From positions 59,148,001 to 59,212,000 of the forward strand of contig OZ024743.1 in NCBI GenBank assembly GCA_964016885.1: a DNA stretch of 64,000 nt. The letters run 5' to 3'. Shown here piece after piece: positions 1 through 64,000 of the stretch (positions within the stretch are counted from its first letter, which is position 1; each line of letters opens with the position of its first letter). This DNA comes from Eledone cirrhosa. Lineage: Eukaryota. The position numbers and the translations under genes are program-made. The notes beneath the pieces were generated by a model. That model was given only the letters and a program-made list of their open reading frames with translations. It ran no database searches and was not told the origin of the DNA.

Positions 1-3000
1 TTTTCGTGGATTGATCTGTCGGGAATGGCGCATGTCTGCGCCTCTCCCACCAGACCACCAACGACAAGCGCCAACCTCTTTGCTAGCACATTGGTCAAAC
101 TCTTGAACTCTGTGTTTAGCAGAGTTATGGCCCTGAAATTATCTATGTTATCCCCCTTGTTCGGATCCTTTCTCAGCAGCGCCACAGCTCCTCGGCTCAC
201 AGAGCTGGGAATTCTCCCGTTCTGTTGCCATTGTAGTAGACGTCCGCCAAATGGTCTCCGAGCAAGTCTGACATATGTACGTAAAGTTCATAGGGCAGAC
301 CATCCAACCCAGGCGATTTACACTTGTGCAGCTAGTCATTGCCTCCCGTACTTCAACGGATGTTATCGGCTTTTCGCAACATTCCGCCTCAGTGGCCGAG
401 AGCCGCGGCAGTCCGTCGAGGTAGACACTAAAGTCCATCCCTCGATCCGGCCCGCCGCTGCCCCGAAGTGTCGCTGAAAAGCTTCCCACATTTTCCCGGG
501 ATCGAGTATCATGCACCCGTCCTGGTCCACCAAAGACCGGATCGTGGCTTTGTTGCCACGAGCGCCTCCGCCACTCGGGCCCATTGAACGGCTTTCGTCC
601 CCTCGTGTCTGAGAGCACGCACCCTAGCTCTGACAAGACAACGCAACCTTCGTGCTTTGCATTGAAGAATTGGTCAAGGGCCAATTTCGCCTGAAGTACG
701 TCGGTCGCGATGTCTTTGCTGAGCGCCTCGTCTAATTGTCTAACTAATTCTCGATCTGCTCTATTTTTCTCTATTGCTAAAGCCTTACTAAACCTAATGG
801 ACTAAATTGCTAAACCTAATTGCTCTTTTAAGAGCAAACCACCACTTGTAGTTGACGATGGCCCCCGTCAACGCCCGCTTAACTAGTTCGCTAAGCCGGT
901 CTCTGTAGGCCTTGCGCGCTGGTAAGGACGCGTTTAGCTTCCAGGAGTTGGGTCCTCGTCTATGAAGCCTATCTAAGTCAAGCATACATATCACGAATTT
1001 GTGGTCCATGTAGCTGACTATCTTGAATTGTGGACATCCTATGCTAGACCTATCTATTTCCCTACAAAATACTCTATCTAGATATGATCTGGATGAACCT
1101 ATGCGATTTGTCCAAGTCCACATTGGCACATTCGGGAAATCCAATCGGTACATGTCAGACAGTTCAAAACGCCTGAGCAAGTTGGTGAGGCTCTTGCACC
1201 ATCCTCCCCTATCCGCTAATCCTACACAGTCCCAGCGTGCATCTAATATCCTGTTCCAGTGGCCCACTAACACTAAAGAGCGGGACGTTCCAAGAAAGGT
1301 CTCCAGACGCCGGAATAAATCAGGCCGCCCTGCACCTGTCGGGGCATAGACGGCCACTAGCCTGAAAGCTAGCCCGTGTCCGCTGGTCACGTCTAGCACC
1401 ACCAACTTACCTTCTGGGTCCAGGAAGATGGCCCGTATGGCGAAATCCAAACCTCTCCGAAAAAGCACAGCAAATCACCCCCCCCCCACCCTGTTCCCGG
1501 ACGTCTGGGAGATGCGTACACATCGTAGCCGCCGAACATCGGTGCGAAGGCCCGTGCTTCGGAGATTCTGGTCTCGATGACGGCCACTACATCCATGTTT
1601 AGTGACGTGAGGTCGTTGAGCGCAGGTGGCAATGCTTCCATGACGACCCCAAGCCACGCGCATTTATGCTGCCTATTCTGAGTGAGGTCATGTTGAAATG
1701 GAGTGGAAAAGATGGGAAAGACCACTTACTTTACTTCTCGTAGAGGAAGGATGGTTTATCCACCTTTTTCTCTGCTTGTGGTCTCCTCCGGAAGGATGTC
1801 CTTATAATTCCTCATGGAGAGTGTTTATCGGAAGTCTCCGATGTCTTTGGGGAATTTTTGTTTTAGTGTCGTGTACGTTTTCTGTGTGATGCGAGTGATT
1901 TGTATGTGTGAAGGTGGTGTAAACTTTTGGGTTGTTGTGTAGTCTTTTTCTGTGATGCTGGTGTTGTGTTGCATGTAGTGTAATAATTGGTTGTTGTTCA
2001 AATTTAATGCTGTGTAGTGTGTATCGTTTTGGTTGTTTTGTTTTGTTTGCGTTTGTTGTGGGTTTGTTTCTGTTACGCTTTTTGGTGACTTTTGTGGTGT
2101 TGGTGATGGTGGCGTTGGGGTTAATGATGGTGATGGTGTTGGTGTTTGTGGTGATGGGGTTGGTGATGCTGGTTTGGATGGTGGCATATCTCTCCTAACT
2201 TTTTTGTTTGATAATGTATTTGTTTCCCTCTGTATTTTGTTTTTTTGAGGAGAAAGAAGAGAACTTTTTCTTTTTTGGTTTCTTTTTTTCTCTTTTCCTG
2301 ATACCGTTTCTCACTCCTCGTCGTCACAATCTGTCTCCATTTGCGATAAGCCGGGGTGTGGAAAATCCTCCACAGCCGTTGGTTTTGATTGTGGCGTGGT
2401 GGATGGTGTAGGCGCTGGTGCTAGTTCTGGCGTGTTGGGTGGTGGTGGTGTTGGTTTTGCTACTGTTGCTTCTGTTGTTGCTGCTACAGTTGTTGCAGCC
2501 ATTTCTGCTGCTGGTGGTGTTGATGGTTGAGTCACTGGGGTGGGTAAGAGAGATGGCCTCAACTTTTTAGGCTGAGGGCAGAAAGCCCTTAGGTGGGTTC
2601 CTTCACCAAAAACGACACACCTAGGTCTTCTGCCCTCGACGATTACGGTGAGGTGGCTGCTGTCAGTGAAGTATATTACCTCTGGGATCTCCTCAATGCT
2701 TTTATGGTGCGCTTGGATCAGGAGCTCCATCCAAGATGCGGACCAGTTCTCCTGCTATTTCGATTATCTTGGTGTTGGCCTCGATGCCGGCGAGGACGGC
2801 AGCCATTAGCCATGGAATTTCGATGGCCGGTGGAACGTGGGTCACCCTGATCTTCACAAGTCTCTGGCCACAAGAGCTTGGGACGAGTGTGAAGTCGTCA
2901 CTACTTAATGGGGCCATGGAGTGTTCTCTGGCCTCCTGTGGTGTTTCAAAGAACACGTTCACGGTTCCATACTTCTGCCCACGTCTGATGTGGGTTTTTT

Positions 3001-3858
3001 TGCCCACACATGTCCCAAAGCTTTTTGTATTTGGGACTCGGATGCCCGTTCCACTCGGCGCGATTTTATGTTAATTGTCCGATAAGACACTGTGTTTAGG
3101 CGACGTTGCTCCATTTTATTAGGTGGGGGTGAGGCTGACCCTGTACCCATCTTTCTTTACCATTCCTTTGGCTTCTTCTAATTCCTCCTGAGTTACCTGG
3201 ATCGCTTCGCACGTTTTTGATACTCTGGCAAAACTCAGGGTAGTTTTCTCAATTTCATTGTTGCTTTTGTTGTTATCGTTATTTTCTTATATTGTTAATT
3301 CTAGTTTCAGTTGTGGTGGTGGTGGCGTCAGTGGTGTTCGGTGTGGAAGACTTTATTTTGGTTGAAATCATTTCGATTTCACGAGTTAATTTATTTTTTT
3401 CTTTTGTTTCTGTTGTTGCTGTGGTGGGGGTAGGGGTGGGGGTTGTCACGGTGGTGGTGGTGGGGGCGGGGCTTTAACACCTGCAGTCATTGGTAATGGC
3501 GGGAAATGAACGTCTGCCTGAGACAAATTAAAAATATTGCTACTGCTTACATTTCCAGTGTTGGCAAACGTAGCAATAGTTACAAAGGTGGTGTCGGTGT
3601 GATGCGTTAGATTGTGAGGTAGGAGTGACTCTGAGTCATCCATGATTTTTGAAAGAAAAATGTTTGTTTGATAATTATAAAGAGTTTAAATTTTGGGCTC
3701 AAGGCCCCAATATTTTTGAGTGTCCTTTTCAGAAATCAATGTATGTGCACTTATACACAGTTAGCAATAAAAATTTTCCATAAATGGCAATTTTAAACAA
3801 CTGAAATTAACAAACATTTGCGGAGCTCACGATGATACGATTTACTACGTAGGTCGTC
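1..3858 (-). mobile_element. L1/Tx1-clade non-LTR retrotransposon (5'UTR, ORF1, ORF2 APE and start of RT); frameshifted, runs off the window edge
   Basis: ORF1 pieces 3643-2311 include a degenerate zinc knuckle (RPRCVVFGEGTHLRAFCP) and low-complexity P/T tracts. ORF2 APE motifs lie at 1663-794 (VAVIETR, LVAVYAP, LVGHWN, SYLDRVF, YMDHKFV, WKLNASL). The RT start NFRAITLLNTEFKSLTNVLAKRL...QTCAIPDRSIHE reads on the minus strand at ~140-1. Confidence 0.9.
794..1690 (-). pseudogene. AP-endonuclease domain of L1/Tx1 ORF2 (frameshift at the poly-C near 1480)
   Basis: APE motifs are split between ORF track entries 1393..1725 and 794..1468. Confidence 0.85.
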
Positions 3859-3884
3859 AATAATAATAATAATAATAATAATAA

Positions 3885-4070
3885 TAATTGTTTCTACCTT
3901 AGGCACAAGGCCAGCAACCACCCAGTGCATTACTGGTACTTTATTTTATCGACCCCTTAAGGATGAAAGGCAAAGTCAACCTCGGCGGGATTTGAACTCA
4001 GGTCATAAAGGGACGTAATTATGCTGGAAAGCATGGCGTCCGACCCTCTACCGATACTGCCAATCCACCG
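3885..4070 (-). mobile_element. tRNA-derived SINE, family A (Deu/Nin-like central domain), with (ATT)n tail
   Basis: Sense strand has A box TGGCAGTATCGG, B box GAGTTCAAATCC and body GCCTTTCATCC...GGGTCGATAAAATAAAGTACCAG. About 13 copies occur in the window. Confidence 0.85.
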
Positions 4071-4095
4071 CAAATAATAATAATAATAATAACAG

Positions 4096-4800
4096 TAGGA
4101 ATGCCATAAGTGCAGTAAATTCCCGTGCTGTGTCTATTATTAGGATCTGTGGAGAGAGAGGGGAGACTGTGGCTCACATTGTATCCGAGTGTAAACACCT
4201 AGCCCAGACTCACTATAAAGGCTGGAGACATGATGTGATGGGCAGGGTGATCCACTGGCACCTATGCAAAGTAAACAATTTACCACATTCTGAGAAGTGG
4301 TATGAGCATAATCCAGAGTCGGTGATAGAAACCGATCAGGTGAAGGTGCTATGGGATTTTAGGATACAGACGGACAACAAACTGGAACACAATAGACCTG
4401 ACCTGGTGGTTTTGGACAAGGAAAAAAAGATCGTGCCTGATTGTGGATGTGGCCTGCCCATTCGACACGAGAGTGCAAGAGAAGGAGAGGGAGAAAATTA
4501 ACCGATACCAGGACTTAAAGTGGGAGGTAAAAAGGATTTGGAACTGCCATGAAGTCAAAGTGGTCCCGATTGTCATAGGCGTACTATCTCAAAAAGTTTC
4601 CAGGGATGGTTAAAGAAAATTGGCCCCGCCACGCTTTTTGGAACACTCCAAAAGGCATGCTTGCTGGGAACAGAAAGAACTCTCCGATACGTCCTGAATA
4701 TCTGAGGCTGCAGGTAGTGGCTTGATATTCATTTTAACAAACTTTCCAGTTAACTAACATCAATGACTGAGACTCAAAGAATAATAATAATTATTATTAT
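4096..4800 (+). mobile_element. 3' end of an R4/Dong-like RLE non-LTR retrotransposon (CCHC finger, PD-(D/E)xK endonuclease) with (TAA)n tail
   Basis: RICGERGETVAHIVSEC...RHD...RPDLVVLDK, then after a frameshift YQDLKWEVKRIW...VVPIVIG...LQKACLLGT. It is flanked by (TAA)n tracts, the known target of Dong elements. Confidence 0.85.
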
Positions 4801-5195
4801 AGACCTATCACATGTCTGTCCGTAATGTCGAAACTGTTGACAAGCATTGTGTCTGAGGAAATCTACCATCACCTCCACAAAAAACAACTTTTTACCGGAT
4901 GAACAGAAAGGATGCCGAAGGAAGTCCCGTGGTACAAAAGACCAGTTTCTTATTGATAAGATGGTAATGAAGAATTGCAAAAGGAGACACACTGGTCTTG
5001 CCATGGAATGGATAGATTACAAAAAGGCATTCGACATGGTACCTCATTCTTGGATAACCAAAAGCCTAGAGATCTTCAAGGTGGCAGATAACATCAGACA
5101 GTTGTTGAGCAAAAGTTTGAAGTCCTGGGAAACAGAGTTAACATCGGGTGGAGAATTCTTGGGAGGCGTGAAGATCAAGAGAGGTATCTTCCAGC
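4798..5195 (+). mobile_element. RT fragment of an R4/Dong-like element
   Basis: YRPITCL...[19 protein letters not shown]...[16 protein letters not shown]...IKRGIFQ (RT motifs up to the start of B). Confidence 0.85.
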
Positions 5196-6245
5196 CGAGG
5201 ATGCAACGTCAAGTTTGACGACATACAGTGGCAACAAGCCACTTTACCTGTCAGGTAGGGCACTTTTGTTTCCGGCCCCCGATCTCACTAGCTTTGCCGG
5301 CGTATCTTTCGTCGGTAACCTCATGACGCTTCCTCTTCAGCAGGGTTCTTCAAAACACAACAGAACCCTCTGTGTTCAGAGAACGTGAGGGCGCCTGTGT
5401 GACGTCGGACCGGCTGGGACTTAGCCCAGTAGACGTCCCTCCTCCTTCTCCCCTGTTGACGTCAAGTCTCCCCAACGCTCTTGGGATGCAATCCAGTGCA
5501 GCCTGGCCTCAGACAGGCTCACGTGCCAGCTCGACCAACACCGCCTTGCTTGTTATCGTGCGGTCTCCAAACCCCACTGTGGTGCCTGGCTCCATGCCCT
5601 GCCCTCCTTCTCCACTGACACGCACCTAGACAACAATAGCCTGCTCATCGACGTTTCCCTGAGGCTTAGCCCACGGATCTGCGACATACACCAATGTCGC
5701 TGTGGTTCCACAGTGGACTCTTTGGTCCTACACCCTCATTCCACGCCAGGCTGCCCTCAACGAGGTCAATAAGCATGGCTTGGACACTGCAGGCTTCCCT
5801 TCCCAGCTCGAGCCGGTGGGGCTGGATCGAGGGGACGATAAAAGGCCAGATGGCATGACCATCTTCCTGTTCCGCGGTGGCAAACCCCTCGTCTGGGATG
5901 CCACTTGCACCGACACTTTCTGCAGGCACAACATGGTGCAGTCTGCGACTGGCCCAGGTTCTGCTCCACTCAGGCTGAGGGGGAAAAACTCCTCAAATAC
6001 TGGTGGCTCTCCGACAGGTTTGCGGTCGTACTCCTGGTAGTGGAGACTTCTGGTGTCCTCAGCCACAGGGCGACCTCCTGACTCACCACCCTAGGCGCTG
6101 AGCTGGACAGCCATAGGTGTGAGCTCCGCGAGTTGGAGTGGCTTTTCCAGCTCGTCTCCCTTGCCGTCCTCCGGTGAAACGCCTTCTCTATTCTGTCCGC
6201 CGGGGCTGTGGGTGGGCCCCATCGCGTACCGTTGTAGTTGTAGAA
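5196..6245 (+). mobile_element. 3' fragment of a CRE-like RLE non-LTR retrotransposon
   Basis: GC-rich block encoding PRQAALNEV...LEPVGLDRGDDKRPDGMTIFLFRGGKPLVWDATCTDTF (RLE motif RPDG...WDAT). Confidence 0.75.
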
Positions 6246-6360
6246 GAAACAGGAAGATAATAACTGGAATGCTATATCTACAATAGTGACAGGCCTCAGT
6301 AGTTCTGCAGTCTATTATTTACTTGACTTATCATTATTATATATATATATATATATATAT

Positions 6361-6570
6361 TGAGTGAGACTGAAAGACTAAAGGTCATTATGGAATGTCT
6401 CTGGATTTCGAAAAATACATAATAGTGTTGAAGGTAAGATATTTTTCCTTAAAAATTTGATTGTACTCTTTTGAAAATGTTATTTTTCATAATAAAAAAT
6501 AAATGTAGGTAGGGTCCCCACATCTCCTGGCAACCAATATTTTAGACCCAGTCCACCATCTTTATACATA
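6361..6570. repeat. (TA)n-flanked dispersed repeat; a second, SINE-interrupted copy lies at 28050-28860
   Basis: Shared blocks: ctctggatttcg, gatattttt..aaaaatttgattg, ttttgaaaatgttattt, tggcaaccaatattttagaccca. Confidence 0.65.
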
Positions 6571-6592
6571 TTGACTTTATATATATATATAT

Positions 6593-7130
6593 ACATGTAT
6601 TTGTATTGTGAGGTTTTTGATATGAAATTGTGCGTCGAAACAATATTGTTATACTTGGGGAGGGTCATATTGTTGTAATAATATTGCCAGAATTAATAAC
6701 AGAACACACTCACTGTTTGGTTGGTTTTCGCTTCTGTATCTTTTATATCAGTTAATTCATTCGGTCCTCAATGTTTACCATTGACTGACCAACGGTCAAA
6801 AATACAGATATAATATAGACACAAACACATATATATAGTCTAACAAAGTTCTTTCGTTGCACATCTGCAACATCGTCAGTGGTCCTATTATGTTCCTCCT
6901 GTTGTATTGTCTATCTACGCCATCTACTTTGTTAGACTATATATATATGTTTATGTGTATATTATAACTGTATTTTTGACCGTTGGTCAGTCAATGGTAA
7001 ACATTGAGGACCGAATTAATTAACTGACATGAAAGATACAGAAGAGAAAACCAACCAAACAGTGAGTGTGTTCTGTTATTAATTCTGGCAATATTACACA
7101 ACAATATGACCCTCCCCAAGTATAACAATA
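6593..7130 (-). mobile_element. PLE pLTR-derived fold-back insertion (inverted arms 6643-6849 and 6926-7130) with an HHR
   Basis: About 205-bp inverted repeat in (TA)n. Its end (gttatacttggggagggtcat) resembles the 3' end of the PLE at 20221. Confidence 0.75.
6844..6885 (-). ncRNA. Type I hammerhead ribozyme motif (weak stem I)
   Basis: Sense: CCA CTGACGA T GTTGCA GATG TGCAAC GAAA GAAC TT TGT. Confidence 0.55.
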
Positions 7131-7144
7131 TATATATATATATA

Positions 7145-7186
7145 TAATTGGAAATCAGTAAAATCGAATCTCTGGCGGTTTGAAAG

Positions 7187-7229
<43 letters not shown>

Positions 7230-7975
7230 AATGCCAATCATTGTAAGTTTGAATCTGACATGCAAAAACACATATATGAATAAAGTAACCCCGAATCATA
7301 GTAGATTCATATATCACAGAGAGAAAGAGTGAGAGGCGAGGGGAGAGCAATGAAGTGCAACATAAATGAAACATGGATTACAGGTTTCAAATAATAGTCT
7401 AGATAGATGAGGAACGAAATGAGGATGTAGTTTATGGAACACCCAACTGATGTAGAAGTCAACCTTAAGTAGTAGCAATAACAGTAAGAAAGACATGAAA
7501 CGATGCCACTTCAATTTGGTTTGAAAATTTTGAAAGTAGGTTTTATAAGTGAGAATTTTGAGAATATTTTGGTAGTTGTCTCTGTGGCCTAACGATAGGT
7601 ACTAGAGACGGTGGAAATCCTTGCCTTGGGTTCAATCCTGGTCAAGAGGTACATGTAATCCTTTCCAGCTTATATTTTACAACCCATAGAAAAAAACGGA
7701 AATGGTTTAACGGGAACACTACTCCCAACCAGGATCGAACTTTAGACCAGGTTCGCCACCATCTTGAATCCTCCATCTAGGCCGCCGAGACAGCTACAAA
7801 AGTAAGGTGAACATTATTATAAACCTACTTTCAAAAAGATGTGGTGTCATTCATGGCTTTCCATGAACTATTAGTCACATTTAGAATTGATTTGTCAATC
7901 TTCCGGCTCTTTGGTGACAATCTTATTATTCCTATGTGTGTTTAATTGTTGAATTAATTTAATTTGATTATTTTA
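7145..7975. repeat. Repeat unit with two convergent tRNA-like segments inside an inverted repeat (copy 1)
   Basis: tRNA-like on + at 7578-7655 (TGGCCTAACG, GGTTCAATCC) and on - at 7720-7797 (CGGCCTAGATGG, AGTTCGATCC). Flanking IR: tgaaagtaggttttataa / ttataaacctactttca. Confidence 0.65.
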
Positions 7976-7981
7976 ACAAGC

Positions 7982-8013
<32 letters not shown>

Positions 8014-8017
<4 letters not shown>

Positions 8018-8750
8018 GGCAATCATTGGAAGTTTGAATCTGATATGCAAAAACATATAGATACAAATATCACAGAGAGGAAGAGAGAGGGGGGGTGCAG
8101 CAGAAATGAAACATGGATTACAGGTTATAATATACTCTAGATAGATGAGAAACAAAACGAGGAGGTTGTTTATGGAACACCCAAATGATTTAGAAGTCTT
8201 CCTTAAGTAGGAGCAATAACTGTTTCTACTTTAGGCACAAGGCCAGCCATAACCCAGTGCATTACTGGTACTTTATTTTATCGACCCCGTAAGGATGAAA
8301 GGCAAAGTCAACCTCGGCGGGATTTGAACTCAGATCGTAAAGGGACGTAACTATGCTGGAAAGCATGGCGTCCGACCCTCTACCGATACTGCCAATCCAA
8401 CGCGTTTAAGTAGGAGCAATAACATTAAAAAGACATGAACGACTCCACATCATTTTTGTTTGGAAATTTTTAAAGTAGGTTTATAAGTATGAATTTCCAT
8501 CAGATTTTCGAAGTCGTCTCTGTGGCCTAGCGGTAGCTACGTACGACTTTGGAGATCCTGTCCTTGGGTTCAATTCATTCAGTTTTTGTTTTACATCCCA
8601 TAGAAATAACTGAAAAGTTTTACTGGGAACCCTACTCCCAACCAGGTTCGAACTTCAGACCAGGGCACCACCGTTTATGATTCCGCCAACTAGGCCGACG
8701 AGACAACTATGAAATTATAATGGAGATTAATAATTATAAACGTACTTTCA
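8014..8750. repeat. Copy 2 of the convergent tRNA-like repeat, interrupted by SINE A
   Basis: Colinear similarity to ~7225-7835. Confidence 0.65.
8218..8405 (-). mobile_element. SINE family A with 18-bp TSD
   Basis: TSD ttaagtaggagcaataac at 8203-8220 and 8406-8423. Confidence 0.9.
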
Positions 8751-8994
8751 TACACATACACACACAAACGCATGCACACGCACACACACACGCATGCACA
8801 CACGTATACACACACATACACACACACATATATATATATGCATACGCACGCGCACAAGTATAGCTCTTTTTATAAAACAGCATCAACAGTTTTCCAAGAG
8901 ATGTCAACAGAAATGGACCTGTTATTTTTATATAAAGACATTTTTTCCAATTCCACCCTGCCTGTCCCTTCAATCTATCTTACTTCTTATTCTT

Positions 8995-9030
8995 TCTTCT
9001 GATGAAGGACTAGCGTGCAAAACGTTAAGA
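8995..9030 (+). ncRNA. Degenerate minimal hammerhead ribozyme in a pLTR remnant
   Basis: TCTT CTGATGA AGGACTAGCGTGC AAAA CG TT AAGA. Stem I TCTT/AAGA is intact; GAAA has become AAAA. Confidence 0.55.
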
Positions 9031-9161
9031 CCCTTTTCCTGCTATTTCAAGTTTTAACCTGATAGATTGCTTCCATATGGTGTAACGATTCTGTTGTTAT
9101 TTCTGTTTACCTTTTACATACACACACACACACAAACCCAACACACACACACACACACATG

Positions 9162-9204
<43 letters not shown>

Positions 9205-9207
<3 letters not shown>

Positions 9208-9419
9208 AACGATCGACTTTCGTCAAATCGGACCGAGGGAACAATGTTTCCGTTGGTCTTTCCAATTGCTAATACTATCTATCGGTCGCAACTCCAGGTA
9301 GAAGGAGCAACGTGAAATAAAGTGTTTGCTCAAGGACATAACGCATCGCCTGGTCCAGGAATCGAACTCACAACCTTACGATTGCGAATCCAATTCTCTA
9401 ACCACTCAGCCACACGCCT
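9205..9419 (-). mobile_element. tRNA-derived SINE, family B (CORE-like GTCCTTGAGCAA..CACTT)
   Basis: A box TGGCTGAGTGG, B box GAGTTCGATTCC. Related copies at ~38157-38420 (+) and ~44530-44778 (-). Confidence 0.8.
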
Positions 9420-9710
<291 letters not shown>

Positions 9711-9711
<1 letters not shown>

Positions 9712-9895
9712 GGAACCAGTAAGACCCCGACAGCTGAGCTCAAGCCGTTTCGACGGCTAATTCAGAATTAGCCGTCGAAACGGCTTTAGCTCAGCTGTCG
9801 GGGTCTTACTGGTTCCTATTACCCACTCTACTACCCCAAGTATTGAGTACTTTGGTGCGTTATGGTCCACCTGGTTCCTTACCACATTTCCTTCG

Positions 9896-9898
<3 letters not shown>
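9711..9898 (+). mobile_element. ~190-bp fold-back mini-element (family H) carrying the 3' half of an HHR
   Basis: Near-perfect palindrome 9711-9817 plus an ~80-bp tail. Contains GAAA-CAGCT/CGGCT-type stem III-TC-GGGGTC. Confidence 0.85.
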
Positions 9899-9929
<31 letters not shown>

Positions 9930-10155
9930 GAACATTTCGCCAAACGGCTGGACCAAAAAGCACCAGAATTGCATCATAGATGTAACTTTTTCAAAGTAAG
10001 AAAGTGAGGTTATTTTTGTCTTCTAAATTTCGTTAAAATATTAAAGATATTTTACCGTTTATTTAAATATTCATTTCTTTAAAATTTTCAAATGTCAACA
10101 CTTCCTGTTATACGACATTCCTCGCTCTTTCTTAGTATATATATATATATATATG

Positions 10156-10226
<71 letters not shown>

Positions 10227-11064
10227 TAAAATAACAGATTAAAGTTTAAGCAAAGAATCGCTGCTTTCACCCTTAACGGGATCTTCTGAAACTAACAAAG
10301 TCAATCTGTAAACGCAGAACTGGATATTTCAAAAAACGTTGCAACCGGAGGAAGACAGGAAGACGATACTTTGGTTCGTGGTAACGTTCGCTGGGGTGTG
10401 TGTATATCTGTACTTCTTGTTTTAGTTGACTTACGTCTCCGAACATTCGTGTATTTATATGTAGGTATGCGTGTGCGCTTGTTATATACGTATTTATTTA
10501 CTTATATACGTTTATGTAATTATTTATTTATTTGTACACAAGCATACACACACACACATATTTATATGTGCGTGGTTTTGTATACCCATGGTAAGGTTTT
10601 GCGTATGCTTGAGTATGTACGTATCTGTTTGCGTGTATGTATTTATTTGTTCCTATTACTTCTGTATTGTATTTATTTACTTTGTTCTTAACTCTGTAGC
10701 GGAGATTCATTTGGTCTCCTAGTTAGAATTTTAGTCTACGATTTCTGCTATACCATTTACGTGGTTTTGTCTTTGCGTGCTATTGTTCTCCACGCTCCAC
10801 ATATGACTTATTATCTTCGTTTTTTCGTTCATTGCCAGAGAACGTCTCTATGCACCACCTAAGAGAACATTAGTCTATACCATAAACGTGGTTTTGTCTT
10901 TGCGCGTAATTGTTTTTTACCGCTCCTATTAATGACGTTTAATTCGTTTTTTCCAGTTCTTTGCCAGCGAACGTTACCACGAACCAAAGTATCGTCTTCC
11001 TGTCTTCCTCCGGTTGCAACGTTTTTTGAAATATCCAGTTCTGCGTTTACAGATTGACTTTGTT

Positions 11065-11115
11065 AGTTTCAGAAGATCCCGTTAATGGTGAAAGCAGCGA
11101 TTCTTTGCTTAAACT
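11065..11115 (+). ncRNA. Hammerhead ribozyme with CAGAAGA core variant; further copies at 10243-10293 (-) and 12967-13017 (+)
   Basis: AGTTT CAGAAGA TCCC GTTAA (G/T)GGT GAAA GCA..TGC TT AAACT. Confidence 0.7.
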
Positions 11116-11289
11116 TTAATCTGTTATTTTAATAAATATTTGCTCTACGGTTCTTATATATTTGATATATATTTTCCTTATCGAGCTCTCTTTGGATTTT
11201 AGTCTTCAATGTTATTATTATTACTATTTGGCTCCTTCGGTTGAGCACTCTACTGACTTATATTCATCATTCAGAAACAACATCTGAAT

Positions 11290-12880
11290 ATTTCTATAAA
11301 GAACATACCCGTACCAAGCAGGAAAACATACCTAAAACTCCTGATACAGAAAACAGACACGTTCATTAAAAGGTTGCGTTGGCGTGCCTTTTATTTCGAT
11401 AATCCGCGAAAAGCAGACAACAAACAGGATAAATTAGGATTTAAAACTTATAATAACCCACCGTGGAACCCAGCATTGCTACCCTTCGAAAATGATGTCT
11501 AGGAACTCATTCGGAATATCAAATTTCGGAATAGGATCAATTCCTTCCAGCAAGACCTGAAGAATAGAATTCGTTCTATTAAGGATTCTAACGCCGTGCA
11601 CGTCCATTCCGACAAAACTGGCAACCTATATCAAGTGGAGCGCAGTACTTACCATCAACTACTACATAATGCTGTAACTAAGGATTACCGTAAAACTAAT
11701 CGGTGCGTCATCAATGAAATCAACGATGCTGGGTTTAAAATCACATCTGATCTCAACATCCTGGACCGGAGCGAACCTCTGGACCCTATCTCTCCCCACT
11801 TTACCCTGAAGGATCACAAATCCAATTTTCCGAACAACCCCTCTATTCGGCTTATTAACCCTACGAAGTCCGATTTAGGTAGACTTAGTAAAACGATTCT
11901 TGATAGAATTATACCTGAAATTAGAAGTTTGGCCCTTCTCGCACTGTGGAACAATTCTTGCGCGGTGATTGATTGGTTCAACGGCATATGTAACAAGGAA
12001 CATTGCCGTTTTATCCAATTCGACATCAACAATTACTACTCCTCCATCACTTTACCACTTCTCCTTAGAGCTATCGATTTCGCTAAAACACTCACAGTGG
12101 TTAAGGATTTTGAAGTTGATGTCATCCTTAATGCCCGAAAGTCGGTGATTAATTTCGACGACTCTATTTGGATTAAAAAATCCAATAGTACCCCATTCGA
12201 CGAGAGTATGGGCGCCAGTGACTGCGCGGAGGTTACTGATCTTATTGGCCTTTTCCTTCTTTTCTCTATCAAGGACGAATTCCCCAACGCGAGCGGTGGT
12301 TTGTACCGTGACGATGGTCTTTTGACCATGACTAAGTGCGGACCTCGTGCTTACGACAGGTTCAGAAAAGAACTCACAGCCTTCTTTAAAGGCTTCAACC
12401 TCTCTATACAGGTTGAGGCCAATTTCTCGGTCGTTAATTACCTCGACGTTACCCTCAATTTATTGAATGGGTTGTATTACCCGTATAGAAAGCCGAATGA
12501 TACGCTTAATTACATAAGTAAGCATTCCAACCATCCTGCCAGCATAACCAAGAACCTTGTAAGAAACGTTTCGTTGAGGCTTTCCCGTCTTTCCACCAAC
12601 GAGCGCATTTTCAACGACCATTCCACTTATTACAATGAAGCTCTTGCTCGAAGTGGATTTGTCGATAAGGTAGCATATACAGAGTACGAAAATAGACCTA
12701 GAAGAAATAGATCCCGTCGCATTTGTTGGTTTAACCCACCATATAATATGGAGGTGGCCACACCATTAGCTAAGATCTTTCTTTCCCTTATTACGAAGCA
12801 TTTTCCCCTACACATAAATATAGTAACATTTTTAATAGAAATACTATTAAAATTTCTTACTCTACGACTCCTAACCTTGC
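11290..12880 (+). pseudogene. PLE reverse transcriptase (stop near 11500, frameshift near 12810, C-terminus lost)
   Basis: RLRWRAF..., SDKTGNLY, TLKDHK, RLINPTKSDLG, FDINNYYSSI, MGA, LYRDDGL, VNYLDV, SNHP, WFNPP. Confidence 0.9.
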
Positions 12881-13180
12881 ACGAACCAAAGTATCGTCTT
12901 CCTGTCTTCCTCCGGTTGCAACGTTTTTTGAAATATCCAGTTCTGCGTTTACAGATTGACTTTGTTAGTTTCAGAAGATCCCATTAAGGGTGAAAGCAGC
13001 GATTCTTTGCTTTAACTTTAATCTGTTATTTTAATAAATATTTTCTCTACGGTTCTTATATATTTGATATATATTTTCCTTATCGACCTCTCTTTGGATT
13101 TTAGTCTTCAATTTTATTATTATTACTATATATATATATATATATTAATACATGGAAACTATCTTTATAAAACCATATTT

Positions 13181-13239
13181 ATTTTATTATATATATTTCA
13201 AGGGTACCAAAATGTTGGTACCCTCTCATCAGATAAAAT
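13181..13239 (-). ncRNA. Intact type I hammerhead ribozyme
   Basis: Sense: ATTTTAT CTGATGA G AGGGTACCAA CATT TTGGTACCCT T GAAA TATATA TA ATAAAAT. Stem I 7 bp, stem II 10 bp, palindromic stem III. Confidence 0.9.
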
Positions 13240-14526
13240 ACAAAAATTGTTTTATAAATATTGACATATCCCAAAACAAGAACTTATCGTTTTAAGTTCA
13301 TTTTGGATAGTGAAAGAAATTTCAAATCTTAGGATGAATTATGTTAATGAGAATAAACGTACAGCTGAAAAAGATCGTTATATTTAGACGCTAGGTAAAT
13401 TTAAATAATTATTAGGATAATTTTTCATTTTTAATTCTTAAGAGAGATGTTAATATTAGTAAGAACATTTAAGGAATGATTATAAGAAAACAATTATATT
13501 ATATTTAGAAATACACTATTATTATTAAAAGATAATTGTATGGATCAAATCAGTGATGGGGTAAAGAAAGTTATATAATTGTAATTATTTATTTAAATAT
13601 ATCATTATATATTTTGGTAGTATCTATAAAATAATATGAGAATGTGTTGTAGTGGTGGAATACCAATTTTAAAATTGAGAGATATTGCTAATTATTGGAT
13701 CTATTGAAATCGTGAGTTATAATATTATATAGATAATATTTATAAGTATATTTTATGAAGAATTAAGGTTGTAAGTATATTTTACTTTATTATATTACAA
13801 CAGGTTATTTATATAAATATTTATATAAATAATTTTGGTGAGTATATATGTTTTTTTTCCTTAGATATATAATTTAAATATTTATGTATGTTAAGGGTTT
13901 CGAAGAATTTCGTGTTTACATTTTCAATATATAGTTAAGAAAAAAGAAAGTAGTTCTATTTTTATTACAGAAGATTATTTTGTGCATTCTATAGTTCAAT
14001 CAAGATAGGAATACAGTTACAAAGTTTAGTAAGTTAACGAAATTATACAGAAAATTTAATATTTATGTAAAGTTTAGTTGTTACTTAGAAGAAATATTGA
14101 AGCGTGTTACATTATAAAGGAAAAGATAACTCCAATATTTCTTAGTTAAAATAGTTAGGTTAAATTTGTCGTTTATACTAGAATTTACTTTAAAAAAGTA
14201 TTCAATTAAGATATATGCAGAATATATGTAGAAAACATTTTATATATTATTTTATATATTATTTTATATATAATTATAAGGTATCCTATATTACATATTT
14301 TCAAAGATAAAATTCTTTTATATATGTATTTAGATAGCATTATCTACATCGCTGCAAATGTTAATGTCTATATAGTCAATTAGGAAGAAATATTAGAGAC
14401 ATCCAAAGTGTATTCAGAAACATCATTAGAACTATCAGAAGTAAGATATATTTCAAAATATCATTTAAAAACTATTTAAAAAGACTATCATTTAGAAAAT
14501 ATCACTTAAAAAGAAAAACACGATGT

Positions 14527-14840
14527 AATTATTGTTTCTACTATTGGCACAAGGCCAGCAATTACACAGTACATTACGGGTACTTTATTTTATCAACCCC
14601 GTAAGGATGAAAGGCAAAGTTAACCTCGGCAGGATTTGAACTCATCTAATAATTGTTTCTACTTTTTGGCACAAGGCCAGTAATTATCCAGTACATTACT
14701 GGTACTTTATTTTATCGACCCCCGTAAGGATGAAAGGCAAAGTTAACCTCGGCGGCATTTGAACTCAGAATGGCAAGGGCCGTAACTCTATGCGTCAAAG
14801 CATGGCGTCCGACGCCTCTACCGATACTGCCAATTCACCA
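14527..14840 (-). mobile_element. Two tandem SINE A copies (14527-14643 partial; 14648-14840)
   Basis: Similarity to 3885-4070. Confidence 0.85.
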
Positions 14841-15688
14841 AATGATCGCAAAACATCAACAAATCATAGTGAAGAGATATTAAGTGTACAAGTGAGGTAT
14901 AGATAATATTTTCTATAGATTATAGATACTTCTGAATGTTTTGTTTTGGTGATGTCTGCAAGAGCTGAATAATTCTTTATTTTTGTTAATAGAGTTTGGG
15001 CTGGGAAGTATTTGAAAATTTTCCTCAATACACAAATGACAAATTCTTGAGAGAGCCATATTTCGGTATGCAGGCGCTTTTGAAATCGTTCCCCAAGAGA
15101 TTGAATAGTCAATATTATTGTCTTTTAAGTACGAAATTAGATGTTAAAGTGATGTTGAACATTTTTTGTCTGATCTATTAAATGTATGTTTGTGATTATA
15201 CCAGCGTTCCTTAAATTTTGTAGAAGTGACTCCTCTATAGTTATATATTTTATTTTTAGTTTTTACTATGCATTTATATACAAACTTTTAGACAATTATT
15301 CTGTAAAGGACAATTTAATTCGTTTCTACAGTTACATTTTCCGGAGTTGTTGTCAATAGGAACGGTACGATTATTATTAGTAATATTAATATTGTTATTT
15401 TGGTTTATTTGGTTTGGGTTTAAATTTAAGTTTCTATTATTAATTCTATTAATATTTTGTGCTATGTTCATAGTAGTAGAGTAAGATAGTTTTATAGTAT
15501 GTTTGTTAAAAATAGAATGGTATCTATGGTATTTAGGAAAACATTTATCTAATGCTTTGAAAAATATGTTGGCTACAGGTGTTATAAATCCTAAAGAGAA
15601 TGGAGGAGAGTACCAAATAATATTTCTAGTTCTAGTCCTTTTGTTTGATTTACTGTTTATGTTAAATTGCTTATTATTATTATTATAG

Positions 15689-15815
15689 CAAATTCTGAGT
15701 TCAAATCCCGCCGAGGTTAACTTTACCTTTCATCCTTACGGGGTCGATAAAATAAAGTACCAGTAATGCACTGGATAATTGCTGGCCTTGTGCCAAAAGT
15801 AGAAACAATTATTAT
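15689..15815 (+). mobile_element. 5'-truncated SINE A
   Basis: B box and body present; flanked by duplicated ttattattatag. Confidence 0.85.
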
Positions 15816-16589
15816 TATAGTAAATTTTAGGATGATTTTGCACGTTATTGTTATCTAAGTATTTATTTTATTTATGTAGCCAGCTCTATGTAGAGCATTA
15901 TTGTTTTCAAAAATATTTTTATTAGCTGAATTGCGTGAAATTCGTTGTTGGACACTATTGACAATAGTATTTTTTTACATTTCTAGGATTGTTAGAATGG
16001 AAGCTTACGTACATAGTTTAGGCTTTCATTAATCTTATGGAAAGGGTAATATAGACCTGAGCTAAGGTTTAAAGTGACATCTAAGAAGTTAACAGTTTTA
16101 TTATTATTCTCAATTTCCAATTTAAGGTTGTAATTTTTGAAAAATACTATGATACTTTTCTTTTTCGTATTAAGTTTTCTGTTGCTATGGATGTCGACTA
16201 TAAGTAACATGTCGTCGCAATATAATCCTCCGGCCATCTCTGGCATTTTTCTATGTAGTACATTAAGAATAATTATTCCAACGAAGTCTGTTACTTGAGC
16301 TGAGTCAGATGATCACATTGTGATATCGAAATTGTTCTGTCTGTCAGCCCTTGTCCAGAGATGGTTATTAAATTCAATTAGGGTTTTGTGTGCGGTTAAA
16401 ATTATATTTATTTCTTCACTAGATAACTCCGTATATTTTGAAACATAAATAAGTGCCTTATTACCTAAGTTAGGGGTAATTGAGGAGTAGTAATTAGCAA
16501 TGTCCATTTGTATTAATTTCTTCTTATGTTTTAATTTAATATCTGCAAATCAATTTGTTACTTCATTTATACCGTTCCATAGTTTAAGG

Positions 16590-19500
16590 CAGTGGTCGCC
16601 AACCTTTCTAAAACCGAGGAACCCTCTAAATATTTTGAATTCTTCACGGAACCTATACAATACAAAACTTTTCAAAAAAAATAATAAAGTATTTATTTAT
16701 TTTACTGTTTCATGCGTGTATATGTAGTCGAACACAATGGCTTTTCTGCTGCTGCGCCTCATCAGTGAGTTTAGAAAATCGAGGTTCAACACTAGTTAAC
16801 GCCAGTCTCATACACTCGTCAATTGCTGACAGTTTATTCCTCTTCTTTGTGCAGATTTCCACCAACTGCGAAAACCCTTTTTCGCACAAATAGCTAGATG
16901 GGAATAAAGTCAAATACTTTAATGCAAGTTGGCTGATTTCATTAAACTCCCCAATCAAGAATAAGTCGATCCATAGTTCTTTCTTTCTGCTTTCGAATAT
17001 CACTTTCAGGTCTTCGTTTGAATTCAAATCCATCAACTGATGTAAGCATTGGGCAGGTAGTAAATTTTTACAATTTCCAGCGTCATTTTCTGACACTAAC
17101 TGCTCGATCTCGGTGAACGGGTTTTTATCCATAAATTTCCGCTAACAATATCTTTTTCCATCAAGTCAAAATAATCTGAAAATCCTGTGGAAAGCACATT
17201 TAAATGAGAATGAATAATCTTCTTTAGATTGCTGGAGTCAAAATTTCCTCTCTTTTTAAGCTCTATTTCAAGGTTTGAAAGTAATTGTCCGATTCAATTC
17301 TTTTTATAAAGATGTTTAATTTTGATTGAAAATATGTAATAAAATTGATTGAAGTAAAAATATCTGCATTGTTACCCTGAAGACACTTATTTAGTTTGTT
17401 CAGTTCACCAAAAATGTCTACTAAATAAGCGAGTTGCACATTCCATTCATTGGTTTCTAATACACTTGCTCTTTCATCATTCTGTTTTTTTAGAAAAACT
17501 ATTATTTCTTCTCTCAGGTCAAAGACTCTCTTCATAGCATCACAAAAGACAGCCAACGCACATCATTGTTCAATAACAATCTATTATAATTACTTCCAGA
17601 AGATTCACAAATAGATTCAAACATTCTAGAATTATTTGCTCTTTAATGGATCAAATTGATAATTTTGACAACGTCTTTCAGCTGGTCATTTAATATTTGA
17701 GCATCTCTGTCTTTGAATTTTTTTTAACACAAAACCTCTCGATGATTTTTTAACACAAAACCTCCCAATGATTTGAAATACAATTTGGGGTCTGTTCTTT
17801 AATTTTTGAAATCAAACCAGAATTTTTACCAGTCATTACAGCTGCTCCATCTGTTGTTATTGAAGTCAACTTGCTCCAAGATACACCATTTAAAAAAAAA
17901 ATACTCTTCAATTTTATTAAATATAACTTGACCTTTAGTTGTGATGTCTAATGCCAGACAAAACAAATACTCTTCTACTAATTATTTTTTATCAAGGTCT
18001 ACAAACCGTACATAGCAAATTAATTGAGCCTTATTATTAATATCCGTAGTTTCGTCCACTTGCAGTCCAAAACATGGGCTTGTCTTTAGTGCAGTTAGTA
18101 TCTGATTTTCTATATCAGAAGAAATATCAATTATCTCTCTTTTTACGGTATTTGCTGACAATGGTAACTGGCTTAATTTTTCTTTGTCCTTAATACTGCA
18201 GCTTTCAAAAAGATTCTCTGTAGCAATTTTTATACTTGGCAGAATTAACTGTTCTCCTAATGTAAATGGTTTTTTGTTTTTACCAATCAAATGTGAAATC
18301 TCAAAAGATGTTCTTGTTAAAGCTTTATTTCTATCTGACCTTTTACAAAACAAGTCATACATATTAGCTTGTGATTTTTTATGTTGTTTTTCAGCGAAGT
18401 AAAGTATTCCAGTGACTTGTTTTTATCATTGGTGTGATTAGTATCAATGTGTCTTTTAAGTTTTGCAGGATTTAAACAGCTATTTGATAGAACTTTTGAA
18501 CATAGCAAACACATGGGCTGATCTGGTGTATCTTTTTTAGTGTCAGCTTTTTGAAATCCATATCTAACATAATCATCACACCACTGTCTAACCTTACTGC
18601 TGGTATCTAACTTCAGCTTCTTTGCAGTAGACATTATATCAATGTTATTTATCTACAGTTAACATTTTTAATATGACATTAATAAACAAGAGAAATTAAC
18701 AGTTTTTTTAATTACAAAAAGTACTTAAATTAACTTTAATTTTAGATATTTGGAAAAACTTAACTAGTTAAAAAAAAATGTTAATTTTAAAAAATTGAAA
18801 TTTCTCCATTTAAGGATGGCAAACATTATTTAAATTCTTATAATAATATTAAAATATTAGGGGTTACTGAAAAAGGTCCAAATTTATGAACAACTAGAAG
18901 AAATTTTTTTCAGAATCCAGCACTTCCTGCATATACTACTTTAGGGTCGTATTAAATATTATTGGTAATGTAAATATATTTAAATATTCGCCATACTAAA
19001 AGGTGCAAAAAATGCAAATCAGCTGATAGTGTAGATGTGACGATGGTATTGGAAATAAATTCAGATATCTTCTATCTATTTTAACTCAAAGTTAGATATA
19101 ATATAAGAAGGCTTTAGGCTGAGTTAAACATATATTAGATTGGAACAAATAAAGTTTAGTCAAATGTTTGTGGACATATATATTTATTGTATAAAGTAAT
19201 TACTCAATTGTGAATGCAGATGTCATCAAATGAATACATAATTGTGTGGCAAAGTTTATAGTGTATGCATGGAATACAAAATTACCTTTGTTAGTAGTCG
19301 AAACTTTACAGGTGTTATATTTTCTGTGCAAAGTACAACAGAATGTAACGTGTTCTTATTTAGAATTGTCTGTGGAAGTGGATGCATGTTGAAAATGACT
19401 AGTAAGCGCTTCACTCAGTGAGGAAACTTTAGACGACTTTAAAGCTTTTGTGAGGGCAGCAGATTATAAACGTGTTCTCTATTGAAAACATTCTACTGAA

Positions 19501-19982
19501 CTTACGTTGTGAGAACAGCGAACTGATCCTGTCTCTTGGCTGAGAGACCTCGCTGAACTAAAGTTTTCAGTTTTAAGTTATGCTGTCATCGACCAACATT
19601 TACTTGTTCGTGATTGGTCAATTTCTAAGTTCAATTAGCGTATTATCAGTAGTAGTCAAATTCTCGGAATTCAGAAAACTATGTCTTTTCAAGAATTGAT
19701 GTGAAATTGAAAGTATTCAATTTCCACGAATCTCAGAACAGTGTTTTTCTGCTAATTCAAGTGAGAAACTGAAAGTAGTGTTTTCCACGAATTGGAGTGG
19801 AGAACCTGTGTACACTATAATAGTACTTGGTCATTTATACGTTGCACCTTTGGCATTTTCTTTGCACCTTTTTCAGAAAACCCAAAATATTAATGGTAAT
19901 GTAAATATTTATTTTTTTAAGGAAGCCGGAGTTTGTTTTACGGAACCCCAAGGTTCCGCGGAAACCATGTTGGCAACCACTG
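16590..19982 (-). mobile_element. hAT DNA transposon (Buster/Charlie-type), full length, transposase disrupted
   Basis: TIRs CAGTGGTCGCCAAC (16590) and GTTGGCAACCACTG (ends 19982). Perfect 8-bp TSD GTTTAAGG at 16582-16589 and 19983-19990, with central TA. Confidence 0.95.
16710..18634 (-). pseudogene. hAT transposase (BED-like finger, DETTD, TDGAA, SYLCEKGFS dimerisation motif) with several frameshifts
   Basis: YVRYGF..PMCLLCSKVLSN..PAKLKRH, KPFTLGE, QVDETTD, LAYLVDIF, FPSSYLCEKGFS. Confidence 0.92.
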
Positions 19983-20220
19983 GTTTAAGGTATGATTTCT
20001 GCTTAATTATCTAATATATAATTATGCCTAAATTACGCCTAAATTATTGTACCATCTAAGTCTGATTTAGGCATAATTATCAAACATATACTAGATAGGA
20101 TTATACCAGCACTTAAGATATTCAAATGATTTATGAATAAATTTGTTGAATAACCAACAAATTAAGTATCTCTTTGCTTATATATATATATATATAACAA
20201 TATATATATATATATATATA

Positions 20221-23200
20221 TGGTTATACTTTGGGAGGGTCATGTTGCCAATAAGAAACACACGCACCAGTTGCTTTCAATTCAATTTATTATAATAAAT
20301 TTATAAATTTAGGAATTTATAAATTTCCGGTTGGTTGGTTGGTTCCACAACCAGATGGTTGTTTATATATTATCAAATTTCTTTCGTCACACATTCTGTG
20401 ACCTCTTCAGTGACTGGGGATTATTTTCTTTCTTTTTGTGCCTCTCCTTTGTTCTGTCCTACGCCATCTTGTTTCTGTGTGTGTGTTGTGTACTCAGTCT
20501 GCGCATGCGCCACATCTGGGTGTCTGTGTGTGTTTATATTCGTTTATTTATTTGTTTATTTACATGTTACAGGTTGGTTGTTTGTTCTATGTGCGTGTGT
20601 GTTTTCATTTTGTCCTTAATTGTAAGTTGTGATGTTGCTGCTCCACTCATGTTTTCTATTTAATTTTGGTTGTAATTCTTTTATGTTTATTGCCTCTGTG
20701 ATTTGTCTAAACATTGCATCTTTTCTGTGTGTAGATTCTATTTTTATTTCTATGTTCTCTAATTTACCCTTATGTTCTATTTTAGCATGTTGGTAGAGTA
20801 CAGATGATTCTTTACTATCTTGAAGGTATCGCCAGTGTTCATTTATCCGTTCCCCTACACTACGGGCTGTCTCACCTATTTACACTATATTTTTGTCTCT
20901 ACATTGTCCTCAGTACATCTTATGCTATACACTACATTTCTAGTTTTACAGTTAATATGGTGGCTTATTTTACAGGTTATACATTTCTTATCTATACAGG
21001 GGGGTCTTTGAAAAGGGTATGTCTTGCTAATAAGTGTTTTTACGGAGGTACCTGGTCTTTCTAGTATCTCAATATTGAGTTTATTTTTATCTAGGGCCCT
21101 TCTAAATTTGTAAACTAATTCACCTTTAGGGATTGTATCGATGAACATTACACTCTGGTATTTATTGCTATCATACCATGAGTTTATTCTATTAGCCTTA
21201 TTCCTAGTTCTTTCTATTCTTTTCCAAACGTTGCTCCTATACAAGGGGAAGGTCCCATTTGTGTCATTATTTACCATTTTTTCCCATTTGGTTCTGGCTC
21301 CGCTATACACTCTGATTTTATCTCTCTGATTGTAACCAGAGAACTGCATACGGTGGATGAAGTGTTGTATGTGTCTCTCTAGTTCTTCGGGGTTGCACAT
21401 GCGGGACACGTTTTTCATTACCCGTACCAAATCCGCAATCAGTATGTTGATTTTGGTATGGTCCGAAACGGCCGAGTTTCGGTGGATCAGATGTTTGGAA
21501 GTCATGGGTTTGGCATAATGGGAATGGAGGATTTGTTTTTTGTTATTAATGGTATCTAACCAGAGCTCTGTGTCTAGTACAGGTAATCGATGGTTGGGGT
21601 GTTTACTTGGGTAGTCTATAGTAACTCTAATACTCTGGTGAATGTAGTTAGCGATTTGCTGGATGCTTTCCATTGTGTTTTTCTCTAATTCCTGACTGTT
21701 CTCTAGTGGGGTGTTTTAACTATGATGTTTATATCATCAACGTAGCGGGTGTACATTATCAGGGTTAAGGAGTCTTCTAATTGTTCTTTAAGTTTAAGTT
21801 TAAGTCTACTGTCCCACCATACCATGAATAAGTTAGCTATGTCGCCTGCAATGCTAACACCAATGGCTGCTCCTTCCTCTTGGGCATATGTTTTTCCATT
21901 AAATTTGGACATATATTCCTTAAGGGTTAATTTCATGCTGGCCCCCACCGCATGTGCAATCATTTTCTTTAGTTCATCGTGGTTTTCGGGTGTCCGTATG
22001 GCTCTCGTCCACCCGTTCCATCTATCTGTGTGTGTTTTCTTGGCCATTGGGGTAATGGTAGGCTGTCTGCCTCTTGCTGGTCTTGTAGGGCACAGGTTGC
22101 TAAGGTCATATGTGTCTAGGTAATTATTACTATAGGTAAGTTTAAGTAGGAGTCCTAGCTCACTGGTATCAACCCCCACGCAACTCAACATTGCTCTCAC
22201 TGATCATTTCTACGCATCAAAATCCACGTCAATAGATGGATACAGGGACACAACATCCATACTACCTATTATGCACTTTGTTAGGTCCCTAGATCGGTTA
22301 CTCTCGCCGATTCTGCTGAGGAGGTCCTCCGTGCTGTCACATACATCTGGGGACATTTCAATGATGGGGCGTATGATCAGGGAGAGGAAGTAGGACAGTC
22401 TGTAGTTACTAGCAATGTTAGTTCCACACACTGGCCGTGTTGGTGGTCCCGTGACAGGGTCACTGCCCGTTTTATGGTCTTTTCGAAGACCATACATCGC
22501 TGGCACGTCATTGTTCCAGGCCTGGAAGTTGTTGGCAGTCGTTTTGTTGTGCTGCTTATATTTGTCCACATCACCATATTGGCATTGAGGGCTTTTTTTC
22601 TATATCCTCATGCTCTTGTGGTGTTACTTCTCTTGTGTTAGTGATGTGGGGTTGCATTGCCTGGATGTAGTTTGGAAGACTGTCAACCGACATTCTGCCA
22701 GACTTGTCTGTTGGAAAGCATGCTATCTCTCCATTACGCGAGCGCTGCATGAGCTTACGCAAGCCATTTGCAGATATTTCTCCCAGTTGCTGGGCCTCCA
22801 TTCTATTATGCTTCTTGCTATACTGTTCTATAATATTTCTAAGTTTAGATCTAGCTATACTAAATTGAGCTTCTGTTTGTTCATCGACCTGCGACGGCAA
22901 TTGCGTGCGTTTGTTAAAAGGTAAAGTCGTGGCGTGGACTCCTCGCAGGTCGAACGACTTATCGGGGGGATTATAAAAAGTAGAGTTCCAGGCTGCTGAT
23001 TTATGTGTACTAGTGCTATTGTTATTGTTAGTTGTGTTGTTTCTATTTCTATTTCCACCAACAGCCGCATGGTTGTTTCTATGTCTCTCATTATTACTCC
23101 TGTCTCTTTCCTCTGGTTTATTGTTATTATCTACTCTATTTTGTGTGTCTGTGTGTTCGTCTTGGTTATTTTCTCTGTCCATAGTCTCACTTCTTTCAAT

Positions 23201-23840
23201 CCTATTACCTTCCCTTATTTCTGTGCTACTGTCATTAAATGTTTTCTGTGCCTGTGTGTTTGTTAAGATAGTGGTGGTGGTGAGAGGCATTGAATGTGTG
23301 TGTGTTGTTGTTGTTGTTGTTGATGTGTGCAGTTGTTGATGTGTGTTGTTGTTGTTGTCTCCGTGTGTGTTATTATTGTTGTGTGTGTTGTTATTGTTGT
23401 TTGTGTCTGCGTGTCTGTTGTTCTTGTTTCTGAGTATGTTATTATTGTTGATCTGTGTGTTGTTGTTATTGTTGTTTGTGTCTGTGATTCTGTTGTTGTT
23501 GGGATGTGTGTTGTATATGTGTGTGCGTATGTTGTTACTTTTGTTTTTGTTTTTGTTTTTGAGGCTCCAACGTAATTTTGTAAATGATTTTTCTATTTCT
23601 GACAAACAACTAATTATATTTACCTTCTTGAGTGTCGCATACTTAGGTGGCAGTTGTAATACAGATAATTCATCAGAGTCGACCATAGTGTTGCCGTATA
23701 TATTTGTGTTGTTGTTGTTGAACTCATCAGTTAATGAGATGTCGGCCATATTTATACCGTCAATTTTGTCGGGATATCTATTGGTATTCTCTAAAGTATC
23801 AAATTCAGAAACGAAATATATATATATACATATACGTATA
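20221..23840 (-). mobile_element. Penelope-like element of a second clade: long N/T-rich N-terminus, RT with long A-B insert, C-terminal GIY-YIG, pLTR with HHR
   Basis: PTDKSGR, KDHK..PPTRPV, SMDVVSLYPSI, QEEGAAIG, YTRYVDD, LPVLD, FSGY, CKTRNVVYSIRC, and GETARSVGERINEH (frameshifted, ~20875). Confidence 0.9.
20372..20414 (-). ncRNA. Type I hammerhead ribozyme motif
   Basis: Sense: GTCA CTGAAGA G GTCACA GAATG TGTGAC GAAA GAAA TT TGAT. Confidence 0.7.
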
Positions 23841-23962
23841 TAAAGTCAATTTGATCCCTAAGGATGTTTGTATATGTTCAAAACATGTTATGTGTATATA
23901 TATATATATATAGATAATCTCTCGCTATATAATTACATATACACATATACATATATCACGTA

Positions 23963-24029
<67 letters not shown>

Positions 24030-24159
24030 AGAAAGTGAGGTATTTTCATAAAATGAAAAGTAACCGAGTTGACCTACGCGAGTGAAAGCATAAGGAAAAA
24101 GAGATGAAATAAAAAATGCAACTGGAGTCATATTAAAAAAAGAAATATATATATATATA

Positions 24160-24759
24160 TAATAACTAGAGATTGATTAACATATAAAAATGCATGAATA
24201 ATCACAGGAGATAATTTAAGCTTGCGTGTAACCGCGCATAGCTAGTTTAGGCAATATTTACCTTTAAGTGTGATTAACTTTCCTTGTATATATCCCATTA
24301 AAGAAATATATTTCACCAATTTCACGCCACTGAAACGAAACCGCTATCTTGTGTGGACGCAACACGTGGTAACGGATAGTTGAAGATTTGATCTCGCTGT
24401 GTAAGCTCCAATAGCTGGATAATTATCTATTTCCTTGTTCACAATCCAATAATATCCACTTTCCGTGATTTACCATCTGATTAATTGGTGAAATATATTT
24501 CTTTAATGGGATATATACAAGGAAAGTTAATCACTCTTAAAGGTAAATATTGCCTAAACTAGCTATGCGCGGTTACACGCAAGCTTAAATTGTCTCCTGT
24601 GATTATTCATTAATCAACCTCTAGTTATTATAATATGCTCAGATGTATTTATCTTTGAGGTTAAATTCTCAGGACTTATGGCGCATGCATTATGTCATGA
24701 CACCCATGATTTCGATTTAGATTAAATTCATTTAATTCATTTATCTTAATTTTGGACTT

Positions 24760-24760
<1 letters not shown>
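24160..24760 (+). mobile_element. Non-coding fold-back insertion in (TA)n (arms ~24160-24320 and 24484-24630, ~130-bp tail)
   Basis: Inverted repeat visible. Only a possible 3' half of an HHR (GAAATATATT) is seen. Confidence 0.75.
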
Positions 24761-24825
<65 letters not shown>

Positions 24826-24836
24826 ATCTATAAATG

Positions 24837-24873
<37 letters not shown>

Positions 24874-24889
24874 ATGTATATATATATAT

Positions 24890-26537
24890 GAAAATAGTGA
24901 GAAAAAGACGAATATTAGGAAGAAAAATATATATTTTTCTCTTTTTTTCTGAGTAAGAAAATTTTAAAAATAAAATGTTTTACTTTGCGTGAAGTGTTAA
25001 GGTATTAGTTAATTAATTAATTTATTTATTTACTGATTTATATATTTAATAATTGTCTATTACCGGTTTCAGCATTTTATGCATTATCAAAGGGGGGAAT
25101 TTGTATTGGTATAAACTGTTGGAAAGAAAATAATGTGATGTTAAGGAAATGGGAAAACAAGAACAATACTATTTACAACCAAGGTTTTTGAAGTAAAAAG
25201 AAAAAAGGAGGTAATGTGGAACATGATAAGGTAATAGGAAAGAAAGCATATTATTATTTACAGGCATAGTTCTTGAGGATAAGCAATTCAAAATGTGTTA
25301 TTATGGCAAGAGCGCTTGGTTGGTCCATAATGGAGGCAAATGGTAGTCTGGGGTTTGATATGATTTCCCTTTTTATAGAGTTAATATGGAGGGGGAGGTA
25401 ATTCAGGGTTAATATGGAGGGGCAGGTAATTCATAGAAGAATTAAAGAACACACTTATCAGCAGAAACTATCCACCATCCATAATCAACAATGGATTCCA
25501 ACATGCCCTAAAACTCAATATCCAGGAACTCAGACACCCCAAACCCAGGAATGAACTGCAACAGAAAACTCTACCATACATCTCCACACACAGCCCCCTC
25601 AAGAATGAGGCATTCGATACCATCCTCCAGAACATTCCTTAACTAAAAAGAGACCCAAGAATGAACAAAATCCTCCAAACCCCCAATATCATAAAGAGCA
25701 AAAGACAACATAAATCTATAAAAAACATCCTCACACAAGCCAAAATCCAACCAACCTTCACAATGAACCCTACAGTAAAAGAATGCGGAAGGCCCAACTG
25801 TGGTACATGCATAAATCTAATAGAAGGTTCAACATTCCATTTTAAACAAGGACAACATTTCACAGTTAAATACAACTTTACATGTGCATCTGAAAACCTA
25901 ATCTAGGTTTTGGCCTGCTCAGGTTGTCGAGAGCACTACATAGGACTGACAAAAAACAGCCTCCGACAAATTATGACCGTCCATAGATCATAAATCAAAA
26001 TACAGGAATACAGAAAGATTGCTTTTAGTGAACATATCACCAATTGTACATCTAACCAAAATTCAAACTTAAAAATTTTCCCCATTTACAAATTCATAGA
26101 CAACGCTTCTTTCAGCCACCGTAATAATAAGGAAACGTACTTCGTTAACACATTCCAACTTCTACTTAATGGACTAAACTTCGGACTAAACTAAATCTGG
26201 AACGAATAATGTACCAAAGTCCAAATTCCCATGTTTCTAAGGAGTTACCTCGCTAACACCCTACCTAATCTTTTTTCTTATATAAATGAATTACCTCCTC
26301 TCATTTCTCTCTCCCTTACCTGACCACCCTGAATTACCTCCCCTCCATATTAACTCTATAAAAAAGGAAATCATATCAAACACCAAACTACCATTTGCAT
26401 CCATTATGGACAAACCAAGTACTCTTGCCATAAGAACACATTTTGAACTGCTTATTCTCAAGAACTATGCCTGTAAATAATATTTTTCTTTCTTTCCCAT
26501 TACATTATCATGTTCCACATCACACCCCCTTTTTACT

Positions 26538-26540
<3 letters not shown>
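24890..26540 (+). mobile_element. PLE 3' fragment (Neptune-like C-rich linker and GIY-YIG) preceded by an inverted copy of its 3'UTR with a decayed HHR (25055-25096, -)
   Basis: CGRPNCGTC...FTCASENLI*..CSGC..HYIGLT. Inverted arms ~25190-25405 and ~26330-26540. Confidence 0.8.
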
Positions 26541-26572
<32 letters not shown>

Positions 26573-26596
26573 GTTTAATGTTTACTTGTTCCGCTC

Positions 26597-26667
<71 letters not shown>

Positions 26668-26672
<5 letters not shown>

Positions 26673-27596
26673 GACGTAAAATAAGAAAATTATAAAGATT
26701 AATTTACTAAAATTTTACTCCAACTAATTAGTTTCTGAAAGGTAATAAACATGGTTACCGATCGGAACAACATGGAGAAAAGTCCTTTCGTCATCAGGGA
26801 GATCTATTCTGAGCTAAGTTCCCAGGCAATGTGTGGACACAGGGAACTTATACAAAATAATTCAGTGGATGGAAAAAAGCGAGCGAGGACTAAATTCCAG
26901 GACATTGAAAAAATCACTGCCTACTTGGTCGGTGGCAAATTCAAAAGAATCAATCACGTGTCATTGAGGTTAATCAGTGAGGAGTGGAGTGCTAATAAGA
27001 CAGTCGCCTGACAATTACTATGAACCATAGCACTAGTTTTGGCAAATTTTTGCTCAACAAAATAATTTGGAGATTATTATAAAGAATTAGTATATCTAAC
27101 AACATATATATACAGATGCATACCTATGCTAGCAAATATATAGGTTTTGTCTTAGTAACTTTGTGGTTCAATGCAAGGGGTTGCAGAACAATTATATGAA
27201 AGACGTAAAATAAGAAAATTATAAAAATTAACTTACTTACTATGTCCTGGAACTTAGTCCTCGCTCGCTTTTTTCCATCCACTGAATTATTTTTGTATAA
27301 GTTTCGTGTGTCCACGCATTACATGGGAACATAGCTGAGAATAGATCTCCCTGATGACGAAAGGACTTTTCTCCATGTTGTTCCGATCAAAAACCATGTT
27401 TATTCCCTTTCAGAAACTAATTAGTTGGAGTGAAATTTTAGTAAGTAAGTTAATTTTTATAATTTTCTTATTTTACGTCTTTCATATAATTGTTCTGCAT
27501 CCCCTTGCATTGATCCACAAAGTTACTAAGACAAAACCTATATATTTGCTAGCATAGGTATGCATCTGTATATATATGTTGGTAGATATACTAATT

Positions 27597-27600
<4 letters not shown>
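26668..27600. mobile_element. ORF-less HHR element: 529-nt unit (more than one unit on -, partial unit inverted on +)
   Basis: tgaaagacgtaaaataag recurs at 26668 and 27197. HHRs at 26718-26801 (-) and 27347-27430 (+). Confidence 0.85.
27347..27430 (+). ncRNA. Hammerhead ribozyme with long stem II insert
   Basis: CTCC CTGATGA C GAAAGG-(~40 nt)-CCTTTC A GAAA CTAATTAG TT GGAG. Confidence 0.8.
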
Positions 27601-27645
<45 letters not shown>

Positions 27646-28087
27646 CGGAACAAGTAAACATCAAACAATATTTTAAATAAATTAAAATACGATTTAAATA
27701 TTTACCTCTTCTAGTGTTATGACCGAAGGTTTGGCTAATCAAGAGATTGGAAATTCAGAGAATTTCTAATGGAAAGATATAGCTCCTCAGATAGATTTTC
27801 CACACCTACTAGATATAGATCCACGTAGATATGGATGTATCTCTTTCTGGCCGGTGAATGAATCAAGCCGTTAAAATGACCACCACACAAATGGGCCGTT
27901 AGCGGGAATAATAGACTTGTCGATATTTCATGTTACTAGAAATAGCAGCATGATACACCATTTTTTTTCTCAACATTAAGGAGAATTCAGATAAATGATA
28001 TAGATATTCCAGTAGGTACTAAGTACCCACGGAAATATATATATAGAGAGATTGATTGATTGAGGGAGTGTGAATGACCAAAGGACA

Positions 28088-28735
28088 GGATTGGTAGTAT
28101 CAGTAGAGGGTCGGACGCCATGCTTTCCAGCATAGTTACGTCCCTTTATGATCTGAGTTCAAATCCCGCCGAGGTTGACTTTGCCATTCATCCTTACGGG
28201 GTCGATAAAATAAAGTACCAGTAATGCACTGGGTAATTTGCTGGCCTTGTGCCTAAAGTAGAAACAATTATTTAAACTCTCTAGGGTCGGACGCCATGCT
28301 CTGCAGCAAAGAGTTACGGCCCTCTATGGTCTGAGTTCAAATCCCGCCGAGGTTAACTTTGCCTTTCACCCTTACAGCGTCGATAAAAGAAAGTACCAGT
28401 ATTATACTGGGTATTTGCTGGTCTTGTGCCAAAAGTAGAAAGAGTTATTTAAACTCTCTGGATTTCGCAAAATATATATTTTTATTTGAGAAGATCAGAT
28501 ATTTTTCTGCAAAAATTTGATTGAATTATTTTGCACTATATTTAGAGCAGTGGATTGGCAGCATCAGTAGAGAGTCGGACGCCATGCTTTCCAGCATAGT
28601 TATGTCCCTTTACGGTCTGAGTTCAAATCCCGCCGAGGTTAACTTTGCTTTTCATCCTTTCGGGGTCGATAAAATAAAGTACCCGTAATGTACTGGGTTA
28701 ATTGCTGGCCTTGTGCCAAAAGAAGAAACATTTAT
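28088..28735 (+). mobile_element. Cluster of three SINE A copies (28088-28270, 28283-28448, 28547-28735)
   Basis: TSD-like duplications ttatttaaactctct (~28268/28446) and ttattttgcactat (28526/28732). Confidence 0.88.
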
Positions 28736-28856
28736 TTTGCACTATTTTGTTTCCACATGTATTTTTTGAAAATGTTATTTATTCATTATCAAAATTAAAT
28801 GATAGCATTCTATTTGTAGGTGGGCTCCCGTCATCTGGCAACCAATATTTTTAGAC

Positions 28857-28893
<37 letters not shown>

Positions 28894-29349
28894 CACACGC
28901 ACACACACACACACACACACACAGACTTACACTCCACTCCAACATACACAATGGTTTTTCAAAACCCACAAGCACGTACCCTCTGCTCTCCCCCAGACTC
29001 TCACACTTACATACACGCACACACACACACATGTACATCTACACACACTCTACAAACACACACACACTTCACCTTCCGCCATCCCCTCTCGGACTCCGTT
29101 TTACCCAACGCCGTTTCGACGGCCTTTTGCATTTTTAACATCTTTCTTACGATGGGTTTTTCCATTTTCCTACGAATATATATTGTCAATTATCCGAATT
29201 TTATGATAATTAGCCTGTGACAAACATATTCATTCTTCTCCCCTAACAATTTTAATGGATCATATTGTGTAACACGGCTTCTTTCTTCCATCTACTTGCC
29301 TATTCCACACTTTTATAGTTTTCTCTTTTTACAGCCTGTTATATTGTGT

Positions 29350-30660
29350 TAGAAATTAAGAACAGCCCCATCAGAATTGCAGAAAATAGAGCAATACTTT
29401 TGCTCCAGTATCTCAATAATGGATTCAGCATTGTCTTGGCGACTTCCATTTTCATCAATCAGAGTGCCAACAGTGGAGACTGACCTTGTACATGTTAGCA
29501 AATGAAAAGAACACTTTGGGGTTGAGTTCGATTTTATCAATGGCCCATTCTTCCCCAGCCATTCTTTGGTTATTGATGATAGTGTTGTTACAGATTGTAT
29601 ATTTTGATTCAAGCAGTTTAATAGTAGTCGAATGTGTGTGTGCCGTTGGCATAACCTTTGTTTGTTTCTGTTTTGGGGGATTCGGCACTGAGTTTTGTTC
29701 ACAGATCTTGATTCGGTATGTTTTCAACATATGTTTGTAACTGTCTACAAATATCTGCCAGGATATTTTGATGTTGGTGGAGACCAGCCCGCATGTGGTA
29801 GATTGTTAGTGATTGCATCACATTTGGCATTATAAAGAGCCATGTTATCAAATAGTGGACCTGGAGGGTGGTCATTTGGTTTAGCCTTTAGCTGGTGGAA
29901 TTTCGGGTTACAGAGAATCATATCTTGACCTATACTGCCCAACTAATATCAAGTAATTGGCGTTGATGTGCATGGTGAGGATGATATTTCCGTCTGATCT
30001 AAAGGAATCATGCAGGGACATGGAAGTTACTCCTTACTTCTGCTGACACGATCCGCAGGGATGGTTGTACAATTCCTCATCTTCACATCGGCTTCCAAGT
30101 GGGAGTTGTCAAGATAGGTCTAAGTAACGATGAAGAAAGTGATGTGGTGTGGATGGTTGTCAATCCAATCCTCAATGAATTGGATCTTCCATTTTTGTGA
30201 ATTGATGGAAGTGCTGACACATTGTACATCGAGTAGAAATGTTGAAGCTAGAGCTGTGGTTGGTTTTGACTAACTATGGCAGGGAGCTTGTTTTGTGTTT
30301 GCTTGTTAGTGACAGCAATGGGGGAGATGGTGCTCTGCGGTAAAAGCAAAGGTTGGCGTTGTGTGATGGCAAGAATATTTTTCTGTATCTCTTCCCAGTT
30401 TCATCATGGCTAAAAATGAGTTTTATTACTTAGGGAGCCGTTGCTGTCTGGAGGTGTGTTTACACTTTTGGTAAAGTTTATAGTTTCCACTTTTGGTTGG
30501 TTTTTTGTAACTTCATGAACATTCTGGACCAGATTTATTGCAGCAGGAGTCAATTTTACTGTGGGTTACATTTTGGCTTTGGCCCCCATTTCTGTTAGTG
30601 CGTCGAGTTCCTGGAGGATGGATGAATGGACCGTCATGCTGCAGACGTAGTCTCTTTCGT
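29350..30660 (-). mobile_element. Decayed CR1/L2-group LINE fragment (APE start and APE-RT linker)
   Basis: WAIDKIELNPKVFFSFAN linker motif; degenerate APE start (LLDVQ.., FIVT*TYL, ADR) at ~30240-30050. Confidence 0.6.
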
Positions 30661-30768
30661 TGGGAATACCAGTAGATTGTTGCATTCATTTCTTATTCCT
30701 GTCCGTTCTCTTGCAGGGGTGTTTTGATTATGATACTGATGTCATACACGCAGCGGGAGTATGGATTA

Positions 30769-30884
<116 letters not shown>

Positions 30885-31303
30885 TGACTTAAGAAAAATA
30901 TCCTCAGATAGGCGCCAGAAGTATTTTAGTATGGATTTCTTCAAATCATAGAATACGATCTATTTTAATTTCTGATAGGCAGACCGTGACGAGTTTGATT
31001 AAGAGTCATCCAATTTACTGTAATCGAAGAATGTGTCTGTCCATCCAAACACGATGTTTGTCTATTTATTGTTCTAGAGTAATCAGATAACTCAATCAGA
31101 AAATAGCTTATAAAATTATGTGAGCAGTTATACACACCCCTCTACATACAGTTACATCCGCCCCAATGTTAGTTAAATTTATACTCGAATAAATAAAAAT
31201 ATTGATGATTCCCAATCTAACTGTGACGTAATTAGATGTTCATACATTTATATATATAAATATCGTATGCATATATAAATATCATATGTATATTTAAATA
31301 TCA

Positions 31304-31369
<66 letters not shown>

Positions 31370-31371
31370 TT

Positions 31372-32595
<1,224 letters not shown>

Positions 32596-32711
32596 TATGA
32601 ATACGTACATACATATATGTATACAGACGTACAATAGTATGTATATATATACATACATGCACACACATATATATATATATGTACGTATGGATTCACCGAA
32701 CATTTATTATA

Positions 32712-35700
32712 AGTAACGGACCTGGTTGGGCTCTTTCTGCTGAAGCAGATAAAAGATGAAACCCCCTGCCTGGGCGGAGAATTATATCGTGACGATGCTC
32801 TCTTCACAGTATGACCACAGCACCAATATGTTTGAGCGAATGAGGAGGCGTATTCGCCATTTCTCTAAGAACCAGGGGCTCAGTATCGAACTAGACCCAA
32901 ATAGAAAGGTAGTTAACTTCCTAGATACCACCCTAGATCCATAACCAAGGCTGTGGTGAAGAGTGTCGCGGTCAGGATCTCTAGCCTGTCCGCAAGTAAG
33001 GAAATCTTCAATAACAACGCGGAATATTACAACACAGCTCTAAATAAGGCGGCACATGGCCAAAATATAACATATAGTCCGAAACGCCGGCATGGGGATG
33101 GCCCAACAGACACCTACACCTGCGTTGTCCGGGAGGGGGCGAACCCTAGCAATACAGTCAGATCAGAAACAAATAGGCACCATGAGTCCGACACCACGAC
33201 ACGGGCGTTGGTGACGAGTACGCTTAACCATGAGATGAAACCCAATATGAGTAGCAGTCTGAGGGGTGATGCTAACCACCCCGTGCCCGACGACCCCAAC
33301 CGAAGGACACGGGGGGAGGGGGGGGGGGGGGGGAGACCACTCCACGGTGGATCTCCCAGCGCGGGCAACGACCACCCCACAGATTCGGGCCATGAATATA
33401 GCAAAACGCATAGCACCCAAAGGAGAAGCAACAATGCGGGAACCACCAGCAACTCAACAAAACTCCAAGAACACACGACGCCCCAACCCATCCATATAGG
33501 AAGAGACGCAGAAAAATCACGTCGTACAACCCACACTACTCAGCGGCCCTAAAGAACAGCTTGTCCCGATCATTCTTTGGAGCATTTGATAAATGCTTCC
33601 CGAGGGACTATATATACCACAAGATCTTCATCAGACACACTGTGAAGCTCTCGTATTCTACCACGAGAAATCTGGCCCAACACATAGCTAGCATCAACAG
33701 GAGTAGGCTTATAAACCACACACAACCAGAAGATGGCAATACAAGCACCCAGCAGAACTATGTGGAAGGAGAGAAGGGGGAACCAGTGTCCACATAAGAA
33801 ACCCAAACAGACCCGGGGACACCCTACCGTTCCCGTGGGAAGACCACCATGTAACACTTAACGGGAACCCCACTCTAGTCACGCAGAGGTCGACCAACCT
33901 CTGCAACTGCAGAAACCCGAATCATGCCCCCTTAGTAATGAATGCCTTAAGAAGAACATAGTATACGGTTGTAGGGTTAAAACCCCCAACACCGAACACC
34001 TCTACATAGGATCCACATCAACGAGCTTTAAATACCGTTGGTAAAACCATCGCCATTCCTTCAATAAGGAGGCCAAACGGAAAAGTACGGCTCTCTCCGA
34101 CCTGATCTGGAAGCCTAAGCTGGACAGGACCCCGTACTCTCTGGCCTGGTCCATAATCAGGAAAGTCCCACCCGATAAAGGGGGATCTGGCATATGCAAA
34201 CTATGTCTGAACGAGACCATCGAGATACTAAGAGGTGGAAGCCGCATGATAAACCTCAGAACCGACTTCTTCGGGACATGCAGACACCTCAGGGCCGGGA
34301 CCTTCCTCAAGATATATGGACAGTAGCAACACAATAAGATGTGAAATCCCCTCAAGCTATAAGGACTTCTCCTGAACATGTAGACACCTCTCGGCCAGAC
34401 CTCCCTCAAGCTATATGGGCAGTAACAACACCATAGGTTGGGAACTCCCCTCAAGCCATAGGGACCAACCCAGGCTGAGCAGACACCATGATAGACTAGA
34501 GATTGATTCTGACACAGCCTTTATAATTTGGCCAACATCTTTATAACACACACAGATTTTATTTTACTTCATTTTTCATTCATGAGTTTTCATTTTTGAT
34601 TTTCCATTATTCATTTGTTATTTGTTTTCTGTTTTCTTCACTTTATCACCCTATATTTATATTTAAGTTGAGATTGGTTATAACACACACACATTTTATT
34701 TAATTATCTATTTCGTTTTATTATTTTACCATCTTGTTCCTCCTACCACTTTATCCAACATATTCCTGACCTTGAGATTGGTTATAGCACCCACACATTT
34801 TATTTTATGTGAATCTTCATTTTTATTTTTCACTTTTCATTTCCATTTTTCATTTTTCATTTTCATTTTTCATTACTTTTTCATTTATTCTCTATTTATT
34901 ATTATTTTCTGTTTTCCTCATTTTATTGCCTTCTACTTCTTCATATACATGGCAGAACCCAAACAACCACCACCACCACGGGAGATGGTGGCAGGAGGGA
35001 TGAAGAAACACACACACAGATACTTCTAAATGTCAGCAGCAGCAAGACATAGGCTGACCACAACTCCAACAACACTACCAAAATAAGGGTAGAGGTCAGA
35101 TGTACTTAACAATAGCAAACACAAACACTACAGGGAGCCTCACCCCAGAAAGAATAGACTTTTGACTGATGAATGCTCTCAAAACTGACCAATGGGAAGT
35201 GTGACCTTACAAATCTTTATAACACTGAGATGGGTATAACACACACACATATTTTATTTGATTATTTTATTTTATTTTGTTCCTTTACCACCAACTTCTA
35301 CCACTTTATCATTTTTTTTAGCTACTCCAACAACAACACCACTACCAACATAAGAATAGAAGTCAGATGTACCTAACAATAACAAGAACAACCACTACAG
35401 ATTGGCTTGCCTCAGAACGAATTTCTATAGACTTTTGACTGAGGAATCTTCTAACAACTGACCGATGAGAGGAGAAGAAGCCCTTTGACGCTGAAATTCG
35501 TTTATTTAAATTCATATGATTCCACTTCCAATAACAACCCAACCAGGAACTGGTTATATCAGAGTATTGACAAAGTTAAACACCTCAACACCATATGCAC
35601 TCGTCTCTACCACACTAATTCGGACTGCCTGAAGAGGTTACAGCCAAAGATGGCTGTCACCGAAATATATATAGCAGTAATAAACGAAGCCAAATTTGAA

Positions 35701-35822
35701 ACATTTGATTGATTTATTTTATTTTATTTTACATTAATCAGGAGTAACCAAACCAACCTGTGCACTTCGTTGAGTGCTCCAATCTGCATTCCGAGGTGTT
35801 GGTATACAACCAACATATACTA
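32712..35822 (+). mobile_element. 5'-truncated Penelope-like element (RT C-terminal part, GIY-YIG, ~1.5-kb 3' region with HHR)
   Basis: [68 protein letters not shown]. Confidence 0.85.
35624..35678 (+). ncRNA. Intact type I hammerhead ribozyme
   Basis: ACTGC CTGAAGA GGTTACAGCCA AAGA TGGCTGTCACC GAAA TATATA TA GCAGT. Confidence 0.9.
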
Positions 35823-35951
35823 AAAAAAAATAAATATATCTATATATATATATATATACACACACATACATATATATATATTTATATATACACATACATA
35901 TATATATATGTATATATACACACACATACACATATATATATATTTGTATAT

Positions 35952-36017
<66 letters not shown>

Positions 36018-36021
<4 letters not shown>

Positions 36022-36240
36022 TTATTATTATACCTTGGAAAGGGCTTGATGCCAATAGAAACACACGCACCTGTTAGTTTTTAATTCAATTTACTATACA
36101 TTTTGTGTTAGCTCAGTAACCGGATGATTGTTTATTATTTGTTTATTTTGAAAGGTATTTCATCACGCATTCTATGACTTCCTCGGTGACAAATTCGTTA
36201 CTTTGTTTCTGTTCTTGTTTCTGTAAGTTGGGTAGGATGG
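36018..36240 (-). mobile_element. pLTR fragment related to the 20221 PLE end, with a decayed HHR (36149-36190)
   Basis: Shares gccaata.gaaacacacgcacc. Sense: GTCA CCGAGGA AGTCATAGAATGCGTGAT GAAA. Confidence 0.65.
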
Positions 36241-36493
36241 TGTAGGATATACACACCCACACAAACCAAACCCACAAACACACACAGACACAGGCAGAGG
36301 CACACATACATACAAGAGAAGGTCCTCTGGTCGATTTAATTGATTATAACCTTTAAAGTCTATGTCTCAGTAAGTCTGAAATCAGTAAATGAACAAAACA
36401 TTAAGTGAAAAGAGCTTTGTACATTCATCGGAACACAAACATTTCCACAGTAACAGCCATGTGCAGTCATGTGCTTACGCAAGCCCACACATT

Positions 36494-36544
<51 letters not shown>

Positions 36545-36548
36545 ATGA

Positions 36549-36659
<111 letters not shown>

Positions 36660-38156
36660 CGTGTGTAAATCTTTGAAACACATCCGTGATCTATTTTTAT
36701 CTGTATCATAATGATTGTTTAAATTATATTCGCATGATTCAATTTCGTTTTGTTTAGAAGAATATAGTTCGTAGGTTCATCGATCTATCTACATATTTCA
36801 TAGTCCTAGGCATTTATTTTGCCGGCAGTGCAATGTAGTCTCTAAACGCCTACGTTTATATGTAACGTAATAGAGTAGCATTTAGGGCCTCCCGTCATTG
36901 AATAAATACGCAATCCTAGAACACTCTTGATTTAGGCGACTCTGTTCTAGTTTTTTTTCTCAACGAAATAATATTGCATACACTTTTAGTTATTAAAGTG
37001 ATTCCGACTGACAGAGTTTGGCCCTTTGAATTGAAAATGCGATGTAATGTCACTACAGTAACACTACGACACCACTAGGAGTTAAGGTTTCATAAATGTA
37101 CATTGAATAGATGACGACTTTAGAATACACTCACTAAACAATGGAATTAACATCATTGTGGCCTAACATAAACTAATGTATAACTTTACAAAACACTAAC
37201 ATAAAAATACCCCCCCCCCCCACCTCCATCAATAACATATCACACGCCACCAAGTCCGTGAAAATATTGATATGAGAAAACTAAATAAAGGACATTGACA
37301 ACGTATTTCGTATATCAAAATAATTGCTTAGAATTATGAAAATCTCAAATAGTTAACTAATGGTATTTGACATGCAATAAATGAGACAGGGGAAATAACT
37401 CTATTCGTTTTGTTTTTTCTTCTTTGCTACATTTTTCCATTACCGTCGCATTTATTGGTTAATGTTTTCCAATCGTGATAGAAAAGGTTAGTTCCGTTTC
37501 CGTTGAACCCGTGGGCACGACACTTTAGTTAACGCTGCTGGAAAAAAAATGAGATGAAGGGCTAGAGATTTCAATGAATGTCTCACACTGATTTTCCTTT
37601 AGAACTATGTTAAAGGTACACCTGACTGTAGTGTGCGGGCACTCACACATTAATTTCACAAGTAAGTTGTTCCGTTGATCGAACAACTAGATCACGCGTT
37701 ATTAGAATCGACGTAGCGTCAGTACATTAGATACTCAACAGACCCATATAGATATGGAGCGACCCATGGGCTGTTTTCTTGGGCAAGATGATTTATATAC
37801 CATTGATTTAGTTTACACAACTGGCAAAAATGTGTTGTATCTATAAACCAAAGTAGCAGGCTTGTCAAATACTCTTTCACTCTGTCACTTTGAGTCGCCA
37901 TGAGAATTATTTCCAAATTGGACTCAATTGCTACTCCTATTTCAAATAGCGAGCCTTGTCACACGCTGTATACCACAGTACTAGATTAAGGATACATGTA
38001 CTTATGGAATTTGCAATCACTAGTGCATTAATTTCATAAGTACGGTGCTCAATTGCAACCAACAGAGGTTTAACAACATTTCAGTAATGTCGCATCTTTG
38101 CATATAAAGTTGTTATATAACGGACACTGAATTGAAATTTGTAAGACTGGCTATGT

Positions 38157-38420
38157 GGAGGCGCGTGGCTTAATGGTACGGGTGTTGGACATACAATCAT
38201 AATGTCACGGATTCGATTCCTGGGCTGGCTTGTATGTTGTGTTCTTAAGTAAAACAGTTCATTTCACATTGCTGCAGTATACTCAGTTGGAAATTAGTAC
38301 CAGCAATAGCTGGGTGTTTAACTCTGCGTTGGACTGTCAAGGGAGGAGTTTTGTACACTCTGTCTCTTCTCGCTACGAAACTAAGATAAGCATCGCCCTA
38401 ACGAGCCTTCAGGCTTAACA
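38157..38420 (+). mobile_element. SINE family B, degenerate
   Basis: TGGCTTAATGG, GGATTCGATTCC, ttcatttcacattgct. Confidence 0.7.
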
Positions 38421-38649
38421 CAGACTTAAGAAGGCTGGCTAAACAGCAACAGCAGCCGTTTAATAATACAAAATACAAACATTACGAACCAAACATGGGT
38501 AATAGACTGGCGGATATTTTTTAAAAGATAGGACAATGTATTTTGTGATATATGTTCGCTCTCTGGATATTCCGTTTTCGAATAGCGCCTACACTCACTG
38601 GAAAAACCAAGACGATTCTGACAGGTCTTACGACCAGCAGACAGCATAG

Positions 38650-39310
38650 CATTTTCATCGCAGACAGGTTTCTCGTGAGAAGAATCGGAAAAGCGATCAC
38701 GTTCGTTTTATGAGAGTGACTGAGCTGTCAAACTGATCATCCAGTTATCTGGCACTTGAGATTACCTCAAGCCAAAAAAGCCCGCAAACAAAGCAGGTCC
38801 AGATCGACTATAGGATAGAGTGGGAAGCGTTGGTGCATAAGGATATCAGGAGCAGGTTTGCAGATACTATTGGATCCAAATTCAGAGAACCCCCTCAGCA
38901 AACAGAAGATGTTGAGACAGAGTGGAGATTGATCATTGCAGAAGTTTCTGTTTTATCTGTTAAATGCTACGTGGGAAAGAGTTTTGGTGTGGCACAAGCA
39001 GGGATGAAGAATTGCAGCAGAGACAGGAAAGTTAAGACAACATATGACTTTGCGTTTAAACTGAAATCAGATTTCAGACCAGCAGATAAAGTGTGCTGGC
39101 AGACATCCATGAGCTTGGCTGGACTCGCATGCAGATCTAGCCAGATTTTGGGGAAACAGTTGCTTCTGACAGGACCCGCTGGAAGAAGTGTTTAAAGACT
39201 CTCCCCTTATGACTCTCTCAGGAAGAAGAAGAAGAAGAAGAAGAAGAAGAAGAAGAAGAAGAAGAAGAAGAAGAAGAAGAAGAAGAAGAAGAAGAAGAAG
39301 AAGAAGAAGA
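38650..39310 (+). mobile_element. Internally deleted RTE-like LINE remnant ending in a (GAA)n tail (39222-39310)
   Basis: APE end (..TDH), EDVETEWRL linker and a C-terminal ASDRTRWKK-like motif, followed directly by (GAA)n. Confidence 0.6.
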
Positions 39311-40379
39311 TATTATAATTGACAGTTTAAAATAATTAATTCCCATGACATCTGCTCAATCTGCGATACCTGCCAATTCTTAATTTATAGAAAAATATCT
39401 GATTTATGTTGAGTAAGTCGTTTGACAAACTGCAGAGTTTAATTCATGTATGTCACACATAAATGTACACATTATTAAAGAACATATGTGTTTGTGTGAA
39501 AATATATTCGACTGATATTATCTCCAGCACATTAACATCTTCGGAAATCAATCCAGGATTGTATACAAAGAATTTATGGAAATACATTGAGGATTTCGGA
39601 ATGCACCACACATACTTAAATATCGAAATGTAAACTGAGGACTATGTAATGTTGGAAACAATATTCATAACCTTCGGAATGAAACTGACTCTGAGAAAAG
39701 AGGTATCTTAATTTAGTAATGATAATGCAAGCAGCATAGTTACATGCTTCTTTTATTTCATTTTAAAGACGTATACGTTTATTGTTAGATGACTATTACA
39801 CAAATATCGCTATAAGTTAATTATGTAAATATTTCATATGAATCACGTGAATACCGCGTTTTATTCATTCCAGCCATCATACGAGTACTCATTTTAAAAA
39901 TATTCTTCTAAGTAACTAATATCGATACAAACATTTCTGTACGAATATTATTCATTTAGTATTCTACAAGAATATATAATCCTGTCTTATCTTAACACCA
40001 TCCTCCGTTCTTCGGTCCCTTCCTCATCAGCACATTTAGGGTCAAACCATTTCTGTCAATTCTCATTTATTTGTCAGTGATTCCTTTGCCTCCCGCCCCC
40101 CACTATCTTTCTCCCCCTCGCTCTCTGTATATATATATATATAATTAAATATACAAAACGTGTCAGAATAGAAATTGGGCTGGAGTCTCAAATAAAGTAT
40201 TTCAAGCCCAAATTACAAGCTACTAGATTTCCTCTTCGAAATAAGCATCCACGAGTCTAACGCATTCTCCCATCCTCCTCCTCCACACCTCCATGCACTC
40301 CTAGCACAGTTCACCCGAGCTTCCCCGTTTGATGGCTTCCACGTCGGGAATACGAGTCCCCTTGATGTCCCTCTTGAGC

Positions 40380-40650
40380 TTGGGGTGAAAGGGTGGCTTT
40401 ACCCTAGCAATTCACATTCTGTTTCAAGATGCACGAGAATGTCTTGAAACTCCTTCATGCGCCGCTCATTCTGGTCATCGTTCAGTTGCTTTGGAAACAT
40501 ATTCGCGCAAATCTTCTGTATGCGCAAGTTTTCCATGATAATCTTCCGTTCAAACTAACAGTCAGCCGACGATCGCCATGCACCACCTGACTCAGGCGCT
40601 CAACATTGGACTCAATCCTGTTCTTTGAAGGCCTTCATCTTTCACCTTTC
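40380..40650 (-). mobile_element. Mariner/Tc1 transposase fragment
   Basis: Minus-strand VERLSQVVHGDRRLTV...IIMENLRIQKICANMFPKQLNDDQNERR, a degenerate WVPR-L motif region. Confidence 0.75.
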
Positions 40651-40779
40651 ATTTGCATACACAGACGCACACACACCCACACCTGCATATACAGACGCAC
40701 ACACACACACACACATGCTCACGCACACCCACCCACCCAGATACACACATGTAAGTAAATAAAAGAGGAATGAATATTA

Positions 40780-41390
40780 TAGAGGAGAAATAGTCCAACG
40801 AGGTCTGTAACTTGAGCAGAGTCCATGGATCCCATCGTAATATCGAATAAGTTGTTATATGTGTTTCTTGTCCAGTGTTCTTCATGGAAGTTTAGTAAAT
40901 TTTTTCTAACGTGAGTTATGATGTTGATTTCCTTAGTAGATAAATCCGATCTATGTCTGGCGAAGTTCAGTGCTTTGTTTAAAAGAATTGGAGAAATCGA
41001 AGAATAGTAAGAATCGATGTCGAATTGAATGAATGAAGCTGAGTTTTTATTCTCGATGCTAGTGAACCATTCAATAACTTGGGAAGTGTTATCCCATAAT
41101 GGAAGTGTTACAAATTTTCTAATTTGCGGAATGATTCGAACAATAATGTTCTTGTTGATATTACCGATATCAGATTTTGAAGGGCATATCAGTCTAATAG
41201 AGGGTTCGACTTAAAATCAGATTTATGGTCCTTCAGGTTGAAGTGCGGGCTTTTAGGCGTGACAGGCTCAGTCCTATCTTCAATATGGAGTTGTTTTACT
41301 ATATCACATGATATGTTGTTCAAGGACGTCAGTGCGGTGGTATTTGCTTTCTTATAGTTTTTTCTAAGTTCTTTATATATGAACTGGTTG
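40780..41390 (-). mobile_element. PLE RT fragment (same group as 11290-12880)
   Basis: LYKELRKNYKK..PHFNLKDHKSDF..NP, ICPSKSDIG, QFDIDSYYSSISP. Confidence 0.8.
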
Positions 41391-41817
41391 TGTGTATATG
41401 TATGTGTGTATATGCGAGTATATGAGTATGAGTGTTTATATGTGTGTGTGTGTACATACATATATATATATATGTGTATAGGTGTGTATATGTAAATATA
41501 TATATATATAAATATATGTGTATATGATGGTGTGCACATATGTAAATATATGTATATGTTTGCATCTATTTATGTGTATGTATATTTTTAGTTGAGTATC
41601 AATATAACTATACCTCTACCTATAATGTGGGTATATTCACTTTGTGATCTATGAAATTTATGCGTTTTCATTATGCCAACATGTATTTATCTGAGTTTGA
41701 TTATTTATACATAGACGTACTTGAAAGTATTTTAAGACGTATCATACGCTGTATTATACTAAGTACAATTTACCACACCTTACTATATTATGTTACATTA
41801 TATTATATTATTGTAAT

Positions 41818-42001
41818 GGCGGTGAATTGGCAGTATCGGTAGAGGGTCGGACATGCTTTCGAGCATAGTTACGTCCCTTTTTGATCTGAGTTCAAATCCG
41901 CCGATGTTAACTTTGCCTTTCATCCATACGGGGTCGATAAAATGAAGTAACAGTAATGTACTGGGTAATTTCTGGCCTTGTGCCAAAAGTAGAAACAATT
42001 A
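41818..42001 (+). mobile_element. SINE family A
   Basis: Full-length match to the family. Confidence 0.88.
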
Positions 42002-42575
42002 TATTATATTATCGTATTACTGTATTTCATTATCTTATTATAATTTTCATCTTTTAATATACTATATTTCCTAGGCAGGATCTTAATTTATATTCACCTA
42101 AAAACTCCATTCAACACAACTCAACATTTAATTTTTACATATACTATATACATTCAACTATCAATTTGACAATCCCTTTCTTCCTAATAGATTTTTTATG
42201 GCAATTGTGTTATTAACACCATTCAACCATTCCTTTCAAAGGTCATGACCTCAACTAAAGTGAATTATTTTTCATCTTAACATCATATAAAAAAAAAAAC
42301 AATCTGATTGGTTAGATCTTCAACTACCTCCAAAAAAGGTCATAGAACTAAACATAATACTAATTTACTACTAATTTTGAATAAAATTATTATTGCTTTT
42401 GACAACAGGTGGTGATATGCATGTAAGTAAATATTCTCTTTATCTGAAATCTTGTAACTAACCTTACATAGATCTATATCGAAGTATAGTTACGATGTAT
42501 TATCATCACCTAGAAACGATCGTAAAGCAGTGAAGTATATTTCTAATGACTTGATTTTTTATTTCATTGTTTTAA

Positions 42576-42619
<44 letters not shown>

Positions 42620-43492
42620 CATATGTTCCATCTTTCATCTATTTAAATTTTGAAGCACAATCATGTTATCAACGCTAACTATATTGATTCCTACCAACTA
42701 TTCCAATTATGTACGTATTTTCAAATATATTAAAGCATGCCAACGGCATCTAAATCCTACGTATATCGCATATGTTTTGTGTCTACCAACTATGATTATA
42801 CACACTGAAAAGCGGGTATAAGAAATGTGTTATCGAAGCTTCAGATTCTTTAATGTTATCTTTCTCTTTCTTGTATGTTAGTACAAACTTGAATTCACTC
42901 TTTATATATATATTCGAAATAATATGATGATCTGCTCTACTTTTGTATAAAACACTAAAACCTTAAAATGCATCCGCAGAAACTCACTGAGACAGTATTC
43001 AGTTTCTGTAGCTATTTCCCGACTATGGTCTAACGTTTGTGTCCATTACTTTTCTCACAACGATCCTAATATCACTGGAATTTCACCGTAGGTGTTGAAG
43101 AAATTTAATGATTACAATGAGACATACGATGGTTCTGAAATGAGTGATATCAGAGGCATATTTGTTCTTTGTAAACTAGAATGGCAAGCTAACAACACTA
43201 ACATACAGTTGAGTTAATTGTTTCCAAGATCCAGATTGTAAAACAGTTAATAGTTGCCTTTAAAATATTAGTAGATGAAATAACAAGGTTGCACGTGCCA
43301 AGAACAATAGTTATAGAACACCGCCTGCGGACATTACTCGACAAATAAAGGAGAATTGTTCTAACTTCTGAATGTTTATGTCGACAAAAGAAAAAAAAAA
43401 TGTTTCGAATAAACACAGAAAATAACTGGCAACAGATATTCATTCAGACAGTCGCATCACTATTCAATCACATCTACTTTTAAAGAACGCTA

Positions 43493-43548
<56 letters not shown>

Positions 43549-43550
<2 letters not shown>

Positions 43551-44155
43551 CGAAGGAAATGTGGTAAGGAACCAGATGGACTATAACGCACCAAAGTACT
43601 CAATACTTAGGGTAGTGGAGTGGGTAATAGGAACGAGTAGAACCCCGACGGCTGAGCTCAAGCCGTTTTGACGGCTAATTCTGGACTAAATGAACATTTT
43701 TATCCTGGTAAATTGATAGCCGAGCTTCTCAAGGGGTAATTCCATATATGGTAAAAGTGATTGTTACAAGAATTGGTCAATAGTTTTTTGTTGAGACACA
43801 TAATTCTATCATGGCATTTTGTGGGAGGAAGGGGTAGCTGAACTTGCCAGTAGAAGAAAGAGGGAGAGGGAGTGGAGGAAACCCAGTCGTGCGTTGAAAG
43901 TGACAACTACAGTAGAATCCTAAGGATAAGAGGTCCAGAGAAGTATACTAGAGAGGGGGAGGGGGAGGAAGTCGAAACAATAAGTAAATCTATATAGAAA
44001 AATATAAGAATGTTAAAAATATTTTTTAAAAAAACACAATTTCTAGTTACTATTCCCCTACCACAATCATCAAATCTCTCACTGGCACTGCTAAACTATA
44101 GAAAAGTTTAATAGGTGGGACGGAACACCAAATACGAGATTGTAGTGAAAAAACT
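43549..44155 (-). mobile_element. Family H copy that retains upstream sequence and a complete but decayed HHR (43642-43737)
   Basis: Sense: ACCCC TTGAGAA GCTCGGCTA-(~40 nt)-TAGCCGTC AAAA CGGCT..AGCCG TC GGGGT. Confidence 0.7.
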
Positions 44156-44156
44156 T

Positions 44157-44222
<66 letters not shown>

Positions 44223-44529
44223 CAAATATATATAATTTACAAAATCGATTGTGCCACTATAATATATACTTACCTATATATTAATGGATCTTGACGTTGT
44301 GATCTGGACAACACCCTCAGTGCTTTTGCAATTTTGAAGGAAAGATTGGAATTAAGGAATGCTTGGAGACTCTCCCAACTATACTTGAATAATTCCAAAC
44401 ACCCACGGGTTAAAAATAAATTATTTGCAGTATAATGTATATATCATACTCCAAACGAATATAAAAAAAATTGAAACAAAGCGTTCAGTTAACTAAAAAA
44501 AGGTATCAAGTCAGTCTCAAGCACGGAGA

Positions 44530-44778
44530 CTCATCAATCCAGTGTTTTTACAGGTTTCCGTGGTGTTAAGCGAATTCCTCTCCTTGACTGGAAGCCAGTC
44601 CATTGCAGGATTAACTCACAGCTATTACCGTTGGTACACATTTTCAACTGACTATACTAAAGCAACGTGAAATAATGTCTTTTACTCAAAAACACAACAG
44701 ACAACACTGTCCAGGAATCGAACCCACGATGCTCTGATCGTAGGTTCAGCTCACTTAACACAAGGCAACGCACCTCCA
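44530..44778 (-). mobile_element. SINE family B
   Basis: B box GGGTTCGATTCC on -; aagcaacgtgaaataa core shared with 9300. Confidence 0.75.
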
Positions 44779-44913
44779 AATTCAAGTAGGCACAATGAAT
44801 AGAATACATTAAAGATAATCATATCCCTTGCTCTTGTGCAGTTGTATATATGATAGTAAAGGAGTTAACCCTAGTTTTAAAATGCAGTTATGTTAACTGG
44901 CAAATATTATTAC

Positions 44914-45205
44914 GCCGAGGTTGACTTTGCCTTTCATCCTTACGGGGTCGATAAAATAAAGTACCAGTAATGCACTGGGTAATTGCTGGCCTTGTGCCTA
45001 AAGTAGAAACAATTATTACACGTTGGATTGGCAGTATCGGTAGAGGGTCCGACGCCATGCTTCGCAGCATAGAGTTACGGCCCTTTACGTTCTGAGTTCA
45101 AATCCCGCCAAGGTTAACTTTGTCTTTCATCCTTACGAGGTCGTTGAAATAAAGCACCACTAATGCACTGGGATAGTTGCTGGCCAAAAGTAAAAACAAT
45201 TATTA
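44914..45205 (+). mobile_element. Two tandem SINE A copies; another partial copy at 45648-45767
   Basis: Similarity to the family. Confidence 0.85.
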
Positions 45206-47665
45206 CATTAGCGGTGGAAGCGATATTATTTTAATCGACAATCTCTATGATTTGAAAGAATCGGCGAATTGGCAGAGCCGTTCAAACGTCAGGTTGAATG
45301 TTTTGGGGTATTCGTTTTTTGCTCTCTGCTCTCTGAGTTTAAGTCTGTTTGTGAGAAACTTTGACTTTCAACTATTCGAGGTCAATAATTATGTACCAGT
45401 TAATTATTTGAGTCGATTATTACTGTATATCCTTTTTCTTACACTCTTTAACCTTCTTTGAAATGGAACTACTATATTCAGATCTGGAGAGGATATGTAC
45501 TTCGCCAGGTTTAAAAAAGAAATTATCTAGAAAGTCTCTATGCCAATAGGGCGTCCCTATGACTCCTTCCACACGATATGGGGGGCATTCATCCATGCAT
45601 GCAAATATTACACTAGAAGTCCGTGCGATATTATTTTAATCGATAATGGTCTGAGTTCAAATCCCGCAGAAGTGAACTTTGCTGTTCATCCTTACGGGGT
45701 CGATAAAATAAAGTACCAGTCATGCACTGGGATAATTGCTGGCCTTGTGCCAAAAAGTAGAAACAATCTAAACTATAATAAAGTAAGAAGCGCGGGATTG
45801 CGTAGCGTTTATAATTTTTTATCCCATTAGTAAAATATGTTGGATTACTTTGAATAAATAATGAATGAATATTACATAATTTATCTACCAAATTTCGTGG
45901 CTGTTCATTAAATATATTTTAGTACTTATTTAAAGATTCACTTCTTTAAAATTTTCAAATGTCAACACTTCCTTTTAGCAATCGTTTAAATAAATATTCA
46001 TATATTTCTGTCACTAATTTTCTCCTAATGCAGTTTATATATAATATCGTCTTTTGTTTAATGTATCATGGAATACGTTACTGATTACATAAGACAGTGT
46101 AACACAGTCTTCGTTCAATTTCTGTGTATAATGTCAATTACGATTTTATTTGATCACATCTAGCAGAAAAACACCCGAAGGGTGGATTTTCTGCTAGTTA
46201 TTTTTATTCGATAATTAGTATGTCTTGAAAGATCATCTTATAAACGTCAACGCACATCCTTATTCTCTGCCACATCTCCAGAAGAACACTGACTAAAGTT
46301 GCAGGTTTATAGACTTGCATTTCTCTTGCATTGTCCTTCATTAAGGATGACCATCTGTATTGTATCTCTCCACATTCCAGTTCCATACAACGAAGCATTT
46401 ACAAACAATTCTTTAATTATCGTTCTGATAGTTTATGTTTAACTCCAGTTGATCATTCAAAAATATGTATTTAGTTTTAAACCCACAAAACGCCCCAGCA
46501 ACCCATGTATCCTCACTATCCTCATTCAAGGTTTTATATCTTCACATGCTGAGGAAAAGATTTATTGAAAGAGAGTCATTACGTGAATGCTTCTTTCCTG
46601 CCCTTACCATGGCAACCAATACTGGACATTGAATAGATATTGGGAATACAGAACATGATTCGCATCCTACGTCAATTGAAACTTTTATCGAGAAAAACTG
46701 GACTGTTATTTATCTTTTTCTTGTACTATATTGTTTGTACGACCTTTTCAAATACTCCATTTTATGAACTTATGTGAAGTTTATGTAACGTAGAACACAG
46801 AGAAAAAATCGGAGACAAGAAGAGATGAAGACATGACAAAAATGGGGAAATAGGTGTTTATATGTTTATGTGCGTAACAGCATGAGTTTTCTTGTGTGTA
46901 TATGCATGGCCGATTAAGAAGTTGATGTAATAAGAAAGATTTAAGAACCGAAATATACCAAACATGGTGAGACACATCAGTAACGAAGGAAATGTTGATA
47001 TGATAGAGATTAGTGTGAATAGTTCAAAATAGATTTAAAGCATTTGATGGGTTTAGAATGCGCTTAGAGGTGTGATATGAATTTTGTCAGATTTAAACAA
47101 TTTGACTCAACAGATACGATAAAACTATAGAAGGAGCTAAAAAGTGTAAAGGAGAGAGGAGTTAGGGGAGGAATAAAATGTATAATTTAGACTGTGATTC
47201 AGAAAGATGTATATTTGCATGAACAGAAGAGTGAGAGAAAGAGAAGCAAGGAGAGTGAGAGAGAGGGAGAGTGAAATAGAAAGTGTGAGAAAGTCAGTGA
47301 GTGAGGGAGAGAGAGAGAGGGGGGGAGCAGCATCATTGAGGATCAAATTTGCAGTCATTAAAACCTAAATGGATTATGATGTTTGGCTAAAGATTCTATA
47401 GCAATGTGTTAGATTCCCAGGATCATATTGTGTCCTTGGACAGGACAATCAGCTGACAAAATGAGTCACACTGTGTCACACTGAATTTTCCTGCAAACTC
47501 ACCTTAGCCACGCTAATTCCACGTGCTGTTAATTCTTCTGATTAAACAATTAGAGAAATCATCGTTCACCACACTCACACATGATATTTCTAAGCTTGCT
47601 GTTATAAAACTCGGCCAAGCGAATATTAGAAAACATAATCTACATATATATAAATTTACATTTTC

Positions 47666-47730
<65 letters not shown>

Positions 47731-47769
47731 TCTCTCTCTTCCCTTCTGTCTCTCTCTCTCTTACTCTCT

Positions 47770-48435
47770 CTTTTCCTTGGAGATGTGGTGGTAGTAGCAG
47801 CCAAAATAGAAGCAGCTGGATTGTCCCCGAACAACTTTACTTCTAAATACTCCAATAGTTTTACAATTTAGTACAGTACTTCCTTACGGACAACTGACGC
47901 TGCACACCAGAGCCGAACACTGAAAAACCGAACTTCCACTGTCATCGCCTCCCTCTCTCATACCCTCCCCATCTCTCTCTATTATGAGCAAATGGTGTCC
48001 TACGGGCTGGCGGCCTCACGGCCCCAGCGGACAGAATGGAGAAGGAACTTCTCCGTAAGATGGTAAATGAGATGCGCTGGAGGAAACATTCAATCTCGCG
48101 AGGCTGGTGATTGCTAGTTTGATGATGGTGTATTTTTCCTGTGGTGGTGCTGTTGATGTAGTGGGAGTGCTGTTGTAGCTTATTCTTATAATCGCTGGCC
48201 ATATTGGTTTTTCTTTTTTTCTTTCTTTCATTCATTCATGATTTGGTGACTTCTGACTTTTGGGGATCAGGTTTCTTACGGTGTTGCTCTGTTACTGATC
48301 TTTGAAGGGTATATTTTCCTCTCCCTTTCTTTTAATCGGACCAATCCGCCGCTGCCTTGTCCGAATCAGAATACCAAATACAAGCTAGCCATTTTGATGT
48401 TTCAAAGATAAACAAAAAAATAGGAATTTGGTATG
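47770..48435. promoter_or_regulatory. Possible promoter or first non-coding exon of a host gene
   Basis: Non-repetitive, CpG-richer island after a (CT)n tract, with CCAAT at 48341, short overlapping ORFs and a possible donor TTG|GTATGG at 48430. Inference only. Confidence 0.35.
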
Positions 48436-48836
48436 GGGTTTAAGAATAAGATCCTCGGGGAAACATGTATTTGACCTTTCCAAGTACATTCCTGGTCACT
48501 TATGGTTGATTTGTGCAAGGTTTTAAGTTTCTGATGAATGTGGTTATTTCATGTGCATGATTCCGTCTATGAGAGAAGCTACTATTGCAAATTTACGTTC
48601 TGTTTGTAGTATTATATATCGATAGCTAATCGGTCAAACGGCCGTCAGTGTGTATGCAGTAGTATGTTTGAGTTCAGACAATGAACTTTCCTGATTGATT
48701 AATCGTGTAGCTTCTAAGTGTATTTGTGACAGTGTGTTTGCTATGTAGCTGTAAGTTTGTAACTCTGTCAACGCATGGTGTTAGGAATGTGTGTGATTGT
48801 CACAGCGATTTCAACGCGACAATATAAAGAAATAAT

Positions 48837-48977
48837 TGTTTCTAGTTTTGGCACATGGCCAGCAATTACCCGGTACATTACTGGTACTTTATTTTTCGAC
48901 CCCGTAAGGATGAAAGGTAAAGTTGACCTCGGTGGGATTTGAACTCAGAATGGAAAGGGCCGTAACTCTATGCGTCA
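48837..48977 (-). mobile_element. 5'-truncated SINE A with 18-bp TSD
   Basis: TSD acaatataaagaaataat at 48819-48836 and 48978-48995. Confidence 0.88.
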
Positions 48978-50119
48978 ACAATATAAAGAAATAATAGCGG
49001 AGAAAAACGAGAAAGCAAACTTACTATTAAAGCCGATAAAACAGCATTGTGTAGGAAGATATTAGAAAAAAAAATCAAAGTTGCCTTTTGATGGTGTTAC
49101 CTTAGCATTTTAAGGACGATTGATGTAAACATTCCAATTATTTGATTTCCATTATTTCATGCGACATCGAAACAATAAACGTTTGTAGAAAAATAATTAA
49201 AAACTTTCTGGATATAGTTAAGTGAGGCACATTAAATAATTTTGAAGAAAAATAAATGCAAAAAACATTACATGTCACTGATTTTCTGTTTTATCAAATA
49301 ATTATACGAGTTTGTATTTTCGTCATAAAAGAACAAAAAAGTAATAAAACAGAAAATGGTACACTACCTATTCTCGGGGTATAACATTGGGTCAATTATT
49401 AAACTATGACTAAATAATATTTCTAAACTGCATCAGTCATCTCTGTTATTAGTTTAGTAAGAAATAATTAACATTCTATTTTGAGTTCCGTTGCGAATAA
49501 AATTAGCTATATTTACTACACGGTGCACGTGTCATTTTAACAATTTAAAACACAAAAAGGCGCTTCTTAAATTATATTTATCATACATATTATGGTGTAA
49601 AGTTTTCGTCGAACTGTTTGAGACCTGGTTATAATAGCTAAGATTTAAATTTTATCACATAATTCCTTTAGTTTCATTACAAGATCTCATATCAGGTCAC
49701 TTGCTAGACAAGCTCATCTCGGATATAAACATGTTCTAGTTACCAGTGGATGTGTAAGGGAGGGATTTTATGAGCGTTGTTACTAAAAAGCATGCATACA
49801 GAAATGATTTAATTCTAGACAATCATACAAACTGAGAAATTTCAGCTTTGATAAATTATTGGTTTGTATAACAGAAACCCTACAAATTATGTTGGGAGTT
49901 ACTAAATATAAGAATCATAACAAATGATTTATTACTAGGATACAATTATATAAATCTTCATCATATAAAACAAATATCATTCACAATTAACTGTACGAGT
50001 ATCCTTGCGGTATACATCCTTTCTATGGGAAACTATAGGGCCAGAAACTAGGACATTGTGATTGGAATGGGAACCCTCATCGTGAATGTATGTAAATTTT
50101 CTAGTTACATGCAGATCCG

Positions 50120-50190
<71 letters not shown>

Positions 50191-50193
<3 letters not shown>

Positions 50194-50465
50194 AGGTCAC
50201 CACTTGGTGCTACTGGTAACATGTATCCCAGTACAACCTGTCTCATGGTCGGGTCGTTGGCGACTAAACTGGCAACCCCACTAAGGTTTCTTGGTGAGGA
50301 GGGTGACTTTGGACATCCTGCAGGACTAAAAACAAAACCTGTCAAAGGGCAAAGGAGCTCTTAAGAGTCAATGGCCATCCAAAATCACCGGGAGAGATGA
50401 CCCCTTAGCCTTTGTCAAGGCAGAATTCTAGGAGAAGGAAAACTCTGATATAACACCTGCAACCC
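50191..50465 (+). mobile_element. Probable RTE-type LINE 5'UTR fragment
   Basis: ctaggagaaggaaaactctga motif recalled from RTE 5'UTRs, not verified; GC-richer block next to (TA)n. Confidence 0.45.
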
Positions 50466-50796
50466 TGATGGTATCCAATGATGTTGACTTGTTCTTCTTT
50501 TTGGTAAATATCATCTTGGTTAAGAGAGTGGGACTGGCTTTGTGCAGTGCCTTTGCTCACTATAAAAGCTTCACGGCACAGGCATTGATTTGTATCTGGA
50601 GATCTCTCTGCACTTGTCATTACATGGTACCATGGGCCCAGCACTATGTGTCAATAATTGTCACAAGTGTAGTGTTTGTACCAGAGTTTTCAAGTTGCTG
50701 GCTGGACTAAAAAGTCACACTCGTTCAGCGTATCGGTAGGGGTTCTCCTACATGGTTATAAAGTAGTGGCCGTACTCGAAAACGAGTTGGCAGCCA

Positions 50797-50843
<47 letters not shown>

Positions 50844-50846
50844 AAT

Positions 50847-50920
<74 letters not shown>

Positions 50921-50921
<1 letters not shown>

Positions 50922-51180
50922 TTGAGTATATGTTGGTTGTTTACCGACACCTCAGTATGCAGATTGGAGCACGCGACGAGTACGCAGGTTGGTTTGTTTA
51001 CTCCGGAGTAATGTAAGGTATTGACAGAGCGGAACACATTTCAACAACATGTTTACTTGTCTTTTTCACATTAATTCGTACTGCCGGAAGAGGCCATAGC
51101 CAATAATAGCTGTCACCGAAATATATACACCAGACAATTTATAATAAACGAAGCCAAATTTTACATGTTTGACTTACTTA
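50921..51180. mobile_element. Rearranged pLTR fragment related to 35600-35820, with a decayed HHR at 51080-51134 (+); related tail at 52208-52265 (-)
   Basis: ACTGC CGGAAGA..GCTGTCACC GAAATATA; inverted tail gagtatatgttggttg..cagattggagcac. Confidence 0.7.
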
Positions 51181-52074
51181 TTATATATATATATAGTATA
51201 TGGTATATAGTGCGACTGCTGGTCTTCCACAAAACAAACTACCCAGGCTTGTGCCTCGGAAGGAAATTTTGTAGGTGCAAAACCATGGCCATTCGTGACC
51301 GAGTGGTGCCAAAGAAGTATATAGTATAAACAAAGTTTCATAAACTTAGCATACAGGTTTTGGGGTCCAATTATGGCAACCACTGGATATTGGAGGAACT
51401 GTATTTAAACTGGCTCTTCATTCGGGCACAGAAAACATAGTTCACGTGCCCGAATTAAGGGCCAGTTAAAAGCAGCTCCTTCAATATACAGTTGTGGCCA
51501 TAACTGGACCCCGAAACTATTGGTAGCACATGGATGTAAAATGTATGATACTTTCTTTATACTAAATAAGCTCTCTTGCAACAGATTCAGCACTGCTTTC
51601 CTTGATCTACAGATTTCTACCCCATCCTCATATATATATATATAGGGCTTCCTGTATTTGGGAGCAAAGATTGGGAATACGGAAGGTGATGTGGTTGAGA
51701 GGAAGAGTAAGGCCTGGGCGGGGTGCCACACCTTGAGATCGGTGTGAAATTCACTATATGTCCAAGTTGGCGTTCAACCAATGTATCGCACCGTACAACT
51801 GTACCACAGTAAATACAAATCGTTATGGCAATCCCGTTACATATAGAGAAAAAGTGTATACAGAAAACTTCGCTTCCAGAGTCACATATGGCAGAATGAG
51901 CATATATTGTTATAATAATAGGCGGGTTTATTATAGTAAGTGCAAAATTCTGTAGAATATATAGATATATATAGAAGGGATAACTCACAACCAAACCTGT
52001 CAATGACATATATGTTATTTATATTTCCACCACGTGTGAGTACGTATATATCTATGTATGTATGTATATTTATG

Positions 52075-52114
<40 letters not shown>

Positions 52115-52354
52115 CATACATATACATACATACATACATACATAGATATATACGTATTCACACATATAATATATATATATACAGCGAGAGAGAGATAGAT
52201 AGAGAGATTTGAGTATGTGTTGGTTACTTACCGACACTCAGTATGCAGGTTAGAGCACTCAACACCGCACTTTCGGATATGGGCATCTCAACGAATTAAC
52301 AAGGTAAACTTTGTTCCACTATTATGTTTTCCTCTTTTTCTTTTCTAATTGTAG

Positions 52355-52411
52355 CTGCCTGATGAGATCATAGCTGTTGAATAATGATTATCACAGAAAT
52401 ACATATTGGAG
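52355..52411 (+). ncRNA. Hammerhead ribozyme motif, partly decayed
   Basis: CTGC CTGATGA GATCAT..ATGATT ATCACA GAAA TACATA TT GGAG. Confidence 0.55.
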
Positions 52412-52458
52412 TGTGTATCAATGAACGAAGTTAATTTTAACCTGCTGACTTACACTTC

Positions 52459-53634
<1,176 letters not shown>

Positions 53635-53699
53635 TATATATATATATATATTGTAGTAATAAATATATATATAGTAATATTTTAAATAGTATTATTTTA

Positions 53700-53750
<51 letters not shown>

Positions 53751-53754
<4 letters not shown>

Positions 53755-53951
53755 AACAGATCCAGGACCCCAACGGCTGAGCTCCGGCCGTTTCAACATC
53801 TAGATCCAAACGTTTGGATCTAGCTGTCGAAACGGCCGGCCCTCAGCCATCGGGGTCCTCGCTCTTTTCCTATTACCCACTGTACTACCCTAAGTATCGA
53901 GTACTCTAGTGCGTTAGGGTCCACCTGGTATCTTCCCACACTTTCTTTGTT

Positions 53952-53952
<1 letters not shown>
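53751..53952 (+). mobile_element. Family H fold-back mini-element (divergent subfamily)
   Basis: Palindrome centred on aaacgttt (53808-53815) plus tail; flanked by (TA)n. Confidence 0.8.
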
Positions 53953-54014
<62 letters not shown>

Positions 54015-54639
54015 ATAAACATATTTGATGCATCAAGTGAGCTGATGTGTGTAGCAATAGTAGATACTTGTTGAGATAATTGATACGAACGATCAATAAA
54101 TCTTAATGTAATGTCTTCCATTTCTCACACTAACATTACATCCCGCAAAATTAATTCAATAAATATAAAAACATTGTTTTGAATGTTTGAATTTTTAAAT
54201 TCATTATGAATTTTATATACTTACAAATTAAAATTTGTTATACCGAATATATGTCACCAACCTTTTGTATCTCAATGTTTGAAGTTATTCTTCACAAAAA
54301 AAAATAAATGGTTAAATTTGTGAGATAAACAAAACAGTCAACAACGTTGAAGCAATTGTTCCTACAGAAATATGTGATTAATACCAAATAAATAACAAGA
54401 GCAAAATCAAAACAAAGGGACCGTACAGTGACGCTCTCTATCTGCAATATAGTTTGACTTTCTTTTTGTTATGAATGGCATCGTTCAGCTTTTTAATGTT
54501 TTCACGATTATTTGGTAAGTCAAAGGATATACGCTACTAAACTATACGCTACTAAACTTTCATTAGATATACATCTTTTGGTGACAAAATATCCAATAAT
54601 AATTGAAATCTTAGAAAACAAATAAAACCAAAACAATCA

Positions 54640-55260
54640 AACAACAATATTATTTAGAAACTTACAATGGTTCAAATAAAACGAAGTATATGAAACCTTA
54701 TACTTAATTACTAAAGCTAGGAAACCATACACAATTAGCGAAGTAATTCTGTTGCTAAGGGCAGGCAGAATCACACAAATTATTGAGAGAGAGTCGTATG
54801 CAGCCGAAAAAGGAAACGTTCCACAGTCACATGATATATCTGTTAGGAAGTTACAGGAATTACCAACAACCAATTGGTCCAATGTATCGAAATAATTAAT
54901 GGAAGTATTACATTTTTGCTTCAGCTGGATGTCTTGATCGACATTAGAAATGTGACTCAATCATTAGTATTTCACTGTTTGACTGTGTGCTGGGGGACTT
55001 CCTGATGTGAGTATCAATAGACGATCGTACCACACATGAAACCGTTTTTCTACAATGTGTACCATACATTAAAGGAAGTATGTCTGGAATAAAATATTGA
55101 TTGTCGGTTTCAAAGTTGAGATTTCTAGTCATTCGATAAATGGAACAGCAGGCACATGGAAATAAGTTGTAAATATAAATAAAGTTGTCTCGAAGACCGA
55201 GATTAAGCACGAGTGTAGTGGAATTCATAGAATAATGAGGAAAACTTAACACAAGAATAA
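54640..55260 (+). mobile_element. Old hAT (Buster-type) transposase remnant
   Basis: YETLYLITKARKPYTISEVILL resembles FEISHLIGKNKKPFTLGEQLIL at ~18300; LQLD motif further on. Confidence 0.6.
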
Positions 55261-56506
55261 CTGTTAAAACAGTAAAATTCCGCCTATGACAGCGTCAGGT
55301 AAAAAGCACCTGAAAGGACAAAAATCAGTGGTTAGAAGTGTGTTGTCCAGCAGAATTGATACGATGAAAGAAGCAAAGCAAGAAAATGAATGAGACAAAA
55401 TCGCACACACATCTTGGCTGAGAATTCCACGAACAGGTATACACATCACTTAATTTTTTGATAATTCAATGTGTGTAACAAGGCTGGCTCTTCAAATTAC
55501 ATGTCCAATCCATTCCATAGACTGCCAAAAACATTCCGTCTACTAGATTTCATTCAGTCATCAGTCATACTGAGACTATGGTAAACAACACTTGCCAAAG
55601 CGTTGATGAATTTGTGGATCTAATACTTGACCTAATGATTGCGAAGTGCACCTCTAAATATTCGTTTAGACTGGAGCGCCCTCGGAAAGAAAAAAACTAT
55701 GATCGAAAAGTTCATGTAGAAGCAATAAACACAGGCAAAAAGTGAAAAAAGAAATACTCGTATAGCTTTAAGGTGATGTTTAATTTGCAAGCAATGCTCT
55801 AAACAGAATGGACATGTCTTGTTGCATGGACATGTTTTGCTAAAAAAAGAAAAAAAAACATTTTTTCCCGGTGAAATTCAGTATAATTAAAACTAACAAA
55901 TTAATTAAAATTCATTCATTGAATAAATATTTATTTGTTCATTTTGTTCATTTATGCCAGCAAATACATCCCGACTTTCAGTGCAAACTGTGTCACGATA
56001 GCTGCGGAAAATTTGAAATATGGAACGGATAATATACTTCTAAAATATTACAGAAAAATTATAAAGAAAAAGAAACATTTTTTTTTTGTAAAGATTCTTC
56101 CATGTTATGAATTAGTTATGCAAATTATGCTAATTTTTCGACATATTTCTGTAGTGTTACCTCTACAGGGGACATGCAAAAATGTTTAATTTGAACATTA
56201 ATATTGAAGAAGCTATTGGCAGAGAATGTTCCATCTGACTAAACAATATTTTCATAAAGTATATTAACATCCTCATAAAGGAGAAAAGCTTTATCTTTAA
56301 TAATCAACTTCATTACGAATTTAATAATTTAACACAGCTTGACAAATGAATAGAATCGAGTGTAAATTAATATTTACGGTGGCCTCTGTAATTCATGAGA
56401 TGTGATCGTTAATCACTTCGGTTCATATAAATATGGTACGTTGTAGACATGAGGGATGATAGGATGGCTACATATGCACACATACACACACGCATACACA
56501 CACGCA

Positions 56507-56573
<67 letters not shown>

Positions 56574-58461
56574 ACACACATATATATATGTATGTGTTTT
56601 TGCATGTGCGTGTATGTATGTATGTGCTTGTGCATGTATGTTTGTATGTGAGCGTGTATATAGAGACAGATGGTTGGACAGAAGTAACAATTATCCTTGT
56701 AGACAACCAAGAGTACGCACTTAAACGCATATGAATGTGAAATGGAGTCAGATTTGTACACTTCAAACAATTATCGAATCTATTCCTGACGTTAATTTCC
56801 TTTTGCAGCTAATTACAAATCCGGTATTCTAATATCCATTGACACAAGTGAACTAGGGAAGATCTAAAGCATTATGTAATGATGTGTCATCCGTGTATGA
56901 TTTTATAAGAAATGAGCCACCGCTGCTAAGAGCGACAGATGTGGCTTGTTCAAATGCAAAACAAAGATAAGTTCAAATTCATACGAGCAGTTACTTGATT
57001 ACTGCAAAGAGTGTTGAACTACCATCAGTTCCGTAAGTTGTTTGATCAACGTCAGTTGTTTTGAAGATCATAACAGCCTGCTAGTGAATCTGAGAATTTT
57101 ATAGACGTGTGTACCTTAAACTTACTTTTCAGAGAGAGCCAGCGAGGCAGATTTGTGAGAAATCTTGCTCCTTGAATTACTGGTACAACTCATTTTCTGT
57201 TTTCGGCAAAAGTAGCCTAGAGTAGTTTGAAATACAGCAAAGGCTTAATACTTCGGGTATTAGGCTGACGATGGTTCAGTCATAACTTCATTCTCAGCCG
57301 TGCGCTGTGAACTTGAACGAAACACTTTGAAATGAAAACTAGTTACGTAATCGGCGAAACCATTTGAAACATACTTTTGTATCTATACAGACGCTTATTG
57401 ATGCATACCTTAATTTATTTAACTCGCATGCGCAGGCATCAGAATTTCATAGTGTATCATCTGTCGTAGACTTGAATGTTTATCTAATATCATTTTAACT
57501 TCACGAAAGGTGAAATATAGTCATAGCATAACTATAAAAAGATGGGATTCAAGAGGGTTTCCTAGTACTGGCTGGAATTGCTAGAAATAGCTCACACATT
57601 TCCCCAAAATAACATTCTAGTGTCATAAAAACTGACCGGTAGTTAAACATTAAATACTGGTTTCATATAATCTTAGATAAAGAAGGTTTTTAAAAATTTA
57701 GCCGGATCAAGCTGATCTGGAGACAACACAAGTCACACAGATGATTATATATCTAATGTACGCAATTAATGCATCCAACATTACGAGGGTAGTAGAAATT
57801 GGAATCAAATCAAATGCTCGGGCGTTTGGAGGGTGATATTAGAAATATATAATAAAAACTCGTCCTCAGTAACATTTGTGTATAACACATGAAATCTATA
57901 ACGTGGCTGGCGTTAATGAAATCAATTTTTGAAGTTCCTAAATAATTTTTTTTTTCCATTATATAATAATTTTTCAGATTATGACAAATTCATTAGATGG
58001 GAAAGTTGGTAATTGAGAAGTTCCGCAATAAATAAGTTTAGAAGTGTCTGCAATAATTTACGAATTCTGTATTTCATTTAAAATTGCGTAAAGATGTAAT
58101 ATTGATTTATACTTACCTGAGCGACAAAAAAAACACATTAACACCAATTTAATAATTGCTAATATTATAATCTATAGATATATATAAATAGTAAGTTGGT
58201 GAGGCGTCGGTGTGTTTGAATATATAATAGGAGAATTTATGTTAGAGGGATATTAAAAAAATTTTCTCTATTTTCTTTCCAGTGTATTTTTGTTGGTGGT
58301 GGTCTGGTAAATATAACAGAATATATCAATGCTTTAGAAAGACATACACCGTTCAGGGAACAGATATTAGGGGTAGGTATTTTTAAACAGAGCAGAAATC
58401 CATTGCGTTCCACTACTGAGAATATGTTTTACATTATACTGTGTATGAAAACAAGAGTATT

Positions 58462-58497
<36 letters not shown>

Positions 58498-58650
58498 TAA
58501 ATTAGAAAGAAAAACCCAGCTGTCATCTGACCGAATGCAAACCAACAAGTGAATACGGTGAAATACCACTACGACAGAATGTGTGGTAGCATATAAGATG
58601 GAATCGGAATAATATTCCACCACTCTCAGCCACGAGTCTATTTGTTAAAT

Positions 58651-58740
58651 CATATCTGAAGAGCTTCCGATTCCAGAGTCAGGTTCGATCATTAATAGAC
58701 CGTTCCCCGAGCTGGTCAACAGTGAAATATATGTAATACT
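58651..58740 (+). ncRNA. Possible hammerhead ribozyme with long stem II insert
   Basis: TAT CTGAAGA GCT-(~55 nt)-AGT GAAA TATATG TA ATA. Confidence 0.5.
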
Positions 58741-58796
58741 TAATTCAATTTGTGTATGATGCAACACTTATTCTATATTCCCTTATATATTAATAC

Positions 58797-58881
<85 letters not shown>

Positions 58882-58899
58882 TTATATATATACACATAT

Positions 58900-59145
58900 A
58901 CAAAGAATGAGAAACGAGGTGGACCACAACGCACCAGAGTACTTGTTGCTTAGGGTAGTAGAGTGGCTGATAGGAGAAGAGTCAAAGAGACAGGAGCCCG
59001 ACGGCTGAGCTCCGGCCTTTTGGTCAGTTAGAGCTAGCAGTCGAGATGGCCGGAGCTCAGCCGTCAGGGTCCTGACTATTTTCCTATAAATATAGATATA
59101 ATATATTAAGAATGGACGTAAAATAGCGATGATGATGATGATATA

Positions 59146-59208
<63 letters not shown>

Positions 59209-59395
59209 CGAGGGAAAAGTGGTAATGAACCAGGTGGACCATAACGCACCAAAGTACTCAATACTTAGGGTAGTAGAGTGGGTAATAGGAGTAAGTAAGA
59301 CCCCGACGGCTGAGCTCAAGCCGTTTCGACGGCTAATTCTGTACAGAATTAGCCGTCGAAACGGCTTGAGCTCAGCCGTCGGGGTCTTACTTACT

Positions 59396-59448
<53 letters not shown>

Positions 59449-59651
59449 CGAAGGAAATGTGGTAAGGAACCAGGTGGACCATAACGCACCAAAGTACTCA
59501 ATACTTAGAGTAGTAGAGTGGGTAATAGGAATGAATAGGACCCCGGCGGCTGAGCTCAAGCCGTTTCGACGGCTAATTCTGGACTCAATTAGCCGTCCAG
59601 AATTAGCCGTCGAAACGGCTTGAGCTCAGCGGTCGGGGTCCTATTCGCTCC

Positions 59652-59654
<3 letters not shown>
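58900..59654 (-). mobile_element. Three consecutive family H fold-back mini-elements (58900-59087, 59207-59400, 59447-59654) separated by (TA)n
   Basis: Each has a long arm and a short inverted arm ending at cctat or cctac. Confidence 0.85.
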
Positions 59655-59701
<47 letters not shown>

Positions 59702-59705
<4 letters not shown>

Positions 59706-61479
59706 AATTAATGAATCAGTACTCCAATGTTACTAGGTAGTCGCATTGGATGGAGTCAACCGACGTCGGAGATTGCTCAACGTATAATAAAATATGCTTT
59801 AAAATCCCGAGAAAATATGAAGAAGAAGTTTATGAAACGGAAATGCGGGTATAAAGAATATATTAGGTAACAATTGTTTCTATAGTGTGTGGGTTACCTA
59901 TACCTCGCTATTTGTATAATATAAAAATATTATCATAAATCGTAGGTACACTGTCGTCAGACCTTTATGGTAGAATGATAGGAAAATATTTTATACACTA
60001 GATACGAGAGAAAGTAGGAGGTAGGAAGGGAAGAGGAAGAGGGAAGTGAGTAAGGGGGAGGGAGTCATAGAATTCAAGACTGTCAGAGCAGTAGACATTG
60101 TATAGAAGAAAATGTTTTGGCAGCAGTTAGCCAAATGAGGCGTGTTAGGGTTGGCAGGGGAAGTAAATCCTTCTAGTGGTGTTGTTTGGGCAAAATTTAG
60201 TTAAAGCGGTCAATGTAGTACAGAATTACAGACAAGTTATTGGGGCTATTATAGTAGCAGGATATTTCTAAAGGGTCTAAAAAACAGTGTTTATTGCTAT
60301 TATTATAAAAAGCCATATCGTGTGTATAAACATATAAAAATATGAAATAAAAATAAAAATAAAAATAAAAATAAAAATAAAAATTTGCAAATGGTGGTGT
60401 AAAAAGATAACATTACATGCATTTAAAAAAAGAAAAAGTCGTTTTTAAACGATGGTTACAGTAAAGTGAACGTTCAATTTTGCTATTCAAAAGTTTGTTT
60501 TCCGACGTTAAAATGCAGTATATCTCAATATTGCATAATTTACAAAATCGTTGATTTTGCCAATATGCTGGCGCATCGCAATAATTTGCCAATCAAGGGA
60601 GAATGCTTGATTGTTCTTCCGAAGCTGCCAGGCTTTGTCGGCGAGGGTTGTTACGGAGCGCATTTTCTCATGCTTGATCGAAGATCGATGTTGATATAGG
60701 CGAGCTTTGAAAGATTTTGCGGTACATCCGACGTAATACCATTTGTTGGTTCCGGAATTTATTGTACATCGGTAGACAATATTGCGTGCTAGGCATTGGT
60801 TATTCAATCGGCACGAACCTGGTTTAGTGCAGTTACAATTATTTTTATGTTTTGCAGTAGTATCCTGGATAGTTTGGTGGGGTTGTAGCTGCGTGTTAGT
60901 GCGTTGTATGTCACTATGTTGGTGCGCTGTGTCATTAGGGATGTATTTCTTTAGTATTGTTTAGTTGAGTTTTTTTTATAATAATAGCAATAAACACTGT
61001 TTTTTAGACCCTTTAGAAATATCCTGCTACTATAATAGCCCCAATAACTTGTCTGTAATTCTGTACTACATTGACCCCTTTAACTAAATTTTGCCCAAAC
61101 AACACCACTAGAAGAATTTACTTCCCCCGCCAACCCTAACACGCCTCATTTGGCTAACTGCTGCCAAAACATTTTCTTCTATACAATCTCTACTACTCTG
61201 ACAGTCTTGAATTCTAAGACTCCCTCCCCCTTACTCACTTCCCTCTTCCTCTTCCCTTCCTACCTCTTACTTTCTCTCGTATCTAGTGTATAAAATATTT
61301 TCCTATCATTCTACCATAAAGGTCTGACGACATGGTGTGTTCTCTTACAGTGTACCTACGATTTATGATAATATTTTTTTATTATACAAATAGCGAGGTA
61401 TAGGTAACCCACATACTATAGAAACAATTGTTACCTAATATATTATTTATGCCCGCATTTCCGTTTCATAAACTTCTTC

Positions 61480-61484
<5 letters not shown>
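59702..61484 (-). mobile_element. 5'-truncated PLE (GIY-YIG and 3'UTR) with an ~500-bp inverted 3'UTR copy
   Basis: CNCTKPGSCRLNNQCLARNIVYRC..YYVGCTAKSFKARLYQH. Arms ~59816-60310 and ~60975-61484. Confidence 0.88.
61320..61436 (+). ncRNA. Hammerhead ribozyme with ~90-nt stem II domain (inverse copy at 59865-59964 carries a small deletion)
   Basis: AGGT CTGACGA C ATGGTGTG...CATACTAT A GAAA CAATTG TT ACCT. Confidence 0.75.
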
Positions 61485-61524
<40 letters not shown>

Positions 61525-61685
61525 TATAAAGTATTTCCATAGAATCATTTGATAATATATATACACCATTTTCTCTCCCAATTAGCATAATCAACCACAC
61601 AAAAAAACAATTAAACCAGGCTATAAGATTAAAAGGCACCTATGAAGAAATAGTAGATAAATAAACGACAGCCATCTATTCGCGA

Positions 61686-63991
<2,306 letters not shown>

Positions 63992-64000
63992 GTATGTATA

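What the first reader, a model, noticed from the sequence alone, without database searches (positions are those of the whole stretch)
26668..27600. Second, unrelated ORF-less HHR unit (529 nt) with the same >1-unit plus inversion architecture
Seen: a 529-bp period (26668 vs 27197), one HHR per unit with stem I CUCC/GGAG, a 10-nt palindromic stem III (ACUAAUUAGU) and an ~40-nt stem II insert, embedded in (TA)n. It shows no visible similarity to the 467-nt unit. Inference: several independent retrozyme-like families coexist in this genome, so this would be a system and not a one-off.
Basis: partly seen in the sequence, partly recalled or inferred. Interest (0 to 1): 0.8.

Follow-up and report, generated by a model that had tools for sequence, protein, structure and literature searches.

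The report
Two-armed hammerhead repeat with Penelope ends
This is one copy of an abundant 533-base non-coding repeat carrying a predicted self-cutting RNA motif, and the way its copies end suggests that a Penelope-type jumping-gene enzyme wrote it into DNA from both sides of a break, likely by copying a small RNA circle.

Summary
The hammerhead (HHR) and the unit are real, but this locus is not a tandem dimer. It holds a 1.08-unit arm (minus strand) and an opposed 0.68-unit arm (plus strand) between (TA)n runs; its two HHRs lie on opposite strands and only 45 nt repeat directly at 529. The family unit is 533 nt, with 2,156 exact hits of a 25-nt HHR piece in the genome and head-to-tail arrays up to about 15 units. 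Arms end at two sites 119 nt apart; of 76 two-armed insertions with both ends at these sites, 73 use one of each. Both arms share subfamily alleles. A sister family, the 467-nt family and a young coding Penelope-like element (PLE) in the same genome follow the same rule. No coding PLE was attached, and no partner was identified. Reading: a non-autonomous, PLE-mobilised non-LTR retrozyme with a PLE-type HHR. Cleavage, expression and circular RNA are untested. Earlier scan notes report the same architecture for 310-, 422- and 467-nt families; a sequence look-up found no note on this family.

The parts
26668..27242 (-). Long arm, 1.08 units (unit positions 488-533, then 1-533); outer 3' end at site A (26668) against (TA)n
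   Evidence: 96% to family majority
26718..26801 (-). Type I hammerhead, copy 1; predicted cut between 26722 and 26721
27242..27603 (+). Opposed arm, 0.68 unit (unit positions 292-533, then 1-119); outer 3' end at site B against (TA)n; joined head-to-head to the long arm at 27242
27347..27430 (+). Type I hammerhead, copy 2: stem I CUCC/GGAG, core at 27351, extra C before and extra A after stem II, 41-nt insert, palindromic stem III, GUU; predicted cut after 27426
27485..27603 (+). 119-nt 'tail' between end sites A and B, with a predicted long hairpin (about 27537-27590)
27078..27196 (-). Internal copy of the same tail sequence, as the start of the full unit in the long arm
   Evidence: 27078-27242 vs 27439-27603, 98.2%
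27193..27237 (-). 45-nt terminal redundancy, direct repeat of 26664-26708 (the 529 offset)
26597..26667 (.). (TA)n run at the site A end
27604..27642 (.). (TA)n run at the site B end
26572..26597 (-). Inverted 26-nt copy of the right-hand flank (27642-27667), one mismatch; probably templated during repair (inference)

Best explanation
This is one insertion of a non-coding 533-nt hammerhead repeat family whose copies end at two fixed sites beside (TA)n, and it was likely written into the chromosome by a borrowed Penelope-type reverse transcriptase-endonuclease working from both ends of a break, probably on a circular RNA of one unit. Proposed cycle: (1) a genomic copy with two same-strand hammerheads is transcribed (inferred); (2) the hammerheads cut out one unit, likely as a dimer through the palindromic stem III, and a host ligase closes it (inferred from other retrozymes); (3) a PLE protein, likely a dimer, binds near the hairpin between sites A and B, cuts both strands in (TA)n and primes one cDNA at A and one at B (end pattern shown, enzyme inferred); (4) each cDNA runs a variable distance, often beyond one unit (shown); (5) the two cDNAs are joined head-to-head, mostly over short overlaps (shown), giving two opposed arms.
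For: Ends: in 152 non-redundant insertions, 99 have two opposed arms; of the 76 with both outer ends at A or B, 73 have one of each, 2 A+A, 1 B+B; the other 23 have at least one end elsewhere; 49 of 52 single arms end at A or B. (TA)n follows 116 of 124 A ends and 95 of 99 B ends but only 10 of 28 other ends. Genome-wide, 1,454 exact B ends run into TA and 1,326 read on into the next unit. Same rule in an 84%-identical sister family (15 of 19 two-armed loci), in the 467-nt family (9 of 10) and in a young coding element with an intact 821-aa frame, an HHR and ends 91 nt apart (4 of the 4 loci with both ends in view at its two sites). One template per insertion: opposed arms agree at 765 of 823 subfamily sites (479 expected if unrelated), tandem units at 691 of 747 (430 expected); no strongly crossed quartet among 833 and 511. 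More than one unit: 31 of 57 insertions in the least biased sample have an arm over 533 nt, 14 of 57 have two same-strand HHRs; arrays of 3.9, 6.3 and about 15 units. RNA-level constraint: core intact in 202 of 237 full HHRs while the insert drifts (83-87% column conservation vs 96-99% on its 3' side); one compensatory stem II change, A-U 175 vs U-A 26; circle folds at z -4.9 (majority sequence, 40 shuffles). Literature: two internal RT start sites bounding the tail, both strands cut and extended, predicted dimer (PMC11167929); circle model proposed (PMC4209133, PMC7229834).
Against: No RNA evidence of any kind: cleavage, expression and circles untested. No autonomous partner found: three coding families checked share no sequence with the unit. 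The HHR is atypical: extra A before GAAA, GUU triplet, long insert; the window's plus copy folds 4.2 kcal/mol better in a non-HHR shape, the family majority 1.2; the isolated 96-nt HHR is no more stable than shuffles (z +0.58). Long arrays carry variants shared by subsets of units (12 in the 6-unit array, 36 in the 15-unit array), so some length comes from later local duplication or a mixed template, not one pass round a circle. 3 of 33 tandem and 3 of 43 opposed pairs are discordant, so template changes occur. The window's own arms differ by 6.9%, only modestly closer than unrelated copies. No A-to-G excess that would mark an edited RNA step. Both ends sit at TATA-like spots, whereas PMC11167929 reports start sites without homology to the target. 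Loci were chosen by searches for unit sequence, so length figures are biased upward.
Confidence: 0.6

Rival explanations
1. Same PLE-driven, two-site priming, but the template is an uncut linear read-through transcript of genomic multimers (or several RNAs joined by template jumps); the hammerhead is weak or acts late, and arrays grow by local duplication.
For: In the anole PLE, HHR mutants did not affect insertion and uncut RNA was the main substrate (PMC11167929). Multimers exist as possible sources. Subset-shared variants in arrays and a few chimeric insertions. Eight of nine Xenopus retrozyme dimers did not cleave in vitro (Li 2026).
Against: No pair of insertions inherits the same pair of unlike units (0 strongly crossed quartets of 511 tandem quartets); some young multimers have units 0-0.5% apart; linear templates can only shrink on copying, yet over half of the least biased insertions exceed one unit; HHR core is conserved across subfamilies.
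Confidence: 0.27
2. The copies are truncated terminal repeats (solo pLTRs) of a coding PLE that was not sampled; the unit has no life of its own.
For: HHR type, end sites, tail and target all match PLE pLTRs; most min-HHRs in Schistosoma were read as truncated PLEs (PMC4209133). Only about 180 of some thousands of insertions were inspected.
Against: Arms that pass the unit start always continue into the preceding unit, up to 15 times; 1,326 exact B read-throughs; no shared upstream flank in 52 single arms; an 84% sister family is also non-coding.
Confidence: 0.05
3. The inverted arm is made by fold-back self-priming or DNA repair after a single-ended insertion, not by a second RNA-primed start.
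For: Self-priming was proposed for PLE inverted repeats (PMC3846280). A few loci fit: symmetric junctions (L003, L140) and inverted copies of flanking DNA (L003, L075; the window).
Against: A fold-back copy cannot carry the 119-nt tail beyond the end of an arm that stops at A, nor explain 73 of 76 complementary ends; most junctions are asymmetric (292 vs 488 here).
Confidence: 0.08

Closest known systems
Metazoan non-LTR retrozymes (Cervera and de la Pena 2020, PMC7229834, parts 2-4 of 6 read; Li, Clavereau and Pollet 2026, 10.64898/2026.07.22.740005, parts 1-3 of 5 read)
   Same: Non-coding, low-GC (35%) unit with one type I HHR, monomers to multimers, thousands of copies, coexisting with PLEs; 533 nt lies within the 51-972 bp range of Li 2026.
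   Different: HHR is of the PLE type, not canonical, with a 33-41-nt stem II insert; unit longer than the 150-450 bp of Cervera 2020; most copies are dispersed one- or two-armed insertions with fixed A/B ends, which the parts read do not describe for retrozymes; cleavage and circRNA unshown here.
EN+ Penelope-like elements and their pLTR/tail architecture (Craig 2021, PMC8557442, passages read; Frangieh 2024, PMC11167929, parts 1-2 of 4 read; Arkhipova 2013, PMC3846280, passages read)
   Same: Partial tandem plus adjacent inverted 5'-truncated copy, tail at one end only, two internal end sites downstream of the HHR, (TA)n target, no visible target duplication.
   Different: No RT/GIY-YIG frame; tail 119 nt instead of 30-40 (91 nt in the coding element examined here); no sequence link to a coding family found.
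PLE minimal hammerheads (Cervera and de la Pena 2014, PMC4209133, parts 1-2 of 4 read)
   Same: Short helix I, long helix II, unpaired base between positions 9 and 10.1, G10.1-C11.1, palindromic helix III; pairs on opposite strands 100-700 bp apart were noted in Schistosoma.
   Different: An extra A between 11.1 and G12, a long variable insert in loop II, a 10-nt palindrome, and residence in a free non-coding unit.
Non-autonomous Chlamys elements such as MRC1 (Craig 2021, passage read)
   Same: Non-coding PLE dependants with pLTRs and head-to-tail multicopy insertions.
   Different: Chlamys mostly lack canonical HHRs and generally share 3' sequence with an autonomous family; neither holds here.

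Membership tests
Non-LTR retrozyme | One type I hammerhead per unit | tested here: met
   202 of 237 full HHR pieces have an intact core; stems supported by one compensatory change
Non-LTR retrozyme | Head-to-tail tandem units with at least two consecutive complete HHRs (family level) | tested here: met
   36 of 152 insertions, 14 of 57 in the least biased sample; arrays to about 15 units
Non-LTR retrozyme | Two same-strand HHRs at this locus (Li 2026 'active' copy) | tested here: not met
   HHRs at 26718-26801 (-) and 27347-27430 (+) are opposed
Non-LTR retrozyme | No protein coding | tested here: met
Non-LTR retrozyme | No LTR, primer-binding site or polypurine tract | not tested
   No LTR-like layout seen in the arms; PBS and PPT not searched
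Non-LTR retrozyme | Canonical HHR shape with loop 1-loop 2 contacts | tested here: not met
   PLE-type extra base, extra A, long insert; mussel retrozymes also lack the contacts, so not strictly required
Non-LTR retrozyme | Self-cleavage | not testable with these tools
   needs in vitro transcription
Non-LTR retrozyme | Accumulates as linear and circular unit-length RNA | not testable with these tools
   needs RNA data or northern blot; folding only
Non-LTR retrozyme | Target duplications longer than 4 bp when present | tested here: inconclusive
   none of 8 nt or more outside TA in 151 insertions; duplications inside (TA)n cannot be seen
Autonomous EN+ PLE | Single frame with RT and GIY-YIG endonuclease | tested here: not met
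   no attached frame
PLE-mobilised element | Partial tandem with adjacent inverted 5'-truncated copy | tested here: met
   99 of 152 insertions two-armed; 33 of 57 in the least biased sample
PLE-mobilised element | Tail at one end only (two internal start sites) | tested here: met
   73 of 76; tail 119 nt, longer than the 30-40 bp in print
PLE-mobilised element | Microsatellite (TA)n target | tested here: met
   211 of 223 A/B ends
PLE-mobilised element | Sequence shared with the pLTR of an autonomous partner | tested here: inconclusive
   none in three coding families; other families not sampled

The most novel reading that the evidence does not exclude
A free 533-nt hammerhead circle parasitises Penelope enzymes: a PLE dimer grips one circular RNA at a hairpin, starts two reverse transcriptions 119 nt apart from the two ends of a (TA)n break and rolls round the circle. 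The unit has evolved for a long time as an RNA-selected replicon with no sequence tie to any coding element, alongside several unrelated circles using the same route. The genome would then record, copy by copy, the retrozyme integration step that the papers read propose but do not show.
Probability: 0.45. Interest if true: 0.75.

Novelty: new variant of a known kind. Interest (0 to 1): 0.52.

Why it matters
How animal retrozymes get into genomes has been proposed (PLE enzymes, circular templates) but, in the papers read, not shown. Here a non-coding HHR unit carries the exact PLE footprint, with a countable rule (one A end, one B end per insertion) that matches the two start sites and two-strand priming seen in vitro for an anole PLE. 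It gives defined start sites, a candidate binding hairpin and an intact young PLE protein in the same genome for a direct test. The parts are each known; the family and the quantified link are what is new.

Tried and rejected
Rfam: no hammerhead model matches this HHR. Expression: no RNA holder listed; three runs of unrecorded kind from one sample were laid and show the 533 step-back joint and TA loose ends but, as contigs, say nothing on RNA. Neighbouring PLE fragment at 25198-26538 as parent: no DNA similarity in 40 loci of that family. Wide spacings of 2.3, 2.7 and 3.3 kb as possible coding elements: a segmental triplication, a 6.3-unit array and two separate insertions. L143/L243 PLE next to a copy: the copy sits in a TA run about 300 nt away in opposite orientation. 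Young 821-aa element as partner: no similarity beyond TA-rich noise; it has no Pfam or PDB hit and is called a PLE from its weak match to the RVT_1-bearing L181 frame (E 1e-5), its layout and recalled motifs. 5' ends at the HHR cut site (476): none starts at 471-478; apparent clusters at 393-404, 430-447 and 476-495 exceed a uniform null but that null is wrong for short arms and they border variable columns, so not used. RNA-editing signature: not found (A>G 2 vs T>C 8 shared; 46 vs 66 private). 53-codon frame as peptide: rejected. One search's loose alignments of the sister family overshot into TA and were redone. Not-in-print statements rest on searches and 81 of an open-access library; supplements of the cited papers were not read and may list cephalopod families.

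Full report
Observation. The region 26668-27603 lies between two (TA)n runs. Self-comparison shows two long inverted matches (26664-26905 with 27242-27488, 91.9%; 27078-27242 with 27439-27603, 98.2%) and one direct match of only 45 nt at offset 529. A motif scan finds the hammerhead twice, on opposite strands. The locus is a 1.08-unit arm on the minus strand joined head-to-head at 27242 to a 0.68-unit arm on the plus strand. It is not a tandem HHR dimer.

Family. The window lies in a 3.0-Gb animal genome (probably a cephalopod, which is my inference and the wording of earlier scan notes). All 40 scored candidates matched the whole or nearly the whole unit at 93-96%. The modal unit is 533 nt. 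A 25-nt HHR piece has 2,156 exact matches, control 0. After removing 7 structural duplicates from 159, 152 insertions were analysed; arrays cut by a locus edge were left out. They were picked by searches for unit sequence; the 57 taken in chromosome order are the least biased.

Ends. Arms have variable 5' starts but end at site A (unit end) or site B (119 nt into the next unit). Of 99 two-armed insertions, 73 have one A and one B, 2 A+A, 1 B+B, and 23 have at least one end elsewhere; single arms end at A 30, B 19, elsewhere 3. (TA)n follows 211 of 223 A/B ends and 10 of 28 others; no target duplication outside TA was seen in 151. Genome-wide, 1,454 B sites run into TA and 1,326 read on. Of 89 simple junctions between arms, 53 overlap by 1-26 nt, 5 are blunt and 31 have 1-44 extra bases (alignment overlaps may include chance extension). 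The 119-nt stretch between A and B folds into a long hairpin whose variants mostly keep pairing.

Controls in the same genome. A sister family (529 nt, 84% identical) keeps both sites: 15 of 19 two-armed loci have A+B, 4 have one end elsewhere (the query ended at A). The unrelated 467-nt family shows complementary ends in 9 of 10 complete two-armed loci. A young coding element with many intact 821-codon frames, a 3,918-nt unit and an HHR ends at two sites 91 nt apart, complementary in all 4 of 18 fetched loci where both outer ends fell at these sites within view; its frame starts just after the second site. The order HHR, A, tail, B is the same as in the 533-nt unit, but there is no sequence similarity.

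Template. Pieces of one insertion share subfamily alleles: 765 of 823 sites for opposed arms and 691 of 747 for tandem units, against 479 and 430 expected; 3 of 43 and 3 of 33 insertions are discordant; no quartet shows two insertions inheriting the same unlike pair. In the window the arms share three derived alleles but differ by 6.9%. 31 of 57 least biased insertions exceed one unit; arrays reach 3.9, 6.3 and about 15 units. These facts fit a circle. Against a pure single pass, the two longest arrays have variants shared by subsets of units. No 5' end maps to the predicted cut site, and no editing signature was found.

Hammerhead. The core is intact in 202 of 237 pieces and the insert is the most variable part of the unit (the 3' half was partly selected by the search pattern, the CUGAUGA half mostly not). 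Stem II has one compensatory change, and 200 of 205 motif-extracted HHRs have GUU. An unpaired base after position 9, G10.1-C11.1 and a palindromic helix III match PLE minimal HHRs (PMC4209133); an extra A before GAAA is atypical. The palindrome is predicted to pair as a dimer (-9.0 kcal/mol) but not as a hairpin. The HHR fold costs 1.2 kcal/mol in the family majority and 4.2 in the window's plus copy. Activity is therefore predicted, possibly weak.

Coding. No frame over 73 codons in the unit, no Pfam hit above cut-off, no constraint on the 53-codon frame, no shared upstream flank in 52 single arms, no attached PLE frame. The PLE fragment just left of the locus (25198-26538) is a separate family.

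Mechanism. Shown: two fixed complementary ends, (TA)n target, one template variant per insertion, arms longer than one unit, conserved HHR core, same footprint in a coding element. Inferred: transcription, dimer-dependent cutting, ligation to a circle, binding and two-ended priming by a PLE protein. The two start sites, two-strand priming and predicted dimer come from the anole element (PMC11167929), where HHR cutting was not needed in vitro; this keeps the linear-template rival alive. I give about 0.87 to PLE-driven two-site priming and 0.6 to the version with a circle.

Comparison and novelty. It works like a PLE pLTR without the frame and fits non-LTR retrozymes at family level on the sequence features tested, with RNA features untested (PMC7229834; Li 2026). 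Tail at one end and inverted truncated copies are described for PLEs (PMC8557442; PMC3846280); opposite-strand HHR pairs and the circle idea date from 2014. In searches of the open-access library I found no description of this family or of the complementary-end rule in a non-coding HHR unit; supplements were not read. Earlier scan notes give the same reading for other families in this genome; I reached it before that call, and none matched this sequence. Verdict: real, a new variant of a known kind, interest 0.52.

Noticed in passing
window 52557-53636: 467-nt HHR family, very young (99-100%), many multimers, two end sites about 75 nt apart used complementarily in 9 of 10 complete two-armed loci.
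   Followed up: partly
window 25198-26538 and further left: 3' part of a coding PLE (CxxC linker and GIY-YIG motifs, recalled as Neptune-type) with an inverted terminal copy; large family, 10,362 first-look candidates; cut at its right end by the TA run beside the finding.
   Followed up: partly
window 59815-61486: Another opposed pair of HHR-like motifs (59960 minus, 61324 plus) with palindromic stem III and GUU, arms 94.6% alike.
   Followed up: no
window 35629 (+) and 13232 (-): Single HHR-like motifs with TATATA stem III; motifs like the first recur in other loci.
   Followed up: no
L269-L286 (e.g. G000:C3:26522500-26532400): Young coding Penelope-like family with dozens of intact 821-codon frames, 3.9-kb tandem and inverted copies, own HHR; no Pfam or PDB hit. 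A good source of enzyme for tests.
   Followed up: partly
G000:C1:94665900-94674300 (L111, L112): Array of about 15 units of a 521-nt subfamily plus a short opposed arm ending at A; units 0.3-7.9% apart with signs of local duplication.
   Followed up: partly
window 26572-26597; L003; L075: Inverted copies of flanking DNA on the other side of the insertion (26, about 228 and 46 or more nt), suggesting templated repair.
   Followed up: partly
window 28088-28737 and at least ten other places: Abundant 180-190-nt SINE-like repeat, here in a partial tandem.
   Followed up: no
window 58824-59703, 9660-9927, 43496-43691, 53701-53968: About 240-nt TA-anchored repeat with a near-perfect internal palindrome; often next to copies of the 533-nt family in other loci.
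   Followed up: no
window 31363-32498: Direct repeat of 534 nt at spacing 603, 94.8% alike, between TA runs; no HHR found by the motif scan.
   Followed up: no
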